Below, one piece after another: positions 1 through 64,000 of a stretch of DNA of 64,000 bases. The stretch is from positions 4,704,001 through 4,768,000 of the forward strand of contig OZ242311.1 of NCBI GenBank assembly GCA_965207885.1, in the 5' to 3' direction. This DNA is from Candidatus Latescibacterota bacterium (lineage in GTDB: Bacteria > Latescibacterota > UBA2968). Numbering within the stretch: the stretch's first letter is position 1; every line of letters starts with the position of its first letter. The position numbers and the translations under genes were made by a program. The notes beneath the pieces were generated by a model. The model was not told the origin of the DNA. It ran no database searches and worked only from the letters and a program-made list of their open reading frames with translations.

Positions 1-133
1 CTTCGCGGTCAATGTCTTCCATAATAGCCGCTTTCAGGTTTTCAATCATTTTTTCTGGCAAAAGGTCTGGAAGACAGAGAAAACCGTTGTTTCGGAAGAG
101 CTGGATTTGTCGCATGGTGAGTGAGGGCATGTC

Positions 134-883
134 CTACTCCTGAACGGGGAGAGAATAGGGATGGGGATGTCCCGTATAGACTTTTTCGCCGCGTACGAGA
201 ACTTTTTCCGGGTCGTCTTTGATTACGTCGTGGGCGTCGTGGGCGCGATAGGCAACCGTCATGCTGCGGCGAGAATGATCGGAACAATTTGTGTCAGAGC
301 CGTGATAACAGCAGTCGTTAAAGAGCAGTACGCCGCCGCGCGGCATGGGGATTGGCACTGCGCGGTAATAGTTGTCGCTGTCGTAAAAATTATCTCTTTG
401 TTTCTGTGGTCGGCGCGGGTTGAGAAATGGTCGGTTGTGGCTGCCGGGAACGATGCGCACACAGCCGTTTTCAACGGTTGATTCTTCGAGGTAGATCAAG
501 CCGGTGATAAGGGTGTGGTCATAGGGTTCTTCACCGGCGTGCCAGGGGACGGGATAAGATCCGGATGGGCGCACCATGACGTGGTTGTGTTTGTTGGTGA
601 GTACTTCGATGTTTGGGCCGATGATGCCTTCGAGGGCGTTGAGGATGATGGGGTGAGACGCAGCTTCAAAATAGACGGGGTCTCGTAAGAAAATTTTTGA
701 GAGACGGCGGACATTTTTCGGTTCTCGATCCCCTTTTTCTTCCCAAACAATGGGTTCGCGCATGTCTGCAATTTGCCGGGAGGTGACTTCATTTAGACGA
801 TCGACCAGATCGCCGGGCAAGGTTTCGCGGACTTTGTAAAATCCAGTGGTTTTGAAATACCAGAGGTCTTCTTCTGTGATCAT
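134..883 (-). CDS. Fe(II)/2-oxoglutarate-dependent PhyH-family enzyme with HxG motif (candidate halogenase)
   Basis: PhyH motifs: F.TTGFY, NGC.RIVPGSH, GGVLLF..CCYHGS, RRS. The usual WHxD reads WHAG. Confidence 0.85.
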   Translation of the reverse strand: MITEEDLWYFKTTGFYKVRETLPGDLVDRLNEVTSRQIADMREPIVWEEKGDREPKNVRRLSKIFLRDPVYFEAASHPIILNALEGIIGPNIEVLTNKHNHVMVRPSGSYPVPWHAGEEPYDHTLITGLIYLEESTVENGCVRIVPGSHNRPFLNPRRPQKQRDNFYDSDNYYRAVPIPMPRGGVLLFNDCCYHGSDTNCSDHSRRSMTVAYRAHDAHDVIKDDPEKVLVRGEKVYTGHPHPYSLPVQE

Positions 884-899
884 GTTGAGATATCCTTTA

Positions 900-2234
900 T
901 TATCTCGGGTCTATTACTCGCCCGACAAATAGGGTGGTATTGGTCGCTATGTCCCGGATGAGGAAGATAAATGGCCGATCGACCGTGACTCTGGGAGGGA
1001 GGGATGTTACGCCTATGACTACGCCGGTGGCAGCAGCGGCTTCTGTGCCGTTCTCATTGACCAGGACGAACGCCTTGTGAAAGGCGTCTGAAATGGACAG
1101 GTTTTTTGTTCCATCCATGCCGGAGAAGTCCGCTAATTGCGGGTTAAAGGCATCGGATATTCCCATCTTCTGAAGCATTGCGCCCAGCTTGAATTGGGCT
1201 TCAAACTCGAATGAGGGCATGGTGAGCTCTATGCGCTGGCGTCTCAGGTCTTTCGAAACCTGACTGATGAGTTCGGCGTTTAGCGACTTTTCGAACGGGT
1301 CAAAAGTGCCTTTGTCGGGAAGCAGGATGGCCATGGATATTTCACCGCCGTCGTAGAGCAATTCGACAGCCTGATATCCCGTACCCCTCGCATAGCCGAA
1401 TGATTCGGTCTGTCGCATCATCGGTACCTTGATGCTGTTGCCAGTGAGCAAGTAGAAGTCGCCTTCAGCAGTGGCTCTTTCGTCGAAGGTGTGAAGCCAC
1501 GCCGCGTTGAAGTAGATGGCATTGGTGAGGACTAAGCGGGTCAAGTTGTCAATTGCGCCGGAAGGTATGAGGTCTTTGATTTTCTCTTCGGTTTGATGGG
1601 CAACCCAGTCGTTGATTGTGACGCGCGAGTTTTCTGGCGCCTCAGTGAAGTTTGCGATTCTCATTCCAGCGCCGTAATTTTCCGCCAGTTTGTCCAGAAA
1701 GTTCTGCAGAAAGCTATAGCCCTGTTGTCCCCAGATCGCATTGGCGATGTTCAATCGAAATCCCTTGCCATCCTGGCCACTGCTGCCTTCGCCGCGAGAT
1801 GCGAGTTGGAGATCGAGGGCGTTGAACGCGGAGTGCAACTTGTCCTGGGACAGGGTGAAGTGCAGTGCGTTTGACATCTGGCGTTCGGTTTCGCCTCTGG
1901 CACCGGCATAGGTCATGGCAAGTGCCAGCGAGATGCTGTAGGGCGAATAGAAAAGGTTTCCGCTTTCTTCTTCGCGCAGTTTCTGATACAGGCCAAAGGC
2001 GAAGTCGTTGTTGCCGCGCACCAGGTCTGTTAGCTCTGAATCTGTCGCCAGAGGTATGGTCACCCGCGTCTTTTCTGATCGCACTTCGTTTGATTGCGTT
2101 TCTTCTGTAGCAGGTGTCTCGGTTGGCGGGGGGGCTGTGGGAGAGACCTCCGGTAATTTACCGCATCCGAGTAGTGCGATTGATAGTATTATAGCAGGTA
2201 GCAAATGGTTGGTTGGCTTTTGTATCATTTTCAT
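900..2234 (-). CDS. serpin (serine protease inhibitor), predicted lipoprotein
   Basis: NLFYSPYSI, LTNAIYF, hinge ENGTEAAAAT, DRPFIFLI..LFVGRV; lipobox LLGC followed by a Pro/Thr-rich linker. Confidence 0.93.
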   Translation of the reverse strand: MKMIQKPTNHLLPAIILSIALLGCGKLPEVSPTAPPPTETPATEETQSNEVRSEKTRVTIPLATDSELTDLVRGNNDFAFGLYQKLREEESGNLFYSPYSISLALAMTYAGARGETERQMSNALHFTLSQDKLHSAFNALDLQLASRGEGSSGQDGKGFRLNIANAIWGQQGYSFLQNFLDKLAENYGAGMRIANFTEAPENSRVTINDWVAHQTEEKIKDLIPSGAIDNLTRLVLTNAIYFNAAWLHTFDERATAEGDFYLLTGNSIKVPMMRQTESFGYARGTGYQAVELLYDGGEISMAILLPDKGTFDPFEKSLNAELISQVSKDLRRQRIELTMPSFEFEAQFKLGAMLQKMGISDAFNPQLADFSGMDGTKNLSISDAFHKAFVLVNENGTEAAAATGVVIGVTSLPPRVTVDRPFIFLIRDIATNTTLFVGRVIDPR

Positions 2235-2449
2235 GTTAGCCTCCTTGCCCGGCTATCGTCTCCATGGATGGATACAGAAAAATTATCTCAAATTATGGTG
2301 TAAATCAAGGTTTATTGTTCGCGATGGTCCAGGGCATCACATTTTTTTCAATCTGGAAGCTCTCGTTTTTTCTATGAGTAACGAAAAAAATGTAGTATAT
2401 TGAAATTACTTGAAGTTCTTTGTTTTTCATTTTGTGAAAGGATAGCTGT

Positions 2450-4285
2450 ATGCCCAACGCGTTACTTGTATATCCAAAGAATCCGGTGACGTTCTGGAGT
2501 TTTGATGAGGCTTTGAGGTTGATCGGAAAGAAGTCTGCTTTTCCGCCTTTGGGGTTGTTGACGATTGCCGGTATGATGCCCGAGCAATACAGTTTGCGCG
2601 TGGTGGATGTGAATGTGCATCCACTGACAGATGAAGATCTGGATTGGGCAGATGTTGTGATTACATCGTCGATGATTATTCACTGGCATTCCCTCGAAGA
2701 GATTATTGCTCAGTGCAATGTCGCAGGCGTGCCCGTGCTCAATGGCGGTCCGTTGCCCACGCAGTATTGCGAAGATATTGAGGGAGATGCGATTTTTTAT
2801 CTGGGCGAGGCTGAAAATGGTTTTATGGATGTGGTCGAGCGATTGGTGGCCGAACCCTACCATGGGGGGCGAGAGTACATTGATCGGCGAGGTGATTTTC
2901 AAAGCCTCTCAACAACACCGCTTCCGCGCTGGGATCTGATCAATTTTGACGATTATACTGTGATGGTGATTCAGATTACAAGGGGGTGTCCAGAAAGTTG
3001 CACATTTTGCAATATCCCCGCGCTTTACGGCAAGATAACGCGTTTGAAAAATAGTAGCCGCGTGATTCAGGAACTGGACGCGCTTTACGACAGAGGCTGG
3101 CGCGGTTCAGTTATGGCAGTTGATGACAATTTTGTTGGCAACCGCGAAGAGATTCGAGAAACACTGGAAGAAGAGGTGGTTCCCTGGCAAAGAGAGCGTG
3201 GGTATCCTTTCCAACTCTTTACACAGGCCAGCATTCGCGTGAGCGATGATCCCGCGCTGTTAGAAGCGATGCACCTCGCTGGATTTGATAAAATTTTTGC
3301 GGGGATTGAATCGCCAGTGGAAGAGAGCCTGAAGTTTATGGGCGCGCAAAAGAATCTGCAGGGCGATACGCCTTTGCTGGACAAAGTGAAGATTCTGCAA
3401 GACTATGGCATGGAGGTTCAGGCTGGTTTTATTATGGGCCTGGATACAGATCCAGATGATATTGCCGACCGCATGATTGCGTTTATCAGAGAAGCGGGTA
3501 TTCCGGTGGCTATGGTGGGGGTTTTGGGCGTGTTGCGCGACACGCCCGACTTCAAGCGCTACAAGCGGTTGGGCCGCCTGCGTGAAGATGTAAAATATAC
3601 GGGTGATTCGGGTATTTTCAGTCGGGAGTTGAGTTATGTGCCCCTCATCGATCCCGATGAACTGCTGGCGCGTCATCGCAAGGTCGTGGAAACGCTGAAC
3701 AGCCCAGAGATATTCTTTGAACGCTGCCGCACGCACTATGCACACCGCGCGCGCAGACCGATTCCATCAATGCCAATTGGTTGGATAGAACTCAGGGCGG
3801 GGTTGCGCTCTTTTTGGCATCAGGGGGTGTCCGGAACTTATCGGTGGACGTTCTGGAAGTTTATGGCCCATATGCTCTTGCATCATCCTCGCGATTTTGG
3901 CGATGCCATACGCATGTCCATTCATGGGCGTCATTTGATCCTCACCACGCGCGACGCTCTGCAAGTCGATGATGTGCAGACATTTTTGGATGAGGCGCTG
4001 GATCACCTGAAGCGATTTAGCGAGGGATATAAAGAGGTGAGCGTCGGTGATTACGCGAGCAAGTTGATGCACGCTTTGCACGGGCGGATTGATCATTTTC
4101 AGGACGATTATCGCACTTTGCAACACAACGCCGAGGTGATGTTGAAGGCGGCTCAGGAATACTGTGGGTTGATCCGCAAGGAATTTCGCCATCAGGTTGC
4201 AGAACCTCTCGAGCGTTTTCAGCAAGAGATTGAAGCAATTCTCGAATCATATCCCACACAAAGCAGTTTGCAACCTGCGCGATAG
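2450..4285 (+). CDS. B12-binding radical SAM protein (DUF4070-type)
   Basis: N-terminal PPLGLLT cobalamin-binding region, RGCPESCTFC (CxxxCxxC), DDNF, GIES, GFIMGLD. Confidence 0.9.
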   Translation: MPNALLVYPKNPVTFWSFDEALRLIGKKSAFPPLGLLTIAGMMPEQYSLRVVDVNVHPLTDEDLDWADVVITSSMIIHWHSLEEIIAQCNVAGVPVLNGGPLPTQYCEDIEGDAIFYLGEAENGFMDVVERLVAEPYHGGREYIDRRGDFQSLSTTPLPRWDLINFDDYTVMVIQITRGCPESCTFCNIPALYGKITRLKNSSRVIQELDALYDRGWRGSVMAVDDNFVGNREEIRETLEEEVVPWQRERGYPFQLFTQASIRVSDDPALLEAMHLAGFDKIFAGIESPVEESLKFMGAQKNLQGDTPLLDKVKILQDYGMEVQAGFIMGLDTDPDDIADRMIAFIREAGIPVAMVGVLGVLRDTPDFKRYKRLGRLREDVKYTGDSGIFSRELSYVPLIDPDELLARHRKVVETLNSPEIFFERCRTHYAHRARRPIPSMPIGWIELRAGLRSFWHQGVSGTYRWTFWKFMAHMLLHHPRDFGDAIRMSIHGRHLILTTRDALQVDDVQTFLDEALDHLKRFSEGYKEVSVGDYASKLMHALHGRIDHFQDDYRTLQHNAEVMLKAAQEYCGLIRKEFRHQVAEPLERFQQEIEAILESYPTQSSLQPAR

Positions 4286-4306
4286 GACGCGCTGCGATAA
4301 AAAACA

Positions 4307-4387
4307 AAAGCCCGGTATCATAAAAGATATCGGGCTTTATTTTTTCTTAAAAAGAAGCCGGAGACACTGTCTTCGGCTTCTTTGTTT
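4307..4387. terminator. two adjacent hairpin terminators between convergent genes
   Basis: AAAGCCCG..CGGGCTTT plus T-run, and GAAGCCGGAGAC..GTCTTCGGCTTC with flanking A/T runs. Confidence 0.7.
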
Positions 4388-4713
4388 TAAGCGAGCACAG
4401 CTTTGAGTTTGTCTTCTATCGCGCTTTTGGGGACAGCGCCGATAAGCTGATCTGCCTGTTTGCCGTCCTTAAAGATGAGTAATGTGGGGATGCTGCGAAT
4501 GCCAAATCCCTGTGCTGTTTGCTGGGCGTGATCTACATCGACTTTGCAGATTTTAACGCGACCATCGTATTCACGGGCGAGTTCTTCAATGCTGGGGGCA
4601 ATCATCCGGCACGGACCGCACCAAGTTGCCCAGAAATCCACGAGTACCGGGAGATCGGAATCGACAACTTCTGTCTGGAAATTTTCATCTGTAACATTCA
4701 ATGGACTTCCCAC
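4387..4713 (-). CDS. trxA: thioredoxin
   Basis: VDFWATWCGPC, IRSIPTL; GTG start with AGGAG RBS. Confidence 0.96.
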   Translation of the reverse strand: MGSPLNVTDENFQTEVVDSDLPVLVDFWATWCGPCRMIAPSIEELAREYDGRVKICKVDVDHAQQTAQGFGIRSIPTLLIFKDGKQADQLIGAVPKSAIEDKLKAVLA

Positions 4714-4784
4714 TTTGAGACTCCTTTCGGATTGGGTTTTGTTCTGATGAGAATGTGCTAAACTACCAGATTTTTACGGGGTTG

Positions 4785-5810
4785 TCAAGGGGATGCACGG
4801 CAGATTCGATAGGCCAGATGGGCGAGTATTTCGTGTGGTGTCCCGCCGCTGGATTTGAGGCGGTTGTCTGCATCGAGAAGGGCATCATGGGCATTCCAGA
4901 GTGCTCGTTCGTCGAATAGACGGGCCTGATCGAGATAGTTGTTGAGAAAAAAAGCGGGCACTTTGAGGCGTGAAGCGATTGCATTTCTGGGTAGGCGCTG
5001 GCCCGATAACCACCGCGCGCGCCGCAAAATCCCAAAGTGACGGACGAGTAGCGCGATTGTGCCGGCGGGATGTTCTCCCTGTTCGCAGAGCCGTCCAATA
5101 AGGATCTGTGCTTTGTTCAGCTGACGGTGCCCGAGTGCGTCGGCGAGTTCAAAAACCGTGATCCCCCGCGTGTTGTCTATCACCTGAGCGACGTCTTCGC
5201 GCGAGATTGGATTGGATGGGGTAGCGATAAAGAGTTTTTCGATTTCGCCGTTCAATTCGCGCAGATTTGATCCGATGCTCATGTGGAGCAGGTGAGCCGC
5301 GTCGGGCGCGATTTGTCTGTTCAGAGATTTGACATGTGTCTGGATCCAGGCCGGAATTTCATTGTCGTAGGGCGGGCGAAATTCGATTGCAATCGCGCGT
5401 TTTCTAAGTTCGGCAAATAGTTTTTTGCGTCCATCGGGTTTGGTGGCTGTGATGATTATGGTCGTTGTTTCGGGTGGGGATTCAATGAGGGGCAAGAGTT
5501 CGGGGGTGGCTGAGTCGGGTAAACGGTCGGCGTTTTTGAGGACAATCAGGCGGCGTTGCGCCATCATTGGAAAGGTGAGTGCTTGTGCAATGACCTGCGG
5601 AATATCGATGTCTTCGGCGCGATAGATGTCGAGATTGAAGGGGCGCGCTGCGGGTTCAATAAGGGTTTCAACGAGGGTGTTGAGAAGTTGATCGCGTTGA
5701 AAGTCTTCTTCCCCGTGGAAGTAGTAGAGAGATGAGATTTCGCCTTTTTGGACGGCATCGAGAACTTGAGCTGGCGATGGGCCGGTTTTGCGAGGACGTC
5801 GGGTAGCCAT
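4785..5810 (-). CDS. holA: DNA polymerase III delta subunit
   Basis: YYFHGEE, FN..Y, PMMAQRRL, EIEKL, VFELADA, D.RLKS; 341 aa. Confidence 0.9.
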   Translation of the reverse strand: MATRRPRKTGPSPAQVLDAVQKGEISSLYYFHGEEDFQRDQLLNTLVETLIEPAARPFNLDIYRAEDIDIPQVIAQALTFPMMAQRRLIVLKNADRLPDSATPELLPLIESPPETTTIIITATKPDGRKKLFAELRKRAIAIEFRPPYDNEIPAWIQTHVKSLNRQIAPDAAHLLHMSIGSNLRELNGEIEKLFIATPSNPISREDVAQVIDNTRGITVFELADALGHRQLNKAQILIGRLCEQGEHPAGTIALLVRHFGILRRARWLSGQRLPRNAIASRLKVPAFFLNNYLDQARLFDERALWNAHDALLDADNRLKSSGGTPHEILAHLAYRICRASP

Positions 5811-5828
5811 CTGTGTTATCCGAGGAGT

Positions 5829-6014
5829 TTAAAGGTCTTTAAAGTCCGCGTCTTCAATTTGTGAATCGTCAATATCGCGCAGGGGGTTTTTCTTAGATGA
5901 TGTACGAGTGGTTGCGCGCATTAGTATGGCGCGGAATAAACCACCAACAAAACGAAAAAACAGGACGAGGATAAGGATGAAGAGAAATATACGAAGCAAC
6001 ATGGGTGTCTCCAT
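5829..6014 (-). CDS. small membrane protein ending IEDADFKDL
   Basis: Hydrophobic N-terminus, conserved-looking acidic C-terminal motif; lies in the operon between the RND pump and holA. Confidence 0.6.
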   Translation of the reverse strand: METPMLLRIFLFILILVLFFRFVGGLFRAILMRATTRTSSKKNPLRDIDDSQIEDADFKDL

Positions 6015-6026
6015 AGCCTTAGTGGC

Positions 6027-9000
6027 TCAATCTGCGGCGGTGTGGCGATATGGGGTTGTCGATTCAATTTTGGGCGCGCCAAACCATCGCCAGATAAGGC
6101 TGATTAGAACAGGTACAACGATCAGTGTGAGGGCAGTGGCAAATGCGAGACCAAAGATGACAGCTACGCCCATTGGCCCCCACCATTGACTGCTGCGTCC
6201 CCCAATTTCCCATGAAAAGGAAAGAAAGTCAAAACTGATACCCGTGGCAAGGGGCAACAGACCCAGAATGGTGGTTATGGCTGTGAGAATGACGGGGCGA
6301 AATCTCACGACGCCTGCGCGTATGATTGCCTCGCGCGCTGAAAGGCCGCGCTGGCGCAATTGCAGGGTATAGCCAATTAGAACAATGGCGTTGTTGACCA
6401 CCACGCCTGCGAGGCTGATCACGCCGATGCCGGTCATGAGAATACCAAAGGGGGTGCCGGTGACAATCAGGCCGATTAGTACGCCAATCATAGACAAAAT
6501 GACGGATGTGAGAATGGTAAAGGGCAGGGCCAGAGAATTGAATTGCGTAATAAGAATGAGCGCAATGCCCGCCAATGCTACGAGCAGAGCTTTAGAAAGA
6601 AAGGCGGTGGCTTTTTGTTGTTCTTCAGTTTCACCGGAATAGGCGATCTGATAGCCCGGTGGCAGGGGAAAATTGGATAGGGCTGCTTGTACATCGCGCA
6701 TGGCTGCATCAGATGTGCGGTCTTGCACTTTGCCTTCGATGGAGATCACGCGTTTGAGATCCTTGCGCCGAATGCTGCCAAATCCTCCGCCCGTTTCTAT
6801 GCGTGCAACCGCGCTTATGGGCGTGATTTTGCCATCTTTTTCAATGGTGATGCGTTCGAGGTCGGCGAGGGTGTTGCGCTTGTCGGATTTGAATCTCACG
6901 CGAATATCGTATTCGTCTTCGCCCAGTCGATATTCGGATGCTTCTGAGCCGTAAACAGCCGAGCGCACCGTAGCGGCAATCAGGCGCGTATTGAGGCCCG
7001 CTATTGCAGCGGCTTCTCGATCTACGACGATGCGGACTTCGGGACGCCCCCGGTCGTAGTCATCTTTGAGATCGACAACGCCGGGCACTTCGGCCACGAT
7101 GCGTTTGATGCGTGCGGATAGTTGACCCAAAATTTCGAAATTTTCGCCGGATACCTCAACGCTGATGGGCGGGCCTACAGGTGGACCGCCGCGTTCTTGA
7201 GACAGTTCGATTTCAGCGCCGGTCAGATTTTTGAGTTTATTGCGAATTTCCTCAATGGTCTTAAAAGAGGATTGCTGCCGAAGGCTTTCATCGACAAAAT
7301 CAACGGAAATGCGACTGGCATTTGAAATGCCTTCGCCAGACGCAAATTCATCGCCGCCCGAGACACCTACGTTGGCGACATAGGTTTCAACATCGGGAAT
7401 ATCGGAGAGAACGGATTCGATTTGGCGCGCCAGTTGATCCGATGTTTCGAGGTTTGTGCCAGATGGGGCACGCACGTCTATATAGGCTGTATTGGGTTCA
7501 ATTTCGGGAAAAAATTCGATGCCCCGGCCTGTGAAATAGTACGCCACAATGACGAGGATGAGTGTGCTCGCTGCAAGAGAGAGGGTTATTCCCGGGTAAT
7601 TGAGTGCCAGTTCGAGGCGACGCTGATAGGCGTTGAGGCTGCGCTGAAGGCGGGGTGATGTTTCTTCGACCGTTCCGCGCACTGTCATGAAAGATGCACA
7701 AAATGTGGGATTGAGGACGAGGCCCACAAAGAGGGACGAAGACAGGGTTATGATCAGAGTTATGGGCAAATATTTCATAAATTCGCCCATAATGCCGGGC
7801 CAGACAATCATGGGTGCAAAAGCACATAATGTCGTCAGTGTTGAGGTGATCACAGGCCATGCAACTTCTCCCGTGCCTTCCAACGCTCCCTGGATGGGAG
7901 ATTGGCCTTCTTGCCGATGGCGATAGATGTTTTCGACAATGACGATGGCGTTATCGACGAGCATGCCGAGTGCGAGGATCAGGCTAAACAAAACGATCAT
8001 ATTGAGCGTGATGCCCATAATGGAGATAATGACAAAAGCAATGAGCATAGAGAGGGGAATGGCGATACCGACAAAAAAGGCATTGCGGAGGCCCAAAAAA
8101 AAGAGGAGTACCAGAATGACGAGGATGAGGCCGGATACGATATTGTTTTCGAGGTCTTTGACCATCATGCGAATGTCTTCGGACTGGTCGCCCAAAATGG
8201 TGATTTGTGTGCCTGCGGGAAGGGTGGGTTTCAATTCGTCGAGTGCGCTTTTAATCTGATCGGCGATGGCAATCAGATTTTCACCGCTGCGTTTGACAAT
8301 TTCGAGACTCACACTGGGTTTGTGGTTGAGGCGGGCGTAATTTGTGCGGTCCTTAAAGCCATATACGACATCGGCAACATCGCGAATATAGATCGGGCGA
8401 CCTTGCGAGGCTTTGATGAGGAGGTCGCCAATTTGAGGAACGGTTTCAAGTTCGCCGGGTACGCGTACGGCGTATTTGTATGCGCCCATATCCACACTGC
8501 CGCCGGGAAGGGTCAAATTTTCGCGTTGAATCGCTTCTATTACATCCTGGATGGCGAGTTTGTAGGCGATGAGGCGGTCGGGATCGACATCGACTTTGAC
8601 TTCGTGTTCAAGACCACCCACCACGCGGACTTCGAGAATGCCGGGAATGGTTTCGATATGATCGGCGAAGTCTTCGGCAATTTCTTTGAGCCGAATAAGT
8701 CCATAATCTCCTGACAATGCGACGATCATCATGGGGATATTGGAAAAGTTGACTTCGAGGACCAAGGGGTCTTCTGCATCATCGGGTAATTCTGATTTGG
8801 CGAGATCGACCTTGTCTTTGACGCGCTGAAGGGCATTGTCAATGTCGGCATTGGGATTAAATTCGACTGTGATTGACGAAGCACCTTCGACCGAACTCGA
8901 ACGGATTACTTTGACGTTTTCAATGGATTGAAGTTCTTTTTCCAGGGGTCGGGTGATGAGGTTTTCAACATCTTGGGGCGAGGCGCCGATATACGGCGTG

Positions 9001-9143
9001 TTGACGATGATAAGGGGTATGGTAATATCTGGCGCAGCTTCGCGGGGAAGCGACAGATAAGCCGAGATGCCCGATATGATCAGGATGCCGACAAAGACGT
9101 AAACGGTGATGCGATGTTTGAGCGCGTACGCGGTGATGGTCAT
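6027..9143 (-). CDS. RND efflux permease (AcrB/AcrD/AcrF family)
   Basis: 1038 aa, GMLVDNAIV, GVVVNNAIV, RFRPVILT, multiple TM segments. Confidence 0.95.
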   Translation of the reverse strand: MTITAYALKHRITVYVFVGILIISGISAYLSLPREAAPDITIPLIIVNTPYIGASPQDVENLITRPLEKELQSIENVKVIRSSSVEGASSITVEFNPNADIDNALQRVKDKVDLAKSELPDDAEDPLVLEVNFSNIPMMIVALSGDYGLIRLKEIAEDFADHIETIPGILEVRVVGGLEHEVKVDVDPDRLIAYKLAIQDVIEAIQRENLTLPGGSVDMGAYKYAVRVPGELETVPQIGDLLIKASQGRPIYIRDVADVVYGFKDRTNYARLNHKPSVSLEIVKRSGENLIAIADQIKSALDELKPTLPAGTQITILGDQSEDIRMMVKDLENNIVSGLILVILVLLFFLGLRNAFFVGIAIPLSMLIAFVIISIMGITLNMIVLFSLILALGMLVDNAIVIVENIYRHRQEGQSPIQGALEGTGEVAWPVITSTLTTLCAFAPMIVWPGIMGEFMKYLPITLIITLSSSLFVGLVLNPTFCASFMTVRGTVEETSPRLQRSLNAYQRRLELALNYPGITLSLAASTLILVIVAYYFTGRGIEFFPEIEPNTAYIDVRAPSGTNLETSDQLARQIESVLSDIPDVETYVANVGVSGGDEFASGEGISNASRISVDFVDESLRQQSSFKTIEEIRNKLKNLTGAEIELSQERGGPPVGPPISVEVSGENFEILGQLSARIKRIVAEVPGVVDLKDDYDRGRPEVRIVVDREAAAIAGLNTRLIAATVRSAVYGSEASEYRLGEDEYDIRVRFKSDKRNTLADLERITIEKDGKITPISAVARIETGGGFGSIRRKDLKRVISIEGKVQDRTSDAAMRDVQAALSNFPLPPGYQIAYSGETEEQQKATAFLSKALLVALAGIALILITQFNSLALPFTILTSVILSMIGVLIGLIVTGTPFGILMTGIGVISLAGVVVNNAIVLIGYTLQLRQRGLSAREAIIRAGVVRFRPVILTAITTILGLLPLATGISFDFLSFSWEIGGRSSQWWGPMGVAVIFGLAFATALTLIVVPVLISLIWRWFGAPKIESTTPYRHTAAD

Positions 9144-10189
9144 GGGAGGGGTTCCGCATATTTTATTGCCACGCGGTCACCATCAATGAGGTCTCGCCCG
9201 CCTTTGACGATGATCTGATCGCCAAAGGCAAGCCCCTTTTGGACGACGACGCGCTCGGCTTCTGATGGCCCCAGGCTGAGCGGACGCAAAAGTGCCTTGT
9301 TGTTTTTCACGACAAAGGCCACGGGCCCGGTTTCGCGTTCGATAATGGCTTCGCGGGGAATGACAACGACATGTCGGTGAATGCGGCGCGTGGCTTTCAG
9401 CGTGCCGATCATGCCGGGACGGATATGCCCTGTTGGATTGGGCAGGTGGATTTCAATGGGGAAAACCCTCTGGTCTGTATCTGCTGCCGGGCCAACATGG
9501 GCGATTGTGCCCTCATAAGTCTGGTTCGGTAGCGCGTCGAGGGCGAGGGTGACGAGACTGCCTTCGGCAAAGTCGATGATTTCGCTCTCGGATACCCAGG
9601 CCGCAACGCGCAGGCTATCCGTTTGTACGAGGCGATATGTTGCGTCATCTCGCGCGATATGTTGCCCCTGTGAGATGTATCGCTTTGCGATATGGCCCGA
9701 AAAAGGCGCTTGTATCCGCCCATAAGAGAGTCGATGCTTTAAGGTCTGCGCCGTTGATCTGGCTTTTTGGAATTCGTATTCTGTGGCAAAATACGCCTGT
9801 TCGGAAATCGATCCTTCAGAGAAAAGTTGTTTGCTGCGCTCGTAATTGTAGGCTTGAAATTTGAGATTGGCCTCGGCTTCGATCAATGCGGCCTGCAGAA
9901 GTTCCATGTTGAGTTGCGCGAGAGCCTCTCCGTGGTTGACGTAATCGCCTACATCTTTGTACGTGCCGATGACCTCACCTGATTCGAGCGCATTAATGGT
10001 CACATCGCGCCAGGCTTTTACTGTGGCAGACAGCCTGCTGTACTGGATGAGCGAATCGGGTTTGAGCACAAATGTAGATACATTGGTGGTGCGCTCTAAT
10101 GGCATTTCTTTTTGTGCCGAAGATTCGTCGCCGCAGCCCAGATTGATCGCGATCAAAAGACAGGGTATCAAAAGCCTGTACAAATTCAT
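9140..10189 (-). CDS. RND periplasmic adaptor (membrane fusion protein), lipoprotein
   Basis: Lipobox NLGC, IQAPFSG, RPGM, IPREAI; ATGA overlaps with its neighbours. Confidence 0.92.
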   Translation of the reverse strand: MNLYRLLIPCLLIAINLGCGDESSAQKEMPLERTTNVSTFVLKPDSLIQYSRLSATVKAWRDVTINALESGEVIGTYKDVGDYVNHGEALAQLNMELLQAALIEAEANLKFQAYNYERSKQLFSEGSISEQAYFATEYEFQKARSTAQTLKHRLSYGRIQAPFSGHIAKRYISQGQHIARDDATYRLVQTDSLRVAAWVSESEIIDFAEGSLVTLALDALPNQTYEGTIAHVGPAADTDQRVFPIEIHLPNPTGHIRPGMIGTLKATRRIHRHVVVIPREAIIERETGPVAFVVKNNKALLRPLSLGPSEAERVVVQKGLAFGDQIIVKGGRDLIDGDRVAIKYAEPLP

Positions 10190-11541
10190 GGTTTATTCTC
10201 CTCACCCAAAATGCCCGCACTGAGTTCTAAATGCACGAGGGCGACCGCAAGGTCTCGTTTTGCGCGCGCGAGTTCGGCTTCGGCGCGTTGTAAAGTGAGT
10301 TGTCCATCTATGACTTCGATTTGGGTGCCAACGCCATTTTCATAACGCGATTCCGCGATTTCCAGGCCCCGACGAGCGAGATCCGCAGCCTGTATTTGCG
10401 CGCTTTTTCTGGCGCGAATTTCGAGAAAAGTGCGCCACGCCTGCAGGATGTTGAAACGTATGTCGCGCTCGGTTTGTTTTTGCATCAGTTCGGCTTGCCG
10501 CGTGTCTGTGCGGGCCTGTGCAACCTGTGCATTTGTGCGAAAGCCATCGAAAATGGGAATGTTGATGGCGATGCCCGAAAACCAGCTCTGATGAAAATCG
10601 TCTTTTACAAAATCAAATTCGTTTTTTTGAGCCTGCCACTGTCCATTGACAATTAAATCTATGGTTGGGCGGGATTCTGATTGGGCAATGGTCTCTGCAT
10701 GCTGGAGCATTTCGACCTCGAGGGAGTACTGACGTACAATGGGATGCATTTGCATTGAGAGGTCAATCAGGTCTGTCTCGGTGATAGTCGATAAAAGGTG
10801 GGATTTTTCGCGGAAAGTCCCACGAGGTATAATGGGTTCGTTGGGGGCAATGCCGATCTGGTTTTTGAACGCGAGGTCTGCCAATACACGCGCATTTTCC
10901 GTGCGTATGGAGTCTGTTAGCAATTCGGCGACCTGTACCTGTGCGCGCAGCAAGTCATAGTCTGATACGCGCCCTGCCTCGCGCAGTTTTTCGACGCGCT
11001 TGAAATTTGCACGCGCACGCGCCACAGAAGATTTGCTGACGCGCGCGAGTTCTCCAGCCAATAGCAGGTCGTAAAAAGCCGTTTCGACCCGGGTGTGTAA
11101 TTGCTGCTTTGCAGCGCGCATCTTTTCCATTGAAAATTGTCGAAACAGACGCGCGGCGCGCATGGCAGAAAAAGATTTGCCCCCGCCCCAAACTGATTGT
11201 CGGATGCCAACTGTGCCGATGAGGTTGTTGTGCGCGCCTACGGTGAATTGTTGCTGGCCTGCCGGCGTTTCAAAGAAAAAGGTGGGCAGCAACCAGTTGC
11301 GCGTGTACTGTATGGTGATATCGAGTTGGGGGAGAACATCGGCTACTGCATGGCGAACCCGTTGACGTGATTTTTCCAGATCTTCGCGCGCTATTAGCAG
11401 GTCTTCATTGTGCGATAGCGCGTGCTGCAAACTCTCTTCGAGTGTAATAGACCGGGAATAGGCTCTGGGGAGCGCGAAAAAAAAGCACAGAGGGCCGATG
11501 ATACACAGCCATCGGCAAAGAGATATATAGTCCATCGACAT
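10186..11541 (-). CDS. TolC-family outer membrane channel
   Basis: LEESLQHAL..N, two OEP repeats, IPIFDG, RYENGVGT..EV. Confidence 0.92.
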   Translation of the reverse strand: MSMDYISLCRWLCIIGPLCFFFALPRAYSRSITLEESLQHALSHNEDLLIAREDLEKSRQRVRHAVADVLPQLDITIQYTRNWLLPTFFFETPAGQQQFTVGAHNNLIGTVGIRQSVWGGGKSFSAMRAARLFRQFSMEKMRAAKQQLHTRVETAFYDLLLAGELARVSKSSVARARANFKRVEKLREAGRVSDYDLLRAQVQVAELLTDSIRTENARVLADLAFKNQIGIAPNEPIIPRGTFREKSHLLSTITETDLIDLSMQMHPIVRQYSLEVEMLQHAETIAQSESRPTIDLIVNGQWQAQKNEFDFVKDDFHQSWFSGIAINIPIFDGFRTNAQVAQARTDTRQAELMQKQTERDIRFNILQAWRTFLEIRARKSAQIQAADLARRGLEIAESRYENGVGTQIEVIDGQLTLQRAEAELARAKRDLAVALVHLELSAGILGEENKP

Positions 11542-11619
11542 TTGGAGGGCGTTAAATTTAGGTCGAGATGTTATTTATCTGAAAATCTACAGGGTTTTGC
11601 CATGTGATGTCAAGGCGTT

Positions 11620-12492
11620 TCACAAACTGATACGGCAGACGCTGTCCAATAGTGCCAATGACTGAACAGTTTCTGCGACATCGTGAACCCTTACAATGTG
11701 AACGCCTGCGACTGCGCCCAATGCAATTGCAGAAATGCTGCCCGGCAGGCGCTCCTGGGGGTGGCTTTGAGGTGCGGTAAATTGCTTGCGAGATGCCCCC
11801 ATGAGAAGGGGGTATCCCAACGTGTGAAATTCGGATAGTCGCGCGAGTATCTCGATATTATGCGCGTATTTTTTGCCGAAACCGAGCCCGGGATCAATCA
11901 CAATCTGAGATTGGGAAATGCCCATCGCTTCTGCGCTGTTGATTTGTGCGCTTAAAAAATCGAGAATATCGGACACAACATCGTCGTACACGGGGTTCTG
12001 CTGCATGGTTGAGGGCGTTCCTTGCATGTGCATAAGGACAACAGCAACTCCCGTTTCTGCGATCAGGGGCACCATGCCAGGGTCAAAACGCAGGGCACTG
12101 ATGTCGTTGACAATGGTTGCGCCGTTGTCTATGGCCTGTCGAGCGACCTCGGCTTTGGTCGTGTCTATGGAGATGGGCACGTTGAGTTGTGGGGCAATGG
12201 CCTCAATAATGGGAATGGTGCGATTCAGTTCTTCTTTTAGCGAGACGACGGGTGCCCCTTTGCCATAAGGCCCGGCTGGGCGGGATGATTCACCCCCTAT
12301 ATCGATCATGTCGGCGCCGGCTTCAACCAGTGCCAATGCCCGCTCAACTGCTTTGCGCGGTTCAAAATAAAGGCCGCCGTCTGAGAAAGAGTCTGGCGTG
12401 ACATTGAGAACGCCCATCACGAGTGTTCGATGACCCAATTGAAGGGGCGTGCCGCAGCATGAAAGCTGGTAAACAGGGCGCGGGTGTTTCAT
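11620..12492 (-). CDS. folP: dihydropteroate synthase
   Basis: MGVLNVTPDSFSDGG, IDIGGESSRP, DPGLGFGK, GASRK, RVHDV; start moved to ATG 12492. Confidence 0.96.
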   Translation of the reverse strand: MKHPRPVYQLSCCGTPLQLGHRTLVMGVLNVTPDSFSDGGLYFEPRKAVERALALVEAGADMIDIGGESSRPAGPYGKGAPVVSLKEELNRTIPIIEAIAPQLNVPISIDTTKAEVARQAIDNGATIVNDISALRFDPGMVPLIAETGVAVVLMHMQGTPSTMQQNPVYDDVVSDILDFLSAQINSAEAMGISQSQIVIDPGLGFGKKYAHNIEILARLSEFHTLGYPLLMGASRKQFTAPQSHPQERLPGSISAIALGAVAGVHIVRVHDVAETVQSLALLDSVCRISL

Positions 12493-12505
12493 GGGTGAGG
12501 TGTAC

Positions 12506-12541
12506 AAAAAAAAAGAGATGGCAACCGCCATCTCTTTTTTT
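12506..12541. terminator. intrinsic terminator hairpin after ftsH
   Basis: A9-GAGATGGC-AACC-GCCATCTC-T7. Confidence 0.75.
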
Positions 12542-14666
12542 AGTCATCCGATGGCTGTTTTTCTGGTTCAGAGGTGTGTTGTTCCGATGTTTGGTCTTCC
12601 CGATCTTCTTTCGATTCTTCTGGCTGTTTTGCGGGCTCGACTGGTTTTTCGAGTGTTTTGCCTTCTAATAACTGGTTGAGCTGTACATCGTCAAGAGTTT
12701 CAAATTCCAGCAGTGCTTTGGCGAGGATGTGGACTTTGTCGATGTTATCACTGAGCAATTGTTCGGCGCGGGATTCGGCTTTGATTACGAAGTTTTTGAT
12801 TTCCTCGTCGATCATTTCGGCCACTCTGTCGCTGTGGTCTCGACGTTGCGCCATTTCGCGGCCAAGGAATATTTCATCGTTTTGTTGCCCGTAAGCAATG
12901 GGTCCGAGTTTTGGACTCATGCCCCAATCGCAAACCATCTGCCGGGCGAGATTGGTGGCCATGCGGTAGTCTTGCTGCCCGCCTGTTGTGATTTCGCCAA
13001 AAACGAGTTTTTCGGCAATTCTTCCCCCCAATGCGTAAGCGAGAACCGCTTCACAATAACTCTGGGGATAGGTGTGACGCTCGTCGATGGGCAGGGTGTG
13101 TGTGACACCGAGAGCACGCCCACGAGGAATGATGGTCACTTTGTGGAGGGGATCGCTTTCCGGAATGAGTTTGGCAACCAGCGCGTGACCGATTTCGTGA
13201 TAGGACGTGAGGCGCTTTTCTTTGTCGGAGATGACAAGGCTGCGTCGCTCTGCACCCATCATGACTTTGTCTTTGGCATCTTCAAAGTCGTTCATAGTTA
13301 CGCGATCTCGATTATTTCTGGAAGCCAGAAGTGCGGCTTCGTTGACCAGATTGGCGAGGTCTGCGCCTGCCAGTCCGGGCGTTCCGCGCGCCAGCACCTG
13401 TAAGTTGACATCGTCGGAGAGGGGTGTGTTGCGGGTGTGGACTTTCAAAATGCCTTCGCGCCCCCTGACATCGGGACGATCTACCACGACCTGGCGGTCG
13501 AAGCGCCCGGGGCGCAACAGGGCGGGATCGAGCACGTCGGGACGGTTGGTAGCTGCGATGAGGATGAGGCCCTCTTTGGATTCAAAACCATCCATTTCAA
13601 CGAGGAGTTGATTGAGGGTTTGCTCGCGTTCGTCGTGACCGCCTCCAATACCTGCGCCTCGGTGCCGCCCCACAGCATCTATTTCGTCGATAAAGATGAT
13701 GCACGGGGCGTGATTTTTCCCCTGTTCAAAGAGATCGCGCACGCGCGAGGCACCCACGCCGACGAACATTTCGACAAAATCTGAGCCGCTCATTAAAAAG
13801 AATGGAACATCCGCTTCGCCTGCGACAGCGCGTGCCATGTGCGTTTTGCCCGTGCCGGGGGGACCAACCAGGAGTACGCCTTTGGGGATGCGTCCACCCA
13901 GACGTTGAAATTTGCGCGGATCCTTAAGGAATTCGATGATTTCCTGCAGTTCTTGCTTGGCTTCTTCGGCACCTGCAACGTCTTTGAATGTGATTTTGGC
14001 TTTGTCTTCAGAGATGAGCTTTGCCTTGCTTTTTCCAAAGCTGAACGCGCCTTTGGGACCGCCTTGCATCTGGCGCAAAATGAAAAGCCAAAGCCCTATG
14101 AACAGTATCCAGGGCAAAAAATTAAAAAATATGTTGAGCCAGTTGGAGGGCTTTTGAAAGCGAAAGTCAACGCCGTATTTGAGCCATTCTTCGCGGGTCT
14201 GGGCATCTACGACGCCAAGGTCAACGACAAAATCGCGAAAGGTGTGTTGTTGTCTTCGCCCCGGTGGGGTAAGTTCTTCTGCGACGAGGTGGCCGTGAAA
14301 TTCGTTATCAATAATGATCGCGCTCTGGATTTTTCCCTCTTCGAGGAGCATTTTGTACTCTTTGTAGCTGAGCACGACATCGCTGGAAGGGTCGCTGCCA
14401 AAAAATTTGGAAGCAAAGATGGCAACCAGGACAAAAAATATCCAGAAAGCCAGTGGTTTTGAGATGTGCCGCCAGGGCCGCTTGCCATTCTCCGAAGCCC
14501 CATTGCGATCAGCGTTATCCCGATTGAGCACTGACAAGTTGGGGCGCCGCTCTTTTTTTTCTTCAGGCGCCTCATCTTCAGGCTGTGTGGGAGCACGATC
14601 AGGCGTCTCGTCGGATGACTGTGTTTCTTCATCCGGTTTCGAGTCCCTGTCTTTGGGGTCGGTCAT
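12540..14666 (-). CDS. ftsH: ATP-dependent zinc metalloprotease FtsH
   Basis: Two TMs, [28 protein letters not shown]. Start taken at ATG 14666, overlapping the tilS stop (ATGA). Confidence 0.97.
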
Positions 14667-16090
14667 AAATGCCTCTTTTCGCATTGTGTGATCATGCTAC
14701 TATAGGTTGCTTTGAGCACGCGCCGGGTATCTGGTGTAATAGGTGCGATCTGTGAACGCCGAAGTCCAACGACCCACAGAATGGTCGCACCACTCACCAG
14801 CAGTGGTATTTCACCGCGCAATGGGCGGGGTATTTTGCTGTCGCCGAATAATCTGCTGACTTTTTTTTTCCCCTGCATGCCAAAAGGGTGAAACCAGTCG
14901 CCCGGCCTGGGTGAACGGAGATACAACGCCCGGTTGGGAAGTTGATCCAGGTCAAAAAAGACGGTGTGTTTCGCTGTCTTTGAACTGCTGTAGCAGTTGT
15001 ACACCTGCTCCTGGTTGACCCGGTTTAATATTTTTATTGAGAATTTGCCGTTGATATCGAGCGGCACATCGGGTTCCACCAAAAAGCAGTAAGCTCGGGC
15101 GAGTTGGGTTATAATGAGTGTGTCATGCGTGCGATAAGCTGAGATTTCTGGTGTTATTTGAACGCTGTTTCCAGGAGTGGAAGAAATGTCGAGAATGCGT
15201 TCAACAACCTGGAAACGCGCGGCTTCGGCACTGGCCTGGAGAGCAAAGAGCACCTTTCGAATCAGGCGACGCCGAAGTGATATATGATAACCGAAAAATC
15301 GCTTAACATCAAGGATAAATTTTCGACTATCGCTGTATAGGAGGGTTTCTGAAAGTGCCTGTTCCGCAATGTTTTCGAGGTGTGCATCGTCATTCTGTAG
15401 CAGGGTTGCCGAGCGTGAAAGGATGTCTTCAATTTGGGGATTATATGCCTTTTGCAGGTGGGGTATCAGGTCTGTGCGAATGCGATTGCGCAAAAATTTT
15501 GGATCGCTATTTGTTTCATCGCGCAGCACCTGCAAATTGCGAGTGCGTACATAAGATTCAATTTCCGGTCTGGAAATTGAGAGCAAAGGACGAATCCAAC
15601 ACGCTTCTGAAATTGGACGGATACCCCCCAATCCGGTGAGTCCTGAACCGCGAACAAGTCGGAACAGAACGGTTTCTGCCTGATCGCTTTTTGTATGGCC
15701 AAGCGCGATCCGATTTGCGCCGGTTTTTTGTTTTACGGCGTCGAGAAATGCCCGTCGTGCATCGCGCGCTGCTTCTTCGAGAGATTGCTTTTTATTTTTT
15801 GCCCGCTGCACAACATCTTCCTTTCCGATATAGACGGGATAGTTGCGGGCGATCTGTTTGACAAACGCGGCATCGCTTTCGGCATTGGGGCGAAGTTGAT
15901 GATTGAGATGCGCGATATAAAGTGTGAGGTCCCATTTTGCTTTGAGGCGGTGGAGCAGATCGAATAAGGTGACGGAGTCGGGACCACCAGACAGGGCTAC
16001 GACCACTCCATCACTTGGTGTGAGGAGGCGTTCTTGTTGGATATAGGCTTCAACGCGATGTAGAATATCCGGGGACATGCCGAGTTCCAT
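14663..16090 (-). CDS. tilS: tRNA(Ile)-lysidine synthetase
   Basis: [35 protein letters not shown], TilS C-terminal domain. Confidence 0.95.
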
Positions 16091-16153
16091 TTTGCAAGTG
16101 TTTAGACGCGCAAATAGCGTCTGAAGTTTCTCGTATCACTTATGGGAAATATA

Positions 16154-16180
16154 AAAAAAACGGCTGTGAATTTACAGCCG
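16154..16180 (-). terminator. intrinsic terminator
   Basis: Minus strand CGGCTGTAA-AT-TCACAGCCG followed by T7. Confidence 0.65.
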
Positions 16181-16196
16181 ATTTATACGCTTGTGA

Positions 16197-17732
16197 CTAA
16201 AAGTAGGTATTGAGGCGCATTTCCACGCCTTTGAAGGGGAGTACCAGATAGCAGGTCCCCGATGTGCAGGCGGTACCTCCCCGTCGTTCGCCCACAAAGA
16301 GGACGGCGTCGTAATGCGTGCCAAACCGCGCATTGAGGTTGAGAGACACGAAGGTGCGACTGCCCGTTTCGATATCGAAAGTTTCTGGGCGGTCAACTTC
16401 AAAAGGGTCGGTTGTGTGATCGACGACAAGGGCTGCGCCAAAACCGCGCGCGTGTTGTGCGGAGAGCGCGCCATAAGTATTGGAGAAATACGGGTCGTTT
16501 TCAAAATGGACGGCGCGTTGATACTGGAGGTCGAGGCCGAGGGTTTGGCCGTGGGCAGTTGTGGTTTCAAAAATCGCGCCGCCCGTGCGGTGGCTGTCGA
16601 TGCTTTCGAGGTCGTCTTTGCCCCAGTTAAAAAAGAAGGTGGCGGTCAGGTTGTCAAATTTGTACAGATCAAAAGAGAGATGTCTTTCTTCAAAAAAGGT
16701 CTGTATAGTCTCGGACAAGTCATTACGCGCGTGGCTGATATTGACCGTGAAATTGCCCAACCCCAGTTGCGTATAAGTACCTTCTATCTGGTAGCCTTTT
16801 TCGGTGGCGAGCTGCAGTACATGTGTGTTTTTGTTGAGCAAAAAGGCAGTGTGTTCGCGGATGAGAGATGGAGGGTCATTGAAGTGGAGGTGCATGTTGT
16901 AGTAATCTTTGTATTCGACACTCAATCCCAGATTGTTCCAGCCCATATTGCCCGATAAGTAGAGGGCGGTTCCTTTTTCGTCGTCTTCGCGTCGCGCGTA
17001 TTCGCCTTCGCGTTGCGCGTATTCGCCGTAGAAGCTGCCGTAGAGACCGGCTTTTTGCAGGATATTAGAAAGGTCGAGATCGGCAAAACCAGACCAGGCC
17101 CAATTTTTGTCGATGAGGGAATCTCTGGGGGTGATGTAGATGCCCGTGCTGCCAATTTTGAGGTTGGGATTGAGTCTGACGGCGAGTTCGCCTCCTGTGG
17201 CCCAATCTCCGCGACGGGAAATACTGCGTGGCGGGGTGCCGGATTTGGCGCCTGGGGGAATATCGCTGAGTGCTGATCGACCGATGAGCGCTCTGGCTTC
17301 TACGCGATTGCCAGTCCACGAGGCTGTCGCGCCTTCGAGGTCCTGAGCCGGGGCATAGCGCAGGCGATAAATGGGGCTTTCGAGCACGACGCCGGGCAGT
17401 TCAAATGCGCGAAGTGTGAGGCCCCGTCCGAGAATTGCGTAGTAATTGCCGATTTCCACATTTGCAGCACCATGGTTCCACCGTGCGTATTTTTGCGTGA
17501 TTTGATACGTTTCGCGGTCCGCCCCCCAGGTGTTATAAACTTCTGCTCTTAAACCGACCTGCAATCCCTTTTGCGTAATGTCGAGATTCAACTGGTTGTA
17601 GGCGGTAGAGATGGCTGTGGAGTCAGATCCCGGTACTTCACCGCGTTGCATTTCCGTCAATCCCGTGATGGTAATTTGTGCAGAAATGGGGGCTGAGAAG
17701 AGCAGGACGAGGAGCAGGCTACTTGCTTTCAT
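16197..17732 (-). CDS. predicted outer-membrane beta-barrel protein, DUF6029-like
   Basis: Signal peptide; GNYY..LGRGLTLR, EYKDY, C-terminal RRGG..CTSGTC..PFKG; terminal Phe. Family label is from memory. Confidence 0.7.
   Translation of the reverse strand: MKASSLLLVLLFSAPISAQITITGLTEMQRGEVPGSDSTAISTAYNQLNLDITQKGLQVGLRAEVYNTWGADRETYQITQKYARWNHGAANVEIGNYYAILGRGLTLRAFELPGVVLESPIYRLRYAPAQDLEGATASWTGNRVEARALIGRSALSDIPPGAKSGTPPRSISRRGDWATGGELAVRLNPNLKIGSTGIYITPRDSLIDKNWAWSGFADLDLSNILQKAGLYGSFYGEYAQREGEYARREDDEKGTALYLSGNMGWNNLGLSVEYKDYYNMHLHFNDPPSLIREHTAFLLNKNTHVLQLATEKGYQIEGTYTQLGLGNFTVNISHARNDLSETIQTFFEERHLSFDLYKFDNLTATFFFNWGKDDLESIDSHRTGGAIFETTTAHGQTLGLDLQYQRAVHFENDPYFSNTYGALSAQHARGFGAALVVDHTTDPFEVDRPETFDIETGSRTFVSLNLNARFGTHYDAVLFVGERRGGTACTSGTCYLVLPFKGVEMRLNTYF
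16986..17027. repeat. 21-nt tandem duplication inside CDS
   Basis: TTCGCGTCGCGCGTATTCGCC followed by TTCGCGTTGCGCGTATTCGCC (encodes GEYAQRE/GEYARRE). Confidence 0.85.
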
Positions 17733-18255
17733 CTGGGGTTTCCTCTTTTTCTGGGGTTTCCTTTTTCTCTAATACTTTCTTTTCGGGTAATAGGATTTCT
17801 AAAGCGTCGATGATGGCCTTCCCATCGGATAGACCGGCCTCTCGCAATACAATTTCCCGGTCTGGAGCAATGAGAATTGTGGTGGGCAGGGCGCGAACTT
17901 GCATGCGTTTCATAACCGATCCATCGGCGTCAATGGCGATTGGGAATGTGATGTTGCGTCCTCGCAAAAATGGGCGAATGCGGTTTTGACCACGTGGCCC
18001 ATCTTCGTTTACGCCGAGAACGGTGAGTCCCCTGTCGGCGTATTTGGCGTGGATTTCTTCGAGCTTGGGCATTGCTTTGATACAGGGTTTGCACCACGTG
18101 GCCCAGAAGTCGAGTAAAACAGGACCCTTTTTGAGGAGCGCGGTTAATTGTACCCGTTCGCCACTGAGACCCGGCAGGTTGAAATCAGGGGCTTCTGTTG
18201 CGCGGGCAGATGATGCAATGAGAAGGCAGAGCCATAGTGCGAGAAGTTTTTTCAT
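17719..18255 (-). CDS. TlpA/ResA-family thiol-disulfide oxidoreductase
   Basis: Signal peptide, APDF.L, LDFWATWCKPC, LPTTILI; start at ATG 18255. Confidence 0.92.
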   Translation of the reverse strand: MKKLLALWLCLLIASSARATEAPDFNLPGLSGERVQLTALLKKGPVLLDFWATWCKPCIKAMPKLEEIHAKYADRGLTVLGVNEDGPRGQNRIRPFLRGRNITFPIAIDADGSVMKRMQVRALPTTILIAPDREIVLREAGLSDGKAIIDALEILLPEKKVLEKKETPEKEETPDESK

Positions 18256-18591
18256 GGGATGACCTCTTATGAAGTGAGGAACGGTGTACAACTGGTCGCA
18301 GTTCAGACCAGTTCACTGTGAAGTAGCCGAGCGTTGTATGTTATACGTAAAGACGGTGCCTATGTTCCCGCCTGTTGGTATAAGAGCAGCCAACCAATAT
18401 AAAATATGCCGAATTTTGCGTTTGAAGTGAAGAATTATTTTGAGATGTTGCTACAAACAAATAACACCTGTTCTTAAACAAATCCGTTTGCGGAAATAGG
18501 GACGGTGAAAAAACAATGGTGTAAAGGCTGACAGTAGAGTTATTTTATTTCACATATCAGATCAGAGAATACTGCAAAACCTCAAGAGAGA

Positions 18592-19830
18592 ATGAATATG
18601 CGTTCGCTTCATGTGCAAATCTTCATCGCGTTGATCTTCGGCGCAATAAGTGGCGTGCTATTAGGTGAATCCGTTCTCCACTTTGCCTTTTTAGGGACCC
18701 TTTTCCTCAAGGGTCTTAAAGTGATCATTGTCCCCTTGATCGTCACCTCCATTGTTTCCGGGGTGGTCGGCATGGGCCAGGTCGGTCATTTTGGACGCCT
18801 GAGTGCTCAGACCTTTACCTATTACCTGAGCTCCAGCTTGTTGTCCATTATCACCGGTCTGGTATTGGTCAATGCCATAAGTCCAGGCAAGGGGGCGCAG
18901 TTGCATTTGCAAGCACCTCCTGAACAATTGGCCCATTCCATAGCTCAATTCGGCGACGGTCCCAAAGCCGCCCTTGAGCGGATGTTGTTGGATATGGTGC
19001 CGGATAATGTATTCAAGGCCATGGCTGAAGGTCAGATTTTGCCCTTGATCGTCTTTTGCTTTCTTCTCGGATTTGCCATCATCCGCTTGCCCGATCCGCA
19101 CCAGAAGCGTCTGTGTGGGTTTTTCCAATCGGCCTTTGAGGCTATGATGCAATTGACCCATTTTATTATTCGTCTGGCACCCATCGGCATTTTTGCCCTG
19201 GTCGCCAAAGTTGTTGGTACTACCGGTCTGTCGGTTTTCATCGATTTGGGGTTGTACGCCCTCACTGTCTTTGCTGGTCTGGTCGTCCACGCGGCGATTA
19301 TCTTGCCGCTCGTGCTCTATTTTGTGGGTGGCATATCGCCTCTGGCTCTCCTGCGCGCCATGAGTCCGGCTCTTCTCACTGCTTTTTCTACCAGTTCTTC
19401 TTCGGCGACCTTGCCCATTACCATTGAATCGCTGGCACAACGCGCTGGCGTTTCCAACCGCACCACCAGTTTTGTCGCGCCGCTGGGTGCCACCATCAAT
19501 ATGGATGGTACAGCCCTGTTCGAATGCGTCGCCGCCTTATTTATTGCTCAAGCCTATGGGGTTGAGTTAGGATTTATCCAGCAATTCCTGGTCGTCCTTA
19601 CCGCTTTGTTGGCCTCCATCGGCGCGGCTGGTATTCCTATGACGGGCCTGGTGATGCTTTCTATTGTTCTATCCTCTGTGGGGCTGCCCCTGGAGGGGAT
19701 CGGTCTGATTCTGGCTGTGGATCGCATCCTGGATATGTGTCGCACCACTGTCAATGTTTGGAGTGATTCGTGTGGCACAGCCCTGATAGCCCGCCGCCAG
19801 GGCGAAAAAATAGACGTTACTAAACGCTGA
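18592..19830 (+). CDS. dicarboxylate/amino acid:cation symporter (DAACS/GltP family)
   Basis: AFSTSSSSATLP, GATINMDGTA, AVDRILDMCRTTVNVWSD. Confidence 0.95.
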   Translation: MNMRSLHVQIFIALIFGAISGVLLGESVLHFAFLGTLFLKGLKVIIVPLIVTSIVSGVVGMGQVGHFGRLSAQTFTYYLSSSLLSIITGLVLVNAISPGKGAQLHLQAPPEQLAHSIAQFGDGPKAALERMLLDMVPDNVFKAMAEGQILPLIVFCFLLGFAIIRLPDPHQKRLCGFFQSAFEAMMQLTHFIIRLAPIGIFALVAKVVGTTGLSVFIDLGLYALTVFAGLVVHAAIILPLVLYFVGGISPLALLRAMSPALLTAFSTSSSSATLPITIESLAQRAGVSNRTTSFVAPLGATINMDGTALFECVAALFIAQAYGVELGFIQQFLVVLTALLASIGAAGIPMTGLVMLSIVLSSVGLPLEGIGLILAVDRILDMCRTTVNVWSDSCGTALIARRQGEKIDVTKR

Positions 19831-19852
19831 CACTTACTTTTGGAGGTTTGTT

Positions 19853-20902
19853 ATGGTTTCGATAGGTATTATTGGGTTGGGATTTATGGGTATGACACAT
19901 TACCGAGGGATTCAGAATGTGCGCGGGGGCAAAGTGGCTGCAATATGCACGCGCAGTCCCAAAAAGCGAGCGGGAGATTGGCGAGGGTTGGGAGGCAATT
20001 TTGGAGAGCCGGGGGGGGTAGAAGATCTTTCGGGTATTCGCACGTATGAGAAGATTGATGATTTGCTATCGGACGCTTCAATTGATCTGGTCGATATTTG
20101 TTTGCCGACGTCGCAACACTGCGAGGTTGCGATTGCTGCGATGCGCGCGGGCAAGCATGTGCTGGTCGAAAAGCCTATTGCGCTGAGTCTGGAGGACGCC
20201 GACCGCATGGTGCGGGTTTCCGAAGAGACGGGAAGGTTGATGATGGTGGCACAGGTTTTGCCCTTTTTCCCGGAGTTTGCCTATCTCAAGCAGGTGGTCG
20301 ATGGTGGGGAATACGGCAATGTGCTCGGCGCGCATTTTAAGCGCGTTATTTCGCAGCCCAATTGGACGACTGCCTTCGGCAATATGGAAAAGAGCGGGGG
20401 ACCGGGCGTCGATTTGCATATTCACGATACGCATTATATCCTGGTGTTGCTCGGTCGGCCAGATCGGGTGGTGTCTTCGGGCAGGCTGGTGCGAGATCGG
20501 TATGTGGAATATATTTCGACGAGTTATCAATACGATAGCCAGCCGGATTTGTGCGTGACGTGTGCTTCGGGTGCTATTTCTCAGCAGGGGAGGGCGTTTA
20601 CACACGGGTTTGAGGTTTATATGGAGCGCGCTACGGTGCTTTTCGAGTTTTCGACTCTGGGGGGCAAGCCGGTTGTGACGATGCCCGTGACCTTGTTGAC
20701 GGATGACGGTGAGGTGCGAGAACCGGATTTGGGCGATGCCGATCCCGTGGTGGCATTTACCAACGAGATTCAAGCTGCAGTAGATGCTGCGGAAAGCGGG
20801 GAGGTTGCCAGAGAAATTTCTGGAGAGAGTGCTGCTGATGCACTGCGTCTGTGTTTTGTGGAGGTTGAGTCGGTAAGGCGTAGGCAGGCAGTGGCGGTGT
20901 GA
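19853..20902 (+). CDS. Gfo/Idh/MocA-family oxidoreductase
   Basis: IGIIGLGFMG, GKHVLVEKP, DLHIHD. Confidence 0.92.
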   Translation: MVSIGIIGLGFMGMTHYRGIQNVRGGKVAAICTRSPKKRAGDWRGLGGNFGEPGGVEDLSGIRTYEKIDDLLSDASIDLVDICLPTSQHCEVAIAAMRAGKHVLVEKPIALSLEDADRMVRVSEETGRLMMVAQVLPFFPEFAYLKQVVDGGEYGNVLGAHFKRVISQPNWTTAFGNMEKSGGPGVDLHIHDTHYILVLLGRPDRVVSSGRLVRDRYVEYISTSYQYDSQPDLCVTCASGAISQQGRAFTHGFEVYMERATVLFEFSTLGGKPVVTMPVTLLTDDGEVREPDLGDADPVVAFTNEIQAAVDAAESGEVAREISGESAADALRLCFVEVESVRRRQAVAV

Positions 20903-20985
20903 AGAGTTTGATGATAAGTAGGTATTCATTTTTTGGTATATTTGAGCGAAGAATAATGGCCCCAAAGCGGACTCGATACCATGCC

Positions 20986-21017
20986 GTCATTGCGGCATGA
21001 TTTAAGCCGCAATCCAG
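20986..21017 (+). repeat. REP-like palindromic element (GTCATT..AATCCAG type)
   Basis: GTC-ATTGCGGC-loop-GCCGCAAT-CCAG. Confidence 0.6.
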
Positions 21018-21082
21018 TTTGTTTTTTTGACCATTATTATAAGCTACCACTACATCCATAATTGAGAATCGGAGGCACGAAA

Positions 21083-22243
21083 ATGCAGTACAGAGGACGT
21101 TGGGAGAAAATTGAAGACATTGGCGAAGGTGGACAAGGTAAGGTTATCCGTGTCTTAGACAAGCAAAAGGTCCAATTAGATCTTCATGCCTTCACTGAGG
21201 CAATTCAACGCTCTCAGCAGCCGGTGAATCGCGATATAATGGAGGACTGGAAGAAGATACGAAAAGGTATTACCGAAATTGTGCGTGCGGAAAATCCTGT
21301 GAACCACGGCGCGCTCAAAATTCTTCACTCGCCGAATGAAGCTCGGAATTTTGAGGATGCGGAGGAGCGTCTAAAACGCGAGTTAAAGGCTATGCAGCAA
21401 GCCGACCACCAGAATCTGCTAAAGGTTGTGGATTATAACCTTGAGGAGAAGTGGTTCGTCTCGAAATACTATCCAAATGGAACCTTGAAAGACAGATCTA
21501 ATTGGTTCACCGGACAAGTAGAACGCGCTCTAACTGCAATTCGGCCAGTCGTTGCGGGGGTTGCCAGATTGCATAGAAAGGGATTTGTCCATCGTGACAT
21601 CAAGCCAGAGAACATTTTCATAGATGAGCGGGAACAATTGGTACTTGGCGATTTTGGCCTCGTGTTCTTTGAGGATCCAGGACATACGAGAATCAGTGGC
21701 ACCTTCGAAAATGTGGGTAGTACCGACTGGATGCCATTATGGGCTACACGTATGCGTATAGAAAATATAAACCCCAGTTTTGATGTCTTTTCATTGGGTA
21801 AGACCATCTGGTCAATGGTATCGCGCGACCCGATTCTTCTCTTGTGGTATCACCGCAACCCGGAGTTTAATCTTGAGAAAATGTTCCCCGATAGGTCAGA
21901 AATGGCGCTTCTCAATGATTTGCTCGATAAATGCGTTGTCCAATACGAAGAGAACTGCCTCGAAAACACGGGTTTACTACTTAACGAGATTGATAGTCTT
22001 CTCGGTGCCCTGAGACTTGACGCAGATATAATGAGCGATTCTGAACGCCCATGCAGAGTGTGTGGTTTCGGGAAGTATCAACTGAGAGCGAACAGAAACC
22101 ATACTGACATCTACAATTTTGGGTTTGAGCCAAGAGGAGGACATGCGTTCAAGATATTTGCCTGTGATAACTGTGGACACGTTCAACTCTTCTCCTGTCA
22201 ACACGATAGTGATCCTCCGGGATGGATAGGGAGTTCCAATTAG
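21083..22243 (+). CDS. Hanks-type Ser/Thr protein kinase with C-terminal zinc ribbon
   Basis: GEGGQGKV, ALK, HRDIKPEN, DFG, DVFSLG; CRVC...CDNC; GGAGG RBS before ATG 21083. Confidence 0.9.
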   Translation: MQYRGRWEKIEDIGEGGQGKVIRVLDKQKVQLDLHAFTEAIQRSQQPVNRDIMEDWKKIRKGITEIVRAENPVNHGALKILHSPNEARNFEDAEERLKRELKAMQQADHQNLLKVVDYNLEEKWFVSKYYPNGTLKDRSNWFTGQVERALTAIRPVVAGVARLHRKGFVHRDIKPENIFIDEREQLVLGDFGLVFFEDPGHTRISGTFENVGSTDWMPLWATRMRIENINPSFDVFSLGKTIWSMVSRDPILLLWYHRNPEFNLEKMFPDRSEMALLNDLLDKCVVQYEENCLENTGLLLNEIDSLLGALRLDADIMSDSERPCRVCGFGKYQLRANRNHTDIYNFGFEPRGGHAFKIFACDNCGHVQLFSCQHDSDPPGWIGSSN

Positions 22244-22456
22244 TGTTCTACCTGCAGTTTTGGACTCAGTACTTAGCTGTCGAGCATCTCTGGGTAGCGA
22301 TATGATGGGATTGACTATATTATTTAAAAATGTTAGATTTTTGATTCCCAAGTATGCCAATAGCAGAGGCCACGGACATGTCGGACTGACTGTGTGGTAC
22401 TCTGGTACAATAGAATGTGAACAACTTGGGAAGCAATGATAGGAGCAAAGAGGGCA

Positions 22457-22963
22457 ATGACAAGACAACGGGTCTTTTTTAGTTTTCACTATGCACACGA
22501 CAATTGGCGGGCTGCCCAAATTAGAAATGCTGGTGTCGTCGAGGGCAATAAACTCGTCAGCGATAACCAGTGGGAAAGCTATGCCGACACCGCCTCAATC
22601 AAGAAATGGGTAGATAGTCAGCTTACCGAAGCATCCTGTACAATCGTTCTGATTGGAAGTCATACTGCCGAAAGTGACTGGATCCATTATGAAATAATAA
22701 AATCATGGGATGAGGGCAAAGGACTGCTTGGCATCTATGTTCATAATCTTAAGGATCAATACGGGAAACAATCCCTAAAAGGAAAAAACCCTTTTGATAA
22801 CATTAATATCAATGGTCAGATATTGTCAAACGTGGTAAAATCGTACAATCCGCCACATGGCGATAGCAAGGACGCTTACCATTATGTCAAGAGCAAAATC
22901 GCTGGGTGGATAGAGGATGCAATACGCATCCGCAAAAATGTCCAAGGAACAAAAAATGTCTAA
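22457..22963 (+). CDS. TIR domain protein (ThsB/MTH538-like, DUF1863)
   Basis: RVFFSFHY..DNWRA.QIRN.G, SCTIVLIG, W..YEI..SW..GKGLLGI with the catalytic Glu present. Confidence 0.9.
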   Translation: MTRQRVFFSFHYAHDNWRAAQIRNAGVVEGNKLVSDNQWESYADTASIKKWVDSQLTEASCTIVLIGSHTAESDWIHYEIIKSWDEGKGLLGIYVHNLKDQYGKQSLKGKNPFDNININGQILSNVVKSYNPPHGDSKDAYHYVKSKIAGWIEDAIRIRKNVQGTKNV

Positions 22964-23417
22964 TCACTCGAAGTTCGATGGGAATTCCCCCGCTGTCCAA
23001 ACTCATCTGTCCACCCTTCAAGGGACCATCGGGCGAATGGCTACGAATAGTGCCGCTATTAAAACATCGTGTTTGGTATCTGTCGTAGCGGCTATAGCTA
23101 GTCTCGCCATCAGTAATAAGCCCTCTTTGATACTGATTGCCATTATTCCAACAGTCCTTTTCCTATTTCTTGACATCAAATACTTGGCACTGGAACGAGG
23201 TTTTCGGCATTCTTACAACGACTTTGTGGACAAGCTTCATAAACATGGCAAAGTCGAGTTATTAGATCTCTACAAAGTAGTTCCTCGCCGTAGCTGTAAA
23301 GAACTTTTAGCAAGCCTATTTTCTTTTTCAATTTGGCCCTTCTATGGCGCTCTGTTGGTGCTAATCTTTATCATATGGGTATGGGTAACCCCAATCTCTT
23401 GCTTATCACTAAGATGA
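22956..23417 (+). CDS. TIR-associated multi-pass membrane protein (putative effector)
   Basis: About 3 TM segments; HLSTLQGTIGRMATNS..IK and LD.KYL.LER.FR..Y motifs; start overlaps the end of the TIR gene. Confidence 0.75.
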   Translation: MSNHSKFDGNSPAVQTHLSTLQGTIGRMATNSAAIKTSCLVSVVAAIASLAISNKPSLILIAIIPTVLFLFLDIKYLALERGFRHSYNDFVDKLHKHGKVELLDLYKVVPRRSCKELLASLFSFSIWPFYGALLVLIFIIWVWVTPISCLSLR

Positions 23418-23485
23418 GGACATTCTTATTTTAGGTGCTGTACTTTCTTACCTCTCTCGTGTGCTAAAGATTTACCTCCGTGTTC

Positions 23486-23562
23486 CTATTCCATTTCCTC
23501 TTTCCCATGTCCCAATAGTTGCTCCTCGAACCATCGCTTAGTTTTCTGTAGCCCGTTTCAGT
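23486..23562 (-). pseudogene. relic 3' end of a previous S-subunit gene
   Basis: Encodes QKTKRWFEEQLLG..*, matching the S C-terminus QDAKQWFEKQLLG; 27/31 nt identical between 23511-23541 and 24431-24461. Confidence 0.7.
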
Positions 23563-23572
23563 TTATGACAAT

Positions 23573-24418
23573 TCATTGCTGAGCTTCCCACTTTTCCAAA
23601 TATTCATCTAAATGTTTTTCCAAATCCAAACATGCAGTGGGATAATTATCAGTTATACGCTGAGTAGGCCGGCGATTGTGGGCAACGCAATTTCTCATCT
23701 GCTCAATGGGATCCATAAGATTTTTGAGACTGGCAAGAAACTCAGCATCTTCTTCATGCTCAACAGGAACCCGGAGTATTTCGGCACGGAAGGCGTCGTA
23801 TTCTTCTGTATTGTGGATTAACTCCAGTATGTCCGTGGCCGTCAGTTTGGACTTTGGACGCTGGTTCAGATTTATATATTGTTTAAAATTCAAGTGAAAA
23901 AACTGGTTCTCAGTTGCGATTTTCATCTGATCCTGCGTTTGTCTCCCTATAGTTTTGACTGTCTCCTCTCGAAGTAAGTTAAAGGGATCCTTGCCCTGGT
24001 AGGCATTCAGATAGATAATTGATAGGACGCGGCGCAACTTCATCTCCAACGCGAAAATCTCTTTGGCGTAAACAGCGAGTTCGCTTCGAAGCAATGGGTC
24101 CTCGAATTTCACGACGTGGAAGATAGGTGGGGTATCAGGAAGGGATGTGGCGAATTCATCAACGACCTCTCTGATAGACTCTATTTCGTCGGACAGTTCA
24201 AGAGCGAAGCCAATCAGATGATGGTGGGGCGTTATACCACCATCATCTGTAATCTCGCCACCGGAACGCTCGTAGCGAAATTCGATCATGTCGGCTATGG
24301 CGTCTTCATCAAATAAGTTAGAATTATTATACAACGCTTCGCTAAGCAAATTCGTAAGTATTTGTTGGATGTTCGTATCCAGTGCAGGATGGCAGGCGAT
24401 AAGGAATTCAAAGGTCAT
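23573..24418 (-). CDS. HEPN-domain protein (Swt1/ApeA-like putative RNase)
   Basis: LEMKLRR helix and C-terminal RNCVAH (Rx4H); ATG overlaps the S stop (ATGA). Confidence 0.75.
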   Translation of the reverse strand: MTFEFLIACHPALDTNIQQILTNLLSEALYNNSNLFDEDAIADMIEFRYERSGGEITDDGGITPHHHLIGFALELSDEIESIREVVDEFATSLPDTPPIFHVVKFEDPLLRSELAVYAKEIFALEMKLRRVLSIIYLNAYQGKDPFNLLREETVKTIGRQTQDQMKIATENQFFHLNFKQYINLNQRPKSKLTATDILELIHNTEEYDAFRAEILRVPVEHEEDAEFLASLKNLMDPIEQMRNCVAHNRRPTQRITDNYPTACLDLEKHLDEYLEKWEAQQ

Positions 24419-25826
24419 GGTGAAGGAGAGCCTAAGAGTTGCTTCTCGAACCATTGCTTAGCGTCCTGCCAGCCGGATTCGGCTTCGGAACGAAGGCGAC
24501 GGGATTCTTCGCGGCGGTGGCTAACTTCGGCGGTGATCATTGACTGAGTGGAAGCATCCATTTTGGGGAAAGGAATTTTTAAAAGATCATCGCCATCTAA
24601 TCGGAACCGACTGGGTGTTGCGCCTCTACTTAACTGATACATGATTTTACGGTATAGGTCTGTTCGTAGTAACCATAGAATTGCTTCTGGCTGATGCCTT
24701 TGATTGCATCGCAAAACTAAAAACTCCGCTGAGGCAATCATTCTTCTTTCTTGTTTTGGGCAAAGAACAAATTTTGCATTAAGAATGGTAGGACCAAGTC
24801 TCGCAATAAGAATATCATTTTCCTGAACCTCAAAGAACGTCCCAGTAATATTCTTGCCCTTCTCGGTCCTAACAGTTTCGACTTGCCAGGGTTGGTTTGG
24901 TAGATCATCTATTCGTATCAAGTCAAATTGTTCTTCTGGTGAGTCCTTAGCGGGAGAGTATTTCTTTTTTACTAGAGATCCCACTATGCCGACAGTATCT
25001 TCAAATGGAAGACACTTCTCAAGTTGTAGTCCGCGATAACGCTCCGCGTTCATTACATTGGTCAGGTCTTTTGCATGAATTGCAAAGATATTTTTGGGTT
25101 GGGATGGTGGCCTAATGCCAAGGGTTTCCATAACGAAGTCGTCTAGACCTGACAGCAGCGAGTTAGCTTTTTCCAGCTTACCCTTTCGTTCAACTCGTGC
25201 CTCATCCATTACTGCGGCTAGTTCCATTTGGCGAGTTTCTGAAAATTTCGGAAATGGAAGAGTCTCAAGAAAATTAGCTGGAACTCGTTGTTGACCCGCT
25301 GAACCTGTAAAGGCATAAGTCGCAATGCGGCGCAACGTGTCTTGACTAATAAACTCAAAGACGAATTTTGGCAATATACCGGGGGCACGCACTCTAAGAA
25401 CATGGAACTCGGTCGAGCCGAAACCCACACCGTTTGGTAATCCATCTACTATGCACGATTTGCCATTTTGCATACATGGCGTAATCTTTGCCCACAGTAT
25501 ATCCCCATTGATGAAAGGAGAATATCCTTTTCGTACCTCTTTGAGTGGTCTGTTCGCAATCGTATATTGCCCTATGGTGTTGTCTGAAACCGCTTGCATT
25601 GGAATAAAACCAACAAGATCATCAGCGTCCAACCCAGAGACATCTGCTGATGGATTAACATCAACATACATCGATAGCGGATTAATAGCTGTTGGATTAC
25701 TGCCAAGCCTATTCAGAAAGAGTCGAATTTCTGGCGCATAACGTGAGGGACTAAATGAAAGTCCATCCACTTCGCCCCGCTTCACTGCAAAACATTGAGC
25801 CTTGCCAAGTTGGGCGGGGCTTATAC
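24415..25826 (-). CDS. restriction-modification specificity (S) subunit with two TRDs; no convincing own start
   Basis: TRD1 DILWAKITPCMQNGK, FGSTEFHV, GSAGQQRV; TRD2 DILIARLGP, SAEFLV; helical spacers. The 5' end given is the predicted frameshift junction. Confidence 0.85.
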
Positions 25827-25848
25827 GAAAAAAGGTGTGGGATCCTTC
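25774..25848 (-). promoter_or_regulatory. candidate programmed -1 ribosomal frameshift signal
   Basis: Minus strand: GAAGGA, 9 nt, T_TTT_TTC (25833-25827), 6-nt spacer, stem GCCCCGC(25820-14)/GCGGGGC(25780-74). Confidence 0.6.
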
Positions 25849-27833
25849 TGAAATTCCTGCCACTGACCAACGAGACCTGTGCCGGGAATTATTTCTCGGC
25901 GGCGTTCGCTCCAACCAGATTCTTTGGGATTCACTGTGATCCACTCATAAAACACGCGGTAGTCAAATAGATCGCAGCTATGTCGCTCTATCTTCTCCAC
26001 GCCTGCTTTTTCCTTCTCGACGCTCACTGCAAAAGTTTTGCGTCCGGTAGCATCGTAACCGATATTTTCAGCCAATGCCATGAAGATGGGTTTTTCATCG
26101 GGTACATTCTCGCCGTTGTCCAAACGGCGCAGAAAGATAATACTTGTCTTTACCCCTGCGTCGTAGTGCTGAAAGGCGAACTGCGGAAGACTAACTACGG
26201 CCAGAAGTTGGAAGTGTTTCAGTATCCAATGCCGCACACCTTCGAGGGATGAGTTGGTTAGGATACCATCGGGTAACACCACAGCGGCGCGGCCTGTACC
26301 GGGTTTGAGAAAGGCGTGTACCCGTTCCAAGAATAGGATCTCCGTTTTAACGCTGGTGCGTGCTTTCAATGCTTTTGCACCGTTTTTTGCGCTTGTGCCA
26401 TCCCCATTCCTATTCGGGCGACCAGGATAGTTTTTGCTGAGGTATGCCTGCAATTCGAACTGATCCAGATAACCATCTCCTTTTTCAGTGCGTCTGATGA
26501 CAGATCCGAAAGGCGGGTTGGTGAGAATTAGATCAAATTTGCCTTCGTCCAAGCCGAGATTCTTGCCGTGAATCTTGTTGAGAAAATCCAGGGCATCGTG
26601 ACCGACAATGTTGGTGTGACCATCGTCGTGAATAATCATGTTCATCTTTGCAACGCGGGCGAGTTCGTCATTTACCTCAATGCCGAAGAGGTTCTTTTCG
26701 GCGAAGTCATGCCAATATTGAAAATGCTGAATACTCTCTGGAGTAAAACGTTGGTTAGCCTCGCGGCGAACGTGGTCAAGGGCGTAGAGCAGGAAGCCGC
26801 CAGAGCCACAAGCGGGATCGAGAACAAGGTCGTCGCGTTTTGGATCAAACATCTCAACAGCGAAGGCTATTAGTTCGCGGGGTGTGAAGTACTGGCCGAA
26901 GTCACCCTTGAAGAAGCCTCCCATAAACTCCTCGAAAGCCACGCCTTTGGTATCCAGTTCCGTGCGGTCGAGTGAGATGCCCTCCAGATGCTCCACACAC
27001 TGAGCCAAAATAGGCGGGTCAATATTGATGTGATCAGTGAAAACATCAGGTTCGCGTTGTTGTTCAGCGTCGTAGAGCCGGTTAATGCGCTCGGCGAGAT
27101 CAATAGCGGTTTCTCCATCGCTGCGCTGAAAGTCATAGGGTTGACCCTCTTGCCTTTCCAGATTTTTTTCGTCGCGATGTTTGATAAAGACCAGCTTGGA
27201 AAACTCGCCAAATGCGGCGATAGGACTACGGCGTCCACCCTCCCACAGTGTTTGATGGCACTTGCGGATCGCTGCGCGGAGTTCTTCTCGTGGGATCGCG
27301 GCAAGATCGCGGCCCGGCCTGTCCTTCAAGAAACGCCATTTGGGTGGCCTGCCGTAGTTTACCGGAATATCAGTGAGAAGGTTTCGATCCCGCTCTCCGG
27401 GGGGAAATTTGTCGAAGCGCAATAGGCGGCGGGTAAGACCAGCGATGGCACCACAGTATTTTGCTGCCAAACTGGCGCGATAGCCACAGGCTTGTTCGAT
27501 GGATTGGTTGAACTCTGCGTCGGATACGTCTGCACGTTTGCACTCGAAAACGAAATACGGGGACTTGTGTTCGTCGTCTTCATAAATGACGAGGTCTGCA
27601 TAATTACTTGGCGTCCTCCCTGGAACACTGACTTCAAATCCAATTCGATTTGGCGGATATTGATATTTACAAATAAGCTCTGCCCATAGTTCAGCGCGGA
27701 CTTTTTCCTCTGGGTCAGTCCATTGTTCAGAGCGGTTGGCTGCAATGTAGCGAATGCGTTCGGACGTACCCTCGCCAGTAATTTCAGCGTATTTACGGTC
27801 AAAGGCCTGGTCGAGAAAATTTTTATAATTCAT
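25821..27833 (-). CDS. fused restriction endonuclease-N6 adenine methyltransferase (HSDR_N + N6_Mtase; type IIG/IIB-like)
   Basis: PEEKVR, YADLVIY..FECK nuclease motifs; GQYFTPR, DPACGSGGFL, NPPF, VLPDGIL. Confidence 0.92.
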   Translation of the reverse strand: MNYKNFLDQAFDRKYAEITGEGTSERIRYIAANRSEQWTDPEEKVRAELWAELICKYQYPPNRIGFEVSVPGRTPSNYADLVIYEDDEHKSPYFVFECKRADVSDAEFNQSIEQACGYRASLAAKYCGAIAGLTRRLLRFDKFPPGERDRNLLTDIPVNYGRPPKWRFLKDRPGRDLAAIPREELRAAIRKCHQTLWEGGRRSPIAAFGEFSKLVFIKHRDEKNLERQEGQPYDFQRSDGETAIDLAERINRLYDAEQQREPDVFTDHINIDPPILAQCVEHLEGISLDRTELDTKGVAFEEFMGGFFKGDFGQYFTPRELIAFAVEMFDPKRDDLVLDPACGSGGFLLYALDHVRREANQRFTPESIQHFQYWHDFAEKNLFGIEVNDELARVAKMNMIIHDDGHTNIVGHDALDFLNKIHGKNLGLDEGKFDLILTNPPFGSVIRRTEKGDGYLDQFELQAYLSKNYPGRPNRNGDGTSAKNGAKALKARTSVKTEILFLERVHAFLKPGTGRAAVVLPDGILTNSSLEGVRHWILKHFQLLAVVSLPQFAFQHYDAGVKTSIIFLRRLDNGENVPDEKPIFMALAENIGYDATGRKTFAVSVEKEKAGVEKIERHSCDLFDYRVFYEWITVNPKESGWSERRREIIPGTGLVGQWQEFQKDPTPFFV

Positions 27834-28036
27834 AATTGTTCCTCAAACTGAGATATTTCGGCTTTGAAGTAGCTACTTGTGTGTAATATAATGGAAAGAG
27901 GGAAAAACGGACTGGATTACTATGTGGTAGTGTGGCTATCGCTAGCTCCACAGCGTGGCGCGTACTCCCTTACGACTGAATACGCCTGAGAAATTTACTG
28001 TATCACAGCAACTTACGACACCTATTTTTGGAGCGT

Positions 28037-28100
28037 GTCACTCCGGCGAAAGCCACAACCAGCCCCTATTCCTCTGGATTCCTGCTTTCGCAGGAATGAC
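28037..28100 (+). repeat. REP-like palindromic element
   Basis: Degenerate GTCACTCCGGCGAAAGCC plus CTGG-ATTCCTGC-TTTC-GCAGGAAT-GAC (28074-28100). Confidence 0.7.
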
Positions 28101-28160
28101 ATATTGAGTTTCTTGCATGCATAAACCGGTAGTGCCGGGATCAGATACTAACTCTTGCCT

Positions 28161-29669
28161 TTATCTCATTCTCACCTCAGCGACAGGCGTTCCCGCTGCC
28201 CCGTCGAGCATGAGACTGCTCGCTCTGGCAAGGGTGGCTGATATGTTTTCGAGGCTTTGGCCGTCGAAGGATTGACCGCCAATGATTTTGGGGCTGATAA
28301 TGAGTGCCTGGCCAGCAGGTTCATCGAATAGGGCGAATGTCACGCCGCTGCCATAGCGCGCCATAGCGCTCATTGTGTCGTGAAATTGGGAGATGGTTTG
28401 AGTAGAGACATCGCCGACTTTCATTTCGATAAAGACAATATCGGGAAGTGCGGCATCCATGGCTTTTTGCGCGACCTCGATGATGAATGTGCTACCGAGT
28501 TTGCGGCTTTCTTCGCTGTCCATCAATACGCCGGATACCAGCCGACCAAATGCCTCATCTTTGATGATTTTTTTGAGTTTGAGAGCTTCCGGGGTCAGCT
28601 TGGGTTTGACTATGCGGTCGATATATCGCTGCGATTTGCCCTGTTTTATGGCTGTGCCGAGTTGTTCTTCTATGGTGCCTGCGATTTTTTCGAGGCTGGG
28701 TGCGTTGACGGCAGAAGGGCTGTATCTGGTACCATAGCCCTTGGTTTTGCTAACTATGGGGGGGATTTCTTTTTCCCCAGATTGATAGAAAGCCAGTGTG
28801 CGCGTATGGGTTTTGTCCTCGACGGCTTTGTTGTGATATTCAAATAGCGAAGGGATTTTGAGATTTTTGCCTTTGATTGCATTGGGTGAAGCCGTTTGAA
28901 CGGTGGTCATCCAATCGCGCGATTTTTTGCCGTAGTCGATATTGTTAAATAATGCCCCTCTGTACGTCAGATAGGCGGGGATATTCGATCCCGACCCCGA
29001 TCCGGTGACCGCAATGATGACCACGCCTTTGGGCAAGCCCTGGTCTGGTAGGACAAAAGATTCGAAAGCGTGTTCGATCATGGCGTATTGAGCAGGTGTA
29101 AAGTCGGTGATATTCAGACTGGGACCTCCGCGTCCACCTCCACCTCCACCGCCGCGTGCTCCTTGTCCTCGTCGGCCCCCCTGTCCACCGCCGCGCACTC
29201 CTTGTCCCTGGCGCTCCTGTCCACCACCGCGTGCTCCTTGCCCTTGCCCCCGACGTCCCTGTCTGCCGCCCTGCAGTGCCTGAAATTCGCGCAAGATATT
29301 GCCGAATACCGCGTTAAATTCCTGGCGATCGGTGTTGAGGATTTTGCGAAAAAAGAGTTCGAGTTGCTGGTGGCGAACGGGAAACAGATCGTCCCATTTT
29401 TTAGCCTGATCGAGTATGTACATCTGTATGGGGGCTGGCATTTGGTTGAGAATCTGCGCGTTGGCTTCGAGGAGTTTTTGGGCATCCCAGGGGTATTCGG
29501 CAAATTGTCTGCGTTGCTGGGGGCTCAAATCTGCGCGTCCACCACCGCCGCCGCCGCGTCCACCACCGCCACGTCCACCCCCTCCGCGCTGTGCGTAAAT
29601 ATCTGACAGGTCCAAGGCGCATAGTGCCGCGCCCATCAGTAAGATCGATATCCATCTTGAAGGTCGCAT
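28161..29669 (-). CDS. secreted protein with Gly/Arg-rich tracts and degenerate alkaline-phosphatase-like C-terminal domain
   Basis: GGGAGG RBS, signal peptide, two RGG-rich tracts; C-terminal half follows the AlkP-superfamily motif order without the ligands. Confidence 0.65.
   Translation of the reverse strand: MRPSRWISILLMGAALCALDLSDIYAQRGGGGRGGGGRGGGGGGRADLSPQQRRQFAEYPWDAQKLLEANAQILNQMPAPIQMYILDQAKKWDDLFPVRHQQLELFFRKILNTDRQEFNAVFGNILREFQALQGGRQGRRGQGQGARGGGQERQGQGVRGGGQGGRRGQGARGGGGGGGRGGPSLNITDFTPAQYAMIEHAFESFVLPDQGLPKGVVIIAVTGSGSGSNIPAYLTYRGALFNNIDYGKKSRDWMTTVQTASPNAIKGKNLKIPSLFEYHNKAVEDKTHTRTLAFYQSGEKEIPPIVSKTKGYGTRYSPSAVNAPSLEKIAGTIEEQLGTAIKQGKSQRYIDRIVKPKLTPEALKLKKIIKDEAFGRLVSGVLMDSEESRKLGSTFIIEVAQKAMDAALPDIVFIEMKVGDVSTQTISQFHDTMSAMARYGSGVTFALFDEPAGQALIISPKIIGGQSFDGQSLENISATLARASSLMLDGAAGTPVAEVRMR
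29145..29243. repeat. three imperfect 36-39 nt coding repeats (GQG[A/V]RGGG)
   Basis: TCCACC(G/A)CCGCG..CTCCTTG(T/C)CC at 29145, 29184 and 29220. Confidence 0.8.
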
Positions 29670-29713
29670 GGTTGCCTCCCGTGTGAAGAGATGACGCGTT
29701 TTCATACATCGTT

Positions 29714-30490
29714 TCAAAGATTTTTGTCGAGCCAGTCCAGGGCGGTTGTCCACGCGTTGCCCTGGGCGAGCAAGTCGAGTCCATGTCCCGTTCCCTGATA
29801 GCCGATTACGGCAGTAACCCCCCGGGTCAATTCAGACATGTTTTGGGATGAGGTGTAGGCATATCCATCGCCAAAAGCTGCGAGATAGAGAATGTTGCGG
29901 GGTGCAAAACCGGGAATATTGGTGCCGATGAGAATTTCCTGAGCCTGATTTTCGCGAAAGCTGGGCGAAACGGATACGGTTGCTTTGATATCGGGATACA
30001 GACCCGCGCTTACAAAGGCGATGTTGGCACCGATGTCTGTACCGATGACACCGATGCGGTTGGGGTCGGCTTCTGTGCGGGTTTTGAGAAATGCAATTGC
30101 AGCGACGACATCGAGCGGCATCTGGTTGAAGTCTTCAATGGAAAAGTTCTGGATTGTGTACGGTTGCCCATTGCGAAAGATGCTGTTGCCATGCCCGCGC
30201 AGATCAAAGGCGAGTGCCAAATATCCTCGCTCGGCAACGAGTTCGGGAACAAAGTCCGCCCACTGAATGTGGTTTTCGTTAAATGGGTGGAGCAGGATGA
30301 CTGCAGGGCGAGGGGCGGGGTGATTGGGCGAAGAAAAGAGTGTGCCAAATAACAGAAAGCCGTCTGGCGTTTGAAATTGTACGGGTTCCAGGCGCGCGTG
30401 CTGGGCGGTGAGTTCAGGTTCGGTAGGCGTCGGCGCAGTAGTGCCGCCGCATCCGATTAAAAATATCGCGATCCACAGGTATTGGCGCAT
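29714..30490 (-). CDS. alpha/beta hydrolase lipoprotein with Asp at the nucleophile elbow
   Basis: Lipobox LIGC, PAVILLH, FDLRGHG.S, RIGVIGTDIGA, GTGHG. Confidence 0.85.
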   Translation of the reverse strand: MRQYLWIAIFLIGCGGTTAPTPTEPELTAQHARLEPVQFQTPDGFLLFGTLFSSPNHPAPRPAVILLHPFNENHIQWADFVPELVAERGYLALAFDLRGHGNSIFRNGQPYTIQNFSIEDFNQMPLDVVAAIAFLKTRTEADPNRIGVIGTDIGANIAFVSAGLYPDIKATVSVSPSFRENQAQEILIGTNIPGFAPRNILYLAAFGDGYAYTSSQNMSELTRGVTAVIGYQGTGHGLDLLAQGNAWTTALDWLDKNL

Positions 30491-30625
30491 GATATTATCC
30501 TTTGAGCTATTTTATTTTTGACTATTGTAGATAGATGTTTGTTCCTCAGAATAAGGGGAACATAAGGCAATTGAACTATAATAGCAAGGCGAGCAAGCAA
30601 GCATACCCCATTTTAAGGAGGAAAG

Positions 30626-30796
30626 ATGCCAGAATTTACGCGTTATGATTTGATTCTGATGGCGATTACCGGAGGGCTTTTTATCGTGGGATTGTGGTGT
30701 ACGATTTTTGCCTTTCTCTATGGATTTATGAAGCGCTTAGATCAGATTATTTTGCTGTTGAAGCAGGCGAATCAAGATGCCGATGCGGCTTCTTGA
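30626..30796 (+). CDS. 56-aa single-pass membrane protein (not in the ORF track)
   Basis: AAGGAGG RBS; MPEFTRYDLILMAITGGLFIVGLWCTIFAFLYGFMKRLDQIILLLKQANQDADAAS*. Confidence 0.7.
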   Translation: MPEFTRYDLILMAITGGLFIVGLWCTIFAFLYGFMKRLDQIILLLKQANQDADAAS

Positions 30797-30873
30797 GAAT
30801 GGTTGCCTATTTTACCATGGGCATTTATATTGGGCAAAATAGTTCCCAAAAACACTTTCTGAAAGGACAATGA

Positions 30874-32271
30874 ATGAGCAAACCGAATATTTTGATGATT
30901 ATAACTGATCAGCAGCGATGGGATGCGCTGAGTTGTGTGAGCGATTGGCTGGAGACGCCCAATATGGACCGCATTGCAGCAGAGGGCGTGCGGTTTTCAA
31001 ATTGCGTGACCAATTCCCCGGTGTGTATTCCAACGCGGTTGAGTCTGGCTACCGGGCATTATCCGCACAATACGGGGGTTTGGGATAATCAGGACCACAC
31101 GTTATCGCCAGATTGTCCAACGTGGATGCAGGCGGTGCGCGATGCGGGGTATCGCACGAGTCTGTTTGGCAAGACGCATTTACACCCGCACGGAGGCGAT
31201 TTGAGGGATCGCGAGCATTTGATGCACAGTTATGGGCTTGATGATGTGGATGAGATTGGCGGGCCGAGGGCGAGCGCGCGATGTTTGTCGTACATGACGG
31301 CGATGTGGGAAGAGAAGGGGTTGTGGGATGCGTATAAGGCAGATTTCGATGAGCGTTTTAGCAATAAGCCCTGGGTGACGCGGCCATCGACATTGCCTTT
31401 TGAGGATTATGCGGATGTGTATGTGGGGCAGCAGGCGAAGAAATATCTGGCGGGATATGACCGCGATCAACCCTGGTTCTGCTGGGTGAGTTTTGGGGGG
31501 CCTCACGAACCGTGGGATACGCCAGAACCCCATTATAGCCGGTACAATCCGGAGGATATGCCCGATCCGGTTGTGGCGCCAGATGATGACCGCGAGCGCC
31601 CACAAGGTTTATTAGACGCCAAGCAAAAGATACCGTTTGAACCGGGAGAAGAGAAATTGTTGCGCGCAAATTACGCGGGCAATGTCACGTTGATTGACGA
31701 TCAGATTGGCGAGATTTTCGATGTGATTGAACAGCGCGGCGAGATGGATAATACGGTTGTTGTACTGACGTCGGATCACGGCGAGATGAATGGGGATTAC
31801 GGTTTTATTTATAAGAGCAATCTTTTAAATGGTGCGGTGCGGGTTCCCCTGCTGATTCGCACGCCCGGGACGGCGAGTAGTGATGTTGCTGGTTCGGTGT
31901 GTGATAGTCCTATTGAGTGGTTTGACGCGGGACCGACGCTGGTCGAGCTCGCAGGGGGTGAACTCGACTTCAGGCAGTTTGCCAAATCGGCCTGTCCCGT
32001 TCTCGAAGATCCGACGCGAGAACACCGCACAGAAGCGATATCGGAATACGGTGGGGAAATTATGTTGTTGGATCGCGAATGGAAAATCGCGCTGAATCGC
32101 GAGGGACAGCCCTATTTGCTTTTTAATGTGCAAGAAGATCCCGGTGAGGTGAATAATCTCGCGGGTTTGCCCGAGATGGCCGAGGTTGAGAATCAACTGC
32201 GCCTGCGGATTCTCGATCGCGTGGCTTCGTCACAGGTTTTGTCGGGGGCGCATTTTGCGTTGGGGACATGA
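30874..32271 (+). CDS. formylglycine-dependent sulfatase
   Basis: PNILMIITDQQR, CIPTR (CxPxR), GKTH, PHEPW, SDHGE. Confidence 0.94.
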   Translation: MSKPNILMIITDQQRWDALSCVSDWLETPNMDRIAAEGVRFSNCVTNSPVCIPTRLSLATGHYPHNTGVWDNQDHTLSPDCPTWMQAVRDAGYRTSLFGKTHLHPHGGDLRDREHLMHSYGLDDVDEIGGPRASARCLSYMTAMWEEKGLWDAYKADFDERFSNKPWVTRPSTLPFEDYADVYVGQQAKKYLAGYDRDQPWFCWVSFGGPHEPWDTPEPHYSRYNPEDMPDPVVAPDDDRERPQGLLDAKQKIPFEPGEEKLLRANYAGNVTLIDDQIGEIFDVIEQRGEMDNTVVVLTSDHGEMNGDYGFIYKSNLLNGAVRVPLLIRTPGTASSDVAGSVCDSPIEWFDAGPTLVELAGGELDFRQFAKSACPVLEDPTREHRTEAISEYGGEIMLLDREWKIALNREGQPYLLFNVQEDPGEVNNLAGLPEMAEVENQLRLRILDRVASSQVLSGAHFALGT

Positions 32272-32280
32272 GGAGGCGCG

Positions 32281-33774
32281 ATGTTTGAGGGCAATCCGCA
32301 TATTATTTTTGTGATTACAGATCAGCAGCGTTTTGATACCATTCACGCCTGGGGATATGATTATATGGTTACGCCCACGCTGGATCGGCTCGCGCGTGAG
32401 AGCGTGTCGTTTCGCCAGGCGTATTGTCCCGGTGCGACGTGTGTGGCGTCGCGGGCGGCAATTTTTACGGGTATGTACCCGCATACGACGGGCGTTTATA
32501 GTTTTGATCACTGGGCAAATCACCGGAACTGGGTGCAGGATTTATCGGATGCGGGCTACTATTGCGTGAATATTGGCAAGATGCACTTGACTCCGCGCGA
32601 TGTTCCCGGCGGATTTCACGAGCGCGTTATTGTGGAAAATCCCACGAATAAGGCGCTGGATGGCGGTGGGGCAGATGACGATTGGGGCAGGTATATGACG
32701 TTTCACAGTGTGAAGCGGCCCAATGATCGCAATAAGGCAGATCCCGAGTGGCTCAACAAATGTCAGGGGGTTGTGTGGCACGAGGAGGAGCGCTTTCACA
32801 GCGATGTGTTTATCGGCAATTCTGCGTTGAACTGGATTCGCAATCACCAGGGTGATAAACCGCTGTTTTTACAGATCGGTTTTACGGGACCTCACGAGCC
32901 CTGGGATCCCTTGCCGCGTCATCTGGATCTGTATCGCGACCGGGAGATGCCGCCGTGTGTAAAGCGCGATGGGGAATTGGAGGATAAGCCGCCGCAACAT
33001 GCGGCGCATCTGGATATGCACGCGACGACTGATCACGAATCGCAAATCGATTTGCGCGGGCGTACAGATGATGAACTCGCCGAGATGAAGCGGCATTATT
33101 ACGGGAATATTTCGACGGTTGATGAAAAGCTGGGCGAGATTATGGATGCTCTGCAAGCGCGGGGGTGGTTGGAGAATAGTTTGTTGATTTTTTGTTCCGA
33201 TCACGGCGAGATGCTGGGCGATCACGGGTTGGCGTATAAGTGGTTGATGTACGATCCGATTGTGCATATTCCGCTGATGATTCGCACGCCGCAGTCTGTT
33301 GATCGTCCGTGCGAAACGCGCGATCTGGTTTCGCTTATGGATCTGGGTCCGACGATTTTAGAGGCTGCGGGGGTAGCTGTTCCGACCTATTTGGAGGGCC
33401 GCTCTTTGATGCCGTATTTGAATGGGGAGACGCCCGTGCCTCGAAAATACGTTTTTTGCGAGGATAATTATCAGATTATGATGCGGTCACAGACCCATAA
33501 GATGGTGTATTATATCGGGCAAGCAGAAGGCGAGTTGTATGATTTAGATCGCGATCCCGGAGAGTTGTGGAATGTTTGGGATAGGTCTGAATACGCCGAT
33601 GTGAAAGGCGAGATGTTCACAGATTTGCTCAGTTGGATGGCGACGAGCAATTATTACAATGCCGGATACAAACGCCAGCGCAGCAAACAATATCGCATGC
33701 GATGGCCCTCGAAAAACGACGCGTATTTGCACGGGCGCAAAGGACAGCCAAAACCCCGGGCTGTCGATTTGTAG
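32281..33774 (+). CDS. formylglycine-dependent sulfatase (CxAxR variant)
   Basis: ITDQQR, CVASRAAIFTG, GKMH, PHEPW, SDHGE, ELYDL. Confidence 0.93.
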   Translation: MFEGNPHIIFVITDQQRFDTIHAWGYDYMVTPTLDRLARESVSFRQAYCPGATCVASRAAIFTGMYPHTTGVYSFDHWANHRNWVQDLSDAGYYCVNIGKMHLTPRDVPGGFHERVIVENPTNKALDGGGADDDWGRYMTFHSVKRPNDRNKADPEWLNKCQGVVWHEEERFHSDVFIGNSALNWIRNHQGDKPLFLQIGFTGPHEPWDPLPRHLDLYRDREMPPCVKRDGELEDKPPQHAAHLDMHATTDHESQIDLRGRTDDELAEMKRHYYGNISTVDEKLGEIMDALQARGWLENSLLIFCSDHGEMLGDHGLAYKWLMYDPIVHIPLMIRTPQSVDRPCETRDLVSLMDLGPTILEAAGVAVPTYLEGRSLMPYLNGETPVPRKYVFCEDNYQIMMRSQTHKMVYYIGQAEGELYDLDRDPGELWNVWDRSEYADVKGEMFTDLLSWMATSNYYNAGYKRQRSKQYRMRWPSKNDAYLHGRKGQPKPRAVDL

Positions 33775-33821
33775 AGGGTGACATACAAGATGATCGCAGA
33801 CTTGTGAGAAGAGGAGACGCA

Positions 33822-34613
33822 ATGGCGACGCTACAACTGAAAGTGCAGTACTTCCAAGACAGCACGCCCCCAGAAGTGCCCTGCCGTGAGGAAAATTTCG
33901 TCGTGCGGGAACTGGATTTCGCCCTGCCAGTCGAGCAGACGGCGCTCGTGCTAATCGACCTGTGGAACGTGCATCACATCGACAGCTGGATCGAGCGCGC
34001 CGAGGCGGTGACCAAGGAAGTGATTGCGCCGCTTATCGGGCGCGCGCGCGAATACGGCCTGACTATCGTGCAGGCACCCAGTCCCGGAGTACTGGCCAAT
34101 TTCCCGGATAAGTACGAGGTGTACCAAGGCTGCACGCCCGAGCCTGAACCGGGGCCGCCGCCGAGTTGGCCGCCAGCCGAGTTCCGCAACCGGCAGGGGA
34201 CGTACGCCTGTTTCCGGGGGCCGCGCAACCAAGAGCCGGGCATTGATCTTTATTGGCAGAGCCTAACCGGGCAACTCGATCTTTCGCCCCACATCGCCGT
34301 GGAGGAAGGGGACTTTGTCGTGGGCACGGGCCAGCAACTGCACGATTTGTGCCAAGAGCGCGGCATTCTGCATTTGCTCTTCGCCGGCTTTGCGACCAAC
34401 TGGTGTATATTGGGCCGCGACTACGGGGTTCGCGCCATGCGCGGGCGGGGCTATAACACCATTTTGGTGCGAGACGCCACGGACGGGGTGGAATTTCCCG
34501 ATACACTAGAGGCTAAGTGGGCCACGGAATTGGCCGTGCGCGAAGTCGAGCAAGTGCATGGCTTTTCCACCTCGACAGCCGATTTTTACGCCGCCTGCAC
34601 CGCTTTGGATTGA
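33822..34613 (+). CDS. isochorismatase-family cysteine hydrolase
   Basis: GAGGAG RBS; TALVLIDLW, AGFATNWC, VRDAT. Confidence 0.8.
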   Translation: MATLQLKVQYFQDSTPPEVPCREENFVVRELDFALPVEQTALVLIDLWNVHHIDSWIERAEAVTKEVIAPLIGRAREYGLTIVQAPSPGVLANFPDKYEVYQGCTPEPEPGPPPSWPPAEFRNRQGTYACFRGPRNQEPGIDLYWQSLTGQLDLSPHIAVEEGDFVVGTGQQLHDLCQERGILHLLFAGFATNWCILGRDYGVRAMRGRGYNTILVRDATDGVEFPDTLEAKWATELAVREVEQVHGFSTSTADFYAACTALD

Positions 34614-34636
34614 TAGGATAGTAGTATTGACTGAGG

Positions 34637-34677
34637 AAAAAAAGAAGCCCTCCTTTAGCGGGAGGGCTTCTTTTTTT
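34637..34677. terminator. bidirectional intrinsic terminator
   Basis: A7-GAAGCCCTCC..GGAGGGCTTC-T7 between convergent genes. Confidence 0.85.
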
Positions 34678-34696
34678 AATTTTTCCCCATGGGATT

Positions 34697-35893
34697 TTAC
34701 ACAGAAACGACTTGTCGCGCGTCTTCGATTTCGGCGTCGAGGTTGCCCGACAGGTCGTTGTTGTTGAGGTGAATGCGGTCGGCTTTTTCGCCGATGTGAA
34801 CACCTATGCGCTGTGTTGCTGTTTCGTCATTGCCAATGCGATTATTTGTGAAGGTGAGATCGTGGGTTTCGCCCAGGATGCGCACGCCATAGCCTTTGTT
34901 TTTGTCGCCATTGTCGAGAATTTGATTGTTCTCAAAGGTGTTTCGGTGCCCACCCATGGGTTCGGTTTCATTGCGGAAGAGTATGCCTTCACAGCCGTTA
35001 CGCAGTGATCGGTTGTTGGAAAACAGATTGTCGGTGTCTTTGTGACCAATGGAGATGCCCGTGTCGCCGTTGCCGATGAGGTCGTTGTTTTCAAAGACAC
35101 CGTGTTTGACGCGCCAGCACAGAAAGAGGCCAATGCGACCGTTGTTTTCCGAGCGGCAGTTGCGGATGATAGGGTGCTGGCTGCCGCTGCCCGGGTGTAG
35201 GCCCAGGTGGGTATTGCCCGTGCAGGTGCAGTTTTCGACTGTGACGTGCTGGCTCTGCTGGAAGCTGATGCCATCGCCGTGATAATTTTTGATCGCGCAG
35301 TTTTGTATCGCTGTATGGTGCCCGCGGTAGAGAAATATGCCGGCGCCGCGGCAACCGTTGAGGTGCGGGTTGTTTTCGCCGTTGCCATCTACAGTCAGAT
35401 TTTCTATTCGAGCATTTTCGATGTGGTAGCCGCTGATGACCGGGAAGGTGGTTGCAGCGCGCGCATTGCGAGAGACGAGGTAGTCGCCTCCCATAGGCAC
35501 ATTGACGCCAAAGGTGTTGTCCTTTTGCCAGAGGATGGTACCGACGGCGGTGTGGAATCCACCGCCCTTATCGTCTGTGATGCTGACGCCGTAGCCCACT
35601 TTGAATCCATCGGAATTTTTAAGGGTGATCTGTTCTTCGCCGAAATCTCCGTCGAGGAGAAGTGGGGCCTCAATGCCGTTTGCCTTCCACAATGTGGTAT
35701 TTTCGCCCTGTCCTTTGACCGTGATGTTGCTGCGGAGATGGAGCGCGTCGCGCATGATGTACGTGCCGGATAGGATTTCAACTGTGCCTCCGCCGAGCGC
35801 AGCCGTGTAATCGACCGCTGATTGCAACGCGCGATTGTCATTGCCGATGATGTCGGCATTTTTTTGTCCGACGGTGATGTGTAAGCCAGTCAT
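34697..35893 (-). CDS. right-handed parallel beta-helix (pectin lyase-like) protein
   Basis: ALQSAVD..GGGTV.I..GTY; repeated N..GDGI / I.NN strands. Confidence 0.85.
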   Translation of the reverse strand: MTGLHITVGQKNADIIGNDNRALQSAVDYTAALGGGTVEILSGTYIMRDALHLRSNITVKGQGENTTLWKANGIEAPLLLDGDFGEEQITLKNSDGFKVGYGVSITDDKGGGFHTAVGTILWQKDNTFGVNVPMGGDYLVSRNARAATTFPVISGYHIENARIENLTVDGNGENNPHLNGCRGAGIFLYRGHHTAIQNCAIKNYHGDGISFQQSQHVTVENCTCTGNTHLGLHPGSGSQHPIIRNCRSENNGRIGLFLCWRVKHGVFENNDLIGNGDTGISIGHKDTDNLFSNNRSLRNGCEGILFRNETEPMGGHRNTFENNQILDNGDKNKGYGVRILGETHDLTFTNNRIGNDETATQRIGVHIGEKADRIHLNNNDLSGNLDAEIEDARQVVSV

Positions 35894-35908
35894 GGGAATC
35901 TCCGTGGG

Positions 35909-36952
35909 TTAATCGATGCGAATTTCCTGTCCGGTTTCGCCACTTTCGAGCACGGCTTCCATCATTTGCTGCACCTGATATCCGTGACGCAGGGGTGCTT
36001 CGCAGGTTTTGCCGTCGAGGATGCAGTCGATAAAGTGGCCCGCAATGCGGTCCCATGCCTGGGTTGCAAGCGGGATATCGACGGCGATGTCGTGTGGGAC
36101 GCCGTCCTGTGTTTTGTAGATTTTGAGGGGGCGGAATTGTGCGCCTGCTTCGTCGCCAAAGAGTTCGATCTGGAGTTCATTGGGCTGATGAGATGCCCAG
36201 AAGCTTTCGACCTGAAGACCCGCGCCGTTTTCAAAGCGGATGAACCCACCGGCATAGTCGTCAGCGGCGTATTGTTCGTAGGTGCTGCGCGGGACTTGTC
36301 TAAAGCCCCAATAGCCGCGTCCGCGCGGTCCAAATTTTGCGCCGCACACGCCTGTGACGGTGGCGGGTTTGGGCATGCCGAGCAAGTACCACACGGCGTC
36401 GAGGACGTGGACGCCCATGTCGCGGAATGCGCCGCCGCCTTTTTGGATGAATCCGAGGTTCCACGCGGGGATGCCGCTTCGGCGCACGCTGCGGGCGCGG
36501 GCATAGTACAGGTCGCCAAAATAGCCTTCGCGCGCGAGGTTGCCCAGATACTGGCACTGGTCGGAGAATCGGGTGGAGAGCGACATCATGTTGACGACGC
36601 CAGATGCTTCGGCGGCTTCGACGAGTTTTTGTGCTGCCTCTTCAGAGTCCGATAGCGGTTTGGTGACCATGACGTGTTTGTCATTTTTGACGGCTTCGAG
36701 TGCGATGGGCACATGCCACTGGTTTGGGGTGCCTACAAATACCGCGTCGATGTCGGGGTCTTTACACATTTCTTTGTAATCGGTGTAGAATTTCTGTTCG
36801 CCGGGCAATTCGCGGGCAAAATCTTCCATTCTTTCGGGGATCAGGTCGCATAGTGCGACGACTTCGCCGCGTTCATTTTTCGCAAGGGCGCGGCCATTGG
36901 GTTTGCCAATGCCCATACCGACGACACATACGCGGACTTTTTTTTCTGGCAT
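35909..36952 (-). CDS. Gfo/Idh/MocA-family oxidoreductase
   Basis: VVGMGIG, GTPNQWH, KHVMVTKP, GGGAFRDMGVH. Confidence 0.92.
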   Translation of the reverse strand: MPEKKVRVCVVGMGIGKPNGRALAKNERGEVVALCDLIPERMEDFARELPGEQKFYTDYKEMCKDPDIDAVFVGTPNQWHVPIALEAVKNDKHVMVTKPLSDSEEAAQKLVEAAEASGVVNMMSLSTRFSDQCQYLGNLAREGYFGDLYYARARSVRRSGIPAWNLGFIQKGGGAFRDMGVHVLDAVWYLLGMPKPATVTGVCGAKFGPRGRGYWGFRQVPRSTYEQYAADDYAGGFIRFENGAGLQVESFWASHQPNELQIELFGDEAGAQFRPLKIYKTQDGVPHDIAVDIPLATQAWDRIAGHFIDCILDGKTCEAPLRHGYQVQQMMEAVLESGETGQEIRID

Positions 36953-37056
36953 GATGCACTCCTGGTGTTAAATTGGATGGGTTGTAAGAATGCGCCCTGT
37001 ATTATGCAAAAAAAAGAGGGATTTACCAATATAATTTCACGGAAAGGATATGTGTT

Positions 37057-38181
37057 ATGCTCACTATAGAAGGTTGTTGTAATCGGCAGCAGCGATTTCG
37101 AGCGCGTCTCTCCGAGGAGGGGATTGACGCGGTTATTATTACAGATTATCGGGATATCTACTATTTGACCGGTGTGCTTCTGTCGGCATATCCATCGTTT
37201 TCTTTTCCCGCGCTTCTGTATTTGGAGACCGAGGGAGGATCGTGGCTGGCGTCAACGACTGACGAAGGGGATGCGGCTGTGGATGAGCGCGTGGTGTACG
37301 ATTCTCATGTGCTTTACACTATGAATCCCGATCCGATGCGCTTGCTGAATGCGGCTGTGGCGCAAAAGCTCCGCGATTACCGGGGTATTTCTCGTTTGGG
37401 CTGGCAGCAGGAAGCCACGCCCAAGTTGCTCTCCGATACAATAGCAGATGCTCTGGGTGGCGAATGGGTGGGGATAGACGATTTGCTGATTGCACAGCAG
37501 ATGAGTAAGGATGCCGATGAAGTTGCGATGTTGCAAAAGGCGATTGATATTAATCTGCGGGCTTATGACCGCGTGCAAGAGGTGATTGCGCCGGGTGTGA
37601 ATGAACTGGATGTGCTCGCGGCGGGTCAGCAGGTCGCGCTGAATGCCGCGGGTGAGGTGTTGCACCACGGGGGTGATTACCAGTGCGGGCAATTGGGTGG
37701 GCCTGCCAGAGATCGGATTATTGAAGATGGGGAGTTGTATGTTATTGACGCACAGACAGAATATCACGGGTACTGGTCCGATCTGTGCCGCACTTTTGCC
37801 GTGGGCGATCCCACAGATTTGCAGGCGTCGGTGTACGATCTTTTGAAAGCTATTTTAGAGGATGTTCCCAATCTGGTAGGGCCTGGTGGACGGGGGACTG
37901 TACTGTGGCATACGATTGATGAGAGAATCCGCGAGCATCCCCATTTGTCCGATATTGGACTGATTCATCACGCGGGACACGGCGTGGGGATTCGCGCACA
38001 CGAGCCGCCCGATTTGAATCGGGACCGAGAGGGTATTTTTGAGGTGGGTACGGTCTTTTCCTGTGAGCCGGGTGCGTATAGCGAGGCATTGAACGGGGGC
38101 ATTCGGTTGGAGAATACGTTTTTGGTGACGGAAGATGGGGTGCAGAATCTGACGAATTATCCGCTGGTGTTAAAGCGGTGA
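37057..38181 (+). CDS. M24 (Xaa-Pro) peptidase family
   Basis: YWSDLCRT, HHAGHGVG..HE, CEPG.Y, GIRLEN. Confidence 0.9.
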   Translation: MLTIEGCCNRQQRFRARLSEEGIDAVIITDYRDIYYLTGVLLSAYPSFSFPALLYLETEGGSWLASTTDEGDAAVDERVVYDSHVLYTMNPDPMRLLNAAVAQKLRDYRGISRLGWQQEATPKLLSDTIADALGGEWVGIDDLLIAQQMSKDADEVAMLQKAIDINLRAYDRVQEVIAPGVNELDVLAAGQQVALNAAGEVLHHGGDYQCGQLGGPARDRIIEDGELYVIDAQTEYHGYWSDLCRTFAVGDPTDLQASVYDLLKAILEDVPNLVGPGGRGTVLWHTIDERIREHPHLSDIGLIHHAGHGVGIRAHEPPDLNRDREGIFEVGTVFSCEPGAYSEALNGGIRLENTFLVTEDGVQNLTNYPLVLKR

Positions 38182-38204
38182 AATAGAGAGTACAGGTCGC
38201 CTGC

Positions 38205-39194
38205 TCAGAGTGTGAGCACATTGCCCGTGTCCGCAGCTTCACGTGCTTGTAGGCACAGGCGCGTGACTTTTATGGCTTCGTCGGGACCGATGATGTGAGG
38301 TGCTGTGCCCGTGCGTTCACCGTGGAGGTTGACGAGGAAATTTTCTTCGGGTGGCAGGGGCAAGTCGCGTGGTGCTTCGCCCGAGCGTATCAGATGCGTG
38401 CGGTCGTCGATGACTTCGATGACGCCTTCTGATCCGGCGATTCGGAGGCGGTCGTCGCCGTGGGTGGGTGCTGTTGGGGGGCGCAAATAATCGAGGTTGA
38501 TCATTGCCGTGCCGCCATTGCTCAGGCGGAAGAGCATGCCGCCGTGGTCTTCACAGCCGGGATAATCGGGATGGGCGAGGTTGCCGTGAAGCGCGGCGAC
38601 TTGTGTGTATTCACGCCCGGTTGTCCAGCGCGTGTAATCGACGGCGTGGATTGCGACCCAGGGGATTGTGCCGCCATAAGTTTCTCGCTTTTTGAAAAAG
38701 TCTGGGCGCGTGCCAAAGCGATAGGATTTTTGCGCGGTTGCCAGAATGGGTTCGCCGATGAGACCATCTTGAACTGCCTGGTGTGCTGCGCGAAATGCGG
38801 GGGATAGTCGCAGGCCAAACATGGCGGTGAGGCGAATTCCGCTGTTGTTGACCGCTTTTTCAAGGGCGTCGAGATCTTTCAGGGTGGTTGCAACGGGTTT
38901 TTCACTGACGATGTCGATTCCGCGGTTTGCCGCGGCTATTGAGGCTTCGGCGTTGAGGGAATACGGACGACATATACTGACGAGATCGATTTCTTCGGTG
39001 TCGAGCATGTGGCGATGGTCGTCATACAGGCGGGTGTGTGCGGTGAATGCTGCGTGAGCTTTGACTTTGGCGAGGGTGTCGTCGGGATGCCCTTTGGCAC
39101 AGGCGATGAGTTGTGCGCCGGGGATGTGCGCGATGCCGTCGAGTACCATGTTCTGATGTCCGTCGCTGCCGATTTGTGCAATTTTGAGTGGCAT
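38205..39194 (-). CDS. Gfo/Idh/MocA-family oxidoreductase
   Basis: EKP motif, GGTIPWVAIHAVD; start at ATG 39194 with AGGAG RBS. Confidence 0.88.
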   Translation of the reverse strand: MPLKIAQIGSDGHQNMVLDGIAHIPGAQLIACAKGHPDDTLAKVKAHAAFTAHTRLYDDHRHMLDTEEIDLVSICRPYSLNAEASIAAANRGIDIVSEKPVATTLKDLDALEKAVNNSGIRLTAMFGLRLSPAFRAAHQAVQDGLIGEPILATAQKSYRFGTRPDFFKKRETYGGTIPWVAIHAVDYTRWTTGREYTQVAALHGNLAHPDYPGCEDHGGMLFRLSNGGTAMINLDYLRPPTAPTHGDDRLRIAGSEGVIEVIDDRTHLIRSGEAPRDLPLPPEENFLVNLHGERTGTAPHIIGPDEAIKVTRLCLQAREAADTGNVLTL

Positions 39195-39253
39195 GGTGTT
39201 CTTGCTCCTGTTGTTGAGATTTGGAATGATGGCTTTAATTAACGGAGGAATAA

Positions 39254-41173
39254 ATGCTTTCGCAAAAGTATTCGGAAGACGTGTTAAAAGATATTTTGAT
39301 TCCGCGGGATGACTGGCAGCCTTTTCCCACGGCGCTGACGCGCTATGCTTGGGATGCATTGCCAGACGCGGTTCGGCAGGCGCAAATTGCGCGGGGGGAA
39401 GATCGCCTAAATTTTGAATGGCCGGGTGTGCCTGCGGTGCGGTTTTTGGATTATGCGCGCAATGGGAATCGCTCGCGGTACGAGAGTTTGAGTTTTGGGC
39501 GGCGCATGGCGCTGTCCGATCTGGTTCTGGCAGAGTGCGTGGAGGGCAAAGGCAGATTTTTGGATGATATTACCAATGGTATCTGGTGCATTTGCGAGGA
39601 GTCTTTTTGGGGTGTGCCCGCGCATATTGGTGTGCAAAAGGCGGGTAGTGGCTTGCCGGATACGGCTGATCCGATTGTCGATCTGTTTGCCGCAGAAACG
39701 TCGGAATTGCTGGCGTGGACGGTGTATTTGTTGGGCGCGCAACTCGATGCAGTTTCGCCTTTGATTGTGCCGCGCATTGCGCGTGAGATGCAATATCGTA
39801 TTTTGACGCCTTTGTTGGAGCGCGAAGATTTTGGCTGGATGGGATATTCGGGTGCGCGCGTGAACAATTGGAATCCGTGGATTGTGTCGAATTGGTTGAC
39901 TTCTACTTTGTTGATGGAGACCGATGAAGCGCGGCGGGTTGCTTCGGTGTTTAAGGCGATGCAGACAGTGGATAATTTTATCGATCCGTATCCGAAGGAC
40001 GGGGGATGTGATGAGGGCCCGGGCTATTGGGGGCGTGCGGGGGCATCGCTTTACGATTGTTTGGAGTGGCTTTACAGTGCAACGGGTGGGTCAATTGATG
40101 TGTACGATGAGCCGCTCGTTCAGAATATTGGCAAGTTTATCTATCGGGTGCAGATTGCGGATCAATATTTTATCAATTTTGCCGATGCGTCACCTGTGGT
40201 GATGCCGGCTTTTGCGGTTGTCTATGGCTATGGCAAGCGCATTGGGGATGACGCGATGGTGGCTTTCGGCGCGTGGTCTGCAAAACAACAGGGCGTTGCC
40301 GAGAAGGGTCTTTCGGAGTCTTTTGGGAGCATGGGGCGCGCATTGCCCGCGCTGTTTTCTCTGAATGAGATTCTCGATGCAGAAGCTGCGCAGCCGTTGC
40401 CGCGCGATGTGTTTTTGGACGAGATTGAGGTGTTTGTCGCTCGCGATCAAGGGGGTTCGACAGATGGCTTTTTTGTGGGGGCAAAAGGCGGGCACAATGC
40501 CGAGAGTCACAATCACAATGATATCGGGCATGTGGTGGTTTATTTAGATGGCAAACCCGTGCTTGTGGATGCGGGGGTCGAGACTTATACGGCTAAGACG
40601 TTTAGCAGTGAGCGGTATGACATTTGGACGATGCAATCCCAATATCACACGTTGCCGACGGTGAATGGACAGATGCAGATTCCCGGGCGGGTTTATTCGG
40701 AGGCGGGGATTGATTATCACTACGATATTGCCGCTCAGGATGTGTCTTATGCGGCGAGTGAGGCGGATGCGACGTTCACGTTGGATCTGGCACAAGCCTA
40801 TCCGCCAGAGGCTCAGATTGATTCTTGGATGAGGACGGTTGTTTTGCATCGCGGCGAGGGTGTGACGATTGCAGATCAATATGCGTTAAAAGCCGTGACG
40901 GGCGATGTTGTGATGAATGTTTTGACGGCGTGTGGTGCTGAGGATATCGGCGATGGGACAATCGCGTTGAACGAGGTAGAGTTGGCGGATGGACGAGTAT
41001 CAGGCGCGGCGCGTTTGCACTACGATGCGGATGTATTCGATGTGGCGATTGAAGATATTGCGATTGAAGACGCGCGATTGAAGACTATTTGGGGCGATTT
41101 GTTGCGAAGAATCACGCTGACGGTTAAGAATCCCGAGCCGCAGGGTGGGTGGACGATTCGAGTGACGCGGTGA
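39254..41173 (+). CDS. heparinase II/III-family polysaccharide lyase-like protein
   Basis: NNWNPW, DGGCDEGPGYW, NFADA, KGGHN.ESHNHND.G, D.G...Y; no obvious signal peptide. Confidence 0.85.
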   Translation: MLSQKYSEDVLKDILIPRDDWQPFPTALTRYAWDALPDAVRQAQIARGEDRLNFEWPGVPAVRFLDYARNGNRSRYESLSFGRRMALSDLVLAECVEGKGRFLDDITNGIWCICEESFWGVPAHIGVQKAGSGLPDTADPIVDLFAAETSELLAWTVYLLGAQLDAVSPLIVPRIAREMQYRILTPLLEREDFGWMGYSGARVNNWNPWIVSNWLTSTLLMETDEARRVASVFKAMQTVDNFIDPYPKDGGCDEGPGYWGRAGASLYDCLEWLYSATGGSIDVYDEPLVQNIGKFIYRVQIADQYFINFADASPVVMPAFAVVYGYGKRIGDDAMVAFGAWSAKQQGVAEKGLSESFGSMGRALPALFSLNEILDAEAAQPLPRDVFLDEIEVFVARDQGGSTDGFFVGAKGGHNAESHNHNDIGHVVVYLDGKPVLVDAGVETYTAKTFSSERYDIWTMQSQYHTLPTVNGQMQIPGRVYSEAGIDYHYDIAAQDVSYAASEADATFTLDLAQAYPPEAQIDSWMRTVVLHRGEGVTIADQYALKAVTGDVVMNVLTACGAEDIGDGTIALNEVELADGRVSGAARLHYDADVFDVAIEDIAIEDARLKTIWGDLLRRITLTVKNPEPQGGWTIRVTR

Positions 41174-41191
41174 TGTTGGATTTCCGGAACT

Positions 41192-41229
41192 AAAAGAGGA
41201 GCAAGGTCACACGGGCTTGCTCCTTTTTT
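41192..41229. terminator. intrinsic terminator
   Basis: AGGAGCAAG..CTTGCTCCT followed by a T-run, between convergent genes. Confidence 0.75.
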
Positions 41230-42323
41230 TATTCGATTAAGGCTTCGGAGATGGCGTCGTGAAATTCGGGACGGAGGTGGGCAATTTGAATGTTCTCGCG
41301 GGTGGGGTGTACGCGGTTGGTGAGGAGGATGACGCCGAGGTCTCGTATGGGGTCTCCCCATACGGATGTGCCGGTGAATCCGAGGATGCCGAAGGATTTG
41401 TCGCTAAAGTAGCGGCCGCTCGAACTTGCGCCGGGTGAGACGGTGTCCCAGCCGAGTGCCCAGGTGCTGTTGGACGCGATATTGGCGCGGGTGGTGAATT
41501 GTGGAATGCTCTGTTTGGGAAAGATGCCTGTGCCGAGCCATGCGAGCAGGCATTTCGACAGGTCAGGCGCTGTGGAAAAAAGACCGGCGTGGGAGGCGAT
41601 ACCACCCATTGCGGCGGTGTTTTCATCGTGGACTTCACCGTGTACGAGGTGATCGCGCAAGTCGGAGCCATCTTCCGTGGGCGCAATGCGGTGTTTGAGA
41701 TGGGGCGGTGGACAGTACAATGTGTCGTTCATTTTGAGCGGTTCGAATATGTGCTGTTTGACGAGGTGATCCAGGCGATGCCCGCCGATGGTTTCGAGGA
41801 TTTTACCCAGGGTGAGAAAGCCAAGATCGCTGTACACGGTGTCTGTGCCGGGTTCATAAATTAAGGGGTGTTGGCAGGCTGCGTTGAGCATGGCATCGCG
41901 GATGTCAATATCGTGCGTTGTGCTTTGGTTTTCGTACAGGTGAACATGTGCGGGCAGGCCGCTGCAATGGGCGAGCAGGTGCCGGACTGTGACGCGATTT
42001 TTGTTCTTTCCGGTGAAGGAGGGTACATAATATTGCACGGATGCGTCGAGATTGAGGCGATCTTCATCGGTAAATAACATGCAGAGTGTTGTGGTGGCGA
42101 TGACTTTGGTGACGGAAGCGAGGTCGTAGAGAGTATTGATTTGCACGGGTGTGGCGTTGGGTTGATAGGTATGGTGGCCCACAGCCCAGCAGGTGACGAT
42201 GCCCGCACGGCGCAGGACGAGACCGACAGCACCGGGGGTGGTGCGGGTATGCACATGGTGTTGTAACACTTGACGAGCGCGGTCGAGTTTTTGAGAATCA
42301 AAACCGAGTTGTTCGGGTGTCAT
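41229..42323 (-). CDS. serine hydrolase, beta-lactamase/AmpC-like family
   Basis: DLASVTK (SxxK), LLAHCSG, YSDLG, GEVHDEN, GFTGTS, LTNRVHP; start at ATG 42323. Confidence 0.9.
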   Translation of the reverse strand: MTPEQLGFDSQKLDRARQVLQHHVHTRTTPGAVGLVLRRAGIVTCWAVGHHTYQPNATPVQINTLYDLASVTKVIATTTLCMLFTDEDRLNLDASVQYYVPSFTGKNKNRVTVRHLLAHCSGLPAHVHLYENQSTTHDIDIRDAMLNAACQHPLIYEPGTDTVYSDLGFLTLGKILETIGGHRLDHLVKQHIFEPLKMNDTLYCPPPHLKHRIAPTEDGSDLRDHLVHGEVHDENTAAMGGIASHAGLFSTAPDLSKCLLAWLGTGIFPKQSIPQFTTRANIASNSTWALGWDTVSPGASSSGRYFSDKSFGILGFTGTSVWGDPIRDLGVILLTNRVHPTRENIQIAHLRPEFHDAISEALIE

Positions 42324-42429
42324 TTGTGTCTCTCCAGTTCCCAGCCTCTTGCACATCGCGTTTCTGTGTTCTATATTGCTGAAAGTACGAGACAAAAACA
42401 AGGGGAATTTGACAGGGAAAGGTCGTTTT

Positions 42430-43077
42430 ATGAGATATCGACATATCTTTGGAATGGGTGCGTTTATTGCTCTGTTTTTTGCGATGTGTATGCCCGCTGA
42501 GGGACAGGTGAATGTGGAACGGCTCGAGAGCATTGCGCGACATGTGGCGCAGGCGGTTTTAGCTGAGGGGGATTCTCTGACGGCAGAGCAGGTTGCATGG
42601 GTCGAGCGCATGACCGTGCAATTGGCGGAGGATGCGGCATTTCTCGACGAGCAAAAACAGCGGTTGGAAGAAATGCGTCGCGAAAGAGATGCGTCGATTC
42701 GGAATATCGCGAGTCAGATTGCCAAAGGGATCGGTGTTCTGATTGCTCTGCTGGTTTTGTGGGCGATTTTTCGTGTCTTTAGAAGGGGGTTGCGTGCCGA
42801 GTCGGGAGATGATCCTCTTGGGGTGTTGATTGCGATGCGCACAGAAGCGCGGGCGCAGAAACTCGGCGAGGTGCTTGTTAAAGAAAATTTGGCGACGGGT
42901 GGAACTGTCGCACCGAGTGTCCGTTCAATCTATCGCAGGGAGGATGGGGTGCGAGAAGCTGCTGAGGCGATGGTTTTTTTGAAGACGACGCGTGCACAAT
43001 TAAGCAATTTGATGGACCGAGCAGAGGAATTGGGTGGGGGCAAGACGCCAGAACTCGTTGTGATACGTGAGGTGTGA
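42430..43077 (+). CDS. membrane-anchored protein with C-terminal CutA-like domain (A)
   Basis: Signal peptide, helical region, TM, then A.KLG..LVKENLA....P.VRSIY.....EA.EA...LKTT (CutA pattern). Confidence 0.7.
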   Translation: MRYRHIFGMGAFIALFFAMCMPAEGQVNVERLESIARHVAQAVLAEGDSLTAEQVAWVERMTVQLAEDAAFLDEQKQRLEEMRRERDASIRNIASQIAKGIGVLIALLVLWAIFRVFRRGLRAESGDDPLGVLIAMRTEARAQKLGEVLVKENLATGGTVAPSVRSIYRREDGVREAAEAMVFLKTTRAQLSNLMDRAEELGGGKTPELVVIREV

Positions 43078-43081
43078 AAGC

Positions 43082-43759
43082 ATGTTAAAAGTCTGGACCG
43101 TCATTCTGTTTGGATTTTGTTTTGTTGTTTCCGCAGGGGCTGAGGAAGAGAATGCCTCGCGTATTGCGCGCGAGATGGTTCGCTCTCTGTATGGCTATGA
43201 GCGCGTGAAGCCGTTGCCGCCCGTGGCGAATGCACAGGTGCGCGTTATTGCGAGAAGGTTGGTTGCGGAGTCAGACGAGCGTTTTCAGCACGCGTTTTTT
43301 CAGGCGGGGGATCGCGAGCAGGGCGCGTTTTTCAGCGGGCTGATGAAGCACATTGCTATCGGGGTGATGATTTGTCTGGTGTTTTTTGTGGTGCATACGG
43401 TTGTGCGAAAACTCGATGTGGCGCGGCGTCTGGGGAAAACAGATCGCGATGTCGCAGTTCAAGGTGGGTTGCGAAATGCGCCTTATATTCTGGCTCTTCC
43501 CATGCCATCTGAAGCGGAGGCAAATCGCGTTGGGCACGCGCTTGTTGCCGAGCGGTTGGCTGCACGGGTGGATGTTTTTTCGCAGTATTTTTTGTCGCCG
43601 GATCGGGATGAAGGTACTGTGCTTTTTGTGATGACTGTAAAAGGCCGCTTGAGATCACTGAAAAAACGATTGGGGGATTTGTCTATGTCATTTCCCGTGT
43701 CTCACGGCCACAGGTCCTATTTGACGTGGATTGCCGATGCGGCTGATGGGAGAGGGTGA
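43082..43759 (+). CDS. membrane-anchored protein with C-terminal CutA-like domain (B)
   Basis: Same architecture; PSEAEA.RVG.ALVAERLAARV and C-terminal PV..G...YL.WI. Confidence 0.7.
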   Translation: MLKVWTVILFGFCFVVSAGAEEENASRIAREMVRSLYGYERVKPLPPVANAQVRVIARRLVAESDERFQHAFFQAGDREQGAFFSGLMKHIAIGVMICLVFFVVHTVVRKLDVARRLGKTDRDVAVQGGLRNAPYILALPMPSEAEANRVGHALVAERLAARVDVFSQYFLSPDRDEGTVLFVMTVKGRLRSLKKRLGDLSMSFPVSHGHRSYLTWIADAADGRG

Positions 43760-43774
43760 AAGGCAAAAGGTATC

Positions 43775-43802
43775 CGCAGATGGACGCAGATGGACACAGA
43801 TG
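43775..43802 (+). repeat. 10-nt short tandem repeat
   Basis: CGCAGATGGA CGCAGATGGA CACAGATG, intergenic. Confidence 0.75.
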
Positions 43803-43848
43803 AGAGGATGGAGGGCGGGAGGTATTCAGGACATTTTGGGGGTTGATC

Positions 43849-44574
43849 ATGCGTGTATTCAGATATGTTCTCTTATTTTTTTTGGCAATAGTTATAATTA
43901 TCCGATTTGAAACCTGGTTAGATACTTTTTTGCCGGCCGAAATTAGCGACCTGTTCTCGATATTTCTTATGGTTGCTGCTATTTCTATTTTTGGGGGTCG
44001 AAAAAATAAATTTCAACGTTGGTTTGACGACCTGTCGCATCGCATCAATAAAACGCGCGGTCCCCTTTTCCGAAAATTGCGGGTTGCGACCACTGTCATA
44101 GGACATATTGTTATTCTGGGATATTTGGCTCCCTGGTATTTGCCAGTCTTATTTGGAAGTACGACACCGGGAAATTATATGGGTAAGGCGCGGATCGGAC
44201 AAGGGGAGGATGAAAAAAGATGGACGTGTGTTTATGAATACAAAACATCAAGAGGTGTTTTTGAAGGTCATATTGCGTGGAGTCCGCCGGATCCGCCAGA
44301 AGATTTAGAAGCTTATTGCAGCAAACAAATACCCGAATCCATTGTCTATTTTCCGCTCAATCCCCAATATCACTATCCCAAGAACAGAAGTCAGCCCATT
44401 ATGTATAATTATCCAGTAACCCTGTTCTCTGTTGCGATACTCGGAGTGAATATCTTTTGGGTTTTTATTCCGCTGTTCAAACAAGGTGTGATTTCAAATG
44501 GTGAAGACGCACGCGAGGCGTTTTGGTGGGCAGTTATTAGTCTGGGGTATGCAGGGCTTTATAGCTGGGGATAG
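43849..44574 (+). CDS. hypothetical multi-pass membrane protein
   Basis: About 5 hydrophobic segments, AT-richer than its flanks; no family recognised. Confidence 0.65.
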   Translation: MRVFRYVLLFFLAIVIIIRFETWLDTFLPAEISDLFSIFLMVAAISIFGGRKNKFQRWFDDLSHRINKTRGPLFRKLRVATTVIGHIVILGYLAPWYLPVLFGSTTPGNYMGKARIGQGEDEKRWTCVYEYKTSRGVFEGHIAWSPPDPPEDLEAYCSKQIPESIVYFPLNPQYHYPKNRSQPIMYNYPVTLFSVAILGVNIFWVFIPLFKQGVISNGEDAREAFWWAVISLGYAGLYSWG

Positions 44575-44603
44575 AGATAAAAACTAAACGAAAGGAGAAA
44601 ATA

Positions 44604-44852
44604 ATGACGGTTCAAGAAATCACAGAAGTCATAAAAACGTTAAGTCCCAATGAGTTGAAGTACTTACGGAATCTATTGGACGAGCACCTACCCAGGGAAG
44701 GCGAAGTGAAAAAACAGGATGCATTTCATCGATCCCTAATGGCTAAAGGTCTGGTTAAAGAACTGAAGAAGCCGACGAAGACAATTGAACGCAGACTTAT
44801 CAAGGTCAAGGGAAAGCCTGTATCGCAAACAATTATTGAGGAGCGAAGATAA
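44604..44852 (+). CDS. small antitoxin-like protein, no adjacent toxin
   Basis: AAGGAG RBS; C-terminal KGKPVSQTIIEERR resembles, from memory, antitoxins that precede PIN toxins. Confidence 0.6.
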   Translation: MTVQEITEVIKTLSPNELKYLRNLLDEHLPREGEVKKQDAFHRSLMAKGLVKELKKPTKTIERRLIKVKGKPVSQTIIEERR

Positions 44853-47800
44853 GAGGCTGGAGGCTACCATGTCATACCGTATCTCTCTTCTCGTGTTGCT
44901 GACGCTGTTTGCGTGTAGCAAAAAGTCGCCCGAAGACGCTCTGCAATCCTATCCTTTGGAGACGGCGCGTATGGTGAGCCATGTGAGCGGGGGTGTGCTC
45001 GCATCGACTGATCCGATTCGCGTGCGCTTTGTGTCGCCTGTTGTTGGCAAAAGTCAGGTTGGGCAGGTGTTGCGAACGCGCGTTTTTCGATTTGTTCCTT
45101 CTATTGACGGTTTGGCGACATGGGAAGATGTGCGTACGCTTGTTTTTAAGCCAAACGCACCGCTGACGTTGCGTACGGTCTATAGCGGTGAACTCAGCAT
45201 GACCGATTTGTTTCCCCAGCACAAAGATCTGAAGCTGCTTGTCATCCAGTTTGAGGTCGCGGGAAGAGAACTCGTCGCACTTGAGGCAGATTTCGAGTTG
45301 CCCGATGCGAATGATCCGCAGCGTCTCGTTTTTAGCGGTCAGATTAGCTTTAACGAACGCGCAGATTCTTCGGCTGTGAGCGATGCGGTGGCGTTGCGTT
45401 TGGGAGATCAGCAGCTTGCACTCCATTGGCGCATGTTATCAGATGGCAAGACGCATGATTTTACAAGTTCCGAGATCACGCGCACAGGAGAGCCCCGGGA
45501 ACTCGCGATGCATATTGACCGAGCTGATCTGGATCTCTCGCAAGACTACGATAATACATGGACACTTCCTCCTTTATCGACACTTTCCGTTGTCGAGATT
45601 GAAAAACACACGGACCGGGACCGCCCGAGTGTAAGCATCATTTTTTCAGACGATCTCGATTTTGGTCAGGCTATCGCGGGGTTGATCACAGCCGATCCAC
45701 CGCAACAGCTTCAACTCACCGCGATTGGCAAAACAGTGAGTGTTGTGGGCGATTTTCAGCATGGACAGCGTTATGCGTTGACAGTACATCCGGGGGTTCG
45801 CAGCCGCTGGGGTGTTGCGCTGGCTCAACCGCATACAGAGACGGTGGCTTTTGACGATATCAAGCCCCGCATGCGTTTTGCGCGTGACGGGGTATTTTTG
45901 CCCACTTCTGGCAATCGAAAAATTCGATTTCAAACGGTCAATGTGTCGCGCGTTCACCTCAAAATACAGAAAGTGTTTGAATCGAATCTGGGGCAGTTCT
46001 TGCAAGATCAAAAGGTGGATGGATCGCGGGATCGCACGCGAGTATTTTCCTCTTATCAAATTCGGCGCGTGGGCGTGACAGTGGCAGATACAACACTGGA
46101 TATCGGCGACCAAAAAAATGTGTGGTTGCAGCACGAACTCGATCTGAATGATCTGATTTCCAAAGACGAGAAGGGGCTTTATCTGATCGGTCTCACTTTT
46201 GCGGCAGAGGATATGCTCTATGGTGATCCAGTGGAAGCGGCAGAAGCGCGGCAACAGCGCAGGAGGTACCGCGGGACTGCCTATTATAGCAATCCCTATT
46301 CGCGCGGTTATGTCTATCAGCACGGGCGCATCTACAAACCCGTGGTGGTCAGTGATATCGGTCTTACGCATCAAAAGACGCATGATCGACATCTCGTTTA
46401 TGCCACCCATTTAGAAGACGCACGCCCTTTGTCCGGTGTCACCATAACTCTGCGCACATATCAGAATCAGATTGTGGAACAGAAAATTACAGATCGGAAT
46501 GGTCTGGCGGATTTTGGTCCTGTAGAATCGGATGTTTTTTATATCGAAGCCGAGAAAGACGGGCAGCGCAGTTTTATTAAGCCGAGGGATATGGCGTGGA
46601 ATTTATCGACTTTTGATACGGGGGGACGATCCCTTGCACCCGATGGCATTCGGGCGTTTTTTTACACGGAGCGCGGGGTTTATCGGCCCGGCGATGATAT
46701 TCATTTGTCGGCGATTGTGCGCAATCACAACCACACGTTTCCCGATGGGCATCCGATTTCGCTCGCGTTTTACAATCCATTGGGACAGCGCGTGCTCACG
46801 CAGATCAATCGCGAGGGGAAAGATGGATTTTACACCTTTGATTTATCGACTTCGGCTGACGCGCCAACGGGCAACTGGCGCGCTGAAATTGATGTGGGTA
46901 GCCGCAAGTTTAATCACAGAGTCAAGGTCGAAACCATTGTACCTTTTCGCCTCAAGGTCTTTCTCGACCCGCAACTTGCAGAGCGGGATCGCGTGTTGAA
47001 AGCAGATCTGAGGAGTGCGTATTTATTTGGCAATCCAGCGGCGGGTTTAAAAGCCAGTGTCGATGTTACGCTGCGTAGTTCTCCGCCGGTATTTCCCAAA
47101 TTTAAGGGCTTTTCGTTTGTCGATCAGGCGGTGAACTTCAAGCCGATTATAGCCAATATTTTTTCGGGTGCTCTGGATGAGGAGGGCAAGGCCGCTGTGT
47201 CGTGGGAGCTTCCTTCTTTGAGCGAAGTGCCTTCTCGCCTGTCTGCGATATTGCGCGCCCGCGTGCTCGAAAAAGGTGGGCGACCCAATAGCACAGCGCG
47301 CATGGTACACATCGATCCGTTTGAGTTTTATGTGGGGTTGCGAAAGCCGGACCTGGATTACGGTTTTACGCGCGTCAATGCCTCTCTTGAGGTGCCCGTT
47401 ATTGCGGTGACGCCCGATGGGGAGACAGCGTCTGGACGCACGCTGATGTATCGCGTTTTTCACAATGAGAATTACTGGTGGTGGGAATACGATTCGAGGG
47501 ATCAGTTCCGCCTGCGTTTTAAGCGAGATTTTAGTACGAAGAAGATTTTCGAAACATCGATTATTTCTCAAGATCACCCGATGTCGGTTGCGTTTATGCC
47601 TGAGAAACAAGGAGAGTATTTGATCGAAGTGGCGGATGCGGATGGGCATAAGGCGTCGCTTTTTATTCGCGCGTATCCCTGGGGCGGTTTGCCCGCGAGT
47701 GGGCGAGATGCTGGCGCACTGGTGCTCAAGACGGACCGCGAAAATTACGCGCCGGATGAAAAAGCTGTGGTGTCTTTTCCCGTGCCCGATACGTCGTCTG

Positions 47801-49801
47801 TGCTGGTGACGGTGTCGCGCGGTGGAAATGTGATGCATTCGCAGTGGCATACGCCGAGCACGAGGAATACCGCGCAAATCGAGGTTCCCATTACAGCAGA
47901 TATGGCGCCGAATGCCTACGTGACGATATCCGTTATTCAGCCGCATGGACAGACGGCTAATGATCGTCCGTTGCGGATGTATGGGGTTGTGCCTTTGCGC
48001 GTGGCTGATCCAGATACGCGGCTCGATCTCACACTGACTGCGTCCGATGAACTTAAACCCGAAGATTCTTTTGAGATTGTCGTGCAAACGGGTGATGGAA
48101 AACCCGCGCAGTTGACGCTGTCTGTTGTGGATGAGGGTTTGCTGGATATCACGCAGTTTTCCACGCCCGATCCCTGGCGCGCGTTTTTCAGCAAGTTGCG
48201 TTTGGGGCTGCAGGTCTCAGATTTGTTTGGGCAGGTTATAGGTGTCAATATCGGCGATGTGTTTAAGACTTTTTCGATAGGCGGCGATGCCGCTCTGGCT
48301 GCTTATCGGCGCGACAGGCTCCCCGAGGAGCAGAAACAGCGGTTTAAGTCTGTATCGCTTTTTGAGGGTCCGGTTGCGACTGACGATCAGGGGCGCGCTG
48401 TGGTTTCTTTTACCATGCCCAATTACGTCGGTTCGGTGCGCATCATGGCTGTGGCTGCGCGGGGCAATGCTTATGACAGCGTGGAAAAAACAGTGTCCGT
48501 GAAAACGGATTTGATGGTTTTGCCTACTTTGCCGCGCGTGTTGCGCCCCGGCGACCGCATTGCTGTTCCTGCTACTGTATTTGCCATGAGAGATAGTTTG
48601 GGGCCTGTTGATGTGGCGATCAGTACAGAGGGATTGCTCCAGGTCGATGGGCAGGCGCGAGATACCATTGTGTTTCAAAAAGCCGGTGAAGAAGATGTGC
48701 TATTTATGTGTGTGGTGCCCAATGCTATTGGCGATGCGCGCGTTGCGATTACTGCAACTGCAGGCGATGTGATTGCCACGCATACGACGGATCTAACTAT
48801 TTCACCGTCGTCGCCCCGCATTAGCGCCGATGAGACGCGGGAGATACGGCCGGGACAAGTGGTTGTACTTCCCGTTCCCGATCGGGGCATTCCCGGTTCC
48901 AATCGCGCGCGCCTCACCCTGCATACGCGTCCAAATATGAAGCTCGGCAACCGTCTGCTGTGGCTGGTGCGATATCCCTATGGTTGTGTGGAGCAAGTGG
49001 TTTCGGCGGCATTTCCACAGTTGTATCTCAAGGATATTCTCATCGTATCGGGTAAATCGAATGAGATTGCGCGGGAGATGGACGAGCATATCAATGCCGC
49101 GATTCGGCGGTTGCGCAGATTTCAACTGCCGTCGGGTGCGCTCAGTTATTGGCCGGGGCGGTCTAAGCCTTCGATATGGGGCACGCTGTATGCCGGGCAT
49201 TTTTTGATTGAGGCCAATGCCCTCGGTTATTATGTGCCAGACGATCTGTTTGAAAGCTGGGTGCAATACGAGCAATCTCGCGCTTTGACCACGCGCGATG
49301 ATCTTATGATCCGAACCTATCGCGTCTATTTGCTCGCGCTGGCAAATCAACCCGCGCTGGGGGCGATGAATTTACTAAAGGAAAGCAGTTTGCGGGATAT
49401 GACGGATGTGGAGAAATGGCTGCTGGCAGTGGCGTATGACCGCGCGGGTAGTTCTGTAATAGCCAGTGAGATTCTCAAGGATGCGGGTACGCTTGCAAAT
49501 GAGAGCAAGAGGTGGGAGAATACCTTTGGGTCTGCGCTGAGAGATCGCGCGATGATCTTATCGACCATGATCGATTTTCATCGCTGGGGAGAAGCCGATC
49601 TTCTGGCCGATGAAATCGCGCTGGCACTATCATCGGACAGGTGGTATTCGACACAGACGAGCAGTTTCGCGCTGCTGGCACTGGGCAAGCATATCCGGGC
49701 GACCGAGGGGGGGGCAATCGCTGCGTTTGGCGGGTTCGGTGACATTGCCCGGTGGGAAGGTCGTGCCGTTTGATTCGGGTTCGCGTTTTTACAATGTCGA
49801 T

Positions 49802-50998
49802 CATAGTACACGACAAAACCTAAATCGGGTTAAAATCTGGCGGATTAATCAGTAAACGAATGCATTTGAGGAACTGCTGGGCTTGTTGGTGTATATTGAG
49901 CAGGACATACTGCAAATAGTCCAACCCATATCGGAAGAGACTTTTTTCCATCCGTCCGTGGTTTTTGACCTTCAAAGGTTTTGTAAGGGCGATCCATTCG
50001 CCGATGATATGGGCCCAGGTGCAGGCAATAGCCAAAAGCGCGATGAGTTTTTCAATGCGATCTTGATGTATAAGGTGGGTCTCTTCCAGATTAAATCCTC
50101 GACTTTTCAAATTTGCAAAAAGGACTTCAATGCCCCAACGTTTTTTATACACCTCCAATGCGACTTGACGTTGTTGGTTGCTTGCAAGAATGAGGTATTG
50201 ATCCTTCAATCTTAGCGCAGACATATACACAGGTAGGTCATAAACGCGGCGAGGTCTTTGTAGGCTGACCTGCTGATGGATGTGCAAATTTTCAAAGAGT
50301 TTTTTTATGGGTATCTCTCTATCTGCCCTTGAGACAAGGGCATTTTCCTTGATGCGGATGACAAAAGGGATGTTTTGTGTGTCTAACCACGCAAACCATT
50401 CTCTTCCAATGAATTCTCTATCTGCCAATACAACGCGGATATGAGACTTGGGAATGCGCGTAAGCACCTGTTTCATCAAATTGATACGCTCATCACTATT
50501 GGAATTGCCTCGTTTTTTTAACAAGTGCCAACACATAGGAAAGGCGACCCCTTCATAGATAATGCCTGCGGTTAGGATGTTGATATTGAATTTGCCTAAC
50601 TTCCAATTAGTGCGATCTATTGAGACTGCAAAATCGGTCTTTATAGGTAATAAGTGCAAGATCAGTCGCGTCACGGCTTCATAAGGAATGTCAAACTCAG
50701 CGAAAAAACGCTGTATCCTGCGGTAATTTGATTGCGGTTTGACCTGTCCATTTAGCGCATTAGCCAATTTGGCGAAGTTGACCCTGCTCAGCTTGACCAA
50801 AGACAAGATGAAGGCCGCTGTGAAAGTGATGCGTGCTTTATGCCACCCAAAATGGCCTTGCAATACATGGTGAAGTTGTATAACTTGACGAGACATAGAC
50901 CTGTGCCTTGTTGAGATGAGAAGGTTCGTTTTCACACATTCAAACCTAACTCTTTTTCACGTTTTGCACAGGTCTTTTATTTTTTGTCGTGTACTTTA
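49802..50998 (-). mobile_element. IS4-family insertion sequence, 1197 bp
   Basis: Terminal IRs CATAGTACACGACAAAA / TAAAGTACACGACAAAA (15/17); 9-bp target duplication AATGTCGAT at 49793-49801 and 50999-51007. Confidence 0.95.
49820..50896 (-). CDS. IS4-family DDE transposase
   Basis: IDRTNW, LADREF, YKKRWGIEVLF..LK (YREK motif); intact. An alternative GTG start lies at 50935. Confidence 0.95.
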   Translation of the reverse strand: MSRQVIQLHHVLQGHFGWHKARITFTAAFILSLVKLSRVNFAKLANALNGQVKPQSNYRRIQRFFAEFDIPYEAVTRLILHLLPIKTDFAVSIDRTNWKLGKFNINILTAGIIYEGVAFPMCWHLLKKRGNSNSDERINLMKQVLTRIPKSHIRVVLADREFIGREWFAWLDTQNIPFVIRIKENALVSRADREIPIKKLFENLHIHQQVSLQRPRRVYDLPVYMSALRLKDQYLILASNQQRQVALEVYKKRWGIEVLFANLKSRGFNLEETHLIHQDRIEKLIALLAIACTWAHIIGEWIALTKPLKVKNHGRMEKSLFRYGLDYLQYVLLNIHQQAQQFLKCIRLLINPPDFNPI

Positions 50999-51562
50999 AA
51001 TGTCGATATTGAATCTGGATTTGGACAATCTGTTCGCGTCCAGCTCAATCCCGAGAGCACGGTGACGCGGGCATTTGCGACGCTCGAGTGGTCGGGCGTT
51101 CCGCTCAAAGCCGATGCGGTGGCCGAATCCCATAGTTTGGAACTCGATGTGCGCTGGCGCGATGATGATGGCTTTCCCGTGTATCCCGATACGCTCAAAC
51201 AGGGGGCGATCTTTTGGGGGCATTTCAGCGTGAAAAACACATCTGTCGCACATATTCGCGAGATTGCATTGACTCAGTTGTTGCCTTCGAGTTGGGAAAT
51301 TGAAAATACGCGTTTGTCGGGCGCGCCAATGCCGGGATGGACGTCTAATTTAGGTTTGGGCAGTGAGGCGTATTTCGATATGCGCGACGATCGCGTAACA
51401 TATTTTTTTGACATCGCACCTGAGAGTAAAACGCAGAATTTTGTCGTGAAGCTCAATGCTGTTACCGCGGGCACATTTACCCTGCCGCCCACACTTGTCG
51501 AGGCGATGTACAATAATAAAGTTAAGGCGGTTGTGCCGGGTAGAACAGTGGTGGTGAGGTAG

Positions 51563-53848
51563 ATGAAACACCGATACAAAATTTTAATCGGTATTTTTGC
51601 GGGAATATTACTTCTGTACTTTGCCGTTCCGGTGCCGCATTTTTTAGAGGATTATAGCGCGGTTGTGCTGGATAAAGATGGGCGCATTTTGCGCGCATTT
51701 CTCAATAATCGCCAGCAGTGGCATTTCCCGCCTCAGAAGAATGTACGCGTTTCGCAGAAGCTCAAAACGAGTGTGCTCTATTTTGAAGATCGATACTTTG
51801 ATTACCACTTTGGTGTCAATCCCGTGTCCGTGGTGCGCGCGCTGTATCAGAATTTGAAACAGGGCAGAACTGTGAGTGGCGCAAGTACATTGACCATGCA
51901 AGTGGTGCGGCTGATGCATCCCAGGCCGCGCACTTATTTTAACAAGACACTGGAGATGATTCAGGCGCTGAAGATCGAGATGTGGTATTCAAAAGAAGAG
52001 ATTTTACAACTTTATCTGGATCACGCGCCTTATGGCGGGAATGTGGTGGGCTATCGGGCGGCGGCGTTGCGGTTTTTTCGTAAGTCGCCAGATCAGCTTA
52101 CCTGGGCAGAGGCGGCATTGCTCGCGGTGTTGCCCAATGCGCCGGGAAAAATTTCGCCTCAGACAAATCCCGATTTGTTAAAAAAGAAGCGCGATGCGTT
52201 GCTCACTGCGCTGTATAGGGCGGGATGTTTTGACGCGGAGACGCTGTATTTGGCGCAAAAAGAATCTGTGCCGCGCAAGTCGCATCCATTTCCCATGTTG
52301 GCTCCTCATCTGGCGCAGTACATTAAAGATCGCCAGACGTCATTTGTTCTTCCAACGACGATTGATCGAGATATCCAGATTCGAGCAGAAGCTCTCGTTG
52401 CGCGTCATATTAGCAGGTTGCGACAGCGCGGGATTCACAATGGTTTTGCACTGATTGCAGATACCAAAACGGGTGCTGTTCGCGCTTATGTCGGGTCTGA
52501 AAATTTCACGGATAGTCACGTCGATGGGATTCGCGCGCCGCGGTCATCGGGTTCGTTGCTCAAGCCATTTCTCTACGCGCTCAGTATGGATGCGGGGCTG
52601 ATTTTGCCGCAGAGCAAAATTCGGGATATTCCGACGTATTACGGCGCGTTTGCGCCACACAATGCCAATCGCACCTTTCAGGGGCTTGTCTCGGCGCACG
52701 ATGCTTTGATTTTTTCGGCGAATGTGCCTGCGGTGCGCTTGCTTTATGAGTATGGCGTGGTGGCGTTTTACGAACGGCTCCGCGCGGCTGGTTTGACGAC
52801 GTTGTTCCGCACGCCGAATGATTACGGTTTGCCCCTCGTTCTCGGCGGTGCCGAGGTGACGGGGTGGGATATGGCGGTACTCTTTCGCGGTTTGGGCAAT
52901 GGGGGCGTGTTTCAACCCCTTCATATCAATCCGGCAGATCGCCCGCCTGAAACCCCGCCTTTGCTCAGTCGTGGTGCGTGTTATCTGGTGCTGAATACGT
53001 TGCGCGATCTCTCGCGACCCGGAATAGAATTTTACTGGCATCAGTTTCAAAACCAGTGGCCCATTGCGTGGAAAACGGGTACGAGTTATGGGCATCGCGA
53101 TGCGTGGGCCGTGGGGGTGTCGCCACAGTGGACGATTGCTGTGTGGGTGGGCAATTTCACAGGTGAAGGGGTATCTGAACTCACGGGGGGGCGCTGTGCT
53201 GCGCCTTTGCTTTTCGATTTGTTTAATAGCTTGCCCCGCGATCCCGACCAACGGTGGTTCGCGGCACCACAGGCCGATTTGATCCGACGAGATGTCTGCG
53301 CAGATACGGGGTATCGCGCCGCGCCGCATTGTCCAGAGCGGGTTTCTGTGGAAGCACCTCGATCACTTTTGAAGATTTGTCCGTATCACCGGGTTATAAC
53401 GGTGAATGCCGACGGTACACAGCGCGTATGCTCTCTTTGCTGGCAGCCGGGTGAACACCATCGCATTGCGCGTCTGGTGTATCCGCCAGATGTTGTTCAC
53501 CACTTGCGGCAACGCGGTCAAAGCACGGGGGATTTGCCATCGCATCGCGCGGATTGTGCGGCGCAAGCAGATCACGCACCTGTACATATTGTGTATCCAA
53601 CGCGGAATGCGCGTCTTTATTTGCCCCGAGATTTTGACGGTACCGTGCAGAATGTCGTGTTGCGGGTGACACATCGCGATAAAAACCGCACGCTATACTG
53701 GTATCTCAACCATCGCTATTTGGGAGAGACGAATACGCGGCACGTCAAATCCGTCGCTTTGCCGACGGGCCAACACACTCTCGAGGTGATCGACGAGATC
53801 GGCCACCGGGATCAAACGCGCTTTTACGTCTCGTCCAGACAGGGATGA
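51563..53848 (+). CDS. pbpC: penicillin-binding protein 1C
   Basis: EDRYF, GASTLTMQ, SLLK (SxxK), SAN, KTGT; classic partner of alpha-2-macroglobulin. Confidence 0.95.
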   Translation: MKHRYKILIGIFAGILLLYFAVPVPHFLEDYSAVVLDKDGRILRAFLNNRQQWHFPPQKNVRVSQKLKTSVLYFEDRYFDYHFGVNPVSVVRALYQNLKQGRTVSGASTLTMQVVRLMHPRPRTYFNKTLEMIQALKIEMWYSKEEILQLYLDHAPYGGNVVGYRAAALRFFRKSPDQLTWAEAALLAVLPNAPGKISPQTNPDLLKKKRDALLTALYRAGCFDAETLYLAQKESVPRKSHPFPMLAPHLAQYIKDRQTSFVLPTTIDRDIQIRAEALVARHISRLRQRGIHNGFALIADTKTGAVRAYVGSENFTDSHVDGIRAPRSSGSLLKPFLYALSMDAGLILPQSKIRDIPTYYGAFAPHNANRTFQGLVSAHDALIFSANVPAVRLLYEYGVVAFYERLRAAGLTTLFRTPNDYGLPLVLGGAEVTGWDMAVLFRGLGNGGVFQPLHINPADRPPETPPLLSRGACYLVLNTLRDLSRPGIEFYWHQFQNQWPIAWKTGTSYGHRDAWAVGVSPQWTIAVWVGNFTGEGVSELTGGRCAAPLLFDLFNSLPRDPDQRWFAAPQADLIRRDVCADTGYRAAPHCPERVSVEAPRSLLKICPYHRVITVNADGTQRVCSLCWQPGEHHRIARLVYPPDVVHHLRQRGQSTGDLPSHRADCAAQADHAPVHIVYPTRNARLYLPRDFDGTVQNVVLRVTHRDKNRTLYWYLNHRYLGETNTRHVKSVALPTGQHTLEVIDEIGHRDQTRFYVSSRQG

Positions 53849-53877
53849 AGGGTATTTGGTAGGCAGGTGAAAAATCT

Positions 53878-54789
53878 ATGTACATTCCAGAAACACTATC
53901 GTCCAATCCAGAATGGGCTGAATGGATCGAACGGCTGCCAGATATCGTCGCTGCGTGTGCAAAGCGGTGGGATCTTCGAATTGAAGACCCCATGACAGAA
54001 GATTATGCCGAAATGTCCTATAGCTATATCGCGCCAGCGACGGATGCGAAGGGCACAGAGGTTGTTCTGAAAATCGGTTCGCCCGTGCAACTGGCGGAAA
54101 TCTGGCAACAAGAGTGCCACGCGCTGCAACTTTGCAATGGTGATGGTACGGTCAAGTTGCTCGATTTTGACGAGGCGTTGGGCGTGTTGATGCTCGAGCG
54201 CGTTCGCCCAGGTGTTCCTCTGGGTGTTTGCCCGGATGACGAGGAGAATACGCGCATTGCCGCTCGGCTGATGAAAAAGTTCTGGCAACCCGTTCCGAAA
54301 GTTCACAGTTTTTGGCCGACGGCTTATGAGATAGATGGCTTTGACAAGTTGCGAAAAAAATACAATGGCAGTACCGGGCCGCTGCCCGAAAAATGGGTTG
54401 TGCGCGCCGAAATGCTTTACGATGAGTTGATGAGCACCAGTACAGAAACGGTTGTTCTGCACGGGGATTTGCACCACTGGAATATTTTGAGTTCAGAGCG
54501 CGAACCCTATCTCGTCATTGATCCCAAAGGTTATTTTGGCGATCCGGGTTACGAGGTCGGTGCTTTTTTGGCGAATTATCCCGACGCATCCTGTGAAGGA
54601 TGTGACCGGGGCGAAATCGATGTTCGCCGCGTGGAGATTATGGCCGAAGAATTGGATATCCCGCGCGAGCGAATTATTAAATGGGGTCTGGTTCTGGCTT
54701 TAATCTGGGCGAGGTGGAGTGAGGATACGCCCGAAGAATTTTGGCGTACAGCTATCAATCGCGCCCAGGCGTTGGATCAGTTGCTTTAG
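53878..54789 (+). CDS. aminoglycoside/hydroxyurea phosphotransferase (APH(6)-like) family kinase
   Basis: VVLKI, LERV.PG, LHGDLHHWN, IDPKG. Confidence 0.85.
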   Translation: MYIPETLSSNPEWAEWIERLPDIVAACAKRWDLRIEDPMTEDYAEMSYSYIAPATDAKGTEVVLKIGSPVQLAEIWQQECHALQLCNGDGTVKLLDFDEALGVLMLERVRPGVPLGVCPDDEENTRIAARLMKKFWQPVPKVHSFWPTAYEIDGFDKLRKKYNGSTGPLPEKWVVRAEMLYDELMSTSTETVVLHGDLHHWNILSSEREPYLVIDPKGYFGDPGYEVGAFLANYPDASCEGCDRGEIDVRRVEIMAEELDIPRERIIKWGLVLALIWARWSEDTPEEFWRTAINRAQALDQLL

Positions 54790-54823
54790 GTCGTAGATTC
54801 ATTGTATCTCGCTTTTTGTCTTT

Positions 54824-54847
54824 CTTTGTGTCTTTGTGTCTTCGTGT
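54824..54847 (+). repeat. 8-nt short tandem repeat
   Basis: CTTTGTGT CTTTGTGT CTTCGTGT, intergenic. Confidence 0.65.
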
Positions 54848-54876
54848 GAGATATGTATCTAACGAAAGGAGATTTT

Positions 54877-56265
54877 ATGTCTGACCGTCCAAATATTCTG
54901 GTAATTATGTCCGATGAGCACGACCCGGCAGTGATGGGGTGTTATGGGGATTCTATTGTGCAAACGCCACATATGGATCGGCTGGCAGAAGAAGGTGTTG
55001 TGTTTGATGCGGCTTATACGACTTCACCGCTTTGCGCGCCTGCGCGTGCGAGTTTTACGGCGGTGCAATACGTGAGTCGCTGTGGGGTGTGGACCAATGA
55101 TTGTCAGTTGCCTTCTGACGATTATCCTTCGCTGCCTCACGCGCTGAATGCGGTGGGCTATGAATGCTGGCTGGGTGGCAAGATGCATTTTGCGGGTGCG
55201 CATCGCTATGGTTTTCGCGATGTTTATCCCGGTACGAATCAGGGGGACAGGAGTGGCAAGGGCGGGCGGCGAGCGTTCGATGATCTGAGTGAATCGAGTT
55301 TTGGTTGGGAAGGACGGGTGGCGGCTTTTAAGACGAGTGATACATCGCCCGTTTTGGAGAAGGACCGCAAGGTGACGGCGGAGTGCAGTGCGTTTTTGCG
55401 GAATCGCTCGGCGGATGATAAGCCGTTCTTTTTGCTGGCAGGTTATGTGGCACCGCATTTTCCGTTGACTATTCCAGAAGAATATTACGCGCCTTACAAA
55501 GACAGGGTGCCCATGCCCGAGATTCCCGAGGGTTTTTTGGATACGTTGCCGACCAATTACAAGCATTTGCGCGCCGGGTTTGGGGTGACAAAGGCGACGC
55601 CCGAGCAGACGAAGTTGGGGCGGGAGCTTTACTGGGGTTTTGTGAATTGGCTGGACGACGAGATCGGCAAGTTGCTCGCCGCGCTCAGTGATTCCGAAGT
55701 GGCGGATAATACGATTGTGATTTACTGCACGGATCACGGCGAGAACAAGGGCGATCACGGGTTGTGGTGGAAGAACAATATGTATGAGCACGCTTCGCGG
55801 ACGCCGCTGATTGTATCTTTTCCAAAACGCTGGGCAGGTGGGCAGCGGCGGACGGGTGTGTGTTCGCTGGTGGATCTGGCGCAGACCATAGCGGAGATCG
55901 GCGGGGCGGAACGCTCGGATGACTGGGATGGCGAGTCGTTGCTCAATTATCTGGACGATGGGAATAGCGATTGGCGGGATATTGCGGTGAGCGAATACTA
56001 CGCCCACAATATTGCGTCGGGTATGACAATGGTTCGGCAGGGTCCGTGGAAATACGTGTATCACGCGCGGTTTGACGAGGTGCACGGACCCGAACGCGAG
56101 TTGTACAATTTGGAAGAGGATACCGGGGAATTTAACAATCTGGCAAATGATCCCGCGCAGGCCGATCGCATCGCGCAATTGCACGCTTTGTTGGCGAGGG
56201 AATTGAGACGCGATCCCGAAGAGGCCGAGGCGCAAAGCCGAGCGGATTTGGCGAAGGGGTATTGA
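54877..56265 (+). CDS. formylglycine-dependent sulfatase (choline-sulfatase-like)
   Basis: PNILVIMSDEH, CAPAR, GKMH, PHFP, TDHGE. Confidence 0.93.
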   Translation: MSDRPNILVIMSDEHDPAVMGCYGDSIVQTPHMDRLAEEGVVFDAAYTTSPLCAPARASFTAVQYVSRCGVWTNDCQLPSDDYPSLPHALNAVGYECWLGGKMHFAGAHRYGFRDVYPGTNQGDRSGKGGRRAFDDLSESSFGWEGRVAAFKTSDTSPVLEKDRKVTAECSAFLRNRSADDKPFFLLAGYVAPHFPLTIPEEYYAPYKDRVPMPEIPEGFLDTLPTNYKHLRAGFGVTKATPEQTKLGRELYWGFVNWLDDEIGKLLAALSDSEVADNTIVIYCTDHGENKGDHGLWWKNNMYEHASRTPLIVSFPKRWAGGQRRTGVCSLVDLAQTIAEIGGAERSDDWDGESLLNYLDDGNSDWRDIAVSEYYAHNIASGMTMVRQGPWKYVYHARFDEVHGPERELYNLEEDTGEFNNLANDPAQADRIAQLHALLARELRRDPEEAEAQSRADLAKGY

Positions 56266-58367
56266 TGGACCTGTCGTTATACGAGACGATCTGGCTGGTC
56301 GGCGCTGTGATTGCCGCCGGGTTGCTCTGGGGCATTTTTGTTTCGGCGATAAAGCGGAAGGGTACGCCGCTGCCGCTGTTGTTGTTGATTTCGGCGGGGG
56401 CACTCTGGTACACGGGGGACGCGTTGCGCATTTTGATCGAGCAGGCTGCGCCGGATGCTGGTGCAGTGAATTATGCGGCGCATCTGGCGCGTTTTGGGCT
56501 GGATTTTTTGCCGTCTGCGCTGCTGGGAACCGTGCTGGCTTTTGCAGATGAGCACAAGGTGGCGCGTGGGTTGCGGCGGTATCTCATTCCTATCACTTTT
56601 GTGCCGGGGATAATCATTTTTTTGATTGGCATGTCTCAGGCGCCGATCAAGCGCGTGAGTTTTAGTCTGTATGCTATTGCTATGCTTCTGTTCTCGGCGT
56701 ATCTCTGCCGGGGATTTGCGATGCGGTCAGAGACAGAGGTGCATAAGGTGTTTTACCGGCTGATGGCATTCGCGCTGACGGGTATCGCGGTTTTGACGGT
56801 TTTTGCGTATCCGCTTGGGTTGCTTCAAAGTGCTGTTGTGGGACCGGTGCTCGCGCTGGTACTTTTTCTTTCGCCTATCGCGCCAGCGTATATTCTGGGT
56901 TATTTTATTTATCGGTACAGCTTTTTTCAGATTGTGGTGAATCCCGCGTTGTTTTATTCCGCGCTGACGGGTATTGTGTTGACGGTTTATTTGCTGGTGA
57001 TCCGGCGCGTTGCAGAGGCATTGGGGCGTCTGGATAGTGGGTTCAGGGTAGAGGTGGTTGAGGCTATTTTGATTTCGCTGCTGATTTTTTTGTTTCAGCC
57101 GATTAAGAACAGGTTGCAGGGGATAATCAATCGCCTGTTTTTCAGGACGCGCTACGAATACCAGCATTTGCTGGGTACGCTGAGCCAAACGCTGAATGTG
57201 CCGCACGCGCTGGAGAATCGGTTGAAGTCGGTGGTGGATGCGGTTGGAACTGTGTTGAAGGTGCATGCTGTTTCGCTGGTGGTGTTTGAGTACGAGGAGG
57301 GGCGGGTGAGTCAGGTGCAGGTGATCGCGAGCAGTGGTTTGCCGGGGTTTGAGCCGCCTGTTACACCGTTTGGGGATGGATACGGGGCGCAGATTGAGGC
57401 GGTGGTCGGCTGGCTGTTGGTCCACCGCCGACCGCTGGATGTGGGCGATTTACATCATCCGGCACTTACTGCAATACTCGCAAAGCAAGGGGTTGAACTG
57501 TGTATTCCGGTGTTGCAAGAGGAGAAGCCGGTTGGTTTGCTCTGTCTGGGAGAGAAGAAGCGCGGGGGGTCTTTTTCTTCCGAGGAATGGGACTTGCTGG
57601 GTACGCTTTGCAATCAGATTGCACTGGCGATTGAAAATACGCGCCTGGTGGAGCGGCGGTTGCAATTGGAGCGGCAGATGTACGAGGCAGAACGGCTTTC
57701 GGCGTTGGGGTTGCTTTCGGCGAGTATTGCACACGAGGTGAAGAATCCCCTGAGTTCGATCAAGGCGATTGCGACTGTGTTGCGGGAGGATTTGCAGGGG
57801 GATCAGACAAAGGCGGGCGATTTGTCTGTGGTGTTGCGCGAGATTGATCGGTTAAACCGCGTGGTGGATCGCTTGCTCAGATTTGCTCAACCCAAGCAGG
57901 ATGATGGGTTTCAAGTATTGAACCTGAAGGCGGTGCTGGAAGATGTGGTGCTGATTTTGTTTCACGAGGCGGAGCGACAGAATGTGGAGGTCTGTTTCGA
58001 AGTGGCGGATGGTCTCGTGGTGAAGGGCGATTCAGAGGATCTGAAGGAAGTGTTTTTCAATTTGATTTTGAACGGTATTCAGGCTATGGAAGGCGATCAG
58101 GTAGAGCGGCGGTTGACGGTGCAGGCGCGGCGGTTGCGCGGGGGTGTGGAGGTGCGGGTGCTGGATACGGGTCCGGGGATTTCAGCGGAGAATCAGGCTC
58201 GCATTTTTGAGCCGTTTTTTACGACGAAGGCTTCGGGTACGGGGTTGGGGCTTGCAATTGTGAAGCGCGATGTGGAGCGCATGGGGGGTGCGATTGAGGT
58301 GGCAAATGCAGATGGGGCAGGAGCGGTGTTTGCGGTTCAACTTCCCGGGGGGGATGATGCAGCATAA
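56265..58367 (+). CDS. multi-TM GAF sensor histidine kinase
   Basis: Polytopic N-terminus, GAF domain, AHEVKNPL, NLILN, DTGPG, FEPFFTTK..GTGLGL; TGATG overlap with the sulfatase. Confidence 0.93.
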   Translation: MDLSLYETIWLVGAVIAAGLLWGIFVSAIKRKGTPLPLLLLISAGALWYTGDALRILIEQAAPDAGAVNYAAHLARFGLDFLPSALLGTVLAFADEHKVARGLRRYLIPITFVPGIIIFLIGMSQAPIKRVSFSLYAIAMLLFSAYLCRGFAMRSETEVHKVFYRLMAFALTGIAVLTVFAYPLGLLQSAVVGPVLALVLFLSPIAPAYILGYFIYRYSFFQIVVNPALFYSALTGIVLTVYLLVIRRVAEALGRLDSGFRVEVVEAILISLLIFLFQPIKNRLQGIINRLFFRTRYEYQHLLGTLSQTLNVPHALENRLKSVVDAVGTVLKVHAVSLVVFEYEEGRVSQVQVIASSGLPGFEPPVTPFGDGYGAQIEAVVGWLLVHRRPLDVGDLHHPALTAILAKQGVELCIPVLQEEKPVGLLCLGEKKRGGSFSSEEWDLLGTLCNQIALAIENTRLVERRLQLERQMYEAERLSALGLLSASIAHEVKNPLSSIKAIATVLREDLQGDQTKAGDLSVVLREIDRLNRVVDRLLRFAQPKQDDGFQVLNLKAVLEDVVLILFHEAERQNVEVCFEVADGLVVKGDSEDLKEVFFNLILNGIQAMEGDQVERRLTVQARRLRGGVEVRVLDTGPGISAENQARIFEPFFTTKASGTGLGLAIVKRDVERMGGAIEVANADGAGAVFAVQLPGGDDAA

Positions 58368-59748
58368 AATTCTGATTGTGGATGATGATCCTGCGGCGCG
58401 GTACGGGTTGAAGCGGGCACTTGCTGCGCTGGGGTGTGAGATTGTCGAGGCAGAGGACGGTGAGGCGGCGCTGGTGGCTGTGGCGCAGAGCAATCCCGAT
58501 TTGTTGATTTGCGATATCCAGATGCCGAAGATGGATGGGTTGACGCTGGTGAAGCGATTGGCAGATCAGGGGGATGCGCGGCCGGTTATTGTGATTACAG
58601 CGTATGGGTCGGAGCGGGTTGCTGTGGAGGCGATGAAGGCGGGGGCTTACGATTATTTGAGCAAGCCCTACGATGTGGATGAGTTGCGCTGTTTGGTGGA
58701 GAATGTTCTGGAGACGGTGCGATTGCGGCGGGAGAATGAGACGCTTCGCAACGAGATTCGGCAGCAGTCGGGGTTCGGTTTGCTGATTGGTCGCAGCCGC
58801 GCGATGGAGGGTGTCTATGATTTGATCGGGAAGGTGGCGATGACAGATGCGGGGGTGCTGATTAGCGGGGAGAGCGGTACGGGAAAGGAGTTGGTCGCGC
58901 GTGCGATTCACGAGCAGAGCGGGCGAAAGGCGCGGCCTTTTGTCGCGGTGAATGCGGCGGCGTTGCCGACGGAGTTGATTGAGAGCGAGTTGTTCGGGCA
59001 TGAGAGGGGTGCGTTTACCGGGGCGACTGCGCGGCGGCAGGGCAAGTTTGAGCTTGCAGATGGGGGGACGCTGTTTTTGGACGAGATCGGCGATATGCAT
59101 ATTGAGACGCAGGCGAAGTTGTTGCGCGTGCTGGAGGAGAAACAGTTTGAGCGGCTGGGCGGTTCGGAGACGGTGACGGTGGATGTTCGGATTATCAGCG
59201 CGACGAATAAGGATTTGCCAGCGGAGATTGTAGAGGGACGGTTTCGGGAGGATCTCTTTTATCGCTTGAAGGTGGTGGATATTTTTTTGCCGCCGTTGCG
59301 GGATCGGCGCGAGGATATTCCGCTGCTCGTTCAGCATTTTTTGGCGCGTTTTAATGATCAGCACGGCAAGGCGATGACGGATGTGCCGCCGGATGTGATG
59401 AAGATGTTGATGGTGTATGGCTGGCCGGGCAATATACGGGAGTTGATGCACGCGGTCGAGCGGGCGGTTATTTTTTCGGATGGGTCCGAGTTGCGTCGCG
59501 ATTTGCTTCCCCAAGAGGTTCGGGGCGTTGAGTCTGTGGAGAGTGCAGAGTCTGTCTGGCGAGATGGGGTGTTTTTTCAAGATGCAAAGCAGGAGGTTGT
59601 GCAGTCTTTTGAGGTTGCGTTTATTCGGTCTGCATTGGAATACTACGAGGGCAATATTAGTCGCACAGCACCGGCTATTGGGATGAAACGGCAGGCGCTG
59701 CAACAGAAGTTGAAGGAGCACGGGATCGATCCCGGGATTTATCGTTAG
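58357..59748 (+). CDS. sigma54-dependent response regulator (NtrC family)
   Basis: REC domain (VDDD, DIQMP), GESGTGKE, GAFTGA, FLDEI, WPGNIREL, Fis-type HTH. Confidence 0.95.
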   Translation: MQHKILIVDDDPAARYGLKRALAALGCEIVEAEDGEAALVAVAQSNPDLLICDIQMPKMDGLTLVKRLADQGDARPVIVITAYGSERVAVEAMKAGAYDYLSKPYDVDELRCLVENVLETVRLRRENETLRNEIRQQSGFGLLIGRSRAMEGVYDLIGKVAMTDAGVLISGESGTGKELVARAIHEQSGRKARPFVAVNAAALPTELIESELFGHERGAFTGATARRQGKFELADGGTLFLDEIGDMHIETQAKLLRVLEEKQFERLGGSETVTVDVRIISATNKDLPAEIVEGRFREDLFYRLKVVDIFLPPLRDRREDIPLLVQHFLARFNDQHGKAMTDVPPDVMKMLMVYGWPGNIRELMHAVERAVIFSDGSELRRDLLPQEVRGVESVESAESVWRDGVFFQDAKQEVVQSFEVAFIRSALEYYEGNISRTAPAIGMKRQALQQKLKEHGIDPGIYR

Positions 59749-59777
59749 ACCCTTCCCAGTCCCTGTAACTTGACAGG

Positions 59778-59811
59778 TCCGGAGATACACATTGTGTCTC
59801 CGGATTTTTTT
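59778..59811 (+). terminator. intrinsic terminator
   Basis: TCCGGAGATAC..GTGTCTCCGGA followed by T7. Confidence 0.75.
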
Positions 59812-59821
59812 GTGCCTGCCG

Positions 59822-59859
59822 TGCAGTACTCAGTTTGCAGGTGCAATATTTAGTTTGCA
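59822..59859 (+). promoter_or_regulatory. tandem enhancer-like sites TGCA-N10-TGCA
   Basis: TGCAGTACTCAGTTTGCA (59822-39) and TGCAATATTTAGTTTGCA (59842-59), 20-bp period. Confidence 0.7.
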
Positions 59860-59922
59860 CTGATTGGGCGATTTTTGGGTTGGATAGCAGGGAAAATGGC
59901 CTTTTTCGGGGGAAAATGGTTT

Positions 59923-59938
59923 TGGCACGGGATTTGCA
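59923..59938 (+). promoter_or_regulatory. sigma54 -24/-12 promoter
   Basis: TGGCACG-GGAT-TTGCA matches the consensus sequence and spacing. Confidence 0.88.
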
Positions 59939-59994
59939 TATGACGTGTTGTGACCGAGAAGTTTGAGATGTGAACCTCTAAGAAGGAGGCTGAG

Positions 59995-60642
59995 ATGTCA
60001 ACGCTTACATCGACGTTTGCGACCGCGTTTCCAGGCCAGGTTGCCAATTTGATTACTGCGGGCCGGGTGGTTCTGCTGTTTCTGGCTACGGCTTTTGCTG
60101 TGTCTGGAGATGCGATGCTGGCCTGGGTTGCGGTGCCGCTCGCTTTTGTCGCGCTGGTGATGGATTGGCTGGATGGGTATCTCGCGCGGCGATTGGGTTG
60201 CGAGAGCAAGGTCGGGGGGGTGCTGGATATTGTGGGGGATCGGATTGCGGAGAATGTGTGGTGGGTGGTGTTTGCGTGGTTGCATGTCATTCCGCTGTGG
60301 GTGCCGATTGTGGTGCTCAGCAGGGGGTTTGTGACGGATGCGATTCGCAGTTGTGCCCTGACCAGGGGTTTTACGGCGTTTGGCGAGTCAACGATGATGA
60401 AGTCGCGGCTGGGGTTCGCGCTGGTTGCCTCGCGCGTGAGTCGGGCGACGTACGGGACTGCTAAGGTGGTCGCGTTTGTGCTGTTGTTCAGCCTGAATGC
60501 GGCGCAGCAGATGTCGGGTTTGACGCCCGCATTTTTATCGGGTCTTGAGATGGTTGCTGTGGCGGCGACGTATCTGACGGTCGCGCTTTGTGTTATTCGG
60601 GCGATTCCAGTGGTTACGGCTGCGAAACGGGTCGTTGTGTAA
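59995..60642 (+). CDS. CDP-alcohol phosphatidyltransferase
   Basis: AN.IT.GR, DWLDGYLAR......GG.LD...D; AAGGAGG RBS. Confidence 0.9.
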   Translation: MSTLTSTFATAFPGQVANLITAGRVVLLFLATAFAVSGDAMLAWVAVPLAFVALVMDWLDGYLARRLGCESKVGGVLDIVGDRIAENVWWVVFAWLHVIPLWVPIVVLSRGFVTDAIRSCALTRGFTAFGESTMMKSRLGFALVASRVSRATYGTAKVVAFVLLFSLNAAQQMSGLTPAFLSGLEMVAVAATYLTVALCVIRAIPVVTAAKRVVV

Positions 60643-60667
60643 GGTAGCGATTTTTCAGGAGAATGAG

Positions 60668-61678
60668 ATGAAACGGGAAACGCATATTTTGCTCTGTTTG
60701 ATAGGGTTTGCCGGCCTTGGCGTGCTTTTGTACCAGCTCAGTACCCCAGAGGTGTGGCAGCATGTTTTGATGATGGGCTGGGGCTATGTGCCGGTGATCG
60801 TCCTGTCGCTGGTGGTATTTGTTCATCATGCGTGGATATGGCGGGCCTGCTTTGATCGCAGGTCGGAAAGGCCGCGGTTGCGGCAGTTGCTGTGGGTGCA
60901 GTTGGCTGGCGAGGCAGTGGGCAATGTGGCGCCGGCTTCTCAGGTTGGCAAGGAGGTCGGTAAGGCGATTGTGCTGAGAGATAAGATGTGTGTTTCCCGC
61001 GGGGTGTCGTCGCTGGTGGTCAATAAGACGGGTGAGATGATTGGTGGGGTGATTTTTGTGATCGGTGGTGTTGTGATAGGTTTGCAGCGGTTTTCGTGGC
61101 CGGCTGAGGTGCGAGGCGCTCTTATCGCTGTTCTGGCGCTGTCTGTTCTGGGGGTTGTTTGGACGGTTTTCAGGCAGCGCCGAAGTCCCTTTGCGCGGTT
61201 TTTGAATTTGATGCTGTGGTTGCGGCTCAGGTTTTTGGAGCGGTTCCGCGATCACGCAGTGGAGATTGACGAGAATTTGGCGCAGTTTTATCGGTTGAAT
61301 AGGTGGCGTTTGGTGGGGTTGTTGGGCTTACATCTGTTGGGCTGGAGCATGGGGACGCTGGAGATTTATGTGATTCTTTATGTGCTCGGCGAACCGATGC
61401 CGTTTGTTTGGGTATATCTGTTCCACGCGCTGATGGTCGTGATTAATGCGGCGTTCTTTTTTGTTCCGCTGGGGATGGGCGTTTTTGAAGGCGGGCATGT
61501 GTTTCTGTTTCATTTGATGGGTTTGGATCCAAAGATGGGTTTGGCTGTGGGCATTATTCGGCGGGTTCGGAGGCTTTTCTGGATGCAGGTGGGTCTGGCT
61601 CTGCTTCTGATCGGACCGCGGGGCAAGCAGGCTGATGCAGCGCCGAAAAATGATAGCCTTCAGCAGGTGGAGATGTAG
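60668..61678 (+). CDS. lysylphosphatidylglycerol synthase-TM / flippase-like membrane protein
   Basis: Polytopic; P.SQVG.E..K, FVPLG.G..EG, G...R.R. Confidence 0.8.
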   Translation: MKRETHILLCLIGFAGLGVLLYQLSTPEVWQHVLMMGWGYVPVIVLSLVVFVHHAWIWRACFDRRSERPRLRQLLWVQLAGEAVGNVAPASQVGKEVGKAIVLRDKMCVSRGVSSLVVNKTGEMIGGVIFVIGGVVIGLQRFSWPAEVRGALIAVLALSVLGVVWTVFRQRRSPFARFLNLMLWLRLRFLERFRDHAVEIDENLAQFYRLNRWRLVGLLGLHLLGWSMGTLEIYVILYVLGEPMPFVWVYLFHALMVVINAAFFFVPLGMGVFEGGHVFLFHLMGLDPKMGLAVGIIRRVRRLFWMQVGLALLLIGPRGKQADAAPKNDSLQQVEM

Positions 61679-61731
61679 TGCATCATGCATGACAGACGTT
61701 TGTCAACAAATAGCTAAAAAAGGAGAAAATA

Positions 61732-62259
61732 ATGACACGCTCAATTTCTTACCTGATCTGTGTTTTTTCGATTGTGACCTTCAGTTTCTCAGCTCAGGCG
61801 AAAAAGACTGATCTTACCAAAAGTTATGGTATTGGACTCCAGGGGGCGACACCCACATTTGGTGGGATTAGTTTTCGCTATAACGGACTGGCACCGGTAT
61901 ATCTTCAAACCGTTGGTCGTTTTATTCTCAATGGTCAATATAGCGACCATATGTTGGGCGCTGGCGTTTCGTATGCCATATTCGAGCATCAAAGCCGGTG
62001 GAACGTTGCCCGACTTCATTTCACTCTCGAAGGCGGCTGGCAAGAAAAAAAAGAGGAGGATCTCCGGCAGGAGACTGTCAAAACCACGACGCTGGGAACT
62101 GGACTCGCTTTTGGAGGCGAGATTGTGTTTTCACTGGGGGGTATTCCTCTCGGTTTGAACGTGGAAATTGGTCAGGGGTTTGGTAGGGAAAAAATCGGCT
62201 CTCAATCTAAGGGTCTCGCTGGCGTTTATGCAGGCGGGGGTGTCCATGCCTATTTTTAG
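61732..62259 (+). CDS. small outer-membrane beta-barrel-like protein
   Basis: Signal peptide, alternating Gly/hydrophobic strands, C-terminal HAYF; AAGGAG RBS. Confidence 0.7.
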   Translation: MTRSISYLICVFSIVTFSFSAQAKKTDLTKSYGIGLQGATPTFGGISFRYNGLAPVYLQTVGRFILNGQYSDHMLGAGVSYAIFEHQSRWNVARLHFTLEGGWQEKKEEDLRQETVKTTTLGTGLAFGGEIVFSLGGIPLGLNVEIGQGFGREKIGSQSKGLAGVYAGGGVHAYF

Positions 62260-62564
62260 CTATGGCAAAATTGCGGCCTGAGGTTGTCCAAATTATTGAA
62301 AATAAAAATATTTGAAAAACCGCGGGAATGATATATTTTATTTTTGTCAACAGTCAAGCAGGTGCCGTTATGTCGGGTATCTGCTGAATACAATAGCCGA
62401 TTTATAGACATGGACTGATCCCCCATGTCTCGGTAAATAGGCAGGACATTCCCGCATTTCTATTCCTGCGTGACTGTTGACAATGCCCGACACCCCTTTT
62501 TTGGGGTGTCGAAACACGCAGTTGTCAACTCGTCACACTGCGCCTTGCGTAGAGGAGGAACGAA

Positions 62565-64000
62565 ATGCGTTTTTTTTGTACGGTACAAAAGCTGATTTTG
62601 ATTTCTGCACTCCTGTCCATCCCACTTCTGATTTACCCCTCATCTCTGACCCTGCGGGCCAACGCCGCGTCACAGCCGCCCCTGAAATCTGACTTTGATG
62701 CAGATGGTAGCGTTGGTTTTTCCGACTTTTTGCTATTTGTAGAATTGTTTGAGACCAGTCGAGACGATGAGCAGTATCAAGCCAGGTACGATCTGGACGG
62801 TGATGGTGTCATTGGCTTTGGCGATTTTCTGATCTTTGTCACCGACTTTGGCAAAGTAACGTCACCTCGTCCTTATTATCAGACGATGAATCTACCCGAT
62901 GGCGCAATCGCCCGTCTGGGAAAAGGACGTGTTTCTATTTTTCAAGTCGCGTTCTCGCCCAATGGAGAACAATTAGCTGTGGCAAGTGGTATTCGCATTT
63001 GGCTTTACGATGTGGCAACCGCCTGTGAAGTCGCGCTACTCACGGGACATACGAATTGGGTCGATGCTGTGGCATTCTCGCCTGATGGGGCTACACTCGC
63101 TTCGGGGGGATGGGACCGCACAGTCAGACTGTGGGATGTCAACACAGGACGACTAACTGCCACGCTCGAACATAACTTTCAGGTATATACTGTGGCATTC
63201 TCACCTGATGGGGATACGATCGCTTCGGCGGGATACGACCCGGTTACGCTATGGGATGTCAAAACAGGACAGATGATCGCCACGCTTGAAGGTCATACGG
63301 AGGTGATCCTCTCGGTCGCATTCTCACCTGATGGGGATATGATCGCTTCGGGAGGTCACGACGACACAGTCAAGCTATGGGATGCCAAAACAGGACACCT
63401 CATCACTACAATTGAAGGACATTGGGATGATGTTACTTCTGTTGCGTTTTCACCTGATGGCACGATACTCGCCTCGGCGTCACGAGATGGCAAGGTCAGA
63501 CTGTGGGATGCCAAAACAGGACGACTGATATCTCCGATCAGAGCACATCATTCCTGGGCCCTCTCGGTCGCATTCTCACCTGATGGTACGACATTCGCTT
63601 CTGGAGGATACGACAACACAGTCAAACTGTGGGATGCCAAAACAGGACACTTGATTTCTACACTCGAAGGACATACGGATGGCGTCTTCTTTGTCGCATT
63701 CTCACCCGATGGCACTACGATCGCTTCGGAGGCAGATGATGGCACAGTCAGACTGTGGGATACCGAAACGGGACACCTGAACGCTACTCTTAAAGGACAT
63801 ACGGATGGCGTCTTCTCAGTCGCATTCTCACCTGATGGTGGCACTATCGTTTCAGGAGCAGGGGCATCTAATGACATAGCCAGTCTTTGGGATGCTGAAA
63901 CAGGACACCTGAACGCTACTCTTGAAGGACATACGTCTTGGATCTCTTCTGTGGCGTTCTCACCTGACGGGACCGCGATCGCTTCGGGGTCACAAGATTA
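62565..64000 (+). CDS. secreted dockerin/EF-hand-like + WD40 repeat protein (runs off the window; absent from the ORF track)
   Basis: GAGGAGG RBS; signal peptide; DFDADGSVGFSDFL..DLDGDGVIGFGDFL; LPDGAIARLGKG; repeated GH..V..VAFSPDG..ASG..D..V.LWD. Confidence 0.92.
   Translation, partial: MRFFCTVQKLILISALLSIPLLIYPSSLTLRANAASQPPLKSDFDADGSVGFSDFLLFVELFETSRDDEQYQARYDLDGDGVIGFGDFLIFVTDFGKVTSPRPYYQTMNLPDGAIARLGKGRVSIFQVAFSPNGEQLAVASGIRIWLYDVATACEVALLTGHTNWVDAVAFSPDGATLASGGWDRTVRLWDVNTGRLTATLEHNFQVYTVAFSPDGDTIASAGYDPVTLWDVKTGQMIATLEGHTEVILSVAFSPDGDMIASGGHDDTVKLWDAKTGHLITTIEGHWDDVTSVAFSPDGTILASASRDGKVRLWDAKTGRLISPIRAHHSWALSVAFSPDGTTFASGGYDNTVKLWDAKTGHLISTLEGHTDGVFFVAFSPDGTTIASEADDGTVRLWDTETGHLNATLKGHTDGVFSVAFSPDGGTIVSGAGASNDIASLWDAETGHLNATLEGHTSWISSVAFSPDGTAIASGSQD

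Follow-up and report, generated by a model that had tools for sequence, protein, structure and literature searches.

How the specificity subunit is produced is the question raised by a restriction-modification (R-M) locus on the minus strand of the window, the 64,000-nt stretch of DNA from a Candidatus Latescibacterota bacterium (contig OZ242311.1, positions 4,704,001 to 4,768,000) that was analysed here. The RM gene of this locus ends with CCT TTT TTC GTA TAA, and the specificity (S) frame runs on past this end in the -1 frame. The first-pass annotation had read the arrangement as a programmed frameshift that makes both RM and an RM-S fusion, with T_TTT_TTC in phase, S in exactly the -1 frame and a hairpin 6 nt downstream. 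This layout was confirmed on the minus strand, and comparative sequence evidence supports the frameshift reading. The features are as follows.

25821..27833, minus strand: RM gene (0 frame), 670 aa, with an N-terminal HSDR_N_2 nuclease-type domain and an N6-adenine methyltransferase
25843..25848, minus strand: SD-like GAAGGA, 9 nt upstream of the heptamer; its role as a stimulator is doubtful
25827..25833, minus strand: slippery heptamer T_TTT_TTC, in the X_XXY_YYZ phase of the RM frame
25821..25826, minus strand: 6-nt spacer GTATAA, containing the RM stop codon (25823..25821)
25774..25820, minus strand: hairpin, stimulatory in the proposed model, with outer stem GCCCCGC/GCGGGGC, internal loops and an inner 7-bp stem
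24415..25833, minus strand: S reading frame, in -1 to that of RM, with 472 codons counted from the heptamer, two target-recognition domains (TRDs) and no conserved start codon
23573..24418, minus strand: third operon gene, 281 aa from a deduced ATG sharing the tetranucleotide ATGA with the S stop

The run of six T (T6) occupies 25833..25828. The S frame is open between 25944 and its end at 24415; past a -1 slip the codons R-I-S-P-A-Q would be read, and the predicted product would have 669 + 470 = 1139 aa. The third gene, found by tblastn downstream of S at 28/80 loci, showed a weak match to PF07751 (Abi_2; E 0.015) that fell under the cut-off.

Enzyme class of the locus

The RM chain matched PF13588 (E 9.2e-11) and PF02384 (E 4e-35), and its best solved relative was RM.BsaXI (8w0p_A, E 1.8e-35, residues 13-571). 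S matched the PADLOC profile Specificity_I (E 4.2e-53). The predicted model of S (pLDDT 84.4) showed two blocks corresponding to TRDs and, at 199-237 and 427-467, long helices; a Foldseek comparison placed the BsaXI S chain (8w0p_C, E 4e-16) first among solved folds. Judged from these profile matches and the predicted model, BsaXI, a Type IIB enzyme, is the closest counterpart of RM and S.

Two other assignments were rejected. For a Type I R-M system, neither a helicase nor a ResIII domain was found in the 7 neighbouring ORFs scanned, and the nuclease-type domain lies within the RM chain. MAD2 and MAD5 of the MADS system were the best NCBIfam names for RM and S, but weak ones, with scores far under the curated cut-offs (301.2 against 720 and 34.4 against 400, respectively).

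The slippery site and hairpin across related loci

The junction was compared at 81 loci, comprising 80 genomes of many phyla and the window. At 78 of them, spanning at least a dozen phylum-level groups, the same layout was found at the same codon: an in-phase heptamer, a 0-frame stop, an S frame in -1 and a hairpin. The comparison of homologous loci that had been suggested with the frameshift proposal was positive on all three points that it covered: presence of the heptamer, S in the -1 phase and compensation in the stem. Across these cassette loci RM identity was 61-80%, and identity to the S of the window was 23-53%; the same junction also occurred on RM backbones merely ~45-52% identical. 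Nine more loci, viral or metagenomic and with sufficient sequence, also had the heptamer in phase.

The site has the form NNT TTT TT[C/A/T] in all cassette loci, with TTTTTTC in 67, TTTTTTA in 8 and TTTTTTT in 3. The codon before TTT ended in T at 78/78 loci (CCT 66, CTT 4, CGT 3, TCT 3, AGT 1 and GAT 1), so that its amino acid varied among P, L, R, S and D while the wobble T was retained. Elsewhere in the RM genes of these loci, CCT makes up just 14.8% of Pro codons and T is found at 17.5% of third codon positions; of the remaining Phe codons, 36% are TTT. Where F was replaced by L, the variant was TTT TTA, the form of which remains slippery. Because the wobble T is kept across P, L, R, S and D and the TTT TTA variants stay slippery, selection at the site appears, at the level of sequence comparison, to act on nucleotides rather than on amino acids.

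Positions T13-T18 of the junction alignment were invariant in 77/77 rows. The T run was exactly six in 75/78 cassette loci, and the frame relation was retained in the remaining three; other runs of at least six T numbered 36 in 248,864 nt of RM and S coding sequence from the 78 loci. The 0-frame stop followed 3 nt past the heptamer in 76/78 loci and 0 nt past it in 2, with TAA used in 44, TAG in 24 and TGA in 10.

The SD-like GAAGGA was indeed present 9 nt upstream of the heptamer in the window, but the element was not clearly conserved across the 78 loci, which leaves its role as a stimulator doubtful. The median anti-SD duplex energy at the site was -4.05 compared with -2.1 in the background, a value equalled by 21% of background windows, and strong SD sites occurred in 5% of loci and 8% of the background. 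The Arg codon at the site was skewed away from the favourite CGC (3 of ~39, compared with 50% gene-wide).

In the window, the hairpin predicted by RNAfold begins 6 nt after the heptamer. Its MFE of -26.2 (62-nt folding window) was the lowest of 97 such windows in the locus (z -4.24). Family-wide, the median z was -3.25, with 63/77 hairpins below -2 and 51/77 representing the most stable window of their locus, and pairing of the outer helix reached 83.7%. In the metagenome set, z was below -2 in 5/6 cassette loci, compared with 0/28 heptamer-free relatives. The compensatory stem types included GCCCUG/CAGGGC, CCCCCG/CGGGGG, GCCCGG/CCGGGC and GCCCUC/GAGGGC, and in ~10 loci without the distal partner the same 5' arm pairs with a nearby partner instead.

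The covariation score of the hairpin showed a moderate excess over shuffled alignments (0.190 versus 0.146, with 0/500 shuffles reaching 0.190), a control that is not to be read as a probability; the aligned sequences are phylogenetically related. Slid registers scored 0.07-0.12, a comparison in which the structure, specified by hand, is favoured by that choice. RNAalifold on the raw junction alignment returned 4 pairs only. Both hairpin arms also code for conserved S residues (S-P-A and K/R-R-G), and because of this the nucleotide conservation in the hairpin is partly protein-level.

The close family was absent from the plasmid collection, where 28 records were found, all below 60% identity (42.4% was the highest among the 25 matches listed), and the collection gave no annotated example. 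In phage contigs, a junction of the same layout was observed between Mu-type portal and MuF genes, a possible sign that bacteria reuse this arrangement as a frameshift module.

Entry into the S frame

Among the 78 cassette loci there was no S start position common to all. No ATG, GTG or TTG occurred between the upstream -1-frame stop and +66 in 11/78 loci, or up to +21 in 21/78. A GTG or ATG was present at -30 of the S frame in 52/78 loci, arising from RM codons for Q-W, and a candidate start at +48 in 24/78; SD-like sequences ahead of the candidates were mostly absent, and the +48 codon sits within the hairpin. No independent start for S is conserved; in the loci with a candidate at -30 or +48, independent initiation is conceivable. 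The statement in the first-pass annotation that the window holds only one nearby GTG needs correction: candidate starts in its S frame are GTG at +48 (inside CFAV), +63, -30 and -111, and TTG at -81.

Two loci (L038 and L053) have a stop in the -1 frame 2 codons ahead of the heptamer, which confines entry to the S frame to ~5 codons around the heptamer. The -1-frame peptide past the site is conserved (FFR.SPA......CFAV.RG....R.D) and repeats the start of the second TRD. In 57 loci the S frame was unbroken, with conservation extending over 450-505 codons, and ~11/78 S frames look disrupted. One carrier of the cassette, Chlorogloea sp. CCALA 695 (L034), has a complete S frame of 464 codons. In the predicted model the first 12 residues past the site were disordered (pLDDT below 50); this stretch fits a linker and, equally, a non-essential leader.

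The remaining 3/81 loci (L001, L013 and L061) are natural in-frame RM-S fusions. Their junctions correspond to the cassette altered by a net -2 or +1 nt and give nearly the same joint; L013 carries T7 in frame. Among 120 close protein homologs, 114 were RM-only proteins stopping at the cassette and 4 were in-frame fusions of 903-917 aa. An RM-S fusion is viable, as judged from these natural in-frame sequences. The heptamer-free relatives have an S with its own ATG, placing Met 3-13 residues ahead of the same peptide motif. More distant relatives showed ATGA overlaps or an ATG adjoining the stop, and also included in-frame fusions of 1040-1186 aa, long enough for a full S. A rule that in-frame fusions carry one TRD and frameshifted loci two fitted the 3/3 fused loci and the 57 complete S frames, but was rejected, being broken by the distant long fusions and by L027, in which the cassette is combined with a single-TRD S.

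We consider it most likely, on this comparative evidence, that a programmed -1 ribosomal frameshift yields RM (670 aa) and RM-S (1139 aa). Ribosomes on the RM mRNA would reach U_UUU_UUC and be paused there by the stable hairpin 6 nt downstream. A fraction would slip back by one base, with the Phe tRNAs in the P and A sites re-pairing with UUU UUU, and would continue through S in the -1 frame to give the 1139-aa fusion, while ribosomes that do not slip would decode a single further codon and terminate, releasing the 670-aa RM. One RM-S and one free RM could then assemble into the equivalent of the (RM)2S enzyme of BsaXI, and frameshift efficiency would fix the ratio of RM to RM-S. From the pattern of conservation we infer that the slippage is ribosomal in nature, and its efficiency and the assembly are likewise predicted.

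Other ways of reaching S have to be weighed against this. A free S might arise by independent initiation, or by reinitiation after termination close to the end of RM; start points would include the GTG codons at -30 and +48 and some non-canonical codon, and the hairpin would tune the coupling or mRNA stability. The abundance of candidates at -30 and +48 speaks for such a route, as do the distant relatives with an ATGA overlap or a stop-adjoining ATG; in EcoKI, moreover, M and S are ordinarily coupled in translation according to PMC3510504. We nevertheless regard it as unlikely. Its candidate starts share no position, mostly lack an SD-like sequence and, at +48, lie within the hairpin, and the 11 loci without a canonical start to +66 would have to do without them. 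It also leaves unexplained why the wobble T never varies, why variants take the form TTT TTA and why the spacing is fixed at 6 nt, as well as why relatives with their own ATG are without heptamer and hairpin.

Slippage could also take place in transcription, with RNA polymerase adding one U at T6 so that some mRNAs encode RM-S directly. This would likewise need a conserved homopolymer and would give the same fusion, and longer runs do exist (T8 in L014 and L078, T7 in L073 and L089). Efficient transcriptional slippage, however, generally needs runs of ~8-9, and six, the exact length in nearly all cassette loci, is shorter. A hairpin placed 6 nt downstream, and solely where the heptamer occurs, is a hallmark of ribosomal -1 frameshifting with no obvious role in polymerase slippage, and the TTT TTA variants preserve the X_XXY_YYZ form. 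Slippage by the polymerase thus seems quite improbable.

A cause at the DNA level has the slightest likelihood of all: a phase-variable T6/T7 switch, a recent frameshift mutation leaving a pseudogene, or a fused RMS gene that was assembled wrongly. Long-read assemblies are prone to errors at homopolymers, and in-frame fusions occur at 3/81 loci, one of them with T7. T6 with a -1 S frame recurs, however, in 75/78 cassette loci across many phyla and assembly types, with S intact and conserved in the 57 loci noted above, and six T are few for a phase-variable switch. The distinction between T6 and T7, proposed as a check by the first-pass annotation, came out as T6 both in the relatives and in the Logan contigs of 4 public runs from 4 studies (one possibly the source of the window), which were free of indels at the T run and are unable to reveal rare variants there; an assembly error or a T7 at the run of the window was accordingly rejected. 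It is very improbable, too, that the conserved junction and the S 3' end are mainly a homology anchor for S-cassette recombination and the hairpin incidental. The greater divergence of S than of RM (23-53% versus 61-80% identity), the conserved blocks flanking variable TRDs and the occurrence of the junction on RM backbones ~45-52% identical would agree with an anchor. Recombination anchors need identity, not base pairing, and leave the compensatory changes, the alternative 3' partners and the wobble-T rule unexplained. Such a role could coexist with frameshifting.

Within the ribosomal frameshift reading, assembly as (RM)2S with a stoichiometry set by recoding, as the first-pass annotation had suggested, is proposed because of the homology to BsaXI and by analogy with the engineered EcoKI M-S fusion. 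The argument from stoichiometry is blurred by the single-TRD S of L027, the distant long fusions and the ~11/78 disrupted S frames. In the database the clade comprises thousands of proteins, with RM backbones down to ~45% identity; homologs number roughly 7,800. We tentatively propose, as a possibility that falls somewhat short of even chances, that this widespread Type IIB-like clade gave up the S start, and that an ancient cassette (U_UUU_UUY, stop and GC hairpin) produces the two proteins in constant proportion to build an asymmetric (RM)(RM-S) enzyme; this would be the first case of subunit stoichiometry set by recoding in prokaryotic defence.

If frameshifting is confirmed, R-M, the best-known prokaryotic defence, would join the few cellular gene families in which programmed frameshifting is conserved, and the result would bear on the origin of the subunit ratio in asymmetric (RM)2S enzymes. 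The cassette is compact (~60 nt) and strongly conserved, and could serve as a model for a bacterial U_UUU_UUC frameshift signal. As for annotation, gene calling at these loci probably begins S at some arbitrary downstream codon or overlooks it.

Comparison with known systems

In E. coli dnaX, a heptamer and a downstream hairpin give two products, tau and gamma, in a set ratio and within the same complex. The heptamer there is A_AAA_AAG, an upstream SD is a proven stimulator, and the shifted ribosome soon stops to leave the shorter product, whereas here the shift would give the longer product and the SD is doubtful. In OrfA/OrfAB of the IS3 family and in the phage tail chaperones G/GT, ribosomes that shift by -1 as they approach the end of the first ORF join to it a second, startless ORF, and the arrangement is widely conserved. 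Their layout is the same as that proposed here, but the genes and functions are different, and none is a defence or R-M enzyme.

Searches of the main text of papers brought up no account of an R-M system that uses programmed frameshifting. Passages of a recoding review (PMC5009743), of PMC3711429 and PMC3850674 and of a preprint (10.1101/2021.04.16.440249) likewise describe no R-M frameshifting; for a C-REase fusion, PMC3850674 reports that frameshifting was considered and not found.

BsaXI is described in PMC11997821 as an (RM)2S heterotrimer, and of the 16 Type IIB enzymes modelled there, 8 are given as RM plus S and the others as single-chain RMS. As in enzymes of the BsaXI/BcgI kind, a nuclease-type domain and an N6-adenine methyltransferase are here combined in one RM chain and accompanied by an S with two TRDs. 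In the described Type IIB enzymes, S is a separate gene product or is fully fused, whereas here it is startless, in the -1 frame and would be reached through the predicted recoding cassette.

The engineered EcoKI M-S fusion ("Type IMS", Roberts et al. 2012) is reported in PMC3510504 to be active in vivo and to need extra free M in vitro. It pairs a fusion with a free catalytic subunit in the same way as the frameshift would. It differs in being man-made, by removal of the 1-nt overlap of two coupled genes and with no recoding, and in that EcoKI M is without a nuclease domain and needs HsdR, whereas here the nuclease-type domain lies in the RM chain. If the frameshift reading is correct, the RM/RM-S pair would be a natural counterpart of this engineered fusion.

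The RM-S junction in the window and its relatives

Re-examination of the window sequence confirmed the layout in which the 670-aa restriction-modification gene (RM) runs into a specificity frame (S) with two target-recognition domains (TRDs), and the coordinates and site description in the first-pass annotation were correct.

Features of the junction
27833..25821, minus strand: RM ORF, 670 aa, 3' end reading CCT TTT TTC GTA TAA
25944..24415, minus strand: open S frame, exactly -1 relative to RM, two-TRD specificity protein
25833..25828, minus strand: T6 run, which therefore puts T_TTT_TTC in X_XXY_YYZ phase
25820..25774, minus strand: hairpin, from folding

The heptamer is followed by a 6-nt spacer with the RM stop inside it, and GAAGGA lies 9 nt upstream. 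RM carries HSDR_N_2 nuclease-type and N6_Mtase domains, and its best solved relative is RM.BsaXI (8w0p_A, E 1.8e-35, residues 13-571). The S frame matches PADLOC Specificity_I (E 4.2e-53), and its AlphaFold model (pLDDT 84.4, pTM 0.82) has the BsaXI S chain as best fold match (8w0p_C, E 4e-16), with PacII S and Type I HsdS chains ranking next. Residues 3-12 past the site are disordered in the model, as would be expected of a tether. No HsdR-like gene was found among the seven neighbouring ORFs scanned. A MADS identity was rejected, the scores of these names being far below the cut-offs.

Of 8000 candidates scored in the protein database, at least 7796 were RM relatives at E <= 0.001. Among the best 120 of these (73-93% identical), 114 ended in F-F/L plus at most one residue (FFV 64, FFA 32, FLV 9, FLA 5, FF 2, FFG 1, FFM 1), four were in-frame fusions to a single-TRD S (903-917 aa), one 775-aa protein entered S and was then cut, and one other was truncated. 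A DNA-level scan of one genome per species gave 395 relative-encoding stretches, of which the best 80 were retained. By record title, these came from Dehalococcoidia, other Chloroflexota, Latescibacterota, Acidobacteriota, Binatia, Gemmatimonas, Bacillota, Cyanobacteria (Microcystis, Chlorogloea, Dolichospermum and Phormidesmis), Alpha-, Beta- and Gammaproteobacteria, Desulfobulbia, Syntrophus, Verrucomicrobiota, Armatimonadales, Bifidobacteriaceae and Ignavibacteria-type groups. The RM 3' end was placed by tblastn in all 80 loci and the window, and the junction was then measured.

Conservation of the slip site and hairpin

The in-phase heptamer was kept in 78 of these 81 loci (TTTTTTC 67, TTTTTTA 8, TTTTTTT 3), and each of these 78, hereafter cassette loci, had S in the -1 frame. 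The distance from the heptamer to the 0-frame stop was 3 nt in 76 and 0 nt in two. The codon before TTT ended in T in every case, whatever amino acid it encoded (Pro CCT 66; Leu CTT 4; Arg CGT 3; Ser TCT 3 and AGT 1; Asp GAT 1). In the rest of the same RM genes, CCT accounted for 14.8% of Pro codons, T for 17.5% of third positions and TTT for 36% of Phe codons. Phe-to-Leu variants used TTA, so that the heptamer stayed slippery, and the six T's were invariant across an alignment of 77 junctions. By sequence comparison, it is the nucleotides of the slip site, not the protein, that are under selection. Additionally, at the fourth codon before the heptamer's Pro, Arg was encoded as CGC in 3 of about 39 cases, compared with 50% gene-wide; CGG, AGG, CGA and AGA were favoured over this gene-wide favourite. 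The skew places a GGA-type, purine-rich sequence roughly 9 nt upstream of the heptamer, which faintly suggests an SD-like stimulator.

For each locus, the 62-nt segment following the heptamer was folded and compared with about 97 windows taken from that locus. The mean MFE was -28.7 and the median z was -3.25, with z below -2 in 63 of 77 loci; in 51 of 77 this was the most stable window of the locus. The main stem begins 6 nt past the heptamer. In a structure specified by hand, not derived by RNAalifold, the outer helix was 83.7% paired, and the covariation score of 0.190, to be read with the caveats that both arms encode conserved S residues and that the rows are phylogenetically related, exceeded shuffles (0.146 +/- 0.007; 0 of 500 reached 0.190) and slid registers (0.07-0.12). 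RNAalifold alone, which is conservative, called 4 pairs. The compensatory stem changes that the first-pass annotation proposed to look for were present as several distinct types, namely GCCCCG/CGGGGC (41), CCCCCG/CGGGGG (5, plus 3 rows with a 5-bp CCCCC/GGGGG), GCCCUG/CAGGGC (4), GCCCGG/CCGGGC (3) and GCCCUC/GAGGGC (1). Decay of the distal 3' arm was seen in about 10 loci, where the same 5' arm instead paired with a nearby CGGGGC-type partner. In a metagenome control set built on a distant subfamily, no structure was found at the RM stop of heptamer-less loci (median z +0.61; 0 of 28 below -2), whereas 5 of 6 cassette loci had z below -2; therefore, heptamer and hairpin travel together.

Origin of the S product and competing explanations

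The comparative test of homologous loci supports the programmed -1 ribosomal frameshift suggested in the first-pass annotation, and we consider this the probable nature of the junction. A hairpin-stimulated -1 tandem slip on U_UUU_UUC would yield a 1139-aa RM-S, and ribosomes that did not shift would stop one codon further on to give the 670-aa RM. One RM plus one RM-S would restore the (RM)2S geometry. We infer that the frameshift sets the subunit ratio, with exceptions in L027, a cassette locus with a single-TRD S, and in long fusions in distant relatives.

An independent start of S, or reinitiation, is unlikely. The GTG at +48 in the S frame had been taken for the only one nearby, wrongly, as further GTG/TTG codons lie at -111, -81, -30 and +63. 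The S start is not conserved: ATG, GTG and TTG were absent between the nearest upstream -1-frame stop and +66 in 11 of 78 loci, and up to +21 in 21 of 78. The candidate seen most often, found at -30 in 52 of 78 loci, arises from RM Q-W codons, for the most part with no SD-like sequence in front. L038 and L053 have a -1-frame stop two codons ahead of the heptamer, and the frame change must therefore fall within about five codons. The -1-frame peptide past the slip site is conserved (FFR.SPA......CFAV.RG....R.D) and mirrors the TRD2 start. An independent start would also leave the heptamer rules without explanation. Transcriptional slippage at the T run, yielding RM-S transcripts, is also unlikely: six T's make a short run, and this reading offers no account of the hairpin. 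Phase variation, a pseudogene or an error at the T run is highly improbable: T6, which had been set against a possible T7, is conserved across loci, and contigs from four studies carry no indel. The conserved junction might in addition serve as a recombination anchor for S exchange, but this would not account for the base pairing. Eleven cassette loci (L003, L004, L018, L020, L036, L040, L052, L053, L054, L057 and L065) have S frames that end early (163-437 codons) and lack the conserved C-terminal motif; gene disruption or indel errors of long-read data are the probable causes.

Wider family, genomic setting and known systems

The heptamer-less exceptions among the 81 loci, L001, L013 and L061, are in-frame RM-S fusions with one TRD each. 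Their junctions (from about 60 nt ahead of match ends 5007, 4998 and 5022 to 120 nt past them) can still be recognised as cassettes, altered by -2 or +1 nt net, in which the T run is broken or the stop is lost, and the joint is nearly identical to that of the predicted trans-frame product. Sequence comparison thus shows derivation from the cassette via small indels, and traffic between frameshift and fused states. In cassette-less relatives (44-48% identical), S starts at an ATG of its own, 3-13 residues ahead of the conserved peptide motif that follows the slip site in cassette loci, overlapping the RM stop (ATGA in L088, L092 and L111; L085) or just past it (L096), as read by eye. The viral contigs L082 and L083, with a 50-52% identical RM and a shorter C-terminal part, retain the heptamer, spacer, stop and a CCCCCG/CGGGGG hairpin. 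Metagenome locus L089, of a 750-aa subfamily, has a cassette with T_TTT_TTT and the stem GCCCCAAUUU/AAAUUGGGGC, and cassettes also occur in metagenome loci L098, L100, L101, L103, L107 and L114. Of 150 proteins representing 50%-identity clusters, 11 terminate in FF and a single further residue, and many others, at 800-1190 aa, are long enough for fusions. The wider family therefore appears to use three solutions: own ATG, in-frame fusion and frameshift cassette. The genome that contains the window also carries an RM paralogue (L168, G000:C1:4557760-4559529) that is 34% identical, has an open frame of 707 codons and lacks the cassette. It is followed by an overlapping frame of 240 codons, which has an internal Met close to its beginning and resembles an independently started S with a single TRD.

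A junction of the same layout was seen in viral contigs (L171, L174, L176, L177; L172, L179; L173) at the 3' ends of Mu-type portal genes (PF06074, E 1e-62 to 1e-78), with T_TTT_TTC, one codon, a stop and a GC hairpin 6 nt past the heptamer. The -1 frame extends another 288-550 codons into Phage_Mu_F-like proteins, a subset of which bear toxin-like domains at the C-terminus (CdiA_C, Gln_amidase). Matches to the bare pattern are close to chance expectation, but the long ORFs in both frames exceed it; a portal-MuF frameshift fusion in three phage lineages is possible.

Neighbouring genes
23573..24418, minus strand: third gene, 281 aa, following S, its ATG overlapping the S stop (ATGA)
21062..22243, plus strand: Ser/Thr protein kinase-like ORF (PF00069, E 5.6e-27)
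22436..22963, plus strand: ThsB-type TIR ORF (PF08937, E 2.5e-23)
28161..29753, minus strand: 530-aa ORF upstream of RM, long Gly/Arg-rich repeats, G runs broken by R or Q

By tblastn, 28 of 80 loci have the third gene downstream of S, and it is a candidate third component of the system. Its match to Abi_2 is weak (E 0.015, below cut-off), and an R-N-x-x-A-H motif near its C-terminus is reminiscent of HEPN domains. The kinase-like and TIR ORFs just downstream of the RM-S operon suggest a defence island. The 530-aa ORF had no Pfam or PADLOC match and was absent beside RM in all 80 loci.

Searches of the open full-text literature, recoding surveys included, turned up no account of programmed frameshifting for R-M enzymes. 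The recoding mechanism is already known, and the R-M setting appears to be new. In PMC11997821, BsaXI is an (RM)2S heterotrimer, and 8 of 16 modelled Type IIB enzymes are RM + S, the rest being single-chain RMS. According to PMC3510504, an engineered EcoKI M-S fusion was active and required extra free M in vitro, which is a direct precedent for the predicted RM-S plus free RM.
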